Source: a virus (lineage: Duplodnaviria; Caudoviricetes). From it: 61,926 bases of DNA. The notes beneath the pieces were generated by a model, which worked only from the letters and a program-made list of their open reading frames with translations, searched no databases and was not told where the DNA came from. A program made the translations under genes and the position numbers. The stretch's first letter is position 1; each line of letters begins with the position of its first letter. Location: positions 1 through 61,926 of the IMG/VR virus record IMGVR_UViG_3300020042_007772; one strand, 5' to 3'. Positions 1 to 61,926 of this stretch are shown in pieces.

Positions 1-106
1 CGACTTGAACCTTTCCGGTTCGGGTTCTTTTGTCCTTTGTATCCGGTTTGCGCTGCGCAGCTGGTCAAAAGGACGGCCGCAATGATTAGAATGGTTTTCA
101 TCTTGT
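1..106 (-). repeat. Inverted repeat, copy A (reverse complement of 1422-1527)
   Basis: Position p pairs with 1528-p over 106 nt with one mismatch (6/1522); carries the 5' part of the MKTILIIAAVLLTSC gene on the minus strand. Confidence 0.95.
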
Positions 107-325
107 TTTGTGTTCGTAAATGTCCCAGTTTTCAATTGTGGCTACTTTAGCCCATTCGTACCGGTCTGTTTTCCAGATTCCGGTTCCGGCTTTTACAGCC
201 GTGTAGTAGTCCCCGTCTACAGTGTAAACAGGTGTTTTCGTTCGGGTCGCCTGGTATCTGTATTCCGGCATTTCGGCCGAATCGAAGCCCAGGAAGCTTG
301 CAAGTGCATTTCGTGCTGTGATCAT
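98..325 (-). CDS. Hypothetical early protein (75 aa)
   Basis: ATG start; ATGA overlaps with both neighbours in a tight minus-strand chain. Confidence 0.7.
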   Translation of the reverse strand: MITARNALASFLGFDSAEMPEYRYQATRTKTPVYTVDGDYYTAVKAGTGIWKTDRYEWAKVATIENWDIYEHKTR

Positions 326-552
326 ATGTTATTCCGCAAGCAAAAATTATCAAAATATGCATTCTCTTGCGCTGCAACATAATCCGCTTCAGGATTACCG
401 CTAGTAACGTCCCATACAGACACGTTAAACCTTGCGCCATTTCTGGCTTTTTGAGTAACCGTTTTGGTTACCTGGTAACCGTTTTTTTCGCAATACGACC
501 GGGCTGCCGTTTCAGAGCGAAATATTAAACCGTTTACAATTATTGTTTTCAT
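322..552 (-). CDS. Hypothetical early protein (76 aa)
   Basis: ATGA-coupled to both neighbours. Confidence 0.7.
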   Translation of the reverse strand: MKTIIVNGLIFRSETAARSYCEKNGYQVTKTVTQKARNGARFNVSVWDVTSGNPEADYVAAQENAYFDNFCLRNNI

Positions 553-764
553 ACGTTTTCACTGTTTACAACGGCCACCAGGTAGCCGTCTTTTTTAAAT
601 AAATCAAAATACTCTTGAATTTCGTTCATGTCGTTTGAACCTATTACAGGTACGTACTCCGGTTCTTTGTTCCGGGCCGGACGTGCTGCCAAAAGTTGAA
701 AGCAAAATTCTTTTGCTAAAAACCGGGCCGCTGTTTTTCCTTTTTCGCTCAATTCGATTTTCAT
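549..764 (-). CDS. Hypothetical early protein (71 aa)
   Basis: A/T-rich leader TTTTTAACCAT before ATG; coupled to downstream gene. Confidence 0.7.
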   Translation of the reverse strand: MKIELSEKGKTAARFLAKEFCFQLLAARPARNKEPEYVPVIGSNDMNEIQEYFDLFKKDGYLVAVVNSENV

Positions 765-781
765 ATGGTTAAAAATTTAGT

Positions 782-826
782 GCCCTAGTAGGTTCCGACG
801 TTACTACTTTCCACATTTGCTAGGGC
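782..826 (-). other. Intergenic stem-loop (GCCCTAG...CTAGGGC)
   Basis: 7-bp inverted repeat 782-788/820-826 enclosing 31 nt, between a stop codon and the next leader. Confidence 0.4.
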
Positions 827-833
827 TGGTTTA

Positions 834-1424
834 CTATCTCACTACAAATCCACTAACGTCCGCTTTCGCTTTTTTACCTTTGGCTTTTAATCCCAGTATC
901 TTGCCAGATACTTTCAACATCACATCGTCAGCAACATCGCCGGAAATCACCTCGGTTCCAAGGTAAGTAGCTGGAAAAGCTTTCTTGTGATCAAACACAA
1001 CAGACACGTTCACGCCCATTGCCAAAGCTGCCAGGCAATCAGATTCGTTGGTCTCAGAGCGGGAAAAAGTCAAAACGTACTTACTATTACCAATATACTT
1101 TTTCACCTTTCCGATTGACTTAGTGTAGTCGTAAAACTGTAAGTTAGAAAACGTAAGAATATCAAAACCACACCTGTTTTTGATGATGCCGACAAAATCC
1201 AGGTCGCTGGTTCCGTTCAGTCTAATTTCGATAATGCCACCTTTCTTAATCGCTTTTTTATTCAACAAAAACAATTCACGCAATATGCGATCACAGAAAT
1301 CTTGCCTGTGAGACAAGTATAGTTCCGTTCTCGCTAGCCTGGCAAGGTTAACGGACGTATAAACACTTGCTAAACCAGCATCAACCAGGCAAACATAAAT
1401 ACAACCTAATGACGCATCAACACA
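834..1424 (-). CDS. GP88-like phage protein, 5'-truncated at the inversion junction
   Basis: Motifs IRLNGTSDL, FYDYTK, LTFSRSE. The frame continues upstream of the listed TTG as CVDASLGCIYVCLVDAG...ARLARTELY and is cut at about 1422-1427. Confidence 0.7.
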   Translation of the reverse strand, partial: CVDASLGCIYVCLVDAGLASVYTSVNLARLARTELYLSHRQDFCDRILRELFLLNKKAIKKGGIIEIRLNGTSDLDFVGIIKNRCGFDILTFSNLQFYDYTKSIGKVKKYIGNSKYVLTFSRSETNESDCLAALAMGVNVSVVFDHKKAFPATYLGTEVISGDVADDVMLKVSGKILGLKAKGKKAKADVSGFVVR

Positions 1425-1527
1425 AGATGAAAACCATTCTAATCATTGCGGCCGTCCTTTTGACCAGCTGCGCAGCGCAAACCGGATACAAAGGACAAAA
1501 GAACCCGAACCGGAAAGGTTCCAGTCG
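1422..1527 (+). repeat. Inverted repeat, copy B
   Basis: 105/106 nt identical to the reverse complement of 1-106. Confidence 0.95.
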
Positions 1528-1570
1528 TGGCCACAAATGTAATGGACCTATAAACTTTGCAAGGCGATGA
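1427..1570 (+). CDS. Small basic lipoprotein (47 aa)
   Basis: MKTILIIAAVLLTSC signal peptide with lipobox; start moved from the ORF-track TTG at 1367. Confidence 0.65.
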   Translation: MKTILIIAAVLLTSCAAQTGYKGQKNPNRKGSSRGHKCNGPINFARR

Positions 1571-1734
1571 ATTTTGAACCAATCCCGGCAAAATTCATAC
1601 GGCTCTATCGGGTGCGACATTTGCACAATTTCCGCATGGACCCACGAAACCTGGTTCAATTGGCAATTTTGTCGCCGTGCCAGCCAGTCAGGAAATATTG
1701 TTTATTGAAATACGTTAAATTAACTCAAAATTAA
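1567..1734 (+). CDS. Hypothetical protein (55 aa, MNFEPIPAKF...)
   Basis: ATGA overlap with previous stop; fills the gap; below the ORF-track cutoff. Confidence 0.45.
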   Translation: MNFEPIPAKFIRLYRVRHLHNFRMDPRNLVQLAILSPCQPVRKYCLLKYVKLTQN

Positions 1735-1739
1735 AAACC

Positions 1740-1925
1740 ATGAAAAGAGAAATGAAAGGGTTGAATTATTTTCAACTGACGATACAGGAAAAGCTTTGCA
1801 TAAAGCAAACCGCCATGAATGTACACGGCAAACGTGTACACTGGAAACGACCGGATCACTGTAATAAGCTGAATGAAATACAGCTTTGGTCTATTTTGAG
1901 TGAATACAAAAATTTGTTGAAATGA
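1740..1925 (+). CDS. Hypothetical early protein
   Basis: Leader TTAAAAACC-ATG; coupled to next gene. Confidence 0.65.
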   Translation: MKREMKGLNYFQLTIQEKLCIKQTAMNVHGKRVHWKRPDHCNKLNEIQLWSILSEYKNLLK

Positions 1926-2281
1926 AAAGCGTAAAAATTCAGGGCCACAAAGTAGCCCTTACCAGTTCCGGGAGCGTTTCAAAAGACCTTCTTTTGTCAA
2001 CCTGGCAGCAGTTGAAGCCCGCAAAGTTAAAACCGGATCCGATTATGTATAAGCATAAAGGGACGACTATAGACCAGGACGGGCTACGTATTTGTGGCAG
2101 CCCTGAATTCATTGCGGCTGTAATGGAGCGGGTAAAAGACCTTCTGGATTTCGAAAGCAGCGACACCCGCCTGGGCGTTTCTTTTTCGGAAATTACAGAC
2201 AAAGAAACTGGTGACCGGATCGAAGGACGGTTCCGGTGTAGTATTCAGGTGCATGAAAGGGGGCCGCATAGCTTGCGGTAA
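1922..2281 (+). CDS. Hypothetical phage protein (119 aa)
   Basis: ATGA overlap; globular-looking sequence (DQDGLRICGSPEFI). Confidence 0.75.
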   Translation: MKSVKIQGHKVALTSSGSVSKDLLLSTWQQLKPAKLKPDPIMYKHKGTTIDQDGLRICGSPEFIAAVMERVKDLLDFESSDTRLGVSFSEITDKETGDRIEGRFRCSIQVHERGPHSLR

Positions 2282-2289
2282 AGAGTCAA

Positions 2290-2346
2290 TCCGGTACGTT
2301 GTAGCGTAAAGGCTGCCAGCGGGGGCGTGACCCGCTACCGGAACCA
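2290..2346 (+). ncRNA. 57-nt tRNA-like mini-element ending in ACCA
   Basis: 7-bp stem TCCGGTA/TACCGGA (2290-2296/2336-2342); hairpin GTAGC/GCTGC; 5-bp stem GCGGG/CCCGC with 7-nt loop stacked on the 3' strand; then A-CCA; intergenic. Confidence 0.5.
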
Positions 2347-2393
2347 AGCCAGCAAGGTGCTGGTAAGTATTTATAACCATATTTTTTAAAACC

Positions 2394-2645
2394 ATGAAAA
2401 AGTTATTTGTTATTCTAATGGCCTTGGGCCTGGCATCTTGTAATCAGGTTGAGCAGATCACACCGGGCGTATTGGTAAAGGAGGTGTGTTGTCCTGAAAT
2501 CTACTATGCAGAAATATTGCACGCAGAAAAGCACAGCGTGGGCGATACGATCCGCATTCAATTTAACCAGATGCCACGCCATGAAAAGTCGTACCCTAGT
2601 ACAGCCCGGTATGGATACACAACAGTTGTAATCGTAAAGAAATGA
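2394..2645 (+). CDS. Lipoprotein (83 aa)
   Basis: MKKLFVILMALGLASC lipobox; leader TTTAAAACC-ATG. Confidence 0.75.
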   Translation: MKKLFVILMALGLASCNQVEQITPGVLVKEVCCPEIYYAEILHAEKHSVGDTIRIQFNQMPRHEKSYPSTARYGYTTVVIVKK

Positions 2646-2857
2646 GAAAGCTATTAATTATATGCCTGTTGCTGGCCGGATTGTCAGCACAGGCTCAGAT
2701 TAAACGAGATTCTGTAATAAAAACCAGGATGATTCTGACCACAAAGGACGGCCAGGTTTGCCCGGTTTGGAAAACTAGCAAGGGCAAGTATTACATCTAC
2801 CGGAAAAATAGAAAGACAAAAAAACTGTACAAATCATTTTTAAAATTAGACCAATGA
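2642..2857 (+). CDS. Secreted basic protein, paralogue 1
   Basis: Signal peptide ending AQA; GQVCPVWKTSKGKYYIYR...KTKKLYKSFLK. Confidence 0.75.
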   Translation: MRKLLIICLLLAGLSAQAQIKRDSVIKTRMILTTKDGQVCPVWKTSKGKYYIYRKNRKTKKLYKSFLKLDQ

Positions 2858-3138
2858 AAAAGTTAATTATCGCCTTGTGTCTGCTGATGGGAGTATCAGC
2901 ACACGCCCAACAAAAGCCGAATGTAACGATTGACAAACAGGGCAATTTTGTCCAGATGAAACGAGATACGGCGATTCAGACCGACAAGTTTTTCATCGAC
3001 TCAAAAGGGCAACTTTGCCCGGTCTGGAAATCTGGAAACGGAAAGCTGTTTGCCATCCGCATTAGCCGGAAAACAGGCAACCCATACAAGTTTTACTTGA
3101 AGCCGAATACCGACCTTCACGACTGGGAAGGCAACTGA
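2854..3138 (+). CDS. Secreted basic protein, paralogue 2
   Basis: Signal peptide ending AHA; GQLCPVWKSGNGKLFAIR...KTGNPYKFYLK. Confidence 0.75.
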   Translation: MKKLIIALCLLMGVSAHAQQKPNVTIDKQGNFVQMKRDTAIQTDKFFIDSKGQLCPVWKSGNGKLFAIRISRKTGNPYKFYLKPNTDLHDWEGN

Positions 3139-3224
3139 TACGGAAAAACCCCCATTTCATCGAATAAAAGCGGTGGAATGGGGTAAAAAAAAGACTTTCA
3201 CATTCTAATTAATTATTAACCATT

Positions 3225-3542
3225 ATGGATTTATTCTCAGCATTGGGCGACATTCTACGCCCCGCACCAACAACAGGCCAGATTCTGGCAGAATTGCACA
3301 ACCCCGCCAATTATGTGCGGATTGAATGGTGTACACCTGAAACGGTTCCGGCAGAGGATCGGGAGCGGATTAGAGAAGAAGCGGAAAACTTCCGCAAGAG
3401 CGTAACGGCGGATCTTATAGAAGAGGATTTCCCGTTCGAATTTGAAACGGCATTGCAGGCGGCCTCGATGTTCCTCGATTGGTCAGCCGATCACGGTATT
3501 TATCAGACAGTATCAGTAACACTTAAAAGAATAGGAGAATGA
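3225..3542 (+). CDS. Hypothetical protein (105 aa)
   Basis: A/T-rich leader; first gene of an ATGA-coupled chain. Confidence 0.7.
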   Translation: MDLFSALGDILRPAPTTGQILAELHNPANYVRIEWCTPETVPAEDRERIREEAENFRKSVTADLIEEDFPFEFETALQAASMFLDWSADHGIYQTVSVTLKRIGE

Positions 3543-3799
3543 AAACAACATATTTCCACAACGCCACCCTGGACAGACACGGGGTGGACGTTGTAACCAA
3601 CAGCGGCGAATGCTTCAATATTGCTTGCCCGGACGAAAAGACGGCCAGACAGATTGCAGCGGGACCGGAACTACTGGAAGCCCTTGAAAGAATTGTTCGC
3701 TCAATTGACGAAATGGAAACCGTCAGGGATTTGAAAGGCAATGAAATAACGATCAGGGAAGAGGCACTGGAGGCCATTAACAAAGCAACACAGCCATGA
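3539..3799 (+). CDS. Hypothetical phage protein with AAPELLEAL-type motif
   Basis: ARQIAAGPELLEALE matches a common small phage protein motif. Confidence 0.7.
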   Translation: MKTTYFHNATLDRHGVDVVTNSGECFNIACPDEKTARQIAAGPELLEALERIVRSIDEMETVRDLKGNEITIREEALEAINKATQP

Positions 3800-4017
3800 G
3801 TTACATAAAGCATTGGGTCAACCTTTGGCCCACACCAGACAAGCCCATCACGCTATGGCGTCCGGAACGGGGCGTTCTGTGGCGCAACGAATGGCACGCT
3901 TGCCACGATCACCTAATTGGATTACAAGCCATCTGCGAGCGCTCTCTGCCGCCTGTCTGGGAAGGCCGGATGAGGTGGGAAGAATATTTGAAAACATTAA
4001 CCGACTATATAAAATGA
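3796..4017 (+). CDS. Hypothetical Trp-rich protein
   Basis: ATGA-coupled. Confidence 0.6.
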   Translation: MSYIKHWVNLWPTPDKPITLWRPERGVLWRNEWHACHDHLIGLQAICERSLPPVWEGRMRWEEYLKTLTDYIK

Positions 4018-4256
4018 CCTATCCATTCTACACTAAGACGTTCATGTCGAACGGTTTAGTATTTTCGTACAACAGAGTAAACAGCGAGGACGACATTTTC
4101 TCGATTCGTTTAATACTGGCAAGCAACCCGTATCCAAATTGCTCAGACAATTGCATAGCAAATGCCTTGTCTGATCGACACCAGGTAATTTCCAAAAAGG
4201 AATTTTCAAAAGCTTTACGAGAGTTCAAGAAATTAATAAGGCAGATACAGCCATGA
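4014..4256 (+). CDS. Hypothetical protein (start corrected to MTYPFY)
   Basis: ATG at 4014 next to the previous stop; coupled to next gene. Confidence 0.6.
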   Translation: MTYPFYTKTFMSNGLVFSYNRVNSEDDIFSIRLILASNPYPNCSDNCIANALSDRHQVISKKEFSKALREFKKLIRQIQP

Positions 4257-4498
4257 ACAACAAAACACGCACCGCCATGCGATCCCACACCGTGGGACCA
4301 TGCACCGAGGCCGACAAACAGGCCATCAAAGAGGGGCTAGTCCGATTGGGCGAACCCTTGGAACCACCGACGTTGTGGAACCATAACCCTAGGAAGTTTG
4401 ACTCAGTCCGGTATTTCAACAGCCCGCACGGGGACTGGGGAACGTCAAAAGAGGAGCCGAACATATCGGCAAAACAGTTTATTGAAACGTTCCTATGA
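4253..4498 (+). CDS. Hypothetical protein
   Basis: ATGA-coupled. Confidence 0.6.
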   Translation: MNNKTRTAMRSHTVGPCTEADKQAIKEGLVRLGEPLEPPTLWNHNPRKFDSVRYFNSPHGDWGTSKEEPNISAKQFIETFL

Positions 4499-4677
4499 AA
4501 CAGAACAGCGAGATAACCTTGCACGGGCTGGTAGTCCGTCGGGAGGTATCAGAGAGAGGCGGCAGCGTCGTCTTTTCTTGTAAAGGTCACACGCTCCAGA
4601 AACGTGGGGCTGTGGCTGTATCAGAGTTAGAAAAGTGGGTACTTACAATCAAAGAATCCAAGGGAATCGTATGGTAA
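4495..4677 (+). CDS. Hypothetical protein
   Basis: ATGA-coupled. Confidence 0.55.
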   Translation: MKQNSEITLHGLVVRREVSERGGSVVFSCKGHTLQKRGAVAVSELEKWVLTIKESKGIVW

Positions 4678-4859
4678 GGTACACGCTTCGCTTACGCAAG
4701 CAAACGCTCTACAACGGCACGAGCCGGACAGATAGCGCAAACCTTGCAAAAAGTCTGGGATACGTCAGGATCGCTGGTAAACCACCAACAGCGGATTGCA
4801 TATTTGAAGAGGTGGGTACATTGAAAGACACGCAACAATATTTTTGGTTTAAAAAATGA
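4671..4859 (+). CDS. Hypothetical protein (start corrected to MVRYTL)
   Basis: ATG overlaps previous stop region. Confidence 0.55.
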   Translation: MVRYTLRLRKQTLYNGTSRTDSANLAKSLGYVRIAGKPPTADCIFEEVGTLKDTQQYFWFKK

Positions 4860-5104
4860 ACACGAACGAAATTCTTAGCACGGCCCTTTCATTGTGGCCT
4901 TCAAACGAAGCAAAACCTTCTTTCAAAATGCACAACCCGTATGAATGGGAATGTACTTCAGGCGGTGATCCTTGCGGATACGCTCAGACGTTGGAGGAAG
5001 CCCTCTACCGCTACGCCATCATCTGCCAGCGGTACGATGATCGGTTTGGCGAGGTGATTTCCTTCCTGTCGGATTACGTGCCGGACGCTTTACTCATTGA
5101 CTAG
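4856..5104 (+). CDS. Hypothetical protein
   Basis: ATGA-coupled. Confidence 0.6.
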   Translation: MNTNEILSTALSLWPSNEAKPSFKMHNPYEWECTSGGDPCGYAQTLEEALYRYAIICQRYDDRFGEVISFLSDYVPDALLID

Positions 5105-5108
5105 CCAA

Positions 5109-5258
5109 ATGAACCGACACATTCAAAACGCCTTGTTTGCCTTATCAATTGTAGGGCTGACAGGCATGGCAATCTACGGCAGTTCCGTCCTATTTGCCGG
5201 ACTAGCCGTCCTGGTTGCCGCCATCTGGGTATTTCAATTCCCAGATACAGAAAATTAA
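5109..5258 (+). CDS. Small membrane protein (49 aa)
   Basis: My translation MNRHIQNALFALSIVGLTGMAIYGSSVLFAGLAVLVAAIWVFQFPDTEN has two hydrophobic segments; fills the gap on the coding strand. Confidence 0.6.
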   Translation: MNRHIQNALFALSIVGLTGMAIYGSSVLFAGLAVLVAAIWVFQFPDTEN

Positions 5259-5287
5259 TCTTTTTACAATTTAAATAAAATGAGAAC

Positions 5288-5524
5288 ATGGAACCGAATA
5301 ATAATTATTCTTCTGATTACAGCGTGGATTTTGCTGTAACCGACTCTAGTAACATCATCCGCATACAGGCCTCTCCTGACCTGCTGGTGACCTTCAAAAA
5401 CAATTCTGTATACAAGTACCAGGATGTGCCACAAACGCTCATAGAGGCGTTTTTAGAAGCCCCCTCAAAAGGGCAGTTTTTACGAAGTCAAATTATCCCT
5501 GTTTATCAGGCTGAAAAACTGTGA
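5288..5524 (+). CDS. KTSC domain protein
   Basis: SSNI...LLVTFKNNSVYKYQDVP...FLEAPSKGQFLRSQI is the KTSC signature. Confidence 0.88.
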   Translation: MEPNNNYSSDYSVDFAVTDSSNIIRIQASPDLLVTFKNNSVYKYQDVPQTLIEAFLEAPSKGQFLRSQIIPVYQAEKL

Positions 5525-5561
5525 TTTCGAGAAAAAAAAATGAAACGTAACTTGTTAAGTG

Positions 5562-5569
5562 TAAGTTTG
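5562..5569 (+). promoter_or_regulatory. Bacteroidota-type -7 promoter element TAAGTTTG
   Basis: Matches TAnnTTTG, 23 nt upstream of the annealase ATG. Confidence 0.5.
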
Positions 5570-5592
5570 TAACCTAGTAATTTTAAAAACCA

Positions 5593-6258
5593 ATGAGTAA
5601 AGTAAGTGATTTATTCCCAAATGGGAGACCCCTAAACCCATCTGAATCAGGGTATTCAGATCAGGTTTTTGCCATTTTGACGATGGCGCCGCCGGAAAAA
5701 AGAATCAACAAGAACGCCGGAAACAGTTTATATGTGCCTATATCGGTCACAGAGGAACTTTTGGACTTTCTGTTTCCTGGTTGTTGGTCTTTTGAGTTCC
5801 GGAAATCGGACGTAATTGCCAACGAAATCTGCATGGATGGGGAACTGGTGATATCTGCACCAGGGTACACCCGCCGGATGTGGGGTTCTGGGGCGGCCAT
5901 GATGCAAATGAGTGCTGGCAGTGCCATTACCGATTTGGACAAGAAGATCAAGAATACCTTGTCCAAGGACTACCCTCACGCCAAGGCGGAGGCGTTGCGG
6001 AATGCAGCTAAAAGCCTGGGGACTGTATTCGGGCGGTCGTTGAACCGCAAGAACGAAGATGGATCCGCATACGATGCGGCCATGATTCTGCCGGAAGACA
6101 TCGTGAGCGACATTAACGATTGCGATACACCGGAGACATTGAAAGAGTACTATCTGGGACTATCCCAGCCAATGCGTAACAACACGAGTGTGATTGCCGC
6201 ATTCAGCGCAAGAAAAACAGCACTAACAACCACCGCAACAACCGGATTAGATTTATGA
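5593..6258 (+). CDS. Rad52/Rad22-like (Sak-type) ssDNA annealing protein
   Basis: YVPI..TEELLDFLF..CWSFE, RRMWGSGA, AKAEALRNAAKSLGTVFGRSL pattern; near an exonuclease gene. Confidence 0.8.
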   Translation: MSKVSDLFPNGRPLNPSESGYSDQVFAILTMAPPEKRINKNAGNSLYVPISVTEELLDFLFPGCWSFEFRKSDVIANEICMDGELVISAPGYTRRMWGSGAAMMQMSAGSAITDLDKKIKNTLSKDYPHAKAEALRNAAKSLGTVFGRSLNRKNEDGSAYDAAMILPEDIVSDINDCDTPETLKEYYLGLSQPMRNNTSVIAAFSARKTALTTTATTGLDL

Positions 6259-7319
6259 CAGACATACAATTATTACAACCAACTACGCTTGCCAAGGTGA
6301 GCCAGTTGGAAGCAGAGTGGAATGAACTTGTGGGCCGGATAGGCTGGCCACAAGCCGACACGCCGGACACGGCACTAGCCGAGGTGAAAGCGTTCCGCAA
6401 GAAGTGGGGCGTTGAATACAAAGCTACAAGCGAGGCACGGTTGGCCGTGACAAGGGAATACGATGCGCTGAAGTCTGCGTTGATTGTGGAAGAGAAGAAG
6501 CTGGACGAGGGCGCACCGGATAGCCCGGCATCCAAGGCTAAACTCTGGGAGGTAAACCTGGTGGAGACACGCCGGATAGCGGATAGAAAGAAGCAGGAAG
6601 AAGCCGATAAGGTAATCGCACGGGCGGCAGCTGGCCCACGCTTTAAGGAAGGCGTGAGTAAGGCAATCAACGATTACTTGTATGGGCTAAAGATTGCGCT
6701 CGATCTGCGGCTCAATACTGACACCGACATGGATTCTCTTGAGTTGGATTTAGGCAGACCGATTGTGCTATTGCCGGAGAAATACAAGGAACTAGCCAAC
6801 ACGGTAGCCATACCGATGATGGCGGCTGATCCAGAGGTGATGGACACCATACTAGCTGCCAATGCCGGATTCAAGGAAGAACTGATGAATAGTTTCCGTG
6901 AGCAGATGTCGGTATTTCAACGTGACCTACTTACACAGATTCCGGCACGACGAGCGCAGATTGCCGCTGGCATAGCGGGGATAGCTAGTACGGCAGCATT
7001 GGAAGCGGAGAAAGAGGCAGCACAGGAACGGATTGCGAACGTGGCCGTACAGGAAGCCAACGTGGCCACGATTGAAGCTACCATTGATAATGCGGTGGTA
7101 ACAACGGCGGCACTTGTTGAGTACGATCCTACCACCAGGGAAGACTGGGTAAAATTGGTGGCCTACGCTCTGGCAGGTCCAGAGTCAGAAACTGGCCTGA
7201 CGGCAGAGTGGTTTGCCAAGAACATGAATAAGGTGGTGACATACGCCAACCGGAAGCTAAAGGCAGGCGAAACCATTGCGGTCAAGACAAAGGAGGTTAT
7301 TAAAGCTAGCCGGAAATGA
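6255..7319 (+). CDS. Coiled-coil protein of the recombination module
   Basis: Ala/Glu/Lys-rich helical sequence between annealase and nuclease. Confidence 0.7.
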   Translation: MTDIQLLQPTTLAKVSQLEAEWNELVGRIGWPQADTPDTALAEVKAFRKKWGVEYKATSEARLAVTREYDALKSALIVEEKKLDEGAPDSPASKAKLWEVNLVETRRIADRKKQEEADKVIARAAAGPRFKEGVSKAINDYLYGLKIALDLRLNTDTDMDSLELDLGRPIVLLPEKYKELANTVAIPMMAADPEVMDTILAANAGFKEELMNSFREQMSVFQRDLLTQIPARRAQIAAGIAGIASTAALEAEKEAAQERIANVAVQEANVATIEATIDNAVVTTAALVEYDPTTREDWVKLVAYALAGPESETGLTAEWFAKNMNKVVTYANRKLKAGETIAVKTKEVIKASRK

Positions 7320-7939
7320 CACGAATATTGTTGCGGAATAGGGAGGAGTATTTCTCCCTAAACGCTTTGTCCAACTCTGCTCTGACAGACATTGCAGACA
7401 AGGCAAACGACAAATACAAGCCAGCCAGGTCTGAGGACGCCATGAGTTACGGAACTCTGGTGGATGCCTTGCTGACGCAGACTCGTGATGTGGATACCAT
7501 GCACGAGTTGTACGGTAAGGCCATCAAGGCTAAGGCAAGGTTTCTATCCGATCCATTCTGCAAGCTAGTGTATGAGTCAGCTGAGAAGCAGGTAGCCTAT
7601 ACTGATGAGGTGGAATGGAACTACAACGAGATGACCGGAAGACCATTCTGCAAATGCCTGTATGATTTTGATATTTCTCCTAGTGCCGGAGCGGACCTCA
7701 AAACTGTATCGGCGTCAACGTACAAGGCGTTCCTTGGTTCGGTGGATATGTTTGACTGGGATCGCCAGGCAGCGTTCTATCTGGCCGTATCTGGCAAATC
7801 ACGGTTCTCCATCCTGGGAGTGAGCAAGACGGCAGATGTAGACCCGTTCGTTTTGCACATCAAAAAGGGCGATGAGATTTACTGGCGTGGCCGGGAGAAG
7901 ATGATGAATTTAATGTTTTTGCACAGTATGGTAGCATGA
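7316..7939 (+). CDS. PD-(D/E)XK exonuclease (RecE/exonuclease VIII, DUF3799-like)
   Basis: LSNSAL, GTLVDALL, KCLYD...ADLKT, DRQAAFY motifs. Confidence 0.82.
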   Translation: MTRILLRNREEYFSLNALSNSALTDIADKANDKYKPARSEDAMSYGTLVDALLTQTRDVDTMHELYGKAIKAKARFLSDPFCKLVYESAEKQVAYTDEVEWNYNEMTGRPFCKCLYDFDISPSAGADLKTVSASTYKAFLGSVDMFDWDRQAAFYLAVSGKSRFSILGVSKTADVDPFVLHIKKGDEIYWRGREKMMNLMFLHSMVA

Positions 7940-8562
7940 AAAGCCCACAACATTATTTAGTAAAATTGGCACAAGAGTTCGAGAATCGGATTCTGGATGC
8001 AGATGGCAACGTACTTCTATGGTTGCCGGAATCAAACGCCGGGCGCAGGCTGTATGGCAAGGTTATAGCCGTACCGTATACGCAAAACGGACCGACATAC
8101 CCGACTACAGTAGAGTCGCTTAACTCTCAGGGGTACAATATGTCCTACATGGTTTGCACAACCAAGCGAGGCGGCACGGTATGGGGCTGGTCTGAGGCTT
8201 GCATCCGTGACCAGGTAAACATCGGTGACACGGTCTGGTTTGATCACCATGCCAGCGGAATAAGCAACTACATTGGTGACAATGTGCTGGCAATCCGGCC
8301 AACCAATATTCTGGTTCACGAGGGCAAACCATTTGCGGGTCGGGTATTTATTGAACCGGGGCAGGTGGAAAGTAGTATTATAATACCGGCACACCTGCAG
8401 AGACACCAGAACATCGGCACGGTGACAGAACTTGGTACTGCCCTATCGGGCGACGAATATGCCGTTTCTATTGGAGATCGGGTGTTATACGACAAGAACA
8501 ACGCCTTGGAGTTCGAGGGTCGGATACTGATTGCCAACGTAAAAATCCATGCTGTGTTATGA
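7936..8562 (+). CDS. GroES-like co-chaperonin with two GroES-like domains
   Basis: GKVIAVP...IGDTVWFDHH; PFAGRVFIEP...GIIIP-like segment...GTV..LG...IGDRVLY. Confidence 0.7.
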   Translation: MKSPQHYLVKLAQEFENRILDADGNVLLWLPESNAGRRLYGKVIAVPYTQNGPTYPTTVESLNSQGYNMSYMVCTTKRGGTVWGWSEACIRDQVNIGDTVWFDHHASGISNYIGDNVLAIRPTNILVHEGKPFAGRVFIEPGQVESSIIIPAHLQRHQNIGTVTELGTALSGDEYAVSIGDRVLYDKNNALEFEGRILIANVKIHAVL

Positions 8563-9011
8563 GAACGCCAAACAAGAAAGCTTTAGTAGTAGCCGGACCG
8601 TTATCCAGAGCGGACATTGAACGGAAGCTGCATACAATCCGGAAGCGGATGTTTCTCAATAATGCCCGCAGTATGGGGCAGAAGGATGTCCGGTGGAAAG
8701 ACTTTGTCAAGATGGGTGGCGAGGAACTGATGGACTACTTCCAAACGGCTTACATAGCCCGTGTGGCACGTATCCACCAGGATGGTCCGGCTACACGAGT
8801 ACCACGATGCCATGAGTGTTGGTTCTGGCGTAAGCTAGGGCCAAAGTGGGGTGAATGCGTGAACGAACGGCACGTAGCCGAGACGTTGGCTTTTGATCCC
8901 TACAAAGTGGATCCGTCAAAGTTGGACGAACTAGCATCATCATCGCCACGAGTCCGCAAGTATAGTTTTGGGTGCAATTTTGGAGTACGGAAAAGCGAAT
9001 TCAAGTTATGA
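8559..9011 (+). CDS. Hypothetical protein with possible Zn finger
   Basis: CHEC...GEC...FGC cysteine pattern. Confidence 0.65.
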   Translation: MRTPNKKALVVAGPLSRADIERKLHTIRKRMFLNNARSMGQKDVRWKDFVKMGGEELMDYFQTAYIARVARIHQDGPATRVPRCHECWFWRKLGPKWGECVNERHVAETLAFDPYKVDPSKLDELASSSPRVRKYSFGCNFGVRKSEFKL

Positions 9012-9433
9012 AAGATTTCCTAAAAGCATATTTTGCTCCAGAGAAGGGGCGGATAATAGATTGGGTTGAACGGGCCGAGTTGGCCGCAAAAGAAGTTGGT
9101 ATTCCGGTGCCGGACATGGCAGAAATCAGAGAGGAAGTTCGTGAATGGTTGTTTGAGAATCGGGCTTACCGGATGGAGGAATATTATACTGGCAGAGTGC
9201 TTATGAGCCAGAAGGCAGAGTCTGCCAGGAAACCAGTGGATGAGATGAGCGACAAATACGACCAGCTGTTTGTGGTGAAAACCAAAAACTTTACCGAGTT
9301 GCGTACGATAATCGATAGGGTTCTGGAACTGGAAAACGAATTATTTGGCGGAGACGAGACGCTAATTAAATTAGCGGAAGCTAAGTACAAGGGCAAAGAC
9401 ATTGACAAGAAAACATTTACTGTATTATCATAA
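9008..9433 (+). CDS. Helical protein, possible small terminase-like
   Basis: Start corrected to MKDFLK; C-terminal helices (KTKNFTELRTIIDRVLELENEL); function is inference only. Confidence 0.6.
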   Translation: MKDFLKAYFAPEKGRIIDWVERAELAAKEVGIPVPDMAEIREEVREWLFENRAYRMEEYYTGRVLMSQKAESARKPVDEMSDKYDQLFVVKTKNFTELRTIIDRVLELENELFGGDETLIKLAEAKYKGKDIDKKTFTVLS

Positions 9434-9657
9434 TGACACGACAAATCAAAGGCAAAATAGTCTACATGAGCGCCCCGGCTACTGGCATCAAACCGAACGG
9501 CCAGACGTGGACAAGTAGAGATGTTCAAGTCCAAGACGAAGATGGGGTTGTCTGGACGATGAAGGTTTACAAGGGGGCGATGGATGCTTGCCAGGTAGAT
9601 CAAGAGGTTGAACTAAACATTCGCATCACAGTTGATTTAATCAATTTGGTTAATTAA
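9433..9657 (+). CDS. DUF3127-like OB-fold protein (short)
   Basis: QIKGKIVYMSAPATG...GQTW resembles the N-terminus of 56446-56769 (QIKGIITHVGAVVTG...KGEW). Confidence 0.65.
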   Translation: MTRQIKGKIVYMSAPATGIKPNGQTWTSRDVQVQDEDGVVWTMKVYKGAMDACQVDQEVELNIRITVDLINLVN

Positions 9658-9670
9658 TAATTGGGACAGA

Positions 9671-9699
9671 GCCGCTTCATTGAGGCGGTCTTGTTTTTT
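9671..9699 (+). terminator. Rho-independent terminator
   Basis: GCCGCTTC-ATT-GAGGCGGT followed by CTTGTTTTTT. Confidence 0.6.
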
Positions 9700-9715
9700 A
9701 AAACACACACACACT

Positions 9716-10072
9716 ATGTTAATACGCACCATCGAACAAGGCAAGTACGCCATAATTCACCCCGACAGAGTTGTCTACGTTGAATCCCGACAAAACAACT
9801 GCATGATCCACATGATGGATGGCAAACAGATAGCCGTCTTCTCATCACTAGCTGCCATGCACCGCAAGTTTCCTACATTCCTGCGACCGTTGGTTAGCTA
9901 CCTAATTAATCCAGACCACCTGCGTGGCATACGGCATCACAAGGGCATACGGGTGACGGTGAAGTTTAGCAACGAGGAGAGTCTGGAGTTTACCCGAAGC
10001 AAAAAATATTATCCATCGTTCTTTTCCGCCCTCTCATCGAACTCTGGTAGTGAGGATGATAAAGAGGAGTAA
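9716..10072 (+). CDS. Stand-alone LytTR DNA-binding domain protein
   Basis: VVYVESRQNNCMIHMMDG...SL...FLR..VSYLINPDH; no receiver domain. Confidence 0.78.
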   Translation: MLIRTIEQGKYAIIHPDRVVYVESRQNNCMIHMMDGKQIAVFSSLAAMHRKFPTFLRPLVSYLINPDHLRGIRHHKGIRVTVKFSNEESLEFTRSKKYYPSFFSALSSNSGSEDDKEE

Positions 10073-10082
10073 TTTTACCGCT

Positions 10083-10325
10083 ATGACACATCAAGACCAC
10101 CACCTCCCCGACCTGAAGGCGTTCATTGCCGGACTAGGCGGAACATGGCCCTCAACTCCAGACGATGAACTTTCGTGGACTGGGGGCATAGACGAAAACC
10201 ATTTCGAAGGACCAGACGTCTTTATTGTTTGGACGTACAACAACTCCAGTACGTGGCCGGAGTTCATTCAGAACCTAAGAAACCACTGTAACGAAATATT
10301 AGATCAATGCACAACAAGTGTGTAA
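10083..10325 (+). CDS. Hypothetical protein
   Basis: ATG at 10083; fills the gap. Confidence 0.55.
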   Translation: MTHQDHHLPDLKAFIAGLGGTWPSTPDDELSWTGGIDENHFEGPDVFIVWTYNNSSTWPEFIQNLRNHCNEILDQCTTSV

Positions 10326-10335
10326 GTGGGTTTTG

Positions 10336-10343
10336 TATCTTTG
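10336..10343 (+). promoter_or_regulatory. -7 promoter element TATCTTTG
   Basis: TAnnTTTG 15 nt upstream of the metalloprotease ATG. Confidence 0.5.
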
Positions 10344-10358
10344 GGCAAAAAAATTAAA

Positions 10359-11621
10359 ATGAAAAAACTAATTATAGCATTAGTCCTAATCGGAGTATCA
10401 GCAGGATGCACAAAGCAAATGCCTGAAAGTGCATCATCCACCACCGATTCAACATTCGTTCCGCCTAATCTTGGGGATGATGAAGTTGAAGTGCATGAGG
10501 ATCATCCACGTTACCTTTCACGGGGTCAGGCTGAACCCAACTTCTGGGACCCCACTTATAAGTCAAGAAAAGTAATGAACGTCTACATTGAACTGGATTA
10601 CTCTTTGACAACCGCATGGGGTGCGAATGCCGATGCCAATCTGCAAAGGCTGTGCAATTCATCGTCTCAGATATTGGAGCGCATTGCAGGGCCGAAAATC
10701 AATCTGGTGAAGGTTAAGAAATGGACAACGCCCGATCCGTATGCTGTATATCAAGATGCAATGAGTGTCTTATCTAATTGGGCAAACGCCAATCCGTTGA
10801 AAAAAGACACATTCAATGTCTTTATTTCTGGTAAAAACTTTGGCGGTATTGCCTACATCAGCCGTGAGAATGTGACAACTGTCAAATACTCTGTGTGTGG
10901 GTTTGGTCAATCCATTCCGGGCGATGGGGAGTTTTACACCTATCCGGTGTATTGTTTCACCCATGAACTTCTTCATAATTTAGGCATCTCACACACGCAA
11001 AACTGTTGTGCCTGGAAGAGTCAAACAGGTGTATCATTGGGCCGTCTGGATAGTTGCTATTCGGCTGAGATCACCTGCTCACCAACGCCTGTAAATTGTT
11101 CAAGCACGACAAAAAGAATGTCGGGTGGATTGAATAGTTATTGCCACTTGTACAATACGATGCAGTACAACTTGCATCCTGTTGTTTTGCCCGTACTACA
11201 CAAATCTTTGTTCTACTCAAATCTGCCGGATTATTCAACCAATCCACCGCCACCACCACCAACCGGAACAAACACTTTTAGCATTGCCGGAACGCCATAT
11301 CAGCCCGGATACACAAGAGCAGACACGGCAAAGGCTGTTGATGGGAACGAGGCATCCAGATGGCTCACCGCAGGACCAACAACGCTTACATGGAACTTTG
11401 CTCAACCGGTAACACGGACACAGGTTTATTTGAGTTCAGGATTCCAGACCGGAAGCCCTAATCAGACATTGACGTTGACGGTGGATGGCGTGAATGTGCC
11501 GTTGGGATTTGATAAGAAAATTAAGTTTACCAAGGTTATCAACGTAACTGGGAAGCGGTTTGTGCTTACCACAACAGGAACAAGTAATATCAGTAGAATA
11601 TTTGAAGTTAGTTTGAAATGA
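10359..11621 (+). CDS. Lipoprotein zinc metallopeptidase (metzincin, M12/reprolysin-like) with C-terminal discoidin-like domain
   Basis: Lipobox VSAGC; VYIELDY; GGIAY; HELLHNLGISH; SYCHL; poly-Pro linker; KAVDGNEASRW. Confidence 0.85.
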   Translation: MKKLIIALVLIGVSAGCTKQMPESASSTTDSTFVPPNLGDDEVEVHEDHPRYLSRGQAEPNFWDPTYKSRKVMNVYIELDYSLTTAWGANADANLQRLCNSSSQILERIAGPKINLVKVKKWTTPDPYAVYQDAMSVLSNWANANPLKKDTFNVFISGKNFGGIAYISRENVTTVKYSVCGFGQSIPGDGEFYTYPVYCFTHELLHNLGISHTQNCCAWKSQTGVSLGRLDSCYSAEITCSPTPVNCSSTTKRMSGGLNSYCHLYNTMQYNLHPVVLPVLHKSLFYSNLPDYSTNPPPPPPTGTNTFSIAGTPYQPGYTRADTAKAVDGNEASRWLTAGPTTLTWNFAQPVTRTQVYLSSGFQTGSPNQTLTLTVDGVNVPLGFDKKIKFTKVINVTGKRFVLTTTGTSNISRIFEVSLK

Positions 11622-11643
11622 AAAAGTTAAAACTGATTAAGCC

Positions 11644-11856
11644 ATGACACACACAGAACAAGCGCAGGTAGACCTTGCACACGCATTGCTCAGTGCAATG
11701 AAGTCAAAAGGATGGAGCGTTAAGGATTTGTCCGTTGCGGCTGATGTTCCAAAAAGCGAAATTGAAGCCATCCTCAGAGGTGAGTTTGATTTCGGAATCA
11801 TTGGCAAGATTCAGGATGATTTGAACGAACAGATAATTGTAGTCAGGAAGCCATGA
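11644..11856 (+). CDS. XRE-family helix-turn-helix regulator
   Basis: AMKSKGWSVKDLSVAADVPKSEIEAILRG. Confidence 0.75.
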   Translation: MTHTEQAQVDLAHALLSAMKSKGWSVKDLSVAADVPKSEIEAILRGEFDFGIIGKIQDDLNEQIIVVRKP

Positions 11857-12035
11857 GAGGTTTTGTTGCTGCCTGTTTTTTGTTTTTTATGTGGGGAGTA
11901 GGAGCTGGAAGTCTTTGGATGGGAAACACGAAAGAACACCAAACCATCCGCAGCCACCATCGCCTAACGCCCCGGCTGGAACTGGTGATTGACTCAGGGC
12001 GGGTTGATACTATGTATGTTTATTCGAAACCTTAA
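11853..12035 (+). CDS. Small membrane-anchored protein
   Basis: N-terminal hydrophobic helix; C-terminal DTMYVY. Confidence 0.6.
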   Translation: MRGFVAACFLFFMWGVGAGSLWMGNTKEHQTIRSHHRLTPRLELVIDSGRVDTMYVYSKP

Positions 12036-12138
12036 ACGCCTCGAAAGGGGGAGTGGATGACTAAGACTGCCCCAATCGAATTAAAGCATTGACAACCCGG
12101 AAAGACGGGTATAAATATGGGTTATGAAAAGGCAAAAT

Positions 12139-12167
12139 GCCTCTGCTTTTGGTAGGGGCTTTTTTTT
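12139..12167 (+). terminator. Rho-independent terminator, abutting a TACCTTTG promoter element (12167-12174)
   Basis: GCCTCTGC-TTTTG-GTAGGGGC followed by T8. Confidence 0.65.
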
Positions 12168-12186
12168 ACCTTTGTCTTTTTAAATC

Positions 12187-12711
12187 ATGCCTAAACACGC
12201 CCCTCTGCCCTTCCACTTCTACGTGAACGTTAACAACGCCTTCCTTGGTCCCAATATGCCGGAGGGTGTCACAAAGGCCATCTGGCACGGCGTATATTGC
12301 CGGGAGTACCAATTGCTTTCCTGCCATGTTTTCCTTGAGAGCGGGGCGCATTGGAGTGGGCTGCCGCTTCACGCCATTTCCACCACCGAAACCTTTAGTC
12401 TGGGACCGGAGAAGCTGATGCCTTGGTGTGGGATGGGAGAAGAGATGGAAGCCGTGTTGATGCCGTTTCTGGAGGGGTTGGAAACAACCGCCAACGGTAG
12501 GCACACCGGAATTATCATTGACTGGAATGACGGCTATTCCCGATATCCTGCCGAACACAAGCCCCTTTCGTTGATAGCCTTGGAGTCTGGGCAGTTTGCC
12601 CTACTACCCAATAACTACATTACCTACAAGGAGAAGCACTTTGTTGATGATGCGGCAAAGGAGAACATGAAGCATTACCGCAGAGGCGAAGAGGTTTATT
12701 GGGAGAAATAA
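12187..12711 (+). CDS. Conserved-looking phage protein of unknown function (174 aa)
   Basis: Clean ORF with its own promoter element; LPLHA, EHK and GQFALLPNN motifs. Confidence 0.75.
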   Translation: MPKHAPLPFHFYVNVNNAFLGPNMPEGVTKAIWHGVYCREYQLLSCHVFLESGAHWSGLPLHAISTTETFSLGPEKLMPWCGMGEEMEAVLMPFLEGLETTANGRHTGIIIDWNDGYSRYPAEHKPLSLIALESGQFALLPNNYITYKEKHFVDDAAKENMKHYRRGEEVYWEK

Positions 12712-12712
12712 A

Positions 12713-12952
12713 CTATTCTGGCCCTTCCTTGGCTAGTTGAGTATTCCTGCCAATGAGAAACCACACGACACCGGTCACCATTGCTTCCAGTCCTTTGAGT
12801 AAGGTGGGATCAATTGGTGGGTGTGGTTGGTTTATAAAATACGGAGCGACAAACTGGAAGCCATAAAGCAAGAACAGGAGAACAAACAACCCATTCCTGG
12901 TAATCCGATCTCCTGCGTTGATTTTCTTCCCGTTGATGTCATTCGCCATCAC
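12713..12952 (-). CDS. Holin-like membrane protein
   Basis: Two hydrophobic segments; directly after the endolysin gene. Confidence 0.6.
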   Translation of the reverse strand: MMANDINGKKINAGDRITRNGLFVLLFLLYGFQFVAPYFINQPHPPIDPTLLKGLEAMVTGVVWFLIGRNTQLAKEGPE

Positions 12953-13383
12953 TATGGCGTTATCACTTTCAATTCAGTTTCGTCTTGATCACCGATTGCC
13001 AAGTGTACCCAACCAGGGGTTGCTGTGAATGATTCAATAATCCGGAAGGCGGTGTTCTTCACAATCCAATCACGGTTGTTCCAGACCAACTTAAACAGTT
13101 CAATCATTGGCAAACCTGGTGAATCAAAATCAACTGCCTTTCCCTCTTTATGTAAGGACTTCTTTGCCCCAACCTTTGAGTTCCTTGGACGCCATCCACG
13201 GTTCTGAAATGTACCACCAGAGTTCCAGTTGTTCACCCGAAGTGGTACGGCAAGCTGAACTCTCAGTTTTTGAATGCTGTCAATAAGATCTGGATGCAGC
13301 AATTCAATTGCCTTCTCGCCCATCTCTGTAAAGGCGGCTTGTGGCACCAGTTCTTGAAGCTGGAAGTGTTCTGAAACTTTCAT
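12952..13383 (-). CDS. Endolysin, peptidase M15A-like Zn peptidase
   Basis: SEHFQLQELV, RGWR, SLHKEGKAVD and WVHL zinc-ligand motifs. Confidence 0.87.
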   Translation of the reverse strand: MKVSEHFQLQELVPQAAFTEMGEKAIELLHPDLIDSIQKLRVQLAVPLRVNNWNSGGTFQNRGWRPRNSKVGAKKSLHKEGKAVDFDSPGLPMIELFKLVWNNRDWIVKNTAFRIIESFTATPGWVHLAIGDQDETELKVITP

Positions 13384-13682
13384 TTCACAATTGTTTTAAG
13401 CAGACTACCCCAGAACTCTCCACGTCTGGCAGACCGATCTCGCTTCCATTGTTTGTCGGCCACGATGCTGTCGTGCTTTATAGCCATGTTACCAATAAAT
13501 ATCAACCCAGATTCTACGGTATCAACCTGCTGCTCAAGTTGATCCATCCGTGTGTTGTTGTTGGTCTGAGCGTTCTCAAGAGTGACAAGGCGGTCGTCAA
13601 TATTGTCGAGACGGACTTGTGTGGCTTCGTCCGGTCCGCAGGAGAACAAGGCGAGTAGGAGAAGAGGAAATAGTGTTTTCAT
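13380..13682 (-). CDS. Coiled-coil lipoprotein, spanin candidate
   Basis: MKTLFPLLLLALFSC lipobox, heptad region, position in lysis cluster. Confidence 0.6.
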   Translation of the reverse strand: MKTLFPLLLLALFSCGPDEATQVRLDNIDDRLVTLENAQTNNNTRMDQLEQQVDTVESGLIFIGNMAIKHDSIVADKQWKRDRSARRGEFWGSLLKTIVK

Positions 13683-13829
13683 GGGATACAAAGTTCACAC
13701 TATTGGTGGAATATGCAAACTTGTCAAGAACTGGCAGAGGAATTATTCATTTCCTCTTATGCCATCGACTCAAGTACCAGAGAAAGACTTGAAGCATCCC
13801 CCAGATAATCCAGATGATAAGTGATAGCA

Positions 13830-14102
13830 CTATGCATCGCCTGTAAGCGGGGTGTTTGTGTCCAATTTTTTTATCTGCTTTCTGACGTGAACAATCCGCA
13901 ATGCCGTTAGGTAAATACCTAACAGTCCGGCTATAATACCTGTTGTTTGACCAACAACAACAAAGATTTCTGGAAACCAGAACCATGCTGCCATAACACT
14001 AAAGTCAAAACCAAGTAATGGCACGTCTTGACTAAATGCTTTGGTCCAATACTCTTTATTGATTGGACAAGTAAGGTGTTCTCGGATTGTTTTCAACATC
14101 AT
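13830..14102 (-). CDS. Membrane protein, holin/antiholin candidate
   Basis: Hydrophobic segments followed by a basic tail (VRKQIKK). Confidence 0.55.
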   Translation of the reverse strand: MMLKTIREHLTCPINKEYWTKAFSQDVPLLGFDFSVMAAWFWFPEIFVVVGQTTGIIAGLLGIYLTALRIVHVRKQIKKLDTNTPLTGDA

Positions 14103-14491
14103 TTAAAACCTAAAGATTCCCATGTTGTTTTCGGCCACGGCTCAATTCCTAAGAATCGACCAATCACTCGTTCTGGTGTAAGTTCAATACCACGGAAATG
14201 AGTGTTGCCAAGAGTGGTTTCCCATAGCTTGAGGAACTGCTCATCCGTCATATTAACATTGCGTGTCACAGCCCTCTCGCCAATGTTCTGCCCTCTCCAT
14301 TGGTGTACTTCCATAGACACATTCCATCCCTTCCACGGGTTCCATTCCATTACGCAGGCTCTGTTCCTAGATAAGTTTGGTATGGGGCAAGCCAAATGAC
14401 AAAGGATTGCCACCGCTTTCATTGGGCGAAAGAATTTCAGAAGCCAGTTGGTTTCTGGAACGTAGTAAATGGTGAGGGTAGCCTTGGTCAT
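14099..14491 (-). CDS. Hypothetical protein (130 aa)
   Basis: ATGA-coupled within the late block. Confidence 0.65.
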   Translation of the reverse strand: MTKATLTIYYVPETNWLLKFFRPMKAVAILCHLACPIPNLSRNRACVMEWNPWKGWNVSMEVHQWRGQNIGERAVTRNVNMTDEQFLKLWETTLGNTHFRGIELTPERVIGRFLGIEPWPKTTWESLGFK

Positions 14492-14856
14492 GATTCTACA
14501 GTTAAAACTGGCTCAAGTGCTTCAATTTGCCGGGCAGAAAATTTAATATTCTCGCCTTCAAAAGACAATACTTTCAAATCTAGTTCTTCTTCTTCTCCTG
14601 ACTCATCCCATTTTTTGTAGATAGAAGCGTCGGCCATAGCAGAGTAATACTTTATTTCAGCATCCTGATACTCTTCCTTCACCGGAAGTAGTTTCTTGTA
14701 CTCAGCTTTCATTTCTTCAGAGTATTTCTCCCCGATGGCTTTGAGGTGATCTATATTACGCTTAATCCGGTAGGCGGTGGTGAAAGATAATTCTTTGCTT
14801 CCTAGTTCGGTGAGGGCAAAATATAATTGCGCTGCTTTACTAATTTTTAAGTTCAT
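14488..14856 (-). CDS. Helical protein, probable tail fibre chaperone (DUF1617-like)
   Basis: KELSFTTAYRIKRNIDHL...EEEELDLKVL; downstream of the tail fibre gene. Confidence 0.6.
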   Translation of the reverse strand: MNLKISKAAQLYFALTELGSKELSFTTAYRIKRNIDHLKAIGEKYSEEMKAEYKKLLPVKEEYQDAEIKYYSAMADASIYKKWDESGEEEELDLKVLSFEGENIKFSARQIEALEPVLTVES

Positions 14857-14942
14857 GCTGATTTTTAGCTTTAACGCCCGAAATATACGAACATCCATCT
14901 AAACTAGACAAATAGTAACTTCAAATGCTTTTCCTTTGTGAT

Positions 14943-15641
14943 ATGAAACGCATTCTTATTTTACTTGCCTTCTTGCTGACAGGGTCGGTACAGGCACAAC
15001 GTGTATTGGTAGCCGGAACATCTATTGAATACGGATTAAAAGCCTCACACCCCGATAGTGGATGGGTTCCAAGGGTTAAGGTCGCACTAGGATGGCAGAT
15101 TGTAAACAAGGCAGTACCAAATGCTACCTATTTGGATAGCACCAACTACAAGCTAATCCCACAATTGCGGAGTCAGAAAGGTCAGCACTTCGACATTGTC
15201 ATTCTTGGAGGCCCAACCAATGATGCACAGTTGCCCTACGGAGGCGGCAAAAAAGTCCCAAGGGCTTATCAACGAGTAATTGATTCAGTGAAGCTATGGT
15301 GGCCTGATGCACTAATAATACACAATACACCCATTGCTTCAAGGCATCCACTGATTCCTCAAAGAACCTTAGATACTTTGATTACGCCTATGGTTGTCGC
15401 TCAAGGAGGGGTGGTTTGCAATTTCGCACAGTTACCTTCCATCATTCTTAGCCCAGATAGAATTCATCCAGATGATTGGGGATATGCAAGGATGGCTTCT
15501 GCATTTGTGGCATGGTGGAGAGGGAAAAGGGATGTGGTGATAAAAGAAAAGAGCCTCATTGACGAGGCTCCTATTGTTGAATTACGTGTTGGTAATCGGT
15601 TTGTAAGAAAGGCTATTAGGCAAGAATGCCAACTTGAATAA
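14943..15641 (+). CDS. Secreted SGNH/GDSL-family hydrolase
   Basis: Signal peptide (VQA-Q); block I VAGTSI; block III GGPTND; block V DRIHP. Confidence 0.85.
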   Translation: MKRILILLAFLLTGSVQAQRVLVAGTSIEYGLKASHPDSGWVPRVKVALGWQIVNKAVPNATYLDSTNYKLIPQLRSQKGQHFDIVILGGPTNDAQLPYGGGKKVPRAYQRVIDSVKLWWPDALIIHNTPIASRHPLIPQRTLDTLITPMVVAQGGVVCNFAQLPSIILSPDRIHPDDWGYARMASAFVAWWRGKRDVVIKEKSLIDEAPIVELRVGNRFVRKAIRQECQLE

Positions 15642-18600
15642 GCGCAGCAGCAATCTGCCCTATTGTATAGCCCCCAAATGTTCCTGTATCATTTATGATT
15701 CCGGAAGTATTTGTGACAAACGCTGACGCAGTAATTCCGGTTGTTGGCTGAATCACCGGAGTTTTATTCCAAAACGAAAGCTTTTGAGTGGTAGCGGTTC
15801 CAATCTTTGTCCCGGTTGTGGTATTTAGGATGATGTTTTTAGCATCTGCCATAGTAAGATCGCCACTTATATTCAGCGTTGCATTCCGTATTGTAGCGGT
15901 TCCCGTTGTTGCCCCAATTGTCAATGTGGTGGCAGCCCCGAAAGCACTTACGTTGGTGGAAACGGTATTGAACACGGATTGTGTTGCGGCCCCAATAATA
16001 GCACCGACAAGGGTCAATTGACCGTCCCCTCTAAGCTGCATTGCCAATGTTGCCCCTCCATACCAATCAAAGTTAAAACTCGTACCATTGTTTGCTACTG
16101 ACGACCACATAGAAGTAGTGGTCATCCCTAGTGCAAAGTCAACCGTAGAGGCCCCTTGTGTGTTTGCCAGAACAATTTTTGTTCCGTCTGATCTTAACCC
16201 AACCCCGATAACAGGCGCACCGGCACCGGTTGAACCAAAGTCAATCCATCGAGGGGCCGATCCCCCACTAAGCACAATTGATCCTGCCGTTTTTGACCCA
16301 TTCCCCGAAACGGTAATAGCCGTTCCGTTGACGCTGAAGGTTGCTGCCCCCGTAAATGTCTTGGCCCCTGCAATGGTTTGTGTTCCGGTGGATACCATGC
16401 CGGGGTTGGTGGCATCCGCAGGACCAAACGTAATAGTGGTGGATGCTATCGTAGCACCATTGGCTTGAGATGAAGCAGAGAAAGTTCCCACCGTCGTCAC
16501 ACCCGACCCGCTTACCGTTGTCCAGCTTAATGGATACACACCGCCCGAAAGAGTACCTGCCGTAAGCACTTGCCCGTTGGTTGGAGCTGTTACCGGCCAT
16601 GAATAGGTAAGGCTTGCTGCCATAGCTACCGATTTGAAAGCCGTGTAATCCGTTCCTCCGGCAGAAGGCTCTAAAAAACGAAGTTCCGCAGCCGATGCTC
16701 CACCTCCAAGATTGATTGCCGCACCCGTACCTCCAATGTTCATTGTGGTAGCGGCCCCGCCAAAGTTTATGGTGGTGGCAGTGGTGTTTAACAGGGCAAA
16801 TGATGTTGACCCCGTAACAAGCGATGTGGTGAGCGTAGGACTTGTTGCTAAAACAATATTTCCCGATCCGGTTGATGAATTTCCTAATAACGTAAACGTG
16901 CCACTTGCGTCCGGTAATGTGTACGTCTGTGCTGTCGTCGCACCAAATACTAAAGACGAAGCGTATGCAGCGTTGTTGATGATAAACCCAAATCCATTGG
17001 AGGCTGCTGCAAGGCCATAGATGGTATTACTATTTGCTATACCAGAAACCGCAGAAGATTGATGCCTGAAGTGCATATGACCTGCGCCTCCCGTTCCATT
17101 TACTCTGACGGAAAGAAATGTAGCATTACCAGATGCATCCATTGATGCCCCTGTTGGTTCTCCGATGGTAAGCCCACCAGTGCCATTGTAAACGGCAAAG
17201 TTGTTGGCAACCACCGATGGCCCCGGTCCTGTCACGTTGCCAGACCCCGTAGCAGACAATGTTCCAGCGGAAAATGAGATTCCGGTTCCTATAGTTACAT
17301 TACTAAATCCTCCTAACCCATTGCCGTAAAGAATAGATGTGCCAGATGTAGCAGGAGCGTAGTCTGTTCCTGCTGTGGCAGCAGAAATAGCCGTTCCATT
17401 TCCCTTTAATAAGCCCGTTATACTTGTTGTCAGCGTGATGGCTGGAGTTGTTGTATCCGTAGCAACTGTACCAGCAAAGCCGTTAGCAGACACCACCGAA
17501 ACCGTAGTAACCGTTCCACTTCCACCTGTTGCGTTTAATGTAGTTCCTGTTAATGAAAGATTAGTACCTAAAGTAATTTCCTCCATTACACCAGTTCCTG
17601 CCGTGCCTCTGCCAACAAGTTTATTGGTAGACATGGATGTGGTAATCGTGCCACTTGTGGTTATCGTACCACCGCTTATAAGCCCTGCTGTTGCTATTGA
17701 TGTCACCGTTCCGCTTCCACCAGCTACTTGCCAGCTACCAGCACCAGTAGTGTTCGTAGCAGTCCAAACGTACCCAACAGTTGAACTAGTTTCCAGTAAG
17801 GCTCCGTTGATTTGTGGGCTTGTTAATGTTTTGTTAGTCAGTGTTTGAGTAGCAGCCAATCCTACCAATGTGTCAGACCCTGCAAACAATGTAAGTACTG
17901 TTGTACCCAAAGCACCCGTAACAGGCCGAAGTTCAACTGTTCCCGAAGTAGCATTAGTGAGCAACAGCCCTCCTACCGACGCCCCAATTACGCCTAACGT
18001 CAGTTTTGAAACTCCATCCGTGGTAAATCCACTTCCCACTTTTATATCCGTACCGCCATTTCCTAAAACTAAAGAATTAAGAGTAAGTGTACCCGTGTTG
18101 GTAACGGTTCCTGTGCCAGTGGCAATTGATGACATAACACCAAGCGCATCAATTTGTAACGTTGCTGGGTCAAGAGTTATTTGTCTGAAATCTTGTGCGC
18201 CTAAAATATCTGGCGTTCCCACCAATATCTGTGGGCCTGTAGCTTGTATAAATTTATCGAACGTAACTGCGTTTGGCTCAATAGTAGCAACACCAGTGGT
18301 ATCTATAGTCCAATCCCCTGATGGTGTTACTCCAGCAGCAAGATCGGACAGATTTCCTACAAAGATTTGTCCACTCAGAAGGTTATCTGAAAGTTTTTGA
18401 TCTAAGATTGTCTGTAAATTTGTTACCTGCGAAATGGCAATGTCTGGAATATCACCGGCCACAAGCAATTCCCAGGAAGGATTGCCGGATGAAACCGACC
18501 GAAGGAATCTGTTGGTTGCAGAACTATTTGCACCTAGCCTGGTTGGTGTTCCCGATGCCCCACCATAGATAATATCACCGGCAGTATTCATTGGGTTGGT

Positions 18601-19863
18601 CAGGGCCGTCAGTGTTGCCCATGCCATTGTCACCGTTGCCCCGACTATCGTTCCAGACAAGTATTGCGTTCCAGATGGGTCTGATGTTGGTAGGTCAAAT
18701 ATCCTTGAAGCAGCGCCTGGGCTAGTCCCCCGAATAGTTTGGGTGAAGGCATTGGTGCTGTTTTTTAAAACAATGGTTCCGGCAGTAACCCCAGCATCAC
18801 CAGAGGTCAAAGCCCCTGTTACAGATAATGAAGTACCAGATGCCACCCCTATGATTGGAGTTATAAATGTCGGGGTGTTATTGAACACCAAAAGACCCGT
18901 TCCTGTTTCATCTGATATGACAGAAGCAAGTTGAGCCGACGTTGTGGCTGCAAAATAATCTAGCCTGTTTGTGTTTAGGGCAATAGTACCCGTTGCGGCT
19001 TGAAGCGTTTGAATGCTACTTCCTGCATTAGCAGAAGGAACGATTGCTACAAATCCAGATGTAGACCCATTAAAAGAAATCTCTGATGCGGACTGAATAC
19101 TTCCGGTATCCCCAATAATTACAACGCTTCCTTGAATTAATTTCCCAGTAACTCCATCCCATCGAACAACGGTGTTGTTTACCGAAGAAGCCGGCCCTAC
19201 AACATCTCCACCAGATAATGTTGCAAAAGCATATCCGGCACCAGACTTGATAATTGCTTGCCCATTAACACCAGAAGCAAAATCAAGATTGCCTAATCCA
19301 CCATAGGCCACACCGATATTAGATGCCTGCCACGATCCTTCGTCGATGATGTTGAATTTTGCCACTCCATCGAGGCCAAACTGAACAATGCCTGATGAAG
19401 CCCCGATGTTTAGCGTGTCGCCTTCGTTGAGAACATCAATCCCTAGTCCGTCAGTCCCAAAAATAATATTCCCCGACATCGTGCCTCCTGCTAGTGGCAG
19501 GTAGGTATCAAACTTGTCAATGAGGTCAAGCTGGTCGTTAATGTTACCGATGATTAATCCCCACTGGGTCGCAGTTACTGTTGTATTGCCAAATACTAGT
19601 GTTACCTGGAATACATTTGGTGTGGGAACTTCGTCCAATCTGGCATTGTCAACCAATAATGTCAACAACCTAAGACGAAGATCATCCAACTGAGCCGTGT
19701 CGTTAGCACCCGTCAACCATGTAGTATACCGGTTAATCTTGTCTATTTCCGTCATGGCATCACCTTGCCCAGCAAGTATTTCTGCGGCTTCAATGCCAAG
19801 ATCAGCAATTACAAGCGTTGCACGAGCGGAGTAAGTGGATAAATCGTCGAGATAGTTAGGCAT
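15616..19863 (-). CDS. Tail fibre protein (1415 aa)
   Basis: Gly/Thr/Ser-rich; YLPLAGGTMSG, TQTLTNKTL and GSGTVTS repeats typical of phage fibres. Confidence 0.88.
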   Translation of the reverse strand: MPNYLDDLSTYSARATLVIADLGIEAAEILAGQGDAMTEIDKINRYTTWLTGANDTAQLDDLRLRLLTLLVDNARLDEVPTPNVFQVTLVFGNTTVTATQWGLIIGNINDQLDLIDKFDTYLPLAGGTMSGNIIFGTDGLGIDVLNEGDTLNIGASSGIVQFGLDGVAKFNIIDEGSWQASNIGVAYGGLGNLDFASGVNGQAIIKSGAGYAFATLSGGDVVGPASSVNNTVVRWDGVTGKLIQGSVVIIGDTGSIQSASEISFNGSTSGFVAIVPSANAGSSIQTLQAATGTIALNTNRLDYFAATTSAQLASVISDETGTGLLVFNNTPTFITPIIGVASGTSLSVTGALTSGDAGVTAGTIVLKNSTNAFTQTIRGTSPGAASRIFDLPTSDPSGTQYLSGTIVGATVTMAWATLTALTNPMNTAGDIIYGGASGTPTRLGANSSATNRFLRSVSSGNPSWELLVAGDIPDIAISQVTNLQTILDQKLSDNLLSGQIFVGNLSDLAAGVTPSGDWTIDTTGVATIEPNAVTFDKFIQATGPQILVGTPDILGAQDFRQITLDPATLQIDALGVMSSIATGTGTVTNTGTLTLNSLVLGNGGTDIKVGSGFTTDGVSKLTLGVIGASVGGLLLTNATSGTVELRPVTGALGTTVLTLFAGSDTLVGLAATQTLTNKTLTSPQINGALLETSSTVGYVWTATNTTGAGSWQVAGGSGTVTSIATAGLISGGTITTSGTITTSMSTNKLVGRGTAGTGVMEEITLGTNLSLTGTTLNATGGSGTVTTVSVVSANGFAGTVATDTTTPAITLTTSITGLLKGNGTAISAATAGTDYAPATSGTSILYGNGLGGFSNVTIGTGISFSAGTLSATGSGNVTGPGPSVVANNFAVYNGTGGLTIGEPTGASMDASGNATFLSVRVNGTGGAGHMHFRHQSSAVSGIANSNTIYGLAAASNGFGFIINNAAYASSLVFGATTAQTYTLPDASGTFTLLGNSSTGSGNIVLATSPTLTTSLVTGSTSFALLNTTATTINFGGAATTMNIGGTGAAINLGGGASAAELRFLEPSAGGTDYTAFKSVAMAASLTYSWPVTAPTNGQVLTAGTLSGGVYPLSWTTVSGSGVTTVGTFSASSQANGATIASTTITFGPADATNPGMVSTGTQTIAGAKTFTGAATFSVNGTAITVSGNGSKTAGSIVLSGGSAPRWIDFGSTGAGAPVIGVGLRSDGTKIVLANTQGASTVDFALGMTTTSMWSSVANNGTSFNFDWYGGATLAMQLRGDGQLTLVGAIIGAATQSVFNTVSTNVSAFGAATTLTIGATTGTATIRNATLNISGDLTMADAKNIILNTTTGTKIGTATTQKLSFWNKTPVIQPTTGITASAFVTNTSGIINDTGTFGGYTIGQIAAALIQVGILA

Positions 19864-20497
19864 TACAAATACAAATTTGATTGCTGTTAAGTTGATCTAA
19901 AATTGCTTGCGCTCCAAGCCAATATGGTAATGCCGAAGCAGCTTCTACTCCATCACCAGAAGCAATATCACAACAACTATAAGCGCCTTGTAGCAGTGCT
20001 TTTCTGATTGCATATTCACTACAATCACACCTACCTCCAGACCAAGCGTTGTTCAATCGCCTACGGGCATCATTTACCATATTGATGGCATCAAAATCTG
20101 TAATAACATATGTTTGACCAACAGCGCCGCTATTAGCCAAAGACATAAATTGTGCAAAATTGTATCCGGCTGCCAATAGGTCGGCGTAGATAAGCGTATC
20201 ATCCACCACCAATTCCACCACTTGGTATACACCGGGCGTTCGGCCTGTAATAGGAAAAATCCCATCTTGAGTATTTGGGATAATTACGTTTGCCGGATCC
20301 GTAAATGGCACTTGCCGCAAAAAAAACCAGACGTTCACCTCATCTAAAGCGGGGCGTTCCGCTGTCCCAGACCCAGATGGTGCAAAGCCACCTGGGGTTT
20401 CAGGATATTCACCAGTATTATCTTCAACCGAAATGTAAGTTAAATCGGTTGCAATTGTAACTAGCGGCCTAACAACAAGATCACTATATGACGGCAT
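19856..20497 (-). CDS. Probable tail hub/adaptor structural protein
   Basis: VEDNTGEY...PGGF N-terminal motif, Cys-rich C-terminus, directly upstream of fibre gene. Confidence 0.55.
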   Translation of the reverse strand: MPSYSDLVVRPLVTIATDLTYISVEDNTGEYPETPGGFAPSGSGTAERPALDEVNVWFFLRQVPFTDPANVIIPNTQDGIFPITGRTPGVYQVVELVVDDTLIYADLLAAGYNFAQFMSLANSGAVGQTYVITDFDAINMVNDARRRLNNAWSGGRCDCSEYAIRKALLQGAYSCCDIASGDGVEAASALPYWLGAQAILDQLNSNQICICNA

Positions 20498-20684
20498 CGT
20501 ATTTTAAAGAAGCTTTATCCAACAAATATGCAGCCCGAACGATATCGTTATTGGCGGTGCTAAAATTAATATCGGCAACCAACGCCTCCATCTGAAAAGC
20601 GACAGGATCAGGGCCAGCATTTGTTTGCCGTCCCTGATCGGCAGCCCGTTCGTACATGGCGGTAGTTAGTTGCTCGATAGTCAT
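20484..20684 (-). CDS. Hypothetical virion-cluster protein
   Basis: Coupled ORF in the structural operon. Confidence 0.6.
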   Translation of the reverse strand: MTIEQLTTAMYERAADQGRQTNAGPDPVAFQMEALVADINFSTANNDIVRAAYLLDKASLKYDAVI

Positions 20685-21631
20685 TACAATTCGACTTTAC
20701 TAGGTACGGCTAAGTCACTTTTAATTGTCAACTCTGCACCATTCTGCTTGTTTAAAGCAATCTGATGAGCATCAACTTTACGTTGAAGTTGTTCGTATGC
20801 TTTCTTGCCTTCCGGAGTTCTAAACTGTTTAATAAGTTGATTCTCAAAAGCCACCTTTTGTTTTTCTGGTGGGAAGTTCGGGTCGAAATCCATTGCTTTG
20901 GATTTGTTATCCGTGTAGCGAATTTGCTCTGTAGTAATGTCAACCTCAATAATTTGCAAGTTGAAAGCCGCTTGAATCAATGCCCGTCTTTCGATGTTTG
21001 CCATGTCTTCCTTGAATCCCAAAATGGTATCCGGAGAACTCTGGCAGATTTTACGCATAGCTAGTTTCTTGGCTTCTAGTCCGCCAGCAAGTTGCATGAG
21101 GTCGGCCAATGCTTCAATCTCGCCTTTCTTTAACTGATTGAAGAAGCTAATTGCGTTATCAATCTTGCGAAGTTTTTCCATCTCACGTTTGGCATCAGCT
21201 TCTTTGTCTTCTACGTAGAAAGAATACGTGCCTTTAACTCCCAGAACATTGTCTTTATTTTCTGGGTAAATCTGAACATACTTCCAGATGATTTGGTGTT
21301 CTGGATTATCCTTGGATAGCACCAACTTGCCTGCCAGAAAAGCTGGGTGAGCAAAAATTTCTTTACCATCATTCTCGCCGGTAACGAATCCTACGCTATA
21401 TGTTTTGTTGTCGTAATTAATAGACCACTTCTTACGAAGGTAATTTCGTGCCTGGATAGGAAGTGATACATTTTGAACGGTGTCGTTCCCCATTGGGACT
21501 TGCATGATTGCCTCACGCTTTTCAAACATACGGAGAACAACTGTGTTCTCCAACGGGCGAAGTAACTCTTCTACCGCTTGCGGCAGATCGTTGAGGATGG
21601 TTTGTTTTGCTGATACTGTTAATTGTGCCAT
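20684..21631 (-). CDS. Protein following the MCP gene (crAss-like cluster protein)
   Basis: GKLVLSKDNP..Q, FYVEDKEADAKRE; position matches crAss-like capsid modules. Confidence 0.65.
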   Translation of the reverse strand: MAQLTVSAKQTILNDLPQAVEELLRPLENTVVLRMFEKREAIMQVPMGNDTVQNVSLPIQARNYLRKKWSINYDNKTYSVGFVTGENDGKEIFAHPAFLAGKLVLSKDNPEHQIIWKYVQIYPENKDNVLGVKGTYSFYVEDKEADAKREMEKLRKIDNAISFFNQLKKGEIEALADLMQLAGGLEAKKLAMRKICQSSPDTILGFKEDMANIERRALIQAAFNLQIIEVDITTEQIRYTDNKSKAMDFDPNFPPEKQKVAFENQLIKQFRTPEGKKAYEQLQRKVDAHQIALNKQNGAELTIKSDLAVPSKVEL

Positions 21632-21637
21632 AAAATA

Positions 21638-21671
21638 TAAAAAATAAGGGGCAACCGGTGTAGGTTGCCCC
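21638..21671 (-). terminator. Rho-independent terminator after MCP
   Basis: GGGGCAACC/GGTTGCCCC 9-bp stem followed by T-rich tract on the minus strand. Confidence 0.8.
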
Positions 21672-21678
21672 CAGGTTG

Positions 21679-23133
21679 TTACTTAGTTACAAGAATCATC
21701 TTTTGGGCGTTGTAGGTTGTTACACCGAACTCCTCAATCAATGTTTCTTTGAAACGCTCGTTTCCGAAGTTTGCCGGATTCTGATCGTATACACGAACTC
21801 TTGCCCGTCCACCTCCGAATGCAGTCACACCCTCACGAACCTTCAAGCCGAAGCTTAATCCTTGCATGGTCTTGCCATTGAAGGAGATGGTTCCGTTAGA
21901 TGCTTGCATCAAAAGGATTGACTGACGATAGTAAGAATCGTTCACGTTGCCTTTGGCAATTACGTTGTGATCAAATTCAACCGGAATCTTGGTGTGAACC
22001 GAAATATCCAAAAGGTTGACCGACTTGTAACCCAAAGAAACACCGTGTTCCATTGCAGAATTGGCATCCATTGGCTTCATTCCGCCAGACATAGCATCGA
22101 ACTTGTTTGCGAATGAATCGTAAACTACGGCACCGTTCTGGAAGAAAGTTCCAAACAAAGTATCCCACTCTTGCTTCCGGTTTGGCCCGATGTAAGCAAT
22201 TAGTTCGTTACCAATCAATCCACGACGTGCTTGTTGAGCAATTGTGTAAAGATCATCGATATCCATCAGACCAGGAGTGATTGCAAGTTTAGTTGCAAAC
22301 TGATCGGCAGTTGGATAAAGACCAGTAGTGGTTGTGAATGCTTTGGAAACACCATCCACGGTAGCTGAGTAATTAGCACCGTTTGCAAACAATACCGCAA
22401 AGGCTTTCTTCACCTGGCTTCTTACAGTAAGAGCCAAACGCTGACGACCAATGTAGTACTGAGTTGATCCGTCTGTACCAATCATAATGTTCTGCTCTTG
22501 ATTTGCCATGTCAGCGATGATTTCATCGGTGGCAGTCATCATGTAGTGCAGATTGGTTTTGAATCGGGTATCACGGATAGCCACACCATCAGGAAAATCC
22601 TGACCAGCTACCTGAGAAGAGAACGGGAAGGAAACCTCATCACCAAAAGCGATTACCGAAGTATCGTTCAGAGCGAAATCGGTTGAATCACCTCTTGACA
22701 ATGTGATGGTATGAACCGCATCGGTTACAGTTCCTGTTTTGGCTGTTACCAAAGCAGAGAATTTGTCGTTACCAAGAATAGCACTGTCACCCACGTTACC
22801 AGGAGAAGCATAGTATCCAGAAGCACCAACTGCATTCACTTGGAAAGTGATAGAAGCAGCAGATGAGGATGCAATGAATCCTACGGTAGCAGACGTAAAG
22901 TACGAACCTGTTTGGTAGTGATAGTTTTCAGTCGTTGTTGTAACTTCCTCACGACCCATTGATTTCATGTCTGCGGCTACGCCACGGTCAAGAATGAATT
23001 TGTCGTCATAGGCAATTACAATGTCCGGACGAATGTTCTTTACCAGAAGAATTTGATCTGGCGAGTATTGCAGGATGTTACCTGCGGCTTGTCCTTGTCC
23101 CGAAGGGATCGAAGGATTTGGAAACTGTTCCAT
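21679..23133 (-). CDS. Major capsid protein
   Basis: 484 aa; after portal and acidic scaffold-like gene; followed by a strong terminator; TTTGL and C-terminal EFGV patterns of crAss-like MCPs. Confidence 0.8.
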   Translation of the reverse strand: MEQFPNPSIPSGQGQAAGNILQYSPDQILLVKNIRPDIVIAYDDKFILDRGVAADMKSMGREEVTTTTENYHYQTGSYFTSATVGFIASSSAASITFQVNAVGASGYYASPGNVGDSAILGNDKFSALVTAKTGTVTDAVHTITLSRGDSTDFALNDTSVIAFGDEVSFPFSSQVAGQDFPDGVAIRDTRFKTNLHYMMTATDEIIADMANQEQNIMIGTDGSTQYYIGRQRLALTVRSQVKKAFAVLFANGANYSATVDGVSKAFTTTTGLYPTADQFATKLAITPGLMDIDDLYTIAQQARRGLIGNELIAYIGPNRKQEWDTLFGTFFQNGAVVYDSFANKFDAMSGGMKPMDANSAMEHGVSLGYKSVNLLDISVHTKIPVEFDHNVIAKGNVNDSYYRQSILLMQASNGTISFNGKTMQGLSFGLKVREGVTAFGGGRARVRVYDQNPANFGNERFKETLIEEFGVTTYNAQKMILVTK

Positions 23134-23142
23134 GGTTTGTTG

Positions 23143-24108
23143 TTAAAATTTTAGTGGTACTACTGTTCCGTCTGGCAGTCTTGCTACATTCGGGTTTCCG
23201 CCAGAGTTACCCGGAGTGTAAGAGGCTGGTGGATTGAGTTTGCCATCGTACTCTTTTGCCATTTCGGCCCTGCCAAGCGACCGTCCTTGCTCAAGAGCCT
23301 TCTGAATCCATTCTTTGTGATTGGCGACCACAAAGCGATCCTGGACAATTTTGTTGACGTTCAATCCACCGTCATTTTCGTAGAAGTATTCTTCCAAGCC
23401 AAGGAAGGGGCTACTATCCACGGACCCAAGAACTTTGGCTTTAAATTCTTGAGCAATTTTGGGATCAAGGGAAGCTGCAATTTCTTGCGGCAGTCCATTA
23501 TACCCTAATTCAATTGCTTGCAGTTCCTTCCGATAAGAATCAACCCTCTGGGCTTCTTGTTCGGCGGTTGGTTGGTTGCTGTATGACTGGGCATCAAGAC
23601 CCCTCATGGCTTCGACTGTTTGGCGGGCTTGCTCCTGTCTTTCTTTCACCGCTGACCTTGTGTTCTCCACCGTCCGCATGAATGCAAGTGCCTTGGTAGG
23701 CGTCAGGCCATAGTTCTCCGCTTCTGGGTCTAGGCTATAAAGATCGTTATCGAGGTGTTCTTGGAAAGCTTGTTCAATCAAACTTTCTGGCGCACCAGGA
23801 ATAGTATTTTCTGAAATCCAACCCAATCTGTATAAATCCAGAGGGTCAACATTGTCATAATCACGAGTAATTTCAGTAAAAGTCTCAGCCGCCATTATAG
23901 GGTCTGAACTTATTTGCCGAATGAATTCAAAATCAATTCCTTCATATGGATCATAATCTGGCTCTAAAGGCTCTGGCTCTGGCGCATAAATTGGTTCCGG
24001 AGCAACAATAGGCTCTGGGGTTGGTGCATCAATCATATTGCCAGTTGGAACTCTAAGTCCACCAGCAAGTTCAATTACTTCAGGGATTTGATCTACTGTT
24101 TCACTCAT
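23143..24108 (-). CDS. Acidic scaffolding-like protein
   Basis: Glu/Pro-rich N-terminus, EQGRSLG near C-terminus, between portal and MCP; start corrected to MSETVDQ. Confidence 0.7.
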   Translation of the reverse strand: MSETVDQIPEVIELAGGLRVPTGNMIDAPTPEPIVAPEPIYAPEPEPLEPDYDPYEGIDFEFIRQISSDPIMAAETFTEITRDYDNVDPLDLYRLGWISENTIPGAPESLIEQAFQEHLDNDLYSLDPEAENYGLTPTKALAFMRTVENTRSAVKERQEQARQTVEAMRGLDAQSYSNQPTAEQEAQRVDSYRKELQAIELGYNGLPQEIAASLDPKIAQEFKAKVLGSVDSSPFLGLEEYFYENDGGLNVNKIVQDRFVVANHKEWIQKALEQGRSLGRAEMAKEYDGKLNPPASYTPGNSGGNPNVARLPDGTVVPLKF

Positions 24109-26437
24109 ATTCTTGTTCTTGTTGTTCAATATCTTGTTCAACACTTTCTGGCAATGGTTCTTCCATCGGCGGCTCTGGAGGTGCCATATTTTGTTGAATC
24201 TGCCCCAAAGTTACCATATTTTTTAAATCAACAAATTTGATTTCATCCTCAAGAACTTGCTTAATCATATCGCCTAACATTCCGGCTTCAAGACCTGCTT
24301 TTACAATCAATGTCTTTCTAGCCTCTTCTTCTTTAGTCTTGATTTCCACAATCTTACTTTGCGTAGTCATTTCTATTGTCTTCTGCTTGGCCGCTTCTGA
24401 TTGTGCTGCCACATCTGCCTGACCTTTGAATGTTGCTTCTTGATTGGCAATCTGAGATTTCTGTAGCATCTTCTGCCGACGAGAACGGCTAACGGCAAGT
24501 TGCAAACTTGCTTGATCGTAGTCATCAATCTTTCGAATCAATACCGCATCAGCCGGGTCAATTTCATTCGCCATCGCAAACTTATCTAAGCTTGCATACA
24601 AGTTCTGCCATTCACCTGGTGATGGAAGAACCGATATTTTGCAGTTGTAAATATTGAGGCCGTGTTTTGCCGGTTCAATTCGGTAAGTCTTGCCCTTGAA
24701 ATTGCCTTGCAATCCCATCTTCTGAGCAATTAGCATCATGTGACGAGAAATCTTTTCGACCAATTTAATCTCGGCAAACACCACTCCATCCAGCACATTG
24801 TCTGTACCGGCTTCAAGCATCTGAGTAACGGCCTTGCCGATTTCGGCAGATTGCTGACCACCTTCCACAGAAGCGGTAATACCGCACATACTAGAAAGCA
24901 AATTCATTTGTGCCGTAAAGGAGTTTAGCAATCGCTCCAGATTAAAAGCGGCAGGATTGTCTTTAAATTGTACCCCTTTGTTTGCCGAACTGTTTGCCAT
25001 CCCTTTGTAAACGGAACTAGAGTAGATGTCAATCCCATACTGCAAAAGCATTTGTATTACATCGCTTGGTTCCATCTTCTTTCCGGCTCCAAGGGAGATG
25101 TCGGTGATGGCATCTAAATCCACGCTGATACCCTGTGGAATCAATCGATAGATTACATTGGAAAGTTGATCCCATGTCTTTTGAGCCATGTCAATACCGG
25201 AAAGCATTTGCTCTAGCAACGTAACCGAATAGCCATAAACCAAGTTCGGTTGCATCCATTTAAAGCCGGATTCAGCCTTGCCTGGGTTGGCTAGTATCTG
25301 GTCTCGTGGATCAACCGGGACAGGTTCACGAACTTGCATAGCAAATCCGCAATCGTAAATGAGATCAGCACCAATGATGTATTTGCCTTTGTAAACGTAT
25401 TGAGGTTGGGCTTTAATCAAGGTGCGATTTTCTTTTTCAACAGTTGGATTCCGTCCGTTTTCGTAAGTGAACGTGCGGGTCTTCTGGTCTGTAGAAATTA
25501 TTTCTGTATCAAGCGAATTGGTTGATATAACCTCAAAGTCTACAACCACATTGTATCGTTCGCCGTAAAGCGTGTTGACCATCTGGTTTGGTGAAGACCG
25601 GAAGTATGGGTATTGCGATACACCACCAGCTGCGGCTTCAATTAACTCGTATTGCTGTGGCGTAAAATAGTCTCCGCATACAGCACGAATGTTCTCCGGT
25701 GCCACAGGAATAATCTCGTAGGCAAACCGCTGATCACGGAAGTCCTGGAACTTGCAGACATTGGTTCCGGCATTCATTGGATTAATTCGCCGAAAAGAAG
25801 TAACACCATTTTGGGTGTCTATTCTAATGCCTCCTATCCCCAATGCAAGTAAGTCGTATCGAACCTCCCTGCGGACTGAGTCTAGTTCACTGTTTTCAAA
25901 AACGCCAGATATAGCTGCTTGCATTTCGGCTTGTGCGTACACAACCGGTTTTGTCATCAGAAATACTTCCAGTTCGTCGTTGGTAAGCGGCAGTTCGTCA
26001 GGCACTATGCCCATTTGCTGCATATACTGATCCATCTGGATACCGGCTTGTTTGGCCTCCATCAGACGGCGAACCTTAAAGGCAAAGTCTTCTTTGAAAT
26101 CGTTAATCCCCGAATCAATCTGTTGAATGTTTGGGGCTACTTTGATTTTGTTTAGTTTGCCGTGAACGGCGTTGATGTACTTCCAGGCAATCTTTAAATT
26201 GCGATGGTTAGCACCAAAGTTAAGAATAGCATTGTTGTTGCGTAGTAAGGACGCATTAGGCTTGTGTCGTATGACTTCCTGGTTTCCGGTTAGATACCGT
26301 GCTAGTTCATAAAACTTTGTCTGCGGAAAGTTCTCCGTATTAAAGTTTCGTAGATGCCAGTCTTGCAAGGTACGACCCCACTCAAGGAGCCATCTCTTGT
26401 CTTTCTGGCTAGCTGGTATATTATCCTTTGGAAACAT
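24101..26437 (-). CDS. Portal protein (crAss-like type)
   Basis: 778 aa; KIAWKYINAVHG, DLLALGIGG, VYKGKYIIG, GISVDLDAI, MCGIT...EG; Gln-rich tail. Confidence 0.85.
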   Translation of the reverse strand: MFPKDNIPASQKDKRWLLEWGRTLQDWHLRNFNTENFPQTKFYELARYLTGNQEVIRHKPNASLLRNNNAILNFGANHRNLKIAWKYINAVHGKLNKIKVAPNIQQIDSGINDFKEDFAFKVRRLMEAKQAGIQMDQYMQQMGIVPDELPLTNDELEVFLMTKPVVYAQAEMQAAISGVFENSELDSVRREVRYDLLALGIGGIRIDTQNGVTSFRRINPMNAGTNVCKFQDFRDQRFAYEIIPVAPENIRAVCGDYFTPQQYELIEAAAGGVSQYPYFRSSPNQMVNTLYGERYNVVVDFEVISTNSLDTEIISTDQKTRTFTYENGRNPTVEKENRTLIKAQPQYVYKGKYIIGADLIYDCGFAMQVREPVPVDPRDQILANPGKAESGFKWMQPNLVYGYSVTLLEQMLSGIDMAQKTWDQLSNVIYRLIPQGISVDLDAITDISLGAGKKMEPSDVIQMLLQYGIDIYSSSVYKGMANSSANKGVQFKDNPAAFNLERLLNSFTAQMNLLSSMCGITASVEGGQQSAEIGKAVTQMLEAGTDNVLDGVVFAEIKLVEKISRHMMLIAQKMGLQGNFKGKTYRIEPAKHGLNIYNCKISVLPSPGEWQNLYASLDKFAMANEIDPADAVLIRKIDDYDQASLQLAVSRSRRQKMLQKSQIANQEATFKGQADVAAQSEAAKQKTIEMTTQSKIVEIKTKEEEARKTLIVKAGLEAGMLGDMIKQVLEDEIKFVDLKNMVTLGQIQQNMAPPEPPMEEPLPESVEQDIEQQEQEYE

Positions 26438-26442
26438 AGTTA

Positions 26443-27048
26443 TTAAGAACTTTTCATTGAAGCAATTCCCATCCCCAGTTGTGCGCCTGAATTTACTGCA
26501 TTGTTAATGTTAGACCACATAGCATTTCGGTAAGCCGCAACATCGCTGTTGTACTGATTTTGAGCCAATGCTTTGTACTCGGCATCTTTGCTACGGAACT
26601 GACGGTTTGTGCCTTCATAGTTCTGTTGTTGCTGCAACCCTTGGTTTTCAAGTTGCATCTTCTGATCATCGGACATTCGCTTGCCTGATACCAACATTTG
26701 CTGAACTTGTTGAGGAGATGTGGCCGACTGAATGGCTTTGTTAAGAAAGCTTGACTCCCCTTGGTTAATCCGCCCCATACGAGCAGCGGCATTAGCTACT
26801 TGTCCAGAACGGGCTTTCATACCCGTTTCCTGAATGATGTCTTTTATTGGGGTAGGAGTGATATCAAGTACGCCTTGTTTTTTGCGGCGCTTGAGCATGA
26901 CAGCGTTCTGAATAGCACCAGCACTACTTCCCAATACACCTGCCGCACCAGCAATAACATTGTTTTTTCCGGACTCAGCAAGGTACTTGTCGTAGTCGCC
27001 TTCTGAACTAGTGGTCGGAGGTTGTATTTTATCTCGTTCTGTTGACAT
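26443..27048 (-). CDS. Probable internal virion/ejection protein
   Basis: Gly/Ala hydrophobic segments at both ends, Gln-rich coiled middle. Confidence 0.6.
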   Translation of the reverse strand: MSTERDKIQPPTTSSEGDYDKYLAESGKNNVIAGAAGVLGSSAGAIQNAVMLKRRKKQGVLDITPTPIKDIIQETGMKARSGQVANAAARMGRINQGESSFLNKAIQSATSPQQVQQMLVSGKRMSDDQKMQLENQGLQQQQNYEGTNRQFRSKDAEYKALAQNQYNSDVAAYRNAMWSNINNAVNSGAQLGMGIASMKSS

Positions 27049-30000
27049 TACTGTACTATTGATAAATTTCCTGAAATTTCGACAAAGTTAATCTTTTTTT
27101 GGTTTGACGCATCGATTTCAAAGACGGCTGTTAAAACCTTACTTTCCATCAATTCCCCATCCCATTTATCACCTCCATTGCTTGTATCATTCTTAATTGA
27201 TGCGTAATAATAACCCTTTCTATCGATAAATTCCGCAAGTTGTATGTCGGTGGTCTGTCCTTGGTCAGTCGCTAATTGAACCGGTCCAATCAAATCGCCA
27301 TCAATCCCAACCATGTTCCAGGTTTTTAATTGCCCTACTTCCTGATTGGCAATGATGGTCAACTGGCTGTCAAATGGATCACCATAGAACACGTTTGTGC
27401 CGTTGTTGTACTCGTGGGTATATAAATTTCCGTTCTTAAAACTTACCATCGTAAGTTGTTGGTAGTTCCAGAACCGGTCAACATTCTGCCACGTTCTTTT
27501 GCCTTGATATGATTTTTGTGGCTCATTCCAAGCCAACCCATTTCCGCCGCCACCAGAAAAAACTATTTCTTCATAGTAAGGATCAAAGCCAATAGCAGAA
27601 AGTTCTGGTGAAATATGATCACGGATGGCAATGTAAAACCCATGTGTACTACCAAGAGGAGTAAGCCCATCGCCCGAATACCGAATCAAATCAAGAAACT
27701 GATTACTATATGCATACCCAGACCCAATTTTAGATGGCACTAGATGCTTCAAAAACATAGACCCAAAAGCCCCAACCAATGTCCTGGTTGTTCCTAAGAC
27801 ACGACTCGTATCTATAAAGAGAGAATTACCAGCCGTATCCACGGTTTGCGCTTGTGAAAGGTAATTGGAGGCTACCCCATTGTAACACCATGCCAACAAG
27901 ACTGTGTTACTCACTTGCGGCCCAAATGCTAGCATCAGTCCATTAATGGCTCCTAGTTCAATAGGCATGGATGCCTCATTTAGGGCGCTGGCTAAAGACA
28001 AGTTGTTTAGCTGCGTTCCAAGCACATACGTCCCAGACCAACGAATGTAGCCAGACTTGCGTATTTGCCGCTCATCGGGAATAATTGTGTTGACCGACCC
28101 TTGATTGTAATCCCAATACTGGCTAAATGGATTGATTAAACTTTGGGAGATAGACACCATTTGAGTGGTAAATGGGACGGCTGTAAATAACGGTCCTTGG
28201 AGTAAATCAAAATTGCCTGTATTAGGAGTTTCTGTATCAAGTGCATACATATTACTCAAAATGCCGCCCTCAAAACTTCGTTCTTGTTTTTTGACAAAGC
28301 AGTCGCCGGTAATGGTCACAGTTGACCCAACCACATCTTCGGCTAGAAATTGTCCTTGCGATGTTGTGTAAAATAGGTCTGATACCCCACTTGCAAAAGT
28401 TACTACCTCAATGTACCAGGACGAACTTTGATATGGATATTGGTTAGGCGCCAAAGTATCAAAAATAGTCCCAAACATATCAAACTGCTCCACGGTTGTT
28501 TCGCATAAAACTTTACTTCCCAACACTCCAACAACCTTAAAATAAACAGGAAATGGCGTGGCATATGCTGGGTCGTTAAGGTTTAGACTGCTATTAATTC
28601 TAGAAAAAATGCCGGATCCGCCAGAAACATTCCGAACATTGACTCCTAATATTCGAACGTAAGTTTCGTTTTCAGTTGAAAAGTTAAGCCCTTCACCAGA
28701 CCGAAGTTCAAATGCGATTCCTCTATAAACGCCCTTTTTGTTAGGATCAGGTGCTTGAGACATAATAGATGTTAGCCAACCACTACCAAACACATCAGTG
28801 CTATTGGCGCTAGCCCATTGCCAAAGCAGAGCCTGGGTTCGGAAGAACGATGAAATACTTCTGTTACGGGTCACTTGCACTTCTACCGTAGCACACCAAC
28901 TTGGTAACGTACCGGTGAAAGCTAGGCTTAATCGCCGAGAACCATATAGCGTATCGTTGGTAAAAAATGGAGCAACCGTGCTATCAAATGCAGAAACAAA
29001 TGTTTTGTTTGTTCCAGTATCATATTGAGCGGTAGACCTATATTCCTTAAAGTTTTCCACTCCAATACGACGACCCCAAAGGTCAATGAGTGTGACACCA
29101 ATTTTATAAGTTGTTTCCGGATGGAATGTAACATAGCTTGGAGCATCTGTTACTTCCGTTATGGTAAAATCCAAATCACCCCAAGCATCGTATCCTTCCA
29201 AATAGTTGGCATCAAAAAGTCGGTTCTGAGATAAAGCCGTATCCCTAATCAGAAGCGGTGTTGACTCAAATACTTGCGCTCCAATGTCAAAAATAGGTGC
29301 AGAACCTACTACATTGTTTTGATTTGGTACGTTTATTAAAAGTGTCGAAAACCCTAAAGAAGTATTGTAATTGCTATTTGGAAGCGTCTTGTATAACTGC
29401 CATCCAAGTTCAGTATTGCCTACCCGAAAGTAAAAGTTAACTGCTTTAATCCGGTTGCCTAACTGAAGAAAGTTTTCTGCTTCGTATTGCGGCACATATA
29501 AATCCACATTTACCGACCAGATAACAGGGCTATAAGGCGAAAGGCGGCTTTCGGTATTATCATCCCTGACATAGCTGTAAGCCCACTGGTTGCCTCGTAG
29601 CGGTACGTTCGGAAATGCAGTGGCACTGTTGTTTTTTAGATCGGTTGGAGTGTTGCCTACACTGTATTGGCCTCCCAACTCAAACGCTGGCTTTCTCCAA
29701 ATGCGGCTAATCTCCCAGTCCAAAAGCATAGTATTGGTATAAAACCCATCTACACTTTTTTTCCAGTCTACAACCTTGGGAAAGTTGTATTCATCCTGCC
29801 AATAAACAAGACCATCAATTTCTTTGATTGAAACAGAATAATCAACCACATAGTCTACCTCGTCTGGAAAGCAATCTTGCTTGAAATTGAGCGTAGATGT
29901 TTGATAGAATACCTGTTGTACTGTGTCGGTATATACCCAAAGACCGTGATCACCGTTTTCATTCCACAAAGCGTAGATAATGCCAGAGTTGTCCAATAAA

Positions 30001-30197
30001 TTCCATACTCCCACACAACAAGTCAACCCGGCAAGCCCATGTGCCTGGACTAATGTATTTCCGGCACACGTCTGAACCCCTAACTGGTTGTCGTCAGGCA
30101 CTTCCATGAGCCTCATATTGATTGCATCACGGGCCATCTCTGCCGTTATATTACGGTTTGAGATGTCGGTATTTACTCGTTGTGGTCTGAATTTCAT
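27048..30197 (-). CDS. Tail muzzle/stabilisation protein (beta-rich, crAss-like)
   Basis: RDAINMR...GN, YWQDEYNFPK, AYSYVRDDNTES.LSPYS, NRLFDANYLEGYD, GFDPYYEE, SFKNGNLY.H...FYG. Confidence 0.8.
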   Translation of the reverse strand: MKFRPQRVNTDISNRNITAEMARDAINMRLMEVPDDNQLGVQTCAGNTLVQAHGLAGLTCCVGVWNLLDNSGIIYALWNENGDHGLWVYTDTVQQVFYQTSTLNFKQDCFPDEVDYVVDYSVSIKEIDGLVYWQDEYNFPKVVDWKKSVDGFYTNTMLLDWEISRIWRKPAFELGGQYSVGNTPTDLKNNSATAFPNVPLRGNQWAYSYVRDDNTESRLSPYSPVIWSVNVDLYVPQYEAENFLQLGNRIKAVNFYFRVGNTELGWQLYKTLPNSNYNTSLGFSTLLINVPNQNNVVGSAPIFDIGAQVFESTPLLIRDTALSQNRLFDANYLEGYDAWGDLDFTITEVTDAPSYVTFHPETTYKIGVTLIDLWGRRIGVENFKEYRSTAQYDTGTNKTFVSAFDSTVAPFFTNDTLYGSRRLSLAFTGTLPSWCATVEVQVTRNRSISSFFRTQALLWQWASANSTDVFGSGWLTSIMSQAPDPNKKGVYRGIAFELRSGEGLNFSTENETYVRILGVNVRNVSGGSGIFSRINSSLNLNDPAYATPFPVYFKVVGVLGSKVLCETTVEQFDMFGTIFDTLAPNQYPYQSSSWYIEVVTFASGVSDLFYTTSQGQFLAEDVVGSTVTITGDCFVKKQERSFEGGILSNMYALDTETPNTGNFDLLQGPLFTAVPFTTQMVSISQSLINPFSQYWDYNQGSVNTIIPDERQIRKSGYIRWSGTYVLGTQLNNLSLASALNEASMPIELGAINGLMLAFGPQVSNTVLLAWCYNGVASNYLSQAQTVDTAGNSLFIDTSRVLGTTRTLVGAFGSMFLKHLVPSKIGSGYAYSNQFLDLIRYSGDGLTPLGSTHGFYIAIRDHISPELSAIGFDPYYEEIVFSGGGGNGLAWNEPQKSYQGKRTWQNVDRFWNYQQLTMVSFKNGNLYTHEYNNGTNVFYGDPFDSQLTIIANQEVGQLKTWNMVGIDGDLIGPVQLATDQGQTTDIQLAEFIDRKGYYYASIKNDTSNGGDKWDGELMESKVLTAVFEIDASNQKKINFVEISGNLSIVQ

Positions 30198-33100
30198 TTG
30201 ATTGTTGCTTTTCCTGCTGCTGAAGCACGTTTCTTAACTCCATTTAACCAACGGTCAAATTCTTGGTCATTCATTTCTACTAATGGCTTTACAATAACGG
30301 CACCTTTTTTAGATAAAACCGGATTAAAGTACCTGTCTTCCATCTCGGTACGAATGTACTCCCCACGAGTCTTGGCGTATTGGTAATACTGCTCCGGAGT
30401 AACACCATGCTCGACATTATTATCATCAACGTATGTTATGCCGTTTATAGGCTTTGGCGTAACAATTTGGTTGTGCTTTGTAATTATCTCCCATAGTTCT
30501 GGATATTTGGAATTGGAATCAAATACCATAAAATCTGTATTTTTTGGAAGTTCTTCCCCAAGCCCATTCACTTTGTTTTGCAGGTAATCTTGTGCAACTG
30601 GCATATGTTGAGCCAGTTTGCCCCAAAACTTCTGATTGACCTCTTTTTCCGGCATCTCCATTGCCTCTTCCATTTTGTCAAAGAACTGTGAATACAAATT
30701 TGTACCCACAATAGGAACCATTGTTGTACCGGTTTTAGTAAGCCATGATGCTACGTTTGGCCCAACTTCTGCTGTTGAGTTTGCATCCAATGTTGATTGT
30801 AGAAAACCTGCCGTGCTTTCAATATAACCAGAAGTTTTCACAGCAGTTTGCAATGCGGATCCAAAAGCAAAACTCCACTTATCCAATGTTTGCTCATCAA
30901 CCTTTTGTTTCTTATATCGTTCCCAATCACGAAGCGCACCAACAGATGCTAGCAGAAGAACAAACGGAGTGTATTGATATGAAATCCATCTATCACCAAT
31001 TTTAATACTCATTGGCTTCCATCCAGAAGCTTCAAGGTCTTTGTTCTTAGCGTAGTTGTTATAACCATTGGCTGTAATCTGAATGATTGGCTCCTCATCA
31101 TCATCACCAGGTTGAGAGAGAATGTAGGCCATTATACCAACAGAAGTTCCCAAAGTAGCTTTTATGTAATTGTCTACCTTTTCGTCTTTTGTCATTCCAA
31201 TATCTCCAAATCTAGCAGACCCTCCTCTTGCGGCACGTACAGCGCCAACCGGTGTAAAGTCAATTAGCATATTGGCAACATTGGTTACTACGTTCACGAA
31301 TTTAGCAATATACCGTGCTTCCGGCATTTTTTTGATAACGGAATTTACCGCTTGCGCCCCAACACCTAACACCCCAGTTGGAGGATTAGTAAATGTCATT
31401 TTTTCGGCAAAATTATGAGCAACATCTTTTACATCGACATTCCTAGTTTCGTCCATTATTTCATAGAACCGGCGCTTCATATCATTCTTTGCCTGGTCTA
31501 TTATATCGTGTTCATCAAAGTAGATTTTATCTATTTGTGCTTTTGTTGGATTCACCAATTCGCTTATTTTCTTTTCAGAATCAGCTTTTGCTTTTGCTAC
31601 TATATCATCATATTCTTGCTGAGACTCAACCCTTGCAAGAATAATGGAATCATCGTTTCGTCCAAAAAGAGCCAACGCTTCATCCATTGTTTTGCTATTG
31701 GTCACCGCATATTGCCATGCCTTGATTTCTTGAGTAGGCATGAATGTCAACACGTCCGCTGCGGTCATTACCCGGCTAACGTATTTGTACGCATTGTAAG
31801 GATTGTTTTTTCCCCAAAACTTTATTCGTTCCAAAATGCCAGGAATCTGCGCCTTGTTTTTAATTGGCGAATACCCTGTCATAAGTGTTGCCTCTGCTTC
31901 TAACTCTCCTCTTACAAATCCTTGGTAAATCGATTTGAAAAACATTGGAAGAGCCTTTGGATTTCGCAACGCAATTCGACTAGCAAGTATTGGTATCATC
32001 ACCAATAGCGTTGTGGTATTTTGAACAATGTTCTTTAGTTGAGTAGTTGGGCCAGAAAGCAATGCTGATAAGTGTATGGCAACGCCTACATCAAACCAGT
32101 CGATGCCTTTTATTTGGGCTTGGAATTTCAATAGGTCTTCTACAGCCCTTTTCTTAAACAACCCCTCTTTTGCATTTTGAACCTTCTCGGCTAGTTCTAC
32201 AATTTTCTTAGCATCGGCTTCTGATAGTTCTGGGAAGCCCATTGCCAGAGCGTAAGCATCACGGAATGCATCATCGGTGAAAGCACCCATGTTTGACAAT
32301 TCGATTAGCTTGTCTTGCAGTGTTTTGATTTTAGCAAACCGTTTTTTAAATGGGCCGTACATCTTGGCAAAAGCTTTTAGCTTCTTTTCGGTTGCCAGCT
32401 TATTGAATTCAGTTTCTACGGCTTTAGCAATTATGGCGGCATCTTGCGGTGATAACCCGGCTTTTTCAATCAGCTTGTCGGTTAGCGTTTGCTTTGCGGC
32501 ATCGGCTACGGTGTAGTGCGACCGGATGATGTCATTAATGTTAAGGCCATTTTCACGCATAATAGCCTTAATATCATTCTCTACCTGGCCAGCAAAGTAG
32601 TCGGCAATTTCCTTATCGGTAGAGTAACCAGTGCCGCCAAGTTGAGTTTGAGCAGCTTTGTAAGCACCACGCAAGTGAGGTTTAACTTTGCGACCAAAAT
32701 CCTCAATCATGCGTTTTGAGAAATCAGCAAAAGACCGTGCGCCTGCTTCCATGTGGTAAGCGGCAACAAGAACTAGGTCTGGTGATATGCCTGAAAAGGC
32801 AAAACGGCGAAGTGCTGCTTTTGCTTTTTCGTATAGTGATTTGGTTACAATGGTATTCTTTTCCCCGTATGAAGACGGTCGTTTTACCGTTGGGGCAATA
32901 TCCTCTACCTTATCAGCAAGCTTATCCAAGGTTTCGTTAATAGCCTCCTCATTGGCATCTTTAACGGCTTTGAGTCCTTTCTTTATTTGCGTATCGTGTT
33001 GGGCAAATTTCTTGTCACGTTGTTTGGAAACTTCACGTTTGGCATACATTAATTGCCCTTCTGGCGTGAGGAATTCAAACATTGATAACGCTTGAATTCC

Positions 33101-33868
33101 TTGTCCCCAATCAGTTGCTATTTCAGCAATCCCTTCAGCAATGTCAACGGCATCTTTTATTCGACCAGCTTTATTGTAAGCCTTTATGAGCATCTGAGCC
33201 ATAGTGGTTCGGAATGCCCCAGGCATTTGGCTTGTTTGACTTAATACTAATTTATGTGCTTCATCCAATCCCATAGCGTCAATTAACGCTTTGGATTCTT
33301 GTGCAGATATTTTGTTTGGTAGGACTTTATAATTAACCCGGTCTGGATGAAATGCAGCCTTGGTTTCGTCTGAAATGTCGGTTGCGTTTCTGATGGAAGT
33401 TATTGTCTTCCGTTCTCTTATTTCGCCTTCGGCTTCAACCGCTACTAGCCTAGAAGGCTCAATCCCTTTCTTTCGTTCTAGTTCGGCTTCTTCTGCTTTT
33501 CTTTCAAAACCTGCTTGCACCTCGGCCATTTTTGCTTCTACCTCGGCCTTGTTCTCACCGGCATCCACCATTTCTTTAATGGCAGCACGTATAGCTTGGT
33601 CGATAGACTTGCCTAATTTTATAGCAGCTATGATTCCCTGAAGGGCTTTGCGGTAAATTTCGGCATTCAACCCAACAACATTATCTCCAAGTTCGCCCAA
33701 AAGCCCTTCAAAGTAATCTATGGCTATGTCTGCCATTGCCTTTGGAGCGGTTTTCATCTCCATAAATTCGGGATTATCGACGAGAAACTGTAAAGCCTCA
33801 TCATAACCCCCAATCAAGACGGGCTTGCCAGAAGTAAGATCAAAGAACTTGCAGGGCTTGACACTCAT
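30194..33868 (-). CDS. Large helical internal/ejection (polyvalent-type) protein, 1224 aa
   Basis: LLSGPTTQLKN, GWKPMSIKIGDRWISY and weakly hydrophobic helices like C-terminal regions of large polyvalent phage proteins. Confidence 0.7.
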   Translation of the reverse strand: MSVKPCKFFDLTSGKPVLIGGYDEALQFLVDNPEFMEMKTAPKAMADIAIDYFEGLLGELGDNVVGLNAEIYRKALQGIIAAIKLGKSIDQAIRAAIKEMVDAGENKAEVEAKMAEVQAGFERKAEEAELERKKGIEPSRLVAVEAEGEIRERKTITSIRNATDISDETKAAFHPDRVNYKVLPNKISAQESKALIDAMGLDEAHKLVLSQTSQMPGAFRTTMAQMLIKAYNKAGRIKDAVDIAEGIAEIATDWGQGIQALSMFEFLTPEGQLMYAKREVSKQRDKKFAQHDTQIKKGLKAVKDANEEAINETLDKLADKVEDIAPTVKRPSSYGEKNTIVTKSLYEKAKAALRRFAFSGISPDLVLVAAYHMEAGARSFADFSKRMIEDFGRKVKPHLRGAYKAAQTQLGGTGYSTDKEIADYFAGQVENDIKAIMRENGLNINDIIRSHYTVADAAKQTLTDKLIEKAGLSPQDAAIIAKAVETEFNKLATEKKLKAFAKMYGPFKKRFAKIKTLQDKLIELSNMGAFTDDAFRDAYALAMGFPELSEADAKKIVELAEKVQNAKEGLFKKRAVEDLLKFQAQIKGIDWFDVGVAIHLSALLSGPTTQLKNIVQNTTTLLVMIPILASRIALRNPKALPMFFKSIYQGFVRGELEAEATLMTGYSPIKNKAQIPGILERIKFWGKNNPYNAYKYVSRVMTAADVLTFMPTQEIKAWQYAVTNSKTMDEALALFGRNDDSIILARVESQQEYDDIVAKAKADSEKKISELVNPTKAQIDKIYFDEHDIIDQAKNDMKRRFYEIMDETRNVDVKDVAHNFAEKMTFTNPPTGVLGVGAQAVNSVIKKMPEARYIAKFVNVVTNVANMLIDFTPVGAVRAARGGSARFGDIGMTKDEKVDNYIKATLGTSVGIMAYILSQPGDDDEEPIIQITANGYNNYAKNKDLEASGWKPMSIKIGDRWISYQYTPFVLLLASVGALRDWERYKKQKVDEQTLDKWSFAFGSALQTAVKTSGYIESTAGFLQSTLDANSTAEVGPNVASWLTKTGTTMVPIVGTNLYSQFFDKMEEAMEMPEKEVNQKFWGKLAQHMPVAQDYLQNKVNGLGEELPKNTDFMVFDSNSKYPELWEIITKHNQIVTPKPINGITYVDDNNVEHGVTPEQYYQYAKTRGEYIRTEMEDRYFNPVLSKKGAVIVKPLVEMNDQEFDRWLNGVKKRASAAGKATIK

Positions 33869-33874
33869 GTTGTT

Positions 33875-34195
33875 TTATTTTCTTTGGAATTTAACTGCTT
33901 TTGATGCCACACTTTTCTTGCCCACACAACCCCACGCCTTTCTGCTTAAATCGTTTGCACAAGGTGGGTTAGCACATTTCTTAATGCCACTACTTCTAGC
34001 GCAGTAGTTGTCACCCTTTGGTGTTCCAGGAGATATGCTATACCCTTTAGCCCCGAATGAACGAGTCTTACCATTTATGGTTGCCGTATATTTCTTTGCA
34101 GGACTCTTTATCACAACCCCGTTCTTGGCTTTTTGGGAGCCAATTTGGTTCTGCATAGCTTTTAGTGAAGCCATAATCATGGGATTGATATTCAT
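33875..34195 (-). CDS. Small basic Cys-containing phage protein (SFG...YCARS...W.C module, DUF6321-like)
   Basis: KTRSFGAKG...NYCARSSGI...SRKAWGC; N-terminal leader ending KAKNG. Confidence 0.7.
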   Translation of the reverse strand: MNINPMIMASLKAMQNQIGSQKAKNGVVIKSPAKKYTATINGKTRSFGAKGYSISPGTPKGDNYCARSSGIKKCANPPCANDLSRKAWGCVGKKSVASKAVKFQRK

Positions 34196-34201
34196 GCTGA
34201 T

Positions 34202-36511
34202 TTAGTTTTTGTAAAGTCTTGGAAGTAGTCTCATCAACAATGGTTGCTTACTCCATCCCCCTTGCCGTCTTGGCTTCATAAACTTTGGACCTTTTTTTGG
34301 TGCTGTTTTTTCAGCCGGAGTTTTTTCAGCCGGAGTTGTTTCACCAGTTGGTTTTTCTTCACCAGTTGGTTTGTTTTCAACTGTCGGCTTTTCCTCTACA
34401 TCTGGAGTAGGTTTTGTTTCAGGAGTTGGTTCTGGCTTTTCAACTAGTTTTGGCTTTGGCTTATATGAAGGGGGAACTGAATCAGGATAATCTCTATGCT
34501 TTAGTTCTTTTTCTTCTTCCGATGACTCACTCCACGGTTTTACGGCAATTGGATCGTATGATTTTAATTCAACTGTATCTAAAGACATTAAGCCTTGATC
34601 AGTATTTCTATTTTTATACTTTTTTTCAAATTGAGGTTGTATCCTTTTATCATATAAAGGCACAGGTGCTTCGGTATTTAAAACACCAGAAGAACTTTCC
34701 ATTTGATATAATTGATTATTGTTTTTGATTTTTCTGTATTTGTCTTTTATGTCTTTTGCATCAACTTGTGTTCCTGGACTTTTTCCTTTTGGCGTTGGTA
34801 TTATTATATCTTTTTTTGTAAGAAAGTTTTTATAATCTTTATCCAAATCTTTGCCAATATCTCCTTTGTATGGTTTTTGATTTTCTAAATCATATTTTTT
34901 TTCGTTAACATAAAAGTTATCAACCAAATTCTGTTGATTAAACACATCCAAACTATCCTGAGTTGTAGCCCTATTAGGATTTGGAGCCACCAATACTTTT
35001 TTTGTAGGGCCTGATGGAGTGGGAGTTGGTTTTTTCACCAAGGGCGCTATCTTCTTTCCATCCCCCGCCTTTTGGGTCATTGCTGACATTGGTTGTTTGG
35101 CCATAACAGGGACTTGCATATTTACCCTTGTATTATCAACAGGCATCTTAGGAACGGCTCTGTCAATTACAGAAGAATAAAAAGGACTCATGCCTTTTTT
35201 GATACGTTGCGTTGCGTGTTGATATGCTTTTTGTACAATGGCGTTGCCCATAGCATCCTTGCCTATTGGTAAATCCTTGTCTGCCTTTTGTAGCACATAC
35301 GCAATCTCCTCTTTGCTCAATCCTGGAACTAAAGTTGGAATGTCCATTTCCTTTCCCATTATAGGAACACCAACAGAATACTCAGTTACGTCTTTCCCAG
35401 ATGGTGATTTAAGCACCCCTAAAAAACCAACATCCTTCATTGTTCCATTTGGCCTGATCATATCTTTTCTCACCGGAGTTATAGGACGAACTTGAGGTGG
35501 TTTAATTGCGGTGGCATCCGGCCTAACAATTGTCGTATTTTTCAAATCTCTTTTAAAAGCAGGATTAGTCACTTGTTTAGTATTTGCCGACAGTCCTTGT
35601 CCTACTATTTGTCTTTTTAATTGACCAAACGCATCTCTTGCTTTTGGGTCTCTAAGATATGCCTCTTTTACGCTTTCAAAATATTTTGCATTTTTAAAAT
35701 CTTCTGGAGTTCCTTCAAACATTAAATTTCTAATTACTCCGTCTGTCCAGTTATCTATAAATGATTCTTTCCCATCTTGCTTGTCTTCATTTGACATTTC
35801 GTTCCATTCACCATCTATATCACCTTTAAAGTTTTTAATCAATGATTGCTTTAGTTGTTCCCTGCTTTTTGCATATTCTGGACTTGCGTCTTTCATCCCA
35901 TGAAGCATATCCAACATAATACTTTGTTCATTGTTGTCTTTTGGATTATACAAGATTCCATGAGTGCCTAATTTGGGATGCGCTGCTTTAAAATTATTAC
36001 CATAAGTAACAGTATCTTGAGTGGGAGAAAAATACTCAATACTACCAGCACCCGTGTTTTTTCTATTAAAGTTTGTATCTGCTTTTATGGTCGTTTCGCC
36101 AAGCTTTTTTAATCCCGGATATTTTGCGTAAAGTCTATTTAAATCAATATTTTTGTTCACCACAGGAGGAACTATCTTCACCCCGTCCTCGGCCTTGGCC
36201 GTCTTAGCCGCTTGCTTAAACTGGGCAGCCGTTGGCGCACCGGCCTCTCCGGGCTTACGCATACGCTCACCACTCCCTGCCGCTATTCGCTGCCGCTTGG
36301 CGTGGATGTTGGCGTACAGGCCGTCTCCTGCCTTTTGATTGTCGTGTTTGAACTCGGCAAGTGAGTTGACAAATTTGTCCACCATCTGGTGGTTTCCGGA
36401 ATTAATGTATCCTTTCACCATAGAAACTTTATCCTTTGGGATGACGGCCATAATACCGTTGGATGATTTGATGAGGATTTCTTTGCCCTCTACTTCGAGT
36501 TTACCAGCCAT
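34202..36511 (-). CDS. Mosaic Lys/Pro-rich protein built of modules separated by KA(G/E)DG
   Basis: ATG at 36511 lies 1 nt after the upstream stop; modules LEVEGKE..., GLYANIHAKR..., RPNGTMKDVGFLG... Confidence 0.8.
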   Translation of the reverse strand: MAGKLEVEGKEILIKSSNGIMAVIPKDKVSMVKGYINSGNHQMVDKFVNSLAEFKHDNQKAGDGLYANIHAKRQRIAAGSGERMRKPGEAGAPTAAQFKQAAKTAKAEDGVKIVPPVVNKNIDLNRLYAKYPGLKKLGETTIKADTNFNRKNTGAGSIEYFSPTQDTVTYGNNFKAAHPKLGTHGILYNPKDNNEQSIMLDMLHGMKDASPEYAKSREQLKQSLIKNFKGDIDGEWNEMSNEDKQDGKESFIDNWTDGVIRNLMFEGTPEDFKNAKYFESVKEAYLRDPKARDAFGQLKRQIVGQGLSANTKQVTNPAFKRDLKNTTIVRPDATAIKPPQVRPITPVRKDMIRPNGTMKDVGFLGVLKSPSGKDVTEYSVGVPIMGKEMDIPTLVPGLSKEEIAYVLQKADKDLPIGKDAMGNAIVQKAYQHATQRIKKGMSPFYSSVIDRAVPKMPVDNTRVNMQVPVMAKQPMSAMTQKAGDGKKIAPLVKKPTPTPSGPTKKVLVAPNPNRATTQDSLDVFNQQNLVDNFYVNEKKYDLENQKPYKGDIGKDLDKDYKNFLTKKDIIIPTPKGKSPGTQVDAKDIKDKYRKIKNNNQLYQMESSSGVLNTEAPVPLYDKRIQPQFEKKYKNRNTDQGLMSLDTVELKSYDPIAVKPWSESSEEEKELKHRDYPDSVPPSYKPKPKLVEKPEPTPETKPTPDVEEKPTVENKPTGEEKPTGETTPAEKTPAEKTAPKKGPKFMKPRRQGGWSKQPLLMRLLPRLYKN

Positions 36512-36512
36512 A

Positions 36513-37277
36513 TTAAATACTGTATTTATTCTGTTCAAAACTTTTTTTGCCAACGGGAGAAAACATAGTGGCTGTTTGAGGTTGGTTTACCGGCGCCACT
36601 TGTTTTGGTGCTGCTGTTTCTTTTTTATTAGCAGCAGATTTCAACATATCTTGAGCAATTTTTTGACTTTCGCTAATTGATTTAAGTTCTGAAGTACCGC
36701 CCTTAAAACCGCCACCACCATAAGCCACGGCAGCAATATTACCAGCCATTGGAAGGTAAGTACCAACTTGCTGTGCCAACTTACTATCTTTTGATCCCTC
36801 AGAAATACCTGCACCAAGTCCTTTTGCCGTTTGTTGTATTGCGGTTCCGGTAGCCCCTCCTCCGGTTAAAACTCCGCCTGTAATAGCGCCAGCAGCTGTT
36901 CCGTATCCACGAATAGAGTTCTGCTCACGCTTCTCATCTTCTGAATTATTTCCAACATTTTGAAGGGCATCATAACCCATGTCAGTAAACTGATCAGTTG
37001 CACCCATTGAAACTGTGTCAAGAACTCCCTCTCCGGCTCCATAAGCACCGGCTGCTACGTTTTTCCAGAACCTTCCGTTCTTGGCAATGTCATCAGCATC
37101 TTTTGTGCCGTCTACCTTTCGAACATATCCATTTCCAACTTCAAGGTTAATGCCGCCATTAGCGTGGCTCTTGCCCTTAAATTCTTTCATTACTTCCCAT
37201 TTACCACCAGGAGTGAAAGAACCTCGTCTATTGTTTTGCACATTTTTTAGTGCGGCCATAACCTTTGGATTGTTCAT
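36513..37277 (-). CDS. Gly-rich protein with GKSHANGGI motif and glycine-zipper-like helices
   Basis: FKGKSHANGGINL; GYGTAAGAITGGVLTGG. Confidence 0.75.
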   Translation of the reverse strand: MNNPKVMAALKNVQNNRRGSFTPGGKWEVMKEFKGKSHANGGINLEVGNGYVRKVDGTKDADDIAKNGRFWKNVAAGAYGAGEGVLDTVSMGATDQFTDMGYDALQNVGNNSEDEKREQNSIRGYGTAAGAITGGVLTGGGATGTAIQQTAKGLGAGISEGSKDSKLAQQVGTYLPMAGNIAAVAYGGGGFKGGTSELKSISESQKIAQDMLKSAANKKETAAPKQVAPVNQPQTATMFSPVGKKSFEQNKYSI

Positions 37278-37279
37278 AG

Positions 37280-37750
37280 TTACGCTTGAAGTCTTAGGTT
37301 GACAAATCCCACTCCCACAGATTCCACTTCGGCCATAAGGTCGGCATATTCGCCCACAGCCTTTCGTTGAAATTTGATGTATTTCTGGATGTCTACTTTG
37401 AGTGAGTTGCTCTCGGCTTTATCATATGCTTTATCATACTTCTTCAACAGTCCTAGTTCTAGGTCGTAGGAAGCCATAAGAACGCCCTCAACAGACTCAT
37501 CTTTGAACACCACCTCTTTTGTTGATGGCACTTCAATCTCAAAGCCATAGTCGTTGGCTATGTCTCTCCAGCCAATCCAATGCTCTAGTTCGTTTGCGGA
37601 TTCCGCTTCATAGAACTTCTGGAAGCCTTGTAGTTGTTTTGTCTGGGAACAAGCAGCAGCGTACAAATAATGCCTGTTGGCGTATAGTTCTTCGGCTGCC
37701 AGACTTTGAATCAGGTCTTGGTCGGAGATGCAGATGATTGCCTTTTTCAT
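37280..37750 (-). CDS. Ferritin-like protein
   Basis: EELYA...Y, GFQKFY..ES.NELEH, YDLE, FQRK: four-helix ferritin pattern. Confidence 0.8.
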   Translation of the reverse strand: MKKAIICISDQDLIQSLAAEELYANRHYLYAAACSQTKQLQGFQKFYEAESANELEHWIGWRDIANDYGFEIEVPSTKEVVFKDESVEGVLMASYDLELGLLKKYDKAYDKAESNSLKVDIQKYIKFQRKAVGEYADLMAEVESVGVGFVNLRLQA

Positions 37751-37798
37751 AATGGGGTAAAGGTAAAAACTTTTTGTTTAAAAATAGGGTGATTTAAC

Positions 37799-40700
37799 CT
37801 ACGGACAGTCAATCTTAATTAACCCTTTGCTTTCCATTTCCTTGAGCATCTTCTCTCCGTTGCGATGAATGTCTTCCATGCGCTTGAACTCTTCAGGGCC
37901 AACATTGTCTTTTAATTCTGCCCTAGCATCTCGGCCAGCTTCGCCCTTCATTTCAAACTGTTTTCCAAAAACAATGCTTCCGGCAATCAGATCAGTAAAC
38001 TCCTCTAGTGTCAAGTCTTTGATTGGCTTAGTTATCCCAAGCTTCTCTCCAATCTTTTTCCACATTCCATTTAGCCAATCCAAGAAATCCTTTCGCTTGG
38101 ACTCAGTTAGTTGCTTGCCCTTCTCTCCGATGGCCTGTGCTAACGCTTCTTCACTTGCGGCGGCACCTTCAAGCCCTAATGCTTTGGCGTTGTCCATGTA
38201 AGAAGTATTCTGGATCAACTCCACTCCCTTGGCATGAAGTTCCGGTGCGGCTTCTTTTAGCAACGGCATAAAAATATGTCCGGCTAATTCATGGATAGGC
38301 GTTTCGGCATTGGTTGTAGCAGGGTCAATCCACACCTTGTAAGAGCCGTCTGGTTGCGGTTGAACGAAGCCCAGGATTGTGCCTTTGGCGTCTTTCATGA
38401 ACAATGGCACAACCTTCCCTCCTTCTTCTGACTCATTGTTTTCTGCAAATTTTGATGGGGCAAATGGAGACTTTTTCTTGTATGTCAAATCCATCCACTT
38501 CAACTTTTGTTGCATATCCAATGGATCGTAGTCCTCAAACATACGTTCAACGCTTTCTCTCGCTGCTTGCAACCCCTCATCATAACTAAACTCATCTTCA
38601 TCCAAGAAATCTTGATATGCACCATTAGGATCATTTTGCTTTAAAAACTGAACCATTTGTTCCAAAGAATATCTATTTAGATTCTCTAAAATATCTCTTG
38701 GTTTTGCTGCTACTAATAAATCGGTTTCGGTTAATGGGATACCACTTGGCTCTAATGGCCCTCGCATATACATCGTGTTCTTGTCCGTATCCCCAAACTG
38801 TTTCTTCAAACGCTTGCTTTCCTCGTATATCTTTCGGAATTCCGGATCAGACAAGTTCGTTTTGTTCTTGTAGCTGTCAATCATATCGACACCTCCAAAG
38901 GTGCCTCCATCAGAATGATATGCTTTACCATCTTTATATCCCCAGTTTCTTGGTGCAGTAAAATCGGGCCATAGGACATCATAACTCATGATGTCTTGCA
39001 ATCCATATTTAGTAAGCACATCTTGAAGTTTTGAAGTTTTGTTATCAAAATCTTTCTGACTGAACGCAGACAAGTCGGATAACATTTTTCCTGCTGTTGT
39101 CTTACCTATTACATTGCCATCTTCATCAAATGTTTCTACAACATCCGCTGCTTTCATTTTGGGCGTGTTTTCCGCAACAACATAATTCAAGCCTCTTTCA
39201 AATACTTCTGGAATAATTCCCTTTAAATAGAAATCGCCTTCGTAAATGTTCTGGGTCAATCCTCTTGCTGTTTTGGCAACCTTTAGAACTTTGCCATCGC
39301 CCAGGTTATACACATCCCTGTCGCTTCCGCTGCCAATTTTCTTTAGCTTAGAGAAATCAAATCGCCCTCTTGCTACCTGGTCAGTATCGTAAGCAAAACC
39401 TATTGGCTTGCCATCTCTTGTTTGGAAGCCAGCGCCTATGCTTTGTCTACTTTCAAAAGCATCAAATAACACTATTTGTTGATCCCTTGCTACGTCTTCG
39501 GTTTCTGCAAGCAATGTTGCTCTCCTTTCTTCCGGAGACATTTTTAACCGATTTTCAACATTTCTAGATTCTACTTCTCCGGCAAGTTTTGTGTATCCTG
39601 TGTAAGAAGAAATATTGTCTCTTTGAAATATTTTGGGAAGATTTTGTTCTAATAAAAAATACTCTTTCCAGTCTATTTTTGATAATGCTTTATTATGAAT
39701 ATCTAAATTTTTTTTTGTTTCTCTTTTGCCCTTTGAATTTTGCCATATGTTTTTAAGTTTATGGACTTCTGCCATTTGATTTTTTATAACCTCAAGCCTT
39801 CTTGCAATTGTTAATTCATTACCTCCAGAAGCAAACCCTTCTTCATCTTGTATGACGTGTTGAATTTCGTGAATCAAAGCAGACCTAGCTTCTTTCATTG
39901 TTCTTCCAGAAGCATAGATTGTATTTTCTTTTGGGAAATAAGCACCAGAATGCTCTGCGTCAGACCCGTAATAAAAAACATTTACCTTTACATCTTTAAG
40001 GAATGGATACGCAGCAAATATTTCAGGAGCGTCTATAAGGACATCTAAAGAAGGAGGGCCATCTCCTTGATATGAATTATATCGTTTTGTGTTTATTTTT
40101 ATGTTGTCTGGTATTTCATACCTCCACTTCCCATCAACTCCTTTTTCCCATCCAGTAGCCATTCGGATAGCTTTGGCATCTTTGCCAGCCTTTTCCATTT
40201 TTTTAGCAACAGACAAGTCTTTCAAAATAGCATCGGCGTTATTCATCCGAGCAACACCAGTTTCTCCGACTATCTGAAACTTATTGCGAGAATCGCCAAC
40301 TATCTCCGCCGCTTCTTCATCGCTAATAAACTTGACTTTTGCTTTGAGTCCTAGTTTCTTTAAGGCCGCATTAAACGCCTTCCTGGTTTTCTCGATGAAT
40401 GGGTTGGGCTTGGCTTTTGGAGCGGGGGCTTCCTCCTTTTCTTGCTGCGCCAACAAGTCGCTTATTGGCTTGTTGAATTTATTGTATACTTCATCATAAG
40501 CGGCCCTGTCTGCATCGTTATTAAGCTTCTTTCTATCCACTCTGCCATCTGCTCCACGGTACTTGTCTGCATTCTTTATCTTGCTGTCAAGTTCCGCTTG
40601 CTCTTTGGCTCGGAGGTCGGTGATTTGATCGGCTAGTGAGGATGGGGTGGCAGTTGGTGATTTTTTTGGAGTTGGGAGAGATGTGTTTAACGGAGCATCT

Positions 40701-43700
40701 ATTTGATTTCCACCAATCCATTCTAACTGACCTTTTTCAATTATTTGCCAATTACCATTTTTATCTTTTTCCAGTTTTGCGGGAATTGTAATTTTAAAAT
40801 CTTTTGCACCAGTTACTCCTTTAAAAGCAAAAGCTTTTGCAAGCCCAGTCAAATTTGAAAGCCACTCGTCAAGTGTAGATTTATTTGACTCTACCGTTGC
40901 GGTAGCTTTGTCCCCATTAATAGATAATTTATAATCTCCAAAACGGCTTTCGCTTTTTGTAGTTTGACCTCCCAAGGGCGACAAATATTCAACAGTACCA
41001 CTACCGGTTGGTTCAACGGCTACCTCGGCAGCCCCTTGCTGTGCTGGTTGAGTTTGCTCCACTTGTGGTAATGGAACGGTAGCGGGTTGTGCTTCGGTAG
41101 TGGCAGTTGTCCCACCTTCATTAGATGCGGGAACCACTCCGGCATCAATAACAACATTCTCTGATCCTGTTGGACTGACCACTCCTGCGTCCACATTAGG
41201 GCTGCCAGTTCCTGCGTTAGTGTTGTCATTGGTTTGCTGTCCATTGTTTATTACCCAACCATCACTTAAAACACCTAAAAGGCCCCACGGATTATTTGTC
41301 CCGTCTTCTATTATTTTGTTTCCGTCCCACGTCCCCGTTCGCTCTCTTTCTTGAAAAAATGTTAATTTATCTCCTACCGACAATTGCTTGGCAACCAATT
41401 CAGGGTCGTTTACTAGACTGCCTTTTCTCTGCAATCCTGTGCCGTCTGAAATCCTTTCTGTGTCTTTTAATGTAAAAGTCTTACCAACGCTTGAATTAGG
41501 TTGCTGCTTATTAGCCTCCAACTGCATCTGCACCATTATCCGATAGTTCGGGTCTTCTGGCAAGTCCTCCAACGTCATTTCGCCATTCCTCACCGCATCA
41601 GCATCCTCTTGCACACCGGCCAACCTTTCCGGATCAACCTGCCCTTGCTTGAACGCATTCAGTTCGTCGTCGGTGACGGTGACGTATTCTACGACAGATG
41701 CTGCTGGTTTAGCAGCCTTTCCTACCATATCTACTTTCTCTATCAATGATTTGTACTCACCAGTCCCCATGTTAGAAGACATACCGCTTAATTTCACACT
41801 TCTATCTTGAATCAATTGTTGAAAGTCAGGCGTGTCAAGCATTCTTGAGAACTCCGCTGGCTTGTAGAAGTACGTACTTCCATCCGACAATCCAACCGAA
41901 ATCAGTTCTGCATTGCCGGTTTTTAAGAAGTTGTCAAATGCCGACTGTGCTTCTTTAATAAGTTGCGGATCCGCACTGGCTTTTGCTTGTTCTAGGTCAT
42001 TAAATAGTATACCTCCAATTTTGGCTCCGGTTCCATTAAGGCCAAGTTTCTTAGCTTGCGGCGACCAGGTATCATAGTTGTTTATAAAACCTGATAGTCG
42101 TTCATTTTGCTCTGGGGTTATTTTGCCATCAATAAACAAACTGCCAAGCATTGATTTTGCAAAAGCAGCTCCTTTTTCGTTGTGTATTTGAGCAAAGAAT
42201 TGTGCTTGGTTTTCATCGTTTAACTCGGTAGACAAAACTTCTTTTGCCCGAAATGCTTTCACTGCCCGGTCGGCAAAGTTCTTTTCAATAATATCTCTTC
42301 CTCCTTGAAATAAATGTGGCGCACCACCAAGAATGGCAATGGGTGCCATTTGTAATCCGGTATCAAGAATATGTTCAATGGTTAGTTCTTTGAATGTATC
42401 CTTTAGGCGTTCTCCTGCCAAAATACTTTTTTCTTGAGCGCCTTGAACAGATTCAGTATAGGTTTCTGTGACCATTTCTAATCCGGCTCCAAAGGCTGTT
42501 CTTCCTAAAACACCTGTTAGCCCAGGGACTCCTTTTAATGCATTTGCAAAGAATGGTAAACTACCAACTACGTATGCTGGGTAGTTATAAAGATTACCTT
42601 CAAAAGCATCTCTGGCCGCATTTCCTGCATCAACGGCACTGCCTGTTTTATCAAGCATTTGCTTGTATATTGTACCAGAAATATCGGCAGACTCAGCCAT
42701 CATATCGGCAAATCCGGTAAGCATTAATCTTACTGCTAGTGGTACTCCGGCTCCTTGCGTAGCCGCCGCAGTGGTTGCACCGACTATAAGGCTTGGCACC
42801 ATTCTACCAAGAATATCTCCCGTGCCGTGTGCAGCTTTTATAGGGTCAAGCCAGTCTTCTTTAGTGGTTACTGCTATGTTTGATGGATGGTAATTGTTGG
42901 ATATCACATCTCCCAATTGAGCAACTTTTCCTAGCCCAAAGGTTGTAGCATATCCAGAAACTCCGGCACCAAAGCTTGAAATGGTTGAGTTGGCAAGTTG
43001 ATTCCAGAACCCAAGACTTTGGTCGTCGGCAAACTCTTTCAAGTCTTTTTCTTTCAATACTTTGGCATACGCTTCTTTGTATGCGGCTTTTATTTTCTCA
43101 ACTGTTTCTGGGTTTGTCTTGTACTGCTTTTTAACGGCTTCTAGTTCTGAGTTGATTTTAGCGTTTGCCAATCCAACAATTTCGGTGGCTTCTCTTTTGT
43201 AACGCCTGTTAAACCTGGTACTGGTTTCGTTTAAAGCGTTCGTGTATTGTTGAAAAGCATTGGCGTATTTTGCACCGTACTTTTGTTTAGCTAGTGCATT
43301 TATCCGTTGCTTTTTCTCTTCTAATTTTTTAGGATCATTAAACAATTCATACTCTTTGTCACGAGCCGCAGTGGCTTGTATAACGGTCATTTTGTTGCTA
43401 TTGACTAACTGCTGGTATTTCTCGTGAATTTGTTTTGCAGTTTGTTTGTCTTCTGCAATAATGGTCTTTCTTAGAGCATCTATTTCTGGATCGGCGGCAC
43501 TTTCTTTATTCAAGTCCGCTACCAGCGTTTTATAATCTTTTTCGTATTGGCTTGTTATTGCCTTTTGTTCTACGTTTAATTGGTCTGCAACAACCTTTTG
43601 TTCTATCTCGGCTTGTGTTTTAAGACCTTGTATTTTGGTGTTTTCTTTTACAACTTTTTCAAACTCTTTTTGAGCAAGATTTTTTGGAGTTTGGTTGCCA

Positions 43701-45319
43701 AGCAGACTGAATACTTCTTTTTCAACATCTGGCTCAATTTGTTTATGCTCAACGTAAGCTTTCATTTGGCTTGCTATTCGTTGTTGGGCATATCCAGTTT
43801 CGGGAAGACCAGATTTTTTTGCTATTTCTCTGGATAGATTTTGAATTTTATCAAGTGATACAATTCGTTTTTTAGTTGATGGATTGTAGTCCATAAACTT
43901 TGACTCATCAGCGTTTTTGTAGGCATCATCTATTATTTTATCAATAGTCGGCCCTGCTCCCAAAAGTGATTTTTCTGCGTTTGTTTTTAACCCAGGAATT
44001 TCTTTTGAAAGCTTCAATTGGGTGCCGAAGTCGTAATCACCGTATTGCAATCCTTGTCCAGCTGCCTTGGATTGTTTCTCTAATTCCTGGTATTGTTTAT
44101 CCGCATCTCTGTATTGAGTTTGAGCCTCTTCGTATGCTTTTAGCGGTGATGGATTAACGGCAACTTTTTTACCTTTCTCAACTCCGGTTTCATTTCCAAA
44201 GAAACCTTTAACGCTTTTAATGGCCGAGGTAACAAATGGGATTACTCCAAATACCGTTTTTTCCGCAGAAGTAATAAACCGATCAGCTTTTTTTTCCTCT
44301 ACGGGTTTGACGGGCTGCGGTTCTTTCATTGGCGTCACCACTTGCTGACGAGTCATGTCGGTAAGCGAAGTACCAGTTTTAGGTTGTGAAGCTGGAGGTT
44401 CTTTTCGGTTTTTATCAACAGAAGCAATATCCCATTTCATGTTTGGGTGAAGTTGCTTCAAGTTTTCAATTCTTTCTTTAAATGGTGTAATGGTTGTGCC
44501 ATTATAACTAGATGAAGATTCTGCAATACCAAGATTGCCGTCTTTATCTCTGACAACAAATCCAATATGATCAATTCCCTTGCCTTCAATATCCATGACA
44601 ATTATGTCACCGTCTATTGATTTGTCTACTGGGATATTTTTGGTTTTGGCTGAACTATAAAGCTTTGCTGCATTTGTTGTATTTGGATTGTATTCAATCC
44701 CCTTTATTTTCAAAACGTGGCACACAGCCCCACTACAATCAATGTCTTTTCCTTTTATGTCTTTTGCTCCGTATCGATATTTATCATCTGGAAGAGTGTC
44801 GGAAAATTGTTTTGCTGTCGGACTATCAAACAAACCTTTATAGTTTGGCAATGCTGCCACACCTTCTTTTTGAGGAGTAGCCGTTGGTACGTTTGTTATT
44901 GGCCGTAACAATTTAGGCACCACCGAAGATGCTGTTTGTGTTTCTGTGCCAACAACAGGTGACTGCGATTTTTCTTTACTTTGAATTTCTTGCAAGAAAT
45001 TGCCCCGTTGCCCAAATTGATTAAATGAATTTGGTTGTCCAAACTGAGGTTGTGCTGGTTGGTTTGGCTGGGAGATTGTAGGCGTCTGAACAGATTGTGA
45101 TGGGGCTTGTGGGGTGCGAAGACCTTTTCTAATCCAATATTCATCAACCCCAACCGGAGTTGCTAGGTCATAATCTACCAAATCCTGATACAAATCATCT
45201 TGAACTTTTTTATCAACTACAAACTCCCTAAATTGACCATAAGTCATTCCTTGGTAATCGTCTTTCAACCCGTTTGTCTCACGGATTGCGTCGTATACTT
45301 TGCGAAGTTTATCTTCCAT
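37799..45319 (-). CDS. Giant polyvalent (probable ejection) protein, 2506 aa: NlpC/P60, LPD23/zincin, kinase-like, zincin
   Basis: YRYGA...IDCSG...GD...HIGF (about 44420-44800); TGWEKGVDGKWRYEI and HEIQH...AGEVESR (about 39470-40220); IGSGSDRDVY...VLKVA...D.....NWG...SDGG (about 38890-39350); HELAGH...EEALA (about 38100-38300). Confidence 0.85.
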   Translation of the reverse strand: MEDKLRKVYDAIRETNGLKDDYQGMTYGQFREFVVDKKVQDDLYQDLVDYDLATPVGVDEYWIRKGLRTPQAPSQSVQTPTISQPNQPAQPQFGQPNSFNQFGQRGNFLQEIQSKEKSQSPVVGTETQTASSVVPKLLRPITNVPTATPQKEGVAALPNYKGLFDSPTAKQFSDTLPDDKYRYGAKDIKGKDIDCSGAVCHVLKIKGIEYNPNTTNAAKLYSSAKTKNIPVDKSIDGDIIVMDIEGKGIDHIGFVVRDKDGNLGIAESSSSYNGTTITPFKERIENLKQLHPNMKWDIASVDKNRKEPPASQPKTGTSLTDMTRQQVVTPMKEPQPVKPVEEKKADRFITSAEKTVFGVIPFVTSAIKSVKGFFGNETGVEKGKKVAVNPSPLKAYEEAQTQYRDADKQYQELEKQSKAAGQGLQYGDYDFGTQLKLSKEIPGLKTNAEKSLLGAGPTIDKIIDDAYKNADESKFMDYNPSTKKRIVSLDKIQNLSREIAKKSGLPETGYAQQRIASQMKAYVEHKQIEPDVEKEVFSLLGNQTPKNLAQKEFEKVVKENTKIQGLKTQAEIEQKVVADQLNVEQKAITSQYEKDYKTLVADLNKESAADPEIDALRKTIIAEDKQTAKQIHEKYQQLVNSNKMTVIQATAARDKEYELFNDPKKLEEKKQRINALAKQKYGAKYANAFQQYTNALNETSTRFNRRYKREATEIVGLANAKINSELEAVKKQYKTNPETVEKIKAAYKEAYAKVLKEKDLKEFADDQSLGFWNQLANSTISSFGAGVSGYATTFGLGKVAQLGDVISNNYHPSNIAVTTKEDWLDPIKAAHGTGDILGRMVPSLIVGATTAAATQGAGVPLAVRLMLTGFADMMAESADISGTIYKQMLDKTGSAVDAGNAARDAFEGNLYNYPAYVVGSLPFFANALKGVPGLTGVLGRTAFGAGLEMVTETYTESVQGAQEKSILAGERLKDTFKELTIEHILDTGLQMAPIAILGGAPHLFQGGRDIIEKNFADRAVKAFRAKEVLSTELNDENQAQFFAQIHNEKGAAFAKSMLGSLFIDGKITPEQNERLSGFINNYDTWSPQAKKLGLNGTGAKIGGILFNDLEQAKASADPQLIKEAQSAFDNFLKTGNAELISVGLSDGSTYFYKPAEFSRMLDTPDFQQLIQDRSVKLSGMSSNMGTGEYKSLIEKVDMVGKAAKPAASVVEYVTVTDDELNAFKQGQVDPERLAGVQEDADAVRNGEMTLEDLPEDPNYRIMVQMQLEANKQQPNSSVGKTFTLKDTERISDGTGLQRKGSLVNDPELVAKQLSVGDKLTFFQERERTGTWDGNKIIEDGTNNPWGLLGVLSDGWVINNGQQTNDNTNAGTGSPNVDAGVVSPTGSENVVIDAGVVPASNEGGTTATTEAQPATVPLPQVEQTQPAQQGAAEVAVEPTGSGTVEYLSPLGGQTTKSESRFGDYKLSINGDKATATVESNKSTLDEWLSNLTGLAKAFAFKGVTGAKDFKITIPAKLEKDKNGNWQIIEKGQLEWIGGNQIDAPLNTSLPTPKKSPTATPSSLADQITDLRAKEQAELDSKIKNADKYRGADGRVDRKKLNNDADRAAYDEVYNKFNKPISDLLAQQEKEEAPAPKAKPNPFIEKTRKAFNAALKKLGLKAKVKFISDEEAAEIVGDSRNKFQIVGETGVARMNNADAILKDLSVAKKMEKAGKDAKAIRMATGWEKGVDGKWRYEIPDNIKINTKRYNSYQGDGPPSLDVLIDAPEIFAAYPFLKDVKVNVFYYGSDAEHSGAYFPKENTIYASGRTMKEARSALIHEIQHVIQDEEGFASGGNELTIARRLEVIKNQMAEVHKLKNIWQNSKGKRETKKNLDIHNKALSKIDWKEYFLLEQNLPKIFQRDNISSYTGYTKLAGEVESRNVENRLKMSPEERRATLLAETEDVARDQQIVLFDAFESRQSIGAGFQTRDGKPIGFAYDTDQVARGRFDFSKLKKIGSGSDRDVYNLGDGKVLKVAKTARGLTQNIYEGDFYLKGIIPEVFERGLNYVVAENTPKMKAADVVETFDEDGNVIGKTTAGKMLSDLSAFSQKDFDNKTSKLQDVLTKYGLQDIMSYDVLWPDFTAPRNWGYKDGKAYHSDGGTFGGVDMIDSYKNKTNLSDPEFRKIYEESKRLKKQFGDTDKNTMYMRGPLEPSGIPLTETDLLVAAKPRDILENLNRYSLEQMVQFLKQNDPNGAYQDFLDEDEFSYDEGLQAARESVERMFEDYDPLDMQQKLKWMDLTYKKKSPFAPSKFAENNESEEGGKVVPLFMKDAKGTILGFVQPQPDGSYKVWIDPATTNAETPIHELAGHIFMPLLKEAAPELHAKGVELIQNTSYMDNAKALGLEGAAASEEALAQAIGEKGKQLTESKRKDFLDWLNGMWKKIGEKLGITKPIKDLTLEEFTDLIAGSIVFGKQFEMKGEAGRDARAELKDNVGPEEFKRMEDIHRNGEKMLKEMESKGLIKIDCP

Positions 45320-46974
45320 TAGTCGTCAGTTCTTTTTTTGTTTGAAATTGGTTTTGGGGCTGTTTTTTTTCTTAACGCACCCGCTCTCGACTTTGCAAGC
45401 TTCTTCTCTAATTCTGTTCTTTCGGTTGCATAGAATTCATCTAGCTTGCCTTTTTCGGCTGCATCGTAAGTAGCGGCTATATTGGCAGCCGATCCTCGCC
45501 CCATAAATCCTGCCTTTCCAGATTTGAGTGGATTTTTAACCGCTTCTTCCGTAGTGGTAGATGAATAACCACCTTGTGTATTTTGCCCTTCCGTTGACCT
45601 TTCCGACTCTTGCAACATTTGTGGGACAACTGAAAACCCTTCTTCTATTCGAACATCATCTTTAGTAACGTAGCCTAATAAATTAGTTGGAATCTGTTGG
45701 TTTTTCCTAAAATACATTTTGCCAATAGTCAAATCTTTATTAGCTACTGGCCTAACCATAGCTTCTATATTGGTTAATTTAACCGCATTTTCTACTTGAC
45801 GATTACCGCTGGAAAGAGCATATTTTTTTGTGACTTTATCTTCAAAGCCAGATTCAACCGTTTGACCTTTACTATTTTTTGTGTATTTTTTTACTTTTGT
45901 TACTTCATCAATTTCACTAGGGCTATTGCCAATATCGGAAAGAACAAGGGTGCCTTGAACAGTTATATCTGGCGCACTTTTGGATACTACTGAAAGAGGA
46001 AGTGAATTAATTGTTTCTTCTGTGTAGCCAAAGTCGTCTTTGTCGTGGTATAACTTTCCTCCTGCTTCATAGTTGTAATTCCGAACTGTTTTTTGCTGAG
46101 TTCCGCCAACAACTATTTTGGGTGCTGCCCCTTTTCCTCCTCCTGTTTGCTTGGTCGGAGTCTTGTCTGTTTTTCTAACAAAATCAAAGCTAGGGAATAT
46201 CTGTCTGAGCGATGCTTCTTTTGCTTCGGGTTCAGCCATTCCTCCTTGCGTTTTAATAGCAACATACCCTTCAAACAATTTCTTTCCTCGTGCATCAGCC
46301 CGGACAATTTCTTCGGCTTTGGTTACATCCAAATTACCGTTTTCATCGCCAATATCTTCGTATTTGACTGTGTAGCCTGTTCCGTCTGGCCTACTTAGTT
46401 GAAATTGTTTTGTTCCAACTACTTTTTTAATTAGTCGTGAACCAACCATAGGTGCATTGTAAACAGACAAATCATCATATGTCTTATTAACAACTTGAGT
46501 TGGATTGTATGGTTTGTTATTGGCATTTTCATCCATAGTCTGATCAGCCAGATTTTTAGTCATTGCGTTATGATACGCATCCCGGTTAATCTCTGGATCA
46601 GCAATGTCTTTGTTGTATTGATTGGATATGACTTTGTCAGCAGACTTAGCTTCTGCCATACGCCTATTTCGCAAAGCAATAGCATTAGCAGCTTTTTGTG
46701 GGTCTTGAATGGTAATGTAACTCTCTCTCCACGCATCATCCCACTCCGATACTGCCGGACTGTAAAAGCCAGTTTCATCTGACTTCATTGCCAGCTTATC
46801 CAGAAAATCCTTATGCCGATCTTCTTTTAATTTGGCTTGTGCATCTGCTCTGGCTTTGTTTAAAGCCCTAGTGTTGGCCATTTGATCCATCCGTGCGGCC
46901 ATAGTCTCAACTGGTCTGTTGTTCCAGATGTAAGCGGCCCCGCCTTGTCCTTGTGGTACGTCTACTGTTGTCAT
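45319..46974 (-). CDS. Probable internal virion/cargo protein
   Basis: GQGGAAY N-terminus, charged helical body, directly upstream of the giant protein; start corrected to MTTVDVP. Confidence 0.65.
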   Translation of the reverse strand: MTTVDVPQGQGGAAYIWNNRPVETMAARMDQMANTRALNKARADAQAKLKEDRHKDFLDKLAMKSDETGFYSPAVSEWDDAWRESYITIQDPQKAANAIALRNRRMAEAKSADKVISNQYNKDIADPEINRDAYHNAMTKNLADQTMDENANNKPYNPTQVVNKTYDDLSVYNAPMVGSRLIKKVVGTKQFQLSRPDGTGYTVKYEDIGDENGNLDVTKAEEIVRADARGKKLFEGYVAIKTQGGMAEPEAKEASLRQIFPSFDFVRKTDKTPTKQTGGGKGAAPKIVVGGTQQKTVRNYNYEAGGKLYHDKDDFGYTEETINSLPLSVVSKSAPDITVQGTLVLSDIGNSPSEIDEVTKVKKYTKNSKGQTVESGFEDKVTKKYALSSGNRQVENAVKLTNIEAMVRPVANKDLTIGKMYFRKNQQIPTNLLGYVTKDDVRIEEGFSVVPQMLQESERSTEGQNTQGGYSSTTTEEAVKNPLKSGKAGFMGRGSAANIAATYDAAEKGKLDEFYATERTELEKKLAKSRAGALRKKTAPKPISNKKRTDD

Positions 46975-46975
46975 G

Positions 46976-47713
46976 TTAGTCTTGAGCGCCCCATGTTTGT
47001 TCAACCAAATTAACAATAGAAGCCGGAGAAAGATTCAGGAATCGGCGTCGCATTGCTCGTGTTTCAACGACCAAATCAAGTTCGTATGTCCTGTATGCAG
47101 GGTCTTTGCGGAACTTGAGGTAGTGGTATATCATGTACGTTTTCATTGCTTGAATGCAATAAGGATGCACAACGGTATTTTCGTTGTGATCCATACAATC
47201 GGATAAATATTCCAAATAAAAATTGAGTAAGTCAATAACCGGTGACAAACGAATTACTCGCCTAACCGTGTCGATTGAAAACTCTCCTAAGTTATCACCA
47301 TTGCCAAAAGCCTGGATGCGGCCACTACCACCTGCTCCATAGCCATAAAGATACTGGAACTGAACATTACTGCCAGTTTGCAGAAAATTGTAGAGGTTGA
47401 TGTTGGCGCTAGCCGATGGCAAATTCTGGGTAGAAACCCCTTGTGCCATTTGGTAGTTGTACGACAAAAGTTTGATGCCTTCTTTGTACTGAACAGCCGC
47501 CTTTGACCAATCGATGTAATCAACCGGAAGAGGGATGACCCGATTTGGCGGGATGTCAAAGCGTTGCGTTTTAATGGTTGGCTTGGTATCATTGTTGATT
47601 TCCCGAAGGAAGTCAATGCCAATTAAAGACAGCTTTAAATGCGTGTTTGGATGGAGGTCATGCTGAGTGATTACCTCGTTAATGATGTTGGTAACAGTCC
47701 CTGAGTATGTCAT
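46976..47713 (-). CDS. Tail ring protein (crAss-like)
   Basis: IPLPVDYIDWSK, FSID.....I.LS, YLEYLSD, VHPYCIQAM..Y. Confidence 0.75.
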   Translation of the reverse strand: MTYSGTVTNIINEVITQHDLHPNTHLKLSLIGIDFLREINNDTKPTIKTQRFDIPPNRVIPLPVDYIDWSKAAVQYKEGIKLLSYNYQMAQGVSTQNLPSASANINLYNFLQTGSNVQFQYLYGYGAGGSGRIQAFGNGDNLGEFSIDTVRRVIRLSPVIDLLNFYLEYLSDCMDHNENTVVHPYCIQAMKTYMIYHYLKFRKDPAYRTYELDLVVETRAMRRRFLNLSPASIVNLVEQTWGAQD

Positions 47714-48312
47714 AGGTTCGGATTGTTATCGGTTACCATGTCTGTTTTAATTCCGACTTGAAGTCTTGCCCAAGGTAATATCTTTTCAATTATCAAGGCT
47801 CCGTACATATCATTAGTGGTTGCGTTGTTGACGGCAAGTTGCACGTACACACTTATAAGCTGATTGGTAGCATCGTAACACGGGTCTAGTATAATCAACT
47901 TGCCAGACTGAACCGTATAAAAATACGAAGCAGTTGCTTGATAAGCACTGCCCGATGCGTTAGCATATGAATTACCAGGGAGGTATCGAATCGGGTACAT
48001 AGTATTGTCCCGAATGTAGTAAACATTCAATATCCCTTTGTCTTGTGTTAATCCAATATAAGATGCTGGCAATGGGCATAGTTTTTCGCTTTTGATTTTA
48101 CCAGCAGTAAGAACAACAGGGTATTCGACCGTGTATTCACCTCCAAGAAATTGCCTGTTATCCGACTGAATTCCGTTTATTAGATTTTGCATACCGGTAA
48201 TGCTACCGGCAAGGGTAATCTGATACTCAAGTTCAGCTAATTCGATTTTGGATTCAATGGCGGGATCACCACCAGAAACCATTCGCAATATTTGTTCGGC
48301 TAACTTACTCAT
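47710..48312 (-). CDS. Tail ring protein (crAss-like)
   Basis: LAEQILRMVSGGD, C-terminal D...D.NP; lies among ring-like genes. Confidence 0.6.
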   Translation of the reverse strand: MSKLAEQILRMVSGGDPAIESKIELAELEYQITLAGSITGMQNLINGIQSDNRQFLGGEYTVEYPVVLTAGKIKSEKLCPLPASYIGLTQDKGILNVYYIRDNTMYPIRYLPGNSYANASGSAYQATASYFYTVQSGKLIILDPCYDATNQLISVYVQLAVNNATTNDMYGALIIEKILPWARLQVGIKTDMVTDNNPNL

Positions 48313-49001
48313 ACTGTTCTAGTGGTTAATTGTGATGCCTCTCCAAATATGTTTGCGTTGCCCACATTTATTCCCATGTACTGTAAGGCTCTTGTCAAAA
48401 GCGGCGTAAGGGCGTCATAGCCCCATTCCAGGTCGGTGCTAAGTGCTGGGTCAAACGCTCCAGCTGTATAAACAATTTCACATGGTGCCGGTGTTTGCAA
48501 GTACTTGATTGGCACAGACAAAGGCGTTGGATAAACGGCAATATTAAAGTTTGGGTAGTAGCTTCCTATGGGATGGTCTTCAGTAGGAGGCACCAATGTT
48601 GATTTCAGCCGTGGCCCGATTTTGTTGTCCGGCAAAATTTTAATTTGGCTTTCTACATCTGCGTAAACGGCATTTTCAAGCTTTATATCGTAGAATTCTC
48701 TATTTACGTCTAAAACAGTATTGCAATCCCATACAGTTGTGCCTATGTTTGTAACCACGGAAGTCGCCACAAGGCCTGTCTTATAAAACATCGATAGGAG
48801 TGAATTTTCCAAAGATGTTTCCTGGAAATTCTGAGGTGTAAGATTGGAACCAGTTGCACGAACCCGAACCGGTCCGGCCAATTCCTTGAAATATTGGAGT
48901 TGAACCAGATTAATAAATACGGTCTTTTCGCTAGGGTTTTTGTAATACTTCCCTGCGTTCGGAACCTTATTTAAAGCATTATCGAGATCAGCAAGTAACA
49001 T
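48309..49001 (-). CDS. Tail ring/adaptor protein (P22 gp4-like in crAss-like phages)
   Basis: P.E...FINLVQ, S.LVPPT..HP, YL.TP, STDLEW, LQYMGIN. Confidence 0.72.
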   Translation of the reverse strand: MLLADLDNALNKVPNAGKYYKNPSEKTVFINLVQLQYFKELAGPVRVRATGSNLTPQNFQETSLENSLLSMFYKTGLVATSVVTNIGTTVWDCNTVLDVNREFYDIKLENAVYADVESQIKILPDNKIGPRLKSTLVPPTEDHPIGSYYPNFNIAVYPTPLSVPIKYLQTPAPCEIVYTAGAFDPALSTDLEWGYDALTPLLTRALQYMGINVGNANIFGEASQLTTRTV

Positions 49002-49013
49002 TATTATTTATTT

Positions 49014-49376
49014 ATGCAAACATATTCAATTGCCGGAACAATCTCAAAGATTTTTCCCGCTACCAGAAACGGTCACGTTACCATTATGGTACGTCCAAGC
49101 AACTGCCCACACGAAATCGGGGCTAAAATTTCACCGGAAAAGGCATACTACATAGCCGATAGCGCCGTTGGAGACATTGTGGCCGTACTAGGAACGCCAG
49201 TGTATATCTCTACAAATCAAGGACTTCTATTAGAGTTTTTGAAGGTTGCGTATATTTCAAAAATACATTCTGGGCTTCTTCAAACGAATAGCACAGATAG
49301 TAAGCATACCCTTGCTCAATCAAGCGGGTCATTGCCACAAGCTGTTCTGGAGTCTGTTTCTTTCCCGGCAGTTTAA
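49014..49376 (+). CDS. Possible OB-fold (DUF3127-like) protein
   Basis: YSIAGTISKIFP...AVGDIVAVLG; 3' end overlaps the VRR-NUC gene antisense. Confidence 0.5.
   Translation: MQTYSIAGTISKIFPATRNGHVTIMVRPSNCPHEIGAKISPEKAYYIADSAVGDIVAVLGTPVYISTNQGLLLEFLKVAYISKIHSGLLQTNSTDSKHTLAQSSGSLPQAVLESVSFPAV
49017..49048 (-). promoter_or_regulatory. Bacteroidota consensus promoter at the head of the late block
   Basis: TTTG-N20-TATGTTTG on the minus strand, 15 nt upstream of the ATG at 49001. Confidence 0.7.
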
Positions 49377-49581
49377 ACTCAATTGTTAAAGCATGGTAGT
49401 CTTTGTTTGGGACCATTATAAAATAGTCCGGCACTCCCGCCACCACTCCTTTGGCCTTTTTGATTGTACCACTTCCCGTTCCCTCGTTGTAGGGATGGAA
49501 GCACAACCGACGCAAATCTGGTCGGGTATTCCACAGCCAGGTATGAAAATCACTCAGTATTCTATCTTCGCTTAACTCCAT
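49210..49581 (-). CDS. VRR-NUC domain nuclease
   Basis: FHPYNEG, GVVAGVPD, IEFKLPGKKQTPEQ. Confidence 0.88.
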   Translation of the reverse strand: MELSEDRILSDFHTWLWNTRPDLRRLCFHPYNEGTGSGTIKKAKGVVAGVPDYFIMVPNKDYHALTIEFKLPGKKQTPEQLVAMTRLIEQGYAYYLCYSFEEAQNVFLKYTQPSKTLIEVLDL

Positions 49582-51073
49582 GAGGCCAATACTACGAAAT
49601 TATCAATCTGGAGCAAAAGAAAACATACGAAATGCGTTTTCTGCTGGACGAAAAAGAGTCGTTTTAAGATCAGAAGTAGGATCAGGTAAGACCGTGATGT
49701 TTAGTGACTTGTGTTATGATGTCATTCAAAAAGGCAAGTGCGTCATGGTTGTCTGCAATCGGCAGAAGCTAGTGCGGCAGTCTGCTAAGACATTGCGGGC
49801 TTTTGACCTCAATCCATACATTCTTATGCAGTCAGGTATGCCACCGGTAGGCACTAAATTGATAGTGGCGTCTGCTGATACGCTCCGGCATCGTACATGG
49901 CCATCCTGGATTGACATGGTTGTCATTGATGAATGCCATCTTGCTTCGTTTACAAACGTGTTGGAAAAGGCCGTGGAATTGGGCATATATGTTCTTGGTG
50001 TTTCTGCCACTCCAATTCCAAACAAGTCAAATCGGTTGCATGAGTTTTATCAACAAATGATTTGCACTAAGCCCACAATCGACCATATACGAGACGGTGA
50101 GTTGGTTATGGACATCTACGTCAAAGCTGATACAAGCGTTGACACAACGGGCCTTAAGACCCATTCCTACGCATGGGGAAATGATTACTCGTCCAAGGAT
50201 TTGTTTGCCCTATTTGACCGGCCAAAAATCTACGATGGCATGGTGGCAAATTATCTCAAGTACGCCAAATTCAAAAAAGCCGTTTGCTTCTGTGCATCGG
50301 TAGAACACTCCAAGAAATCTGCCGAAGCGTTTCGGGCGCATGGTATTTCAGCTGCTCACATTGATGGGGCGGATCCGGAAGAAATCCGAGAGAAAGTACA
50401 AGCAGACTTTGAAGCTGGCAAGTATCACGTTCTTTGCAATTGTGCTATCTACACATTCGGGTGGGACTGTCCTGCCGTAGAAGTGGTAATTGTGAATCGT
50501 GCCACCGCATCCTACGAACTTTGGAGGCAAATGATTGGCCGTGGTGCCAGACCGTATGGTGAGAAGGAATACTTTCTGGTTATTGACCAGGGCGGCAACA
50601 AAGACCGGCATGGTAGTTTGTCTTGCGAGGTGCAGTGGAACTTAGATGCACCAGACAAAAAGAAAAAGCTAAAGAAGGGCGTTGCCCCAATGAAAGCTTG
50701 TTCTAATAAGGATTGTGGTTGTCTGATTCCAGTTCAGTCTACAGTTTGCCCAATCTGCAAGACTGCTCAACCTACCAAAAAAGCGGCAGGGTTATCTGAA
50801 GCAGAATTTATTCTGGAAGTTCCAGATGCCATTTCACCGACTCCAACGATGGTTTGGCCGAAAAGAGACTCGTATAAAGGCGATTTAGACTTCATTGCAG
50901 CCTGCATTGATTTTGCAGCTACAAAGAAATATCATGCAAATTTTGCTCTCAATATGGTCATTAAATCAGCCGCTAACGAGGCAGAGAAAATTGAATTAAT
51001 GAAACAATACGCCAAAGCAAAGCACTATAAGCAAGGTTGGGTTTTTCAAAATAAACAACGATATGCAGTATAA
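49580..51073 (+). CDS. Superfamily 2 DExH helicase with Zn finger
   Basis: GSGKT, DECH, SATP, FGWD.P, QMIGRGAR; C..C/C..C after the helicase core. Confidence 0.92.
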   Translation: MRPILRNYQSGAKENIRNAFSAGRKRVVLRSEVGSGKTVMFSDLCYDVIQKGKCVMVVCNRQKLVRQSAKTLRAFDLNPYILMQSGMPPVGTKLIVASADTLRHRTWPSWIDMVVIDECHLASFTNVLEKAVELGIYVLGVSATPIPNKSNRLHEFYQQMICTKPTIDHIRDGELVMDIYVKADTSVDTTGLKTHSYAWGNDYSSKDLFALFDRPKIYDGMVANYLKYAKFKKAVCFCASVEHSKKSAEAFRAHGISAAHIDGADPEEIREKVQADFEAGKYHVLCNCAIYTFGWDCPAVEVVIVNRATASYELWRQMIGRGARPYGEKEYFLVIDQGGNKDRHGSLSCEVQWNLDAPDKKKKLKKGVAPMKACSNKDCGCLIPVQSTVCPICKTAQPTKKAAGLSEAEFILEVPDAISPTPTMVWPKRDSYKGDLDFIAACIDFAATKKYHANFALNMVIKSAANEAEKIELMKQYAKAKHYKQGWVFQNKQRYAV

Positions 51074-53387
51074 ACAATTAGCTGAGACTTGTTTTGCGTA
51101 TGGCATCCGGGCTATCCCTTGTGCTGGTAAGATACCGTTGAAGGACAAGGGCTACCGTGACCTAATTGTTCCGACTGCCATTGTTATGCCGGATCACGGA
51201 GAACCGGATGGTCTAGCGGTACTTTGCGGCCCGATTTCCGGAGGATTTATGTGTATTGACTTTGACATGAAGAATGGCGATGGTGAGGATTTCTACGGGG
51301 AATATATGACCCTTGTTAAAGATGATAGCCCACGGTTATTCTCTAAGTTGACTTGCTCAAGAACTCCGTCTGGCGGGTATCATATCTATGTTTTTATTAA
51401 TCAGACAATAGGAAGCCAGAAGTTAGCCAAAACTGAAAACAAAAAAGACTTGATTGAAACCCGTGGTGATGGCGGTTATTGTCTCATACCGCCGTCAAAG
51501 GGTTACACTTGGGAGCAAGGAGGATTGACTACTGTTAGCCGCATAACGGAAGAAGAGTGGAATTACTTGATTAGTCTGGCACGTTGTTTTAACGAACACG
51601 TACCGGAAGAAACGCCGGTGTATGAACCCAAGGGTTTGCCAATCGCTGGCGATAGCCCACTCAACCGATACGATGCCGATGCCGATCCGTGTGCTATTTT
51701 GGCTGAGTTAGGGTACAAGCAAATTCGTGGAAGCCGCAGCCAGGTTCACTTCAACCGTCCCAATGCCCGTAACAAACATGGGATAGATGCCACTGTCTAC
51801 ATGGACAAAAAGCATATTCACTTCTGGTCACCAGTTTCCAATGCCAACTTGCCAGACACCGAACGAAACTACAAGCCTAGTCAGTTCCTGGTGTTCACAA
51901 AATACAATGGTGATTTTTCTGCGGCTGCCAAAGAACTTGCAACCTTGTATTCTATGGAACCGGTTGTGCAGAACAACGCCACAACCGCAAAACCCGTCCG
52001 CCCCCCAGAGGCTACCATTGAAAAGGTGAAAGCATTGCAGCCATCCTGGCGAATGGAGCCTTGGACGGAACAAAAGAATCGGACTGGGGTGGCTATAACA
52101 GATGACTTGTTAACAGAGGCATACGAATACTTCTCCGAACTCAACCCAGAAGAGGTACGTGAGTACATCATCAACTACTATCGTGAGAACAGAGACTTCC
52201 ACGGCTTTGAGCAAATCAAAAATCCGTATGAGCGTTTGGAACGGTATATCAACGGTCATTTTGTGATTAGGAGAAACGTAGTAAATTTCACTACCCAGAT
52301 ATTAAAAAAGCCATCGTTGGATGCCACCGGGTTTGACGAGAACTCCATTTGGAATCTGTGCCGGAAGTCTGGCATCAAATGCAATATGGCAGAGGTCAAA
52401 GCTTTTGTCAACGACCCAAGACACTTTGTGATTCACGATCCGTTCAAAGAGTATTTTATTGACCTTCAGAAGACCCACAAGCCCATAGATTTTGATGCCA
52501 TTGCAAAGCTAGCAACCTACATTCGGACTGACCATGCGGACTTCTGGCAGGTAATGTTCCGCAAGGCTCTTATCCGGTGCGTGGCAGCTGCCATTGGTGG
52601 GTATGTGAACCGTGAAGCCATTGTGCTTTGTGATCCCAAGGAAAGGGCCGGAAAGACTAGTTTTGTGCGGTTCTTGAATCCGTGGGGAGAGAAGGAATAC
52701 TATTGCGAAGAGGTTATTGTCAACCACAAAGATCAGATGTTCCGGATATGCCAGAACTTCATTTATCTAATCGATGAAATTGGGTCAGAACGGTATAACC
52801 ACAAGACAATGGATTACCTAAAGCTAATCTTGTCCAAATCCAGTGTGAACGAGCGGAAGGTGTATGCGGTGGACACTAGTTTTATGGAGCGAAAGGTTTC
52901 CTTCTGGGGTACAACCAACTTGCCATACCTGTCGGCAGGGGAGAATACCCGGTGGATTTCAATTCCCATAAGTTCAATTGACCACAACTACAACAATTAC
53001 ATTACCGGATACCAGGAAGTAAACATTCACGATGTATGGCACGAAGCCTACACGGCTTACATGAACGGCGAGGCTTTTGAACTCACGCCACAGGAACGTG
53101 ATCAGCAAGAAGAACTAAATAAAGACTGGATTATTGGCAACGAAGCATTAGGCTTAGTGGATAGCTACGTGTACGTTGATGACCATAGTGTTTGGAGAAC
53201 TGCCGAACAAATCATTGACCAGCTAGCTATTGCCAACCAGAACCTGACCAGACGCATCTCTGCCAAGAACCTATCGGAAGCACTCCGGGCAAGGGATGTC
53301 CCACACCAACACAAACCAAACGCCTTTGGGCATAAAGTTCACCAATTTAAATGCAGCGTATCAGTAGCTGCGACAACAGAACAATGA
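51063..53387 (+). CDS. Bifunctional primase-polymerase (Prim-Pol) fused to VirE/VapE-like ATPase
   Basis: CIDFD, RTPSGGYH, ETRGDGGY..IPPS; AGKT Walker A, LIDE Walker B, FWGTTN. Confidence 0.9.
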   Translation: MQYKQLAETCFAYGIRAIPCAGKIPLKDKGYRDLIVPTAIVMPDHGEPDGLAVLCGPISGGFMCIDFDMKNGDGEDFYGEYMTLVKDDSPRLFSKLTCSRTPSGGYHIYVFINQTIGSQKLAKTENKKDLIETRGDGGYCLIPPSKGYTWEQGGLTTVSRITEEEWNYLISLARCFNEHVPEETPVYEPKGLPIAGDSPLNRYDADADPCAILAELGYKQIRGSRSQVHFNRPNARNKHGIDATVYMDKKHIHFWSPVSNANLPDTERNYKPSQFLVFTKYNGDFSAAAKELATLYSMEPVVQNNATTAKPVRPPEATIEKVKALQPSWRMEPWTEQKNRTGVAITDDLLTEAYEYFSELNPEEVREYIINYYRENRDFHGFEQIKNPYERLERYINGHFVIRRNVVNFTTQILKKPSLDATGFDENSIWNLCRKSGIKCNMAEVKAFVNDPRHFVIHDPFKEYFIDLQKTHKPIDFDAIAKLATYIRTDHADFWQVMFRKALIRCVAAAIGGYVNREAIVLCDPKERAGKTSFVRFLNPWGEKEYYCEEVIVNHKDQMFRICQNFIYLIDEIGSERYNHKTMDYLKLILSKSSVNERKVYAVDTSFMERKVSFWGTTNLPYLSAGENTRWISIPISSIDHNYNNYITGYQEVNIHDVWHEAYTAYMNGEAFELTPQERDQQEELNKDWIIGNEALGLVDSYVYVDDHSVWRTAEQIIDQLAIANQNLTRRISAKNLSEALRARDVPHQHKPNAFGHKVHQFKCSVSVAATTEQ

Positions 53388-53725
53388 AAAAAGTAATAAT
53401 CCTCCTAGCCAAAAACGGCGATATCGCTATGGTGGCTAACCATTACATTAAAAACCACCTTCAGGCTGAAAAGCCGGTCTGGGTGGTGTCGGCTCAATAC
53501 AGTGCTATACTGCACGAACTGTACTCCGACTATTTTCACATTATAACATTAGAAATTGATGCTACAAAGCCGCTGCAAGCAGAGATAATTGCTCGTCGCA
53601 AATTTCCTTCGGCTAAAATTGCGGTTGTCCAGCAACATGGAGCCGATGAGCAAATGGAAGAAACACGTCTTTACAGAAATTTTCAAGAATATCAACTTTC
53701 CAAATTAGATGAACTATTTCGTTAA
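53384..53725 (+). CDS. Hypothetical protein, GT9-like N-terminal pattern
   Basis: VIILLAKNGDIAMV resembles the beta-strand-GD start of GT-B enzymes. Confidence 0.45.
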   Translation: MKKVIILLAKNGDIAMVANHYIKNHLQAEKPVWVVSAQYSAILHELYSDYFHIITLEIDATKPLQAEIIARRKFPSAKIAVVQQHGADEQMEETRLYRNFQEYQLSKLDELFR

Positions 53726-54764
53726 TATTTACCTCGGAGGAGAATCGGCAAAAATAGCTATGCCCATTCTAACACTCGAAAACATCAAACGGGTAGCCGC
53801 TTCACAAGGGCTTACTCCAATTGATCACACATCGGCTATCAACCAAATACGTGGGTTTGCTAAGTTGCGTGACTACATCCTATCTCACCGTGGGTTATGG
53901 ATATGCAACGATACTTTACCGTTGCACCTCTTTGTAGACGGCTTTCCACATCCCTACATTCAAATCAGCAGGGACTACGAATGGGCTTGTACTTACCCTA
54001 GTCCCAATTGCATTGGCATCCACACGCAAACCATGATTGAATCGCCCGAAGGGCAGTTAGAATTAGCCGCAAGCTTGCACAGGCGGCCTATCTTTATGTT
54101 GCCGGGCTACAAAACCGTCCACACGGTCAATGAGTACTCCCCATCTGACAACGACACCATTGCTCGTAATGGATTAGCAGTTGTTTCATGGAGTAAGATT
54201 GCCGCAAACGATATTCATTACAAATTCGACTTCTATATGGCCGAGGAACTGCCGTATGTTTGGTCGATATTTGAGGAAATGGACGAGATTGCAGAACCAG
54301 GCACACTCTGTTTGTTTACCAACAGGGATATTTGTCTAGTGCCGGAGGCTACTGCTATCATTCGGTCATTTATGACCAATCGAGGACTAAAACGGGCTTT
54401 TGGTGGCAGAGTAGACATCATTACCCAAAACAATTACGGGCATCGAGACCTGTATGGCGCACAACAATACGCTGGAATCGACCTATTTTGTTGGATTAAG
54501 GGCTATTTGCCTAAACCACATCCGGCACACCGGCAGTTACTGCTAGGAAGAGAGAGTTGGGACATTGCTTTTGCCCATTTATTTGGCGGCTTGGTACACA
54601 AAATACCCTACAACGTGGCCTACCACACCATCCATGAAACCAATTGGCAATCACCGCAAGGCACACTAGGGAACTGGCATAATAATATGCTCATTGGGTT
54701 AATAAACGAAAATATGACAGTAGGTTTACACGAAAAAAAATTCTCATTTTATGAAACTATATAG
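53709..54764 (+). CDS. Putative glycosyltransferase-like protein
   Basis: C-terminal LFTNRDI, GIDLF, LGRESWD, YH..H...W pattern of GT-A-like phage proteins. Confidence 0.5.
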   Translation: MNYFVNIYLGGESAKIAMPILTLENIKRVAASQGLTPIDHTSAINQIRGFAKLRDYILSHRGLWICNDTLPLHLFVDGFPHPYIQISRDYEWACTYPSPNCIGIHTQTMIESPEGQLELAASLHRRPIFMLPGYKTVHTVNEYSPSDNDTIARNGLAVVSWSKIAANDIHYKFDFYMAEELPYVWSIFEEMDEIAEPGTLCLFTNRDICLVPEATAIIRSFMTNRGLKRAFGGRVDIITQNNYGHRDLYGAQQYAGIDLFCWIKGYLPKPHPAHRQLLLGRESWDIAFAHLFGGLVHKIPYNVAYHTIHETNWQSPQGTLGNWHNNMLIGLINENMTVGLHEKKFSFYETI

Positions 54765-55368
54765 CACACACCCTCACGCTTCCATACAAATGGTAGCCGA
54801 CCAAGCATTTCAAACCGCAATACCCTACCACGATGTAATGGTTGAAAGCGGAACCTACATTGGGCTAGGATCAACACAAATGCTAGCCAAGGTTCGGCCT
54901 AAAAGGTTAATTACCATTGAATCTGACTTTGAAAATTACCAACAAGCAGTAGCCAATCTGGCCCAATATGAGTTCGTAGAGCCGTATTGGGGACTTTCGG
55001 TTAACCGGGAAGAAGCATTGGAGTTTATCCACCAAAACGACTACTCTGGAGACTTTTACGTAGATAGTGAGAATCCAATAGCGTTCTACACGAAGGAAGT
55101 TGCAGTGCGTTGCTATGCCGAAAACCTGCTTACTACGTTGCTCACCCCGCTCGTTGACCAGAACCCGCTCATCCTGCTCGATAGCGCCGGTGGGATTGGG
55201 TTTCTGGAGTATAGCATTGTACGATCTATTATGGGTAACAAACCACACACGCTCATTTTGGACGATACGCATCATGTGAAGCACTATCGCAGTCGCATAG
55301 ACGCCCTGACCGTATATAATGTCCTTTACGACAATCAAAAACACGGAAGATGCGTTCTAGCTATGTAA
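54751..55368 (+). CDS. Class I SAM-dependent methyltransferase-like protein
   Basis: VESGTYIGLGST, TIESD, LLDS, LILDD. Confidence 0.72.
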   Translation: MKLYSTHPHASIQMVADQAFQTAIPYHDVMVESGTYIGLGSTQMLAKVRPKRLITIESDFENYQQAVANLAQYEFVEPYWGLSVNREEALEFIHQNDYSGDFYVDSENPIAFYTKEVAVRCYAENLLTTLLTPLVDQNPLILLDSAGGIGFLEYSIVRSIMGNKPHTLILDDTHHVKHYRSRIDALTVYNVLYDNQKHGRCVLAM

Positions 55369-55372
55369 CAAC

Positions 55373-55405
55373 AAAAAAGGGACCTGTAATGGGTCCCCTT
55401 TTTTT
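55373..55405. terminator. Bidirectional terminator between convergent blocks
   Basis: A6-GGGACC-loop-GGTCCC-C-T7. Confidence 0.85.
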
Positions 55406-55419
55406 GTGTTGTGCTGCGA

Positions 55420-55656
55420 TTAGGTAATCGAGAACGACGCCCTTACCTGAGTTGGAGTCTGCAATACTTGTGTTCTGACCGTCTTGTTAGGGAAAGCCTG
55501 ATACAAAAATTGAGAACCAAATTCAGTTCGTGCCTGGAGTGATCCCCAAAGAATTTTGGTATCATCAAATGCGACCTGTGCGGCGTCTGCTGATGCCACG
55601 CTGGCTACTGTGTTGCCGTTGGCATAACGAGTAGCAGTGAGAGTTTTAATTGCCAT
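55420..55656 (-). CDS. Small protein (78 aa), possibly structural
   Basis: Ala/Thr-rich; ends at the bidirectional terminator. Confidence 0.6.
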   Translation of the reverse strand: MAIKTLTATRYANGNTVASVASADAAQVAFDDTKILWGSLQARTEFGSQFLYQAFPNKTVRTQVLQTPTQVRASFSIT

Positions 55657-55751
55657 CTTACGAAGAGTGTTTAAGTTGGCCGGAAATTTAAGAAGATTTT
55701 AGTAATCTCGCAATTTTATTTTGTGCCGCAATCGCCTTTGCTCGGCTGCCA

Positions 55752-55979
55752 CTATTCAACCGGATCCACCACCTCATGTCCGCCAATGTTGTCCAATGCC
55801 GTCTCAAACCAACTCTTCTCATTCTTAGCCCTCCAGGTTTCGTCCACGTTTAAGAGTAGCTGAAAGATGGCTTGGTGATAAGAATTCGTTTCACGGTCCA
55901 TTCTATTGCGGTACTCCGCATTGAGGTTGTCCATCCCTGCGGACAAGGCTTTTGTTTTGAATTGTTGTTCTTCTGTCAT
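55752..55979 (-). CDS. Hypothetical protein
   Basis: ATG ORF in the minus-strand chain. Confidence 0.6.
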   Translation of the reverse strand: MTEEQQFKTKALSAGMDNLNAEYRNRMDRETNSYHQAIFQLLLNVDETWRAKNEKSWFETALDNIGGHEVVDPVE

Positions 55980-55991
55980 AATGTTGCAATA

Positions 55992-56192
55992 TTATATTCG
56001 ATGTCCCATGTTCCCCACTTTCTTTCGACCAGACCAAGGATTTGCCACACGAGGGTCAAAGTTCCGGTAGCCCAGTTCTCGCAATTCGTCGCACTTAGCA
56101 CGACAACCGGCTTCGGACAGGTTCTTCACCGTCAGATTCGGCAAGTGCTTGGTTCCCTTCGGCCCTTTGGCGTAGAGTGTGTATGTGGTCAT
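55992..56192 (-). CDS. Hypothetical basic protein
   Basis: ATGA-coupled. Confidence 0.55.
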   Translation of the reverse strand: MTTYTLYAKGPKGTKHLPNLTVKNLSEAGCRAKCDELRELGYRNFDPRVANPWSGRKKVGNMGHRI

Positions 56193-56413
56193 CTTGGTAT
56201 CGCTATTCGTATGTACTCATTGCCTAGTCTTCTTTCCACAAATCCCTCTAACACACCCAATGCCAACAACACCTTGGCGTTGTGAACCCGATGCTCATAC
56301 GGCAACCGTTCCTCTAACACCCAGACAGGATTGAGTTCACGGGATGCCTTGGTAAGTTCCGCTTTCGGTTTGAGCGATGCGGCTAGAGTTTGAAGGAATG
56401 GAAGGTGGTTCAT
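56189..56413 (-). CDS. Hypothetical protein
   Basis: ATGA-coupled. Confidence 0.55.
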   Translation of the reverse strand: MNHLPFLQTLAASLKPKAELTKASRELNPVWVLEERLPYEHRVHNAKVLLALGVLEGFVERRLGNEYIRIAIPR

Positions 56414-56437
56414 AAAAAAAGGCCCATTTTCAGGGCC
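56414..56437 (-). terminator. Terminator after the SSB-like gene
   Basis: GGCCC/GGGCC stem followed by T7 on the minus strand. Confidence 0.6.
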
Positions 56438-56445
56438 GTTGTAAA

Positions 56446-56769
56446 CTAGAATGGCAAATCACTATTATCTTCTGGGCGTGGAACAAACGCCGGTGCCGGT
56501 GCCGGTGCTGCCGATGCGCCTTCCTTCTTCCAGGCATTCACATTGTTGTACCATTTACCGTTGTACTCATTGGCCTTGGTTTCAAAGTGAATAGTACACT
56601 CTTCGCCCAATGTCACCGATACTTTGTCGTTGAACACATCGAAAACCAGTGATTTCGGGTACTGCGGCCCTTGTTCTGTAATGACGGCCTGAAACTTGTT
56701 CCATTCGCCTTTTGCCCCCGTTCCGGTAACAACTGCTCCGACGTGAGTGATAATTCCTTTAATCTGCAT
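56446..56769 (-). CDS. DUF3127 family OB-fold protein (SSB-like)
   Basis: KGEW.K...VI....QYPK...F...NDK, EYNGKWYNNVNAWK, acidic DLPF tail. Confidence 0.88.
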   Translation of the reverse strand: MQIKGIITHVGAVVTGTGAKGEWNKFQAVITEQGPQYPKSLVFDVFNDKVSVTLGEECTIHFETKANEYNGKWYNNVNAWKKEGASAAPAPAPAFVPRPEDNSDLPF

Positions 56770-56788
56770 ACGTTAATTATTAAAAATT

Positions 56789-56848
56789 CAAAGATAAAAT
56801 ACGAGTTGTAGCTAGCAAGCCATTTTCGACGAAATGAGGTTATTTTCC
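56789..56848 (-). promoter_or_regulatory. Promoter TTG-N19-TATCTTTG with upstream TTTCGTCGAA box; repeat copy 1
   Basis: Consensus elements at 56816-56818 and 56789-56796; box at 56825-56834. Confidence 0.7.
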
Positions 56849-58246
56849 GATGGATTCCTGGATTGCCTTAAATATCTGAAACGCAACCTGGGGAACGATG
56901 GCATTGCCTGCTGCCTTTATGGATTCGTTTCGGTGCCACGCTTCAAATTTTGTAACTGCGGCTTCAAATCTCCTCGCTGCCAATGCAACTTCATGTGGCA
57001 AGAATGACAAAGAGTTTCCAAATTGCTCGGCTCGTTGTTTTCCCAATTCCTGTCCTTGTGGTGAACATCTAAATTCTTTATGTTTCCGCAAATGCTGCAA
57101 GATTGGTTCACAAAATTTCTCGCTATACGGTGATAATATCCTTTGCTCTGACCCTCTGGCCGAATATAATTGCATTGTTTGGAACAATATATCCTTTGAT
57201 TCCAACGAGTAAAGTCCTCTAATCTGTTCCCAAATCTCCTTCTGTTGAATAATTCCCCACACTTCTTGCAGATTTTTGATTCTGTTTTTTTCGCTTGTGT
57301 AGCTATTGGTATCATAAAATTGATTTACCACAAATCTAAGTAATTTATTGGAAACCCCATCATCTCGCATACGAAGTGGTGCGACAGTTGGGAAATTTGC
57401 CCAGTTGGATATTCCTGCTGAACTACCGCACAGAGGTAGTCCTTGTCCAACATATGCTTGTGGCTCTTGCTTCCAATAGGTCCCGTTCCTTTCCATTCGC
57501 TTGCTCGTGGTGTCGGCAGCATCCCGTTGAAGTCCATGTAATCCATCAACCCATTCGGTCTGTTCGCTCCGTTTTTCCGACTCGCCATTGTTTCCGCTCC
57601 CGTCTCTTTTAATGCCTTGACTCTCTCCGCATGATGAATATCGCTTGCTATTGGAGTCGGCAACAACCCCATATTTGCTGCTGTTTTCAAAGGATTTCCC
57701 GAATGCTTGCCTCTCGCATTTGTTGTGTTTGTGTCTGATCCCCCTCCGGTTGATGCATTTGGAGTGGGCAACAAACCAAACTCGATCTCTTCTATGCGGA
57801 GCGTTGACACCGCAAGCTGGCAGTACAAACGGGAATACTTCGTACCCCGCAGCTTCCAAGTCAGTTTGCACTTCGTGGAATACCAACCCTCCTGACCAAT
57901 TAACAAGGCCGAGAACATTTTCGCCCACAATCCAACTTGGCTGAACTTCTCTAATGACTCTAAGCATTTCCGGCCAGAGGTGTCTATCATCTTCTTTGCC
58001 AAGTCTTTTTCCGGCTGCGGAGTAGGGTTGGCAGGGAAACCCTCCTGTGAGAATATCAATTCTGTTTGCATATTTTGTAAAATCTGTTTTTGTTATGTCT
58101 CCGAATCCTTCCGCTTCTGGAAAGTGATGTTTTAATACTTTCTGACCAAATTCATTCCACTCGCACCAGGCAAGCGTTTCCCAACCCATCCACCGGGCAG
58201 CAAGGCTAAAACCGCCTATGCCCTCAAATAATCCTAAGTGTGTCAT
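56840..58246 (-). CDS. DNA cytosine-5 methyltransferase, alpha chain (lacks motif IX)
   Basis: Motif I LFEGIGG, IV GGFPCQ, VI ENV, VIII HRRDRVW, X AAGNAIVPQVA. Confidence 0.92.
   Translation of the reverse strand: MTHLGLFEGIGGFSLAARWMGWETLAWCEWNEFGQKVLKHHFPEAEGFGDITKTDFTKYANRIDILTGGFPCQPYSAAGKRLGKEDDRHLWPEMLRVIREVQPSWIVGENVLGLVNWSGGLVFHEVQTDLEAAGYEVFPFVLPACGVNAPHRRDRVWFVAHSKCINRRGIRHKHNKCERQAFGKSFENSSKYGVVADSNSKRYSSCGESQGIKRDGSGNNGESEKRSEQTEWVDGLHGLQRDAADTTSKRMERNGTYWKQEPQAYVGQGLPLCGSSAGISNWANFPTVAPLRMRDDGVSNKLLRFVVNQFYDTNSYTSEKNRIKNLQEVWGIIQQKEIWEQIRGLYSLESKDILFQTMQLYSARGSEQRILSPYSEKFCEPILQHLRKHKEFRCSPQGQELGKQRAEQFGNSLSFLPHEVALAARRFEAAVTKFEAWHRNESIKAAGNAIVPQVAFQIFKAIQESIGK
56917..57315 (-). 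CDS. Zn-finger HNH endonuclease nested in an alternate frame of the MTase gene
   Basis: CKKC...YCSKQC; CSICG...DVHHKDRNWENNEPSNLETLCHSCHMKLH. Confidence 0.88.
   Translation of the reverse strand: MIPIATQAKKTESKICKKCGELFNRRRFGNRLEDFTRWNQRIYCSKQCNYIRPEGQSKGYYHRIARNFVNQSCSICGNIKNLDVHHKDRNWENNEPSNLETLCHSCHMKLHWQRGDLKPQLQNLKRGTETNP
57325..58071 (-). CDS. Methyltransferase beta chain in alternate frame (carries motif IX)
   Basis: Three (L/M)LPTP repeats; QLSHHFVCEMMGFP is motif IX-like; A-rich leader TTTTACAAAAT-ATG. Confidence 0.8.
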   Translation of the reverse strand: MQTELIFSQEGFPANPTPQPEKDLAKKMIDTSGRKCLESLEKFSQVGLWAKMFSALLIGQEGWYSTKCKLTWKLRGTKYSRLYCQLAVSTLRIEEIEFGLLPTPNASTGGGSDTNTTNARGKHSGNPLKTAANMGLLPTPIASDIHHAERVKALKETGAETMASRKNGANRPNGLMDYMDFNGMLPTPRASEWKGTGPIGSKSHKHMLDKDYLCAVVQQEYPTGQISQLSHHFVCEMMGFPINYLDLW

Positions 58247-58253
58247 ATACCCA

Positions 58254-58313
58254 CAAAACTACAATACTTGCTTAACTAGCAATTACACCTTCGACCAAAT
58301 GACGTTATTTCCC
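58254..58313 (-). promoter_or_regulatory. Promoter TTG-N18-TAGTTTTG with upstream TTTGGTCGAA box; repeat copy 2
   Basis: Elements at 58280-58282 and 58254-58261; box at 58290-58299; 58290-58313 is 21/24 identical to 56825-56848. Confidence 0.68.
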
Positions 58314-58374
58314 CACAAAAAAGCCCCCATCAAAGACAAGGGCGTTTTTCAAATTGTTAACCATAAAAAAAAAC

Positions 58375-58554
58375 CTAGCTTTCTTTTTCCCTCACCTTAT
58401 ACCAATCCCCCTTCTCGTCTTTCCAATAGCTGCCACACTTGTGGTAATCATACGAGTTGTTCTTGCGCCATCTTAGCCCTAGCCGTATGGCTTCTTTGCG
58501 AGATATGACAATCTCAAATTCGTGGAGCAGGTAAAGGTAAATACGTCGTATCAT
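58375..58554 (-). CDS. Hypothetical protein (59 aa, MIRRIYLYLL...)
   Basis: ATGA overlap with 58551-58736; my translation; below the ORF-track cutoff. Confidence 0.55.
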   Translation of the reverse strand: MIRRIYLYLLHEFEIVISRKEAIRLGLRWRKNNSYDYHKCGSYWKDEKGDWYKVREKES

Positions 58555-58736
58555 AGTTGTTCTTCTGGTGATACAGCGTCCGTCATAATTCCAAATATCT
58601 CGTTAATCATGCTTTGCTGAAATCCTTCTATCCGCAAGGCTTCCTGAATGGCATTACGGAAGGCCCATGGATATACGCAGTTTTCGGTATCAATGATGAC
58701 TTCCGCTTGTTCTTTTCGTTCAATGATTATTCTCAT
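58551..58736 (-). CDS. Hypothetical protein
   Basis: ATGA-coupled. Confidence 0.6.
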   Translation of the reverse strand: MRIIIERKEQAEVIIDTENCVYPWAFRNAIQEALRIEGFQQSMINEIFGIMTDAVSPEEQL

Positions 58737-58927
58737 TTCTTATTCCTATATTCGTATTCACTATAAATCTCCACCTTACACCATTCCCTGATATGCTTAG
58801 CAATATCGCAGGCGTTGGTCATTTTTCGACAATCTTCCACCAAAGCGTGGGTCATGTTTGGCGACAAGCCGCTGTAAAACACGGCCTCATTGCCATTCTC
58901 CAAAATAAACGTCATTTTAGTTAGCAT
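58733..58927 (-). CDS. Hypothetical protein
   Basis: Coupled chain. Confidence 0.55.
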   Translation of the reverse strand: MLTKMTFILENGNEAVFYSGLSPNMTHALVEDCRKMTNACDIAKHIREWCKVEIYSEYEYRNKK

Positions 58928-59243
58928 TTTCTTCTCTCTGCTCCTCTAAAAAGTTAAACTTCTCCATATGATCAAAGAACCGTTGCTTCATGTCACTGTC
59001 CATCGAATGAATCTGGCGAACGAGGCTATAAAGCATTTCGTTCACCTCAATCTCCAAGTCCCTGTGTTCTTTTCGCAAAAGCAAATGTAGGTGTTTTTCA
59101 AACCGGTTGGCAGCGTTAATTAGCTGGTTTGTCACCTGGTTCAATGCCGGTGAGAACCGCTTGTTAGGATCGTGTTTGAGAACGTCCCCTTGAATTGTCA
59201 CCCCTTTCACGAAGGAGCAAAAAAGTGAATATTCGTTTGTCAT
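58917..59243 (-). CDS. Hypothetical helical protein
   Basis: ATG just downstream of a TATGTTTG element. Confidence 0.65.
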   Translation of the reverse strand: MTNEYSLFCSFVKGVTIQGDVLKHDPNKRFSPALNQVTNQLINAANRFEKHLHLLLRKEHRDLEIEVNEMLYSLVRQIHSMDSDMKQRFFDHMEKFNFLEEQREENAN

Positions 59244-59247
59244 AATT

Positions 59248-59315
59248 CAAACATATAACCACCACCCCAACCTACCACTATCACTTCGACCAAATCCCGT
59301 TCTCACTCGACTAAA
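59248..59315 (-). promoter_or_regulatory. -7 element TATGTTTG with tandem TCGAC boxes 21 bp apart
   Basis: TATGTTTG at 59248-59255; + strand TCGACCAAA at 59286 and TCGACTAAA at 59307. Confidence 0.55.
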
Positions 59316-59342
59316 AGAAAAGAGGAGGCCATAAACCTCCTC
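59313..59342 (-). terminator. Terminator downstream of the terminase gene
   Basis: GAGGAGG/CCTCCTC stem followed by TTTTCTTTT on the minus strand. Confidence 0.65.
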
Positions 59343-59375
59343 CTTTGCACACATCTTTAAATTCAACCCTTAAAA

Positions 59376-59534
59376 CTATTTTTCACCACCAAATATACGG
59401 CGATTAACTTCACTCATCACCGCTATATTTCCTTCACGCATTGCCACAATCAACACGCAACGCCAAGCCTTGCGCTCATCCTTGACAATAGCCAGGTAGT
59501 CCCGCCACAACCTAAACCACTCGTTGTCTAACAC
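59376..59534 (-). CDS. Possible small protein (52 aa, GTG start)
   Basis: My translation (V/M)LDNEWFRLWRDYLAIVKDE...; overlaps the terminase stop. Confidence 0.35.
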   Translation of the reverse strand: MLDNEWFRLWRDYLAIVKDERKAWRCVLIVAMREGNIAVMSEVNRRIFGGEK

Positions 59535-61278
59535 GCCGGTTCATTACATGGTCCATCGTATCCATCTCCCTCTCTTCCTCCATTGCCTCTAGCACAGCGC
59601 TGGCATCGCTTCCCCGAAAGAATGGGCTACTCATATCCGTCATTCCCCACTCAGCCTTGTGGACTTGCATCAGGCTCATCGTATCATCATACTTGGTTCG
59701 GTTCGTGTTGTCAAAATCCATCATATCCTGGACTGTCTCAATAAAAGGCAACCGCCGAATATCGTCCACTATCCGGTACTTACACTCCTTCAAATAGTCA
59801 CTCTCTCCTTCCACAAAATTATTAATCAACTCCATGCACTCAACTGCCAGGTCTGGGTTCATGTAAATCCCCCGGTTGATATAGTCCACATTGCTCACAT
59901 CCACTCCATTCTTCATCTCCGCCGTAGTGAGCATCATCTCGGCAAAACCCTTGGCCATAAAATACTGCTCCATTCCATTCACGTTCCTCTCCAACGCCAC
60001 CGGCATACCGTAAAATATACTGGCCTTCAACACATCCTCATAGAATATCTTCATACTCGTTGGCCGTGCGTGGTAACGCAAAAATATTGATGGCGTAGGC
60101 CAGTAACCCGCCCGATCCCGACCATACAACTCCTTATACACTTTATTGGCCCTCTCCACCTCCAAATTAAAATACAACTTCCCATGCGCCGATCCACTAC
60201 TACACCTCTTAGCATCCTGGACATTGGCACTGCCGTACGGATCCACCCCAATCACCCCAAGCTTCCTGTTGATCGGCCTCCACCCTCCTTGCGTTTCGGT
60301 GATCATGTTGCACATATCACTGGGCGGAAACCAACTCACCCAAAACCGGCCAGACTTATCATCCTCGGCCCATGCCACCTTCCGCTCTGCTTTGTCCAAA
60401 TAAACAAAATTACCCCGTTGCCATAATACCGGTAACTCCTCCAACCTTCGTTTCACTTCCGACAAAATCATCAAGTTGAAATGACAGTTCGTATTGTTAT
60501 TATCAAACGCCTCCTGCACCGTCCACGGTTCCTGCCGCTTTAGCTTCTGCAATCCTTCGCTATCGCCATCAGCCTCCAGCCTTGCTCGTTCTGCCGCCTG
60601 GTATTCCCTAGCCCCCTGCCTCACCTTTGCCCCATACCGGGCTTGCATCCATGCCCACTGCTCATCCGTTGGATAATCAATTATACTATCACCATACTCG
60701 TCTATAAACTCATCATAGCCGTCATATGCCGGTATGAACAAACTCCACAATCCCTTCACCGTAGACCCATTCTTTATCTTGCGTGTATCTGCCTGGGCAT
60801 ACAACTTCCTAAACTGTTCCACATTCTTGCCCATCTCCTCCACCGTGCTTGTAATAAACGCATACCCCACCTTCCGTGGCCCCTGCTTTAAACACCGCAA
60901 ATGCGTAGCCCAGTAATCCACCACGTTCTTATCACTCCACTTAGCTGCCTCATCCATATACAGGTAAGCTAGCTTCTTACCGTCAAAACTCTTACCCGTC
61001 GGTGGTTTGGTATATACCTTACCGTTCTTAGCCTCGTTCTTTGTCTTACCACCATCCTTGGGCATCAACCTCAACTCCTTTGTCTGCAACGCCGTATTGT
61101 GTATCGGCTTCAACCACTCCGGCAACGAAAAGAACGGCATTTTCACAAAGTCCATCAAAGCCTCCTGGGCTTGGCTATCATTGTGACTCGTAATACCACT
61201 ATCACGCTTGAACCCCGCACTCGTAAACCAAAACGCCAGCATACCCCCATCCGTACTCGCTCCATCCCTTCTTCGCAT
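59512..61278 (-). CDS. terL: Terminase large subunit (crAss-like), N-terminus missing
   Basis: RRRDGAST Walker A-like, SFDGKKL..LYMDEAAKW Walker B, ITSTVEE, LFIPAY, GVDPY nuclease, ERN, TKYDDTMS. Confidence 0.9.
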   Translation of the reverse strand: MRRRDGASTDGGMLAFWFTSAGFKRDSGITSHNDSQAQEALMDFVKMPFFSLPEWLKPIHNTALQTKELRLMPKDGGKTKNEAKNGKVYTKPPTGKSFDGKKLAYLYMDEAAKWSDKNVVDYWATHLRCLKQGPRKVGYAFITSTVEEMGKNVEQFRKLYAQADTRKIKNGSTVKGLWSLFIPAYDGYDEFIDEYGDSIIDYPTDEQWAWMQARYGAKVRQGAREYQAAERARLEADGDSEGLQKLKRQEPWTVQEAFDNNNTNCHFNLMILSEVKRRLEELPVLWQRGNFVYLDKAERKVAWAEDDKSGRFWVSWFPPSDMCNMITETQGGWRPINRKLGVIGVDPYGSANVQDAKRCSSGSAHGKLYFNLEVERANKVYKELYGRDRAGYWPTPSIFLRYHARPTSMKIFYEDVLKASIFYGMPVALERNVNGMEQYFMAKGFAEMMLTTAEMKNGVDVSNVDYINRGIYMNPDLAVECMELINNFVEGESDYLKECKYRIVDDIRRLPFIETVQDMMDFDNTNRTKYDDTMSLMQVHKAEWGMTDMSSPFFRGSDASAVLEAMEEEREMDTMDHVMNRRVRQRVV

Positions 61279-61280
61279 AC

Positions 61281-61380
61281 CTGGAAACCTGGAAACGCTG
61301 GTACCGGTACCGACCGCTGGAAACCTGGTTAACGACGACCGACCGACCGCATAAACCGACCGACCGACCGACCGAAACCA
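61281..61380. repeat. Low-complexity tandem repeats (CTGGAAAC x3, CCGA arrays)
   Basis: CTGGAAACCTGGAAAC...CTGGAAAC; ACCGACCGACCG and ACCGACCGACCGACCGACCGA. Confidence 0.8.
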
Positions 61381-61926
61381 GCCACAAAAAACCGGATTAA
61401 AAAACCAGATCGGGAGTGCAAACCAGACCGCAAAAAACAGGTAAAGCAACAGGCCAAACCAGACATGAGATCACGCAGAAACTAGCGACAAACCAGGTCA
61501 CGCAAATTGCATTTTTTCAAGAACCACCCGGTTGCCGAAAAACGGTTTCGGACGTGGATTTTTTGGGGGGGGATTGTCTGTGCATACCCCAACCTTGCAT
61601 TACATAGTACCTTGTATCATTATGGCAAAACACCACTTTTTATTTTTTTTTCAAAAAGTCTTGTAATTGCTTTTTTTAATTATTCCAAGACATATACTTC
61701 TCTTACTCTAAGAATAGTACAATTTTGCCATCAATAGGCTTTTTAAAAAAAAAAAAATTTTTTCGTAGCTTGGTATGATGAAAGTCACCAGCCGAAGCAC
61801 CGCCCGTATACAGTCTACTGCTAGTGGGGAGATTGTACTATTTCAAGATAACATACTAAATATAAGCACTGCATTTAAGGGGGGTGCGGGGGGTGTAAAA
61901 GGTGGCTATCTGAGGGCCGACCAATG

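Follow-up and report, generated by a model that had tools for sequence, protein, structure and literature searches.

The mobE gene reportedly splits nrdA in Aeromonas phage Aeh1, a case of genes in pieces and of free-standing homing endonucleases. It resembles the phage methyltransferase locus described here in that a homing endonuclease gene lies in a coding region with neither intron nor intein and the host function survives; it differs in that two polypeptides are said to be made there, whereas here one chain would be read through the endonuclease gene. The overprint of our locus has a precedent in M.EcoHK31I, which a first-pass annotation of the locus had named and which the literature bears out: its beta chain, bearing motif IX, is encoded wholly inside alpha in another frame (PMC2836561; PMC3404938). 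The likeness is one of layout. The recognition domain of M.EcoHK31I is said to be on alpha, whereas our locus has a variable LLPTP region in the frame of beta, and M.EcoHK31I is not known to carry a nuclease insert. The same overprint is present in the DNA-cytosine methyltransferases of Paenibacillus larvae phages (Fernvirus), where it is annotated as two overlapping coding sequences and beta is 31% identical to ours over 98% of its length. Unlike our locus, these methylases lack an HNH cassette, and their alpha has 356 aa compared with 468 aa here.

A hidden, out-of-frame HNH endonuclease in a phage methylase is already published as the ShiLan domain, found in the mycobacteriophage DNA methylase gp65 (Arsenault, Gosselin and Gogarten 2025, PMC11855218; earlier PMC9957025), and what we describe is another lineage, in an overprinted gene. 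The two cases agree on several points: a phage methylase carries an insert that leaves its own frame free of stops, the HNH, with zinc fingers on its flanks, is encoded in a different frame, signatures of introns and inteins are lacking, the distribution is disjunct and interpreted as homing, and the host-frame product is predicted to form a loop or a helical hairpin (PMC11855218). The HNH described here has 132 aa and an ATG start, whereas the ShiLan HNH has 195 aa and a GTG start (PMC11855218). The hosts differ as well, the present family having relatives in Bacteroides phage BS-TP4 and an Arachidicoccus genome, and the host gene is here itself overprinted, resulting in a three-ORF locus in which the cassette truncates beta and re-uses the tail and stop of beta. 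The HNH start is located 0–15 nt past the beta stop, which offers a route of translation, a point that PMC11855218 leaves open. Our HNH matched 25 of 50,697 phage records (tblastn, E up to 1e-3), with no Mycobacterium phage among them, which indicates an HNH of the same kind as ShiLan but of a separate lineage.

The window, i.e. the whole stretch of DNA that was analysed, is the 61,926-nt record IMGVR_UViG_3300020042_007772 of IMG/VR (Duplodnaviria; Caudoviricetes). It contains on its minus strand one gene with three ORFs, designated alpha (468 aa), beta (248 aa) and HNH (132 aa), with the following features:

56840..58246, minus strand: ORF of the alpha chain, C5 DNA methyltransferase, 468 aa (ORF list; PF00145; TIGR00675; motifs; AF2/Foldseek)
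57325..58071, minus strand: ORF of the beta chain, 248 aa, nested in frame +1 of alpha (ORF; tblastn; phrog_1008)
56917..57315, minus strand: ORF of the HNH endonuclease, 132 aa, in the frame of beta (ORF; alignment; phrog_1271)
56933..57348, minus strand: inserted cassette relative to empty alleles, edges approximate, net gain of 384 nt or 128 alpha codons (distance measurement and alignments)
57313..57327, minus strand: junction of beta stop (TAA, 57325–57327), 9-nt spacer and HNH start (ATG, 57313–57315), proposed termination-reinitiation site
57356..57751, minus strand: alpha linker, residues 166–297, by-product frame over the variable region of beta, open and predicted to be disordered (AF2)
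57325..57400, minus strand: 5' flank travelling with the cassette, a co-conversion-like tract (identity profile against the HNH-bearing loci L004 and L005; DNA contig of run X2)
56843..56935, minus strand: C-terminus of alpha with motif X (WHRNESIKAAGNAIVPQV...), native methylase downstream of the cassette (alignments with empty alleles)

All three ORFs were found where the first-pass annotation had placed them, all on the minus strand, and the same-frame distance of 9 nt that it gave between the beta stop and the HNH start was reproduced. Its figure of 81% dual coding corresponds to 747 + 399 = 1146 of 1407 nt, and the HNH segment is AT-rich as described, with a G+C content of 39.8% compared with 44.2% for the window and 46–49% for the remaining gene. 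A sequencing error or a pseudogene behind the frame changes was considered and rejected, because dozens of independent contigs, and cultured phages too, show the same layout.

Alpha matches PF00145 (Pfam, E=1.8e-44) and TIGR00675 (E=4.5e-36, 125 bits, cut-off 100.65). The motifs attributed to it earlier, I (FEGIGG), IV (FPCQ), VI (ENV), VIII (HRRDR) and X (GNAIVP), were recovered with self-written regular expressions; motifs I, IV, VI and VIII lie within residues 1–165, followed by a linker, the HNH-overprinted insert and motif X. AF2 modelled residues 1–165 with a pLDDT of about 90, and the model matched M.HhaI in Foldseek (E=6.9e-11 over 171 columns), while the linker (residues 166–297) obtained a pLDDT of 25–34. 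The alpha-frame translation of the insert is predicted as a helical bundle, with a pLDDT of 85–95 across much of residues 320–445; so confident a prediction fits poorly with a passive loop. Motif IX is missing from alpha, as had been noted: an IX-like MMGFP is encoded in the other frame, as is a variable region, and motif X is on alpha. This division indicates that the alpha/beta enzyme is a two-chain variant, and not the monomeric form of C5 methyltransferase in which motif IX, motif X and the recognition domain occur together.

Beta consists of a conserved N-terminal part, located over alpha motifs IV–VIII, a variable LLPTP-repeat region and motif IX (MMGFP), and its C-terminus reads ...QLSHHFVCEMMGFPINYLDLW. 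The variable LLPTP-repeat region is likely the target-recognition domain. Its position in the frame of beta, together with the low pLDDT of alpha residues 166–297, suggests that the recognition domain is carried by beta. Beta matches phrog_1008 (E=2.3e-22), and in 68 phage records tblastn located it within methylase genes, in the alternate frame. Bacteroides phage BS-TP4 has a nested beta too, and both alpha and beta are annotated in phage Tadhana and in some Paenibacillus phage records. Among the 80 closest viral relatives of the methylase, 72 contain a nested ORF with MMGFP at its end, and in 73 alpha stays open as far as motif X; a pattern search of one viral collection gave 598 matches, 593 of which were confirmed as relatives. 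The overprint had been presented as a peculiarity of this locus, which does not hold, as it is the rule in a very large family of phage methylases. The recurrence of nested beta among phages indicates that the alpha/beta overprint is real and ancestral. The alpha linker over the variable region of beta is kept open: in 60 genes, a set that was partly pre-selected, none of 1783 stop-risk codons of beta ended in T, compared with 1527 of 4714 elsewhere.

Modelled alone with AF2, beta gave a poor result (mean pLDDT 56.5). The model of the alpha+beta complex scored 0.85, a mark that 58 of 80 solved complexes and 2 of 110 mismatched pairs also attain, with 0.00 for the best control; this being a split-enzyme case, the pass may merely mirror likeness to solved monomeric C5 methylases. 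The model runs agreed in at least 78% of contacts, with a partner pLDDT of at least 63. In the modelled complex, MMGFP of beta packs against GNAIVP of alpha, and alpha residues 451–453 touch beta residues 238–240.

ATGATGGG and GARTCNATHAARG are 66 nt apart in each of the eight empty alleles compared, but 450 nt apart in each of the six occupied ones, which indicates that the cassette is an insertion of 384 nt relative to empty alleles. The cassette is nearly filled by the HNH ORF, and brings a new beta tail (INYLDLW), the TAA stop of beta, and the start and body of HNH. The last ~6 codons and the stop of HNH are the old tail of beta: empty alleles end in ...NGETNP and a stop, HNH in ...RGTETNP and a stop. 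The first HNH ATG follows the preceding in-frame stop at a distance of 0–15 nt in 35 of 37 distinct loci, and this stop is TAA in 31 of the 37; judged by this stop-to-start spacing, HNH is apparently translated through coupling to beta.

The first-pass annotation had noted that the alpha frame stays open over HNH, and this openness is beyond chance. The check for stop-codon depletion that it proposed showed all 37 distinct HNH sequences, with identities down to about 46%, to be stop-free in the alpha frame (frame +2), whereas the third frame (frame +1 over HNH) has a mean of 8.5 stops, with 4–12 per ORF in all 37 distinct relatives. Of 57 sources, 50 have frame +2 open over the HNH match, and none has frame +1 open there. 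Not one of 1232 stop-risk codons of HNH ends in T, compared with 1168 of 2403 other codons. Synonymous shuffles of the window's HNH contained a mean of 10.3 alpha-frame stops, none of 2000 being stop-free, and shuffles across the HNH sequences contained 4.8–12.7 stops (P(0) at most 0.001 each). Frequent alpha-frame stops and degenerate HNH catalytic residues were both looked for in the homologues, and neither was seen. The alpha frame is still open over HNH even beside already broken methylases, which would reflect either recent decay or a hint of another role for the openness.

Stop avoidance would be unneeded if the insert were spliced from the RNA, and thus counts against splicing. HNH genes are often carried by phage group I introns, as is generally known and also stated in PMC11855218, and the insert might in principle be spliced out, whether as an atypical intein or as a degenerate group I/II intron, its open frame being incidental. 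We consider this extremely unlikely, because RNA splicing leaves the 0 of 1232 stop-risk codons in T unexplained, and because the ORF nearly fills the 384-nt cassette, so that there is no room for a ribozyme core. Rfam gave five weak unrelated matches and zero introns in positions 56000–59000 at E up to 10, and Pfam gave no Hint/intein domain on alpha at E up to 1. At the edges of the insert, Leu comes first and Trp/His follows, so that Cys, Ser and Thr are absent from the junctions. The contigs of four sequencing runs, each covering less than half of the window, contain no joint skipping the cassette, a weak point that concerns contigs only, is uninformative for uncovered stretches and does not prove that splicing is absent; in run X4, contigs from an RNA library carry the cassette-bearing form, but that library may contain DNA. 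Together, these features indicate that the cassette is neither an intron nor an intein.

The HNH ORF contains two Cys4 zinc sites and an HH...N...H core. The intact zinc finger and HNH core recognised previously are upheld by an alignment of 34 sequences, in which the catalytic residues are invariant (invariant positions are H85, H86, N93, N94, N98, H107 and H111); of the eight zinc cysteines seven are invariant, C73, C76 and C103 among them, and C106 is kept in at least 90%. HNH matches phrog_1271 (E=6.1e-13), with sub-threshold Pfam matches to HNH_3 (20.7 bits, cut-off 24.8) and HNH (14.8 bits, cut-off 21.4), and a sequence search of the PDB with the HNH profile gave generic HNH only (IcmJ/DotN, E=0.014; I-HmuI, E=0.13). 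Among the 37 distinct relatives, nucleotide diversity at HNH codon positions 1, 2 and 3 is 0.282, 0.286 and 0.463, and amino-acid identity among relatives is 0.599 for HNH, 0.448 for the alpha frame and 0.408 for the dead frame. These values indicate that HNH is the primary frame of the insert, under purifying selection to about 46% identity.

The alpha-frame translation of the cassette could itself be a functional folded domain, in which case 384 nt would encode two selected proteins. The helices predicted by AF2 (pLDDT 85–95 across much of 320–445) speak for this, as do the contact of alpha residues 372–374 with beta in the complex model, the slightly higher identity of the alpha frame over the dead frame (0.448 versus 0.408), and an HNH wobble diversity at conserved residues of about 0.39, slightly under the non-overlap controls of 0.426 (2-fold) and 0.670 (4-fold). 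However, no selection on the alpha-frame residues of the insert was detectable. Wobble freedom of HNH is unrelated to the radicality of the resulting alpha changes (Spearman rho 0.06, p=0.77, 30 columns), the minor-base fraction at HNH wobble sites is 0.27 for radical and conservative alpha changes alike, and at low HNH identity the alpha frame is no more conserved than the dead frame (0.265 versus 0.272). A Pfam family match is absent, an ESM Atlas search with the alpha-frame insert was uninformative (short viral hypothetical clusters only, at 0.90–0.91, within the chance range), and empty alleles do without the insert. A second selected protein in the cassette is improbable on balance.

The HNH cassette occurs in just one, L070, of the 80 relatives closest in alpha, and the window's nearest relatives, L061 (96%), L060 and L062, lack it. 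On a tree of the alpha N-domain (87 rows), HNH presence changes at least 6 times, 2 of these being forced by starred branches, in a sample that is biased in that HNH-positive rows were found via HNH and HNH-negative rows via likeness to the window. Much of this patchiness could be due to loss or within-gene recombination rather than to repeated invasion. The window's gene is a mosaic: its 5' part is 95–98% identical to the HNH-less L061, whereas the cassette and a 75-nt flank, from about 57400 to 56920, are 88–97% identical to the HNH-bearing L004 and L005, whose 5' parts are 58–83% identical to the window and whose recognition region just upstream of the flank is about 45% identical. A DNA contig of run X2 matches positions 56700–57398 and diverges beyond. 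Intact HNH occurs beside a broken or deleted methylase in five loci (L015, L025, L029, L037 and L039), and between L039 and L040 homology starts at the 5' edge of the cassette. HNH is embedded in the methylase gene in 50 of 57 sources, always at the same site; the other seven comprise six more distant or partial HNH matches and one low-coverage contig. Taken together, the patchiness, the mosaic gene, the co-inherited flanks and the survival beside decayed methylases are signs of homing-like behaviour.

The distribution also bears on the idea that HNH is a domesticated phage nuclease, active in degradation of host or rival DNA, replication or packaging, which resides in the methylase and is kept for the benefit of the phage. 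Purifying selection on HNH to about 46% identity and its survival of methylase loss are compatible with domestication, co-option is raised as a possibility in the discussion of PMC11855218, and small zinc-ribbon HNH proteins reportedly act in packaging in other phages (PMC3592412). Nevertheless, we regard domestication as unlikely, since presence in 1 of 80 closest relatives makes HNH dispensable, since its site in the same gene is constant (50 of 57 embedded) and neither terminase-adjacent nor free-standing, and since mosaic structure and co-inherited flanks are typical of homing.

Small HNH restriction enzymes exist, and the nuclease and methylase genes are physically interlocked here, both of which would suit a compact restriction-modification or addiction unit in which HNH cuts DNA that lacks alpha/beta methylation. 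Such a unit is very unlikely in our assessment: the HNHs of L005 and L006 are 96% identical while their recognition regions (150 and 78 aa) are 21% identical, the correlation between HNH identity and recognition-region identity over 66 pairs is weak (r=0.38), HNH persists with broken or deleted methylases, and 79 of 80 close methylase relatives lack it. A Type II pair, in which HNH specificity would track methylase specificity, is rejected on the same two loci (96% versus 21%).

Of the two readings offered in the first-pass annotation, the homing-type parasite that keeps the host frame open is supported by the stop-free frame in 37 of 37 sequences, HNH in 1 of 80 relatives, the mosaic with its flanks and the absence of intron or intein signals. 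The inseparable restriction-modification or exclusion unit is not supported, given near-identical HNHs with unrelated recognition domains and an HNH that outlives broken or deleted methylases. We consider it probable that a two-frame phage C5 methylase was invaded by a selfish HNH homing cassette, which is read through in alpha. [quoted passage not shown] The cassette of ~384 nt, selfish on this reading, entered just past the codons of motif IX. In the beta frame, it gives beta a new stop, with the HNH start 9 nt on, and HNH exits via the old tail and stop of beta; in the alpha frame, it adds 128 residues between DDGVSNKL and WHRNESIKA, and selection keeps alpha stop-free so that motif X still gets made. 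HNH may cut empty alleles at the conserved motif IX–X junction, and the cassette may then be copied in by repair during co-infection. HNH would be translated by termination-reinitiation after beta, as the spacing suggests, and the methylase presumably remains active with the 128-residue loop.

The stop statistics are clean and show that a selfish nuclease gene can inhabit a coding gene simply by avoiding stops in the host frame. Whether such 'threaded' homing endonuclease genes are a widespread third lifestyle, of which the present lineage is adapted to an overprinted host gene, we judge to be evenly balanced. If true, threading without intron, intein or gene splitting extends past a mycobacteriophage oddity, and the parasite lands where alpha is merely a tolerant linker; HNH would hijack the frame and ribosomes of beta, because its start is within 0–15 nt of the beta stop, and would also borrow the old tail and stop of beta. 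The apparent coupling to the overprinted beta suggests an answer to how a hidden HNH is translated, a question left open in PMC11855218. The analysis also brings to light a very large phage family of C5 methylases with an overprinted, mostly unannotated second subunit; gene callers and methylome predictions overlook both the beta chain and the nuclease. With three ORFs over 81% of one gene, the locus is also a natural system in which to test how far overlapping coding can go.

[quoted passage not shown] The relatives of the family include Bacteroides phage BS-TP4 and the Arachidicoccus genome. Komagataeibacter phage phiKX1 has the same three-ORF layout, which is unannotated, and Staphylococcus phage CUB-EPI_14 carries a related out-of-frame HNH, likewise unannotated, in a single-chain methylase.

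The methylase gene of the window is an overprinted gene into which an HNH endonuclease has been inserted. The three open reading frames described in the first-pass annotation were confirmed on the minus strand, and its figure of 1146 dual-coded nt out of 1407 (81%) is correct.

56840..58246, minus strand: alpha, C5 DNA methyltransferase ORF, 468 aa
57325..58071, minus strand: beta, 248-aa ORF nested in the +1 frame of alpha
56917..57315, minus strand: HNH, 132-aa endonuclease ORF in the frame of beta

Alpha belongs to the C5 cytosine methyltransferases (PF00145, E=1.8e-44; TIGR00675, E=4.5e-36) and contains motifs I, IV, VI, VIII and X. Beta had no family match in Pfam or NCBIfam, and matched phrog_1008 ('DNA methyltransferase') with E=2.3e-22. 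Its TAA stop is followed after 9 nt by the start of the HNH ORF, which holds an HNH core and two Cys4 sites and matched phrog_1271 (E=6.1e-13), with Pfam scores under the gathering cut-offs. The G+C content is 39.8% in the HNH segment and 44.2% in the window. At 58020-58050, which is motif IV in alpha and residues 9-13 approximately in beta, GGGTTTCCC gives G-F-P in both frames (GGFPCQ and EGFPAN, respectively). Directly downstream of the methylase gene, at 56446-56769 on the minus strand, a 107-aa protein is encoded with the C-terminus ...DNSDLPF, an acidic tail resembling those of single-strand DNA-binding proteins; given this protein and the helicase, helicase-loader and VRR-NUC genes near the methylase in related loci, the methylase can be assigned to the phage replication module.

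The overprint of alpha and beta is a family trait. A tblastn search with beta hit 68 phage records, including 54 of Paenibacillus phages, and the matches lie within annotated cytosine-methylase genes but in the alternate frame. Both ORFs are annotated in the record of phage Tadhana, and Bacteroides phage BS-TP4 has a nested ORF of 372 aa ending in ...AEMMGFPPDWT. A scan of viral contigs with the first 170 residues of alpha as the query confirmed 593 of 598 pattern hits as alpha relatives; among the best 80 of these, a nested ORF with MMGFP was present in 72, and alpha was open to motif X in 73. Where alpha motifs IV-VIII overlap the conserved N-part of beta, constraint acts on both frames: diversity at alpha wobble sites is 0.306 (2-fold) and 0.408 (4-fold) there, against 0.426 and 0.670 in the non-overlapping first 58 codons. 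Alpha residues 166-297, over the variable region of beta, are of low complexity and predicted to be disordered (AF2 pLDDT 25-34), yet this stretch is open. In 60 genes, partly pre-selected from open alpha spans, beta codons ended in T at 0 of 1783 places where this would create an alpha-frame stop, versus 1527 of 4714 others. Relatives of the alpha N-terminal domain occur in 1536 phage records (502 from Mycobacterium phages); detection of beta-like nested ORFs was limited to 68.

The complex model of alpha and beta scored 0.85, while the best control scored 0.00. Of 80 solved complexes, 58 attained this value, as did 2 of 110 mismatched pairs. Contact agreement between runs was at least 78%, partner pLDDT was at least 63, and GNAIVP of alpha faces MMGFP of beta. 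As alpha and beta are parts of a split enzyme, the score may mirror no more than their resemblance to monomeric methylases of solved structure; one of these, M.HhaI, is matched by the alpha model with E=6.9e-11. The precedent invoked by the first-pass annotation holds: PMC2836561 and PMC3404938 describe M.EcoHK31I as having a beta chain with motif IX in an alternate frame of alpha. The window differs from it in that the variable, repeat-rich region sits in the frame of beta.

Comparison of alleles identifies HNH as an insertion in the methylase gene. The distance from ATGATGGG to GARTCNATHAARG is 66 nt in empty alleles (without HNH) and 450 nt in occupied ones, so the insertion adds 384 nt net, equal to 128 alpha codons. 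The empty form is DDGLSARLDSITFPKWRNESIKA in alpha and ...MMGFPPDWTLLPFLNGETNP followed by a stop in beta. In the window, beta is shortened and terminates after ...MMGFPINYLDLW; the HNH C-terminus is ...RGTETNP and a stop, so the HNH ORF exits via the old tail and stop of beta. Among the best 80 of the 593 alpha relatives only one (L070) carries HNH, and the window's nearest alpha relatives (L061 at 96%, L060 and L062) are without it.

The alpha frame has been kept open across the inserted cassette. HNH relatives drawn from protein and contig collections gave 57 sources (the window and 56 loci), 50 of which have an alpha frame open over the full HNH match and a motif X further downstream; none of the 57 is open in the third frame. 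The seven exceptions are six more distant or partial HNH matches (L011-L013, L056-L058) and L054, a contig with 1.16x coverage. All 37 distinct HNH nucleotide sequences, with identity down to about 46%, have zero alpha-frame stops, and 4-12 stops (mean 8.5) in the third, dead frame. An alpha stop requires an HNH codon ending in T before a codon starting with AA, AG or GA; 0 of 1232 such stop-risk codons end in T, compared with 1168 of 2403 (48.6%) elsewhere. Upon synonymous shuffling, each sequence acquired 4.8-12.7 stops, and P(0) was <=0.001 in every case.

Nucleotide diversity at HNH codon positions 1, 2 and 3 is 0.282, 0.286 and 0.463. Averaged over pairs, identity is 0.599 in HNH, 0.448 in alpha and 0.408 in the dead frame, and in the most diverged pairs alpha (0.265) equals the dead frame (0.272). 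At many conserved residues the HNH wobble site is free to vary, to a degree that bears no relation to the radicality of the alpha change (rho=0.06, p=0.77, 30 columns). The primary coding frame is therefore that of HNH; alpha is held open without protein-level conservation. In tension with this, much of the alpha-frame insert is predicted by AF2 to be helical, at pLDDT 85-95; a helical hairpin was also seen for the ShiLan domain (PMC11855218).

The stop that precedes HNH in frame is separated from the first HNH ATG by 0-15 nt in 35 of 37 distinct loci, and is TAA in 31 of the 37; the two spacing exceptions are remnants without beta. This spacing fits translation of HNH through reinitiation by ribosomes finishing beta. 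In two diverged HNH-bearing alleles (L022:1924-1950 and L033:1735-1761), motif IV is split between its Pro and Cys codons by a 6-nt insert (TAACTA or TAACTT). The alpha sequence becomes GGFP*LCQPYS, so that the catalytic motif contains an in-frame TAA. The occurrence at one site in two lineages suggests that the insert is either inherited and tolerated, or recoded (a +1 shift would reach the frame of beta).

On a tree of the alpha N-terminal domain (87 rows, 20 with HNH), HNH presence requires at least 6 changes, 2 of them forced by starred branches, against a mean of 18.1 with shuffled labels; sampling is biased, because HNH-positive rows were located through HNH. The window falls amid HNH-less rows, and its methylase gene is a mosaic. 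Its 5' part (58240 to about 57830) matches HNH-less L061 with 95-98% identity, falling to about 45% in the presumed recognition region (the variable LLPTP-repeat part of beta). Between about 57400 and 56920 it matches two HNH-bearing alleles, L004 and L005, with 88-97% identity; the 5' parts of these two share only 58-83% identity with it. As this identity begins at about 57400, a flank of ~75 nt upstream moves with the cassette. One contig in a public DNA run matches over 56700-57398 and diverges beyond. Intact HNH and an open alpha frame persist beside decayed methylases, which have stops (L029, L015), an internal deletion (L037) or a replaced upstream gene (L025, L039). In the metagenome contigs L025, L037 and L039, the cassette is accompanied by the methylase 3' end, the 5' part being lost or exchanged for unrelated DNA. 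L039 is homologous to L040 exactly from the 5' edge of the cassette onward, so that a recombination breakpoint falls at the presumed cleavage or insertion site. The open alpha frame, patchy HNH distribution, mosaic gene and travelling flank make it probable that the endonuclease is a homing-type parasite, as initially proposed. The other initial proposal, a compact restriction-modification unit, is unsupported: HNH and the recognition region do not diverge in step (96% against 21% identity between L005 and L006), which argues against a cognate pair.

No splicing signals were found: Rfam gave no intron and Pfam no Hint domain, and the cassette is nearly filled by the HNH ORF. Stop avoidance would be pointless in spliced RNA, which argues against splicing; contigs from an RNA library, weak evidence as contigs only, join the cassette to both flanks, and no contig skips it.

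This kind of element, an out-of-frame HNH hidden in a phage methylase, is already known. The paper by Arsenault, Gosselin and Gogarten 2025 (PMC11855218), which follows on from PMC9957025, describes the ShiLan domain as a mycobacteriophage methylase insertion with a stop-free host frame and an HNH concealed in another frame, in which neither intron nor intein was found and whose disjunct distribution was taken as homing. It was the sole direct precedent found in full-text searches of main texts, which yielded no mention of the three-ORF layout or of the overprinted phage methylase family. The HNH of the window belongs to a separate lineage: it matched 25 phage records, and no Mycobacterium phage is among them. 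Further differences from ShiLan are the other hosts, the use of beta's frame by the cassette, and a host gene that is itself overprinted, resulting in a locus with three ORFs.

The full three-ORF layout also occurs in a cultured phage, Komagataeibacter phage phiKX1 (LC644975, span 666-2322), whose record shows nothing there but two fragments labelled 'hypothetical protein'.

666-2312: phiKX1 alpha, 548 aa
676-1800: phiKX1 beta, 374 aa
1804-2322: phiKX1 HNH, 172 aa, in the frame of beta, starting just past its stop

In Staphylococcus phage CUB-EPI_14 (ON325435), the frame of a single-chain methylase is open through an HNH ORF, of which the insertion site differs from that in the window, being upstream of motif IX.

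648-2453: CUB-EPI_14 gp45, single-chain cytosine methylase, 601 aa
1807-2289: CUB-EPI_14 out-of-frame HNH ORF, 160 aa, 37% identical to the window's HNH
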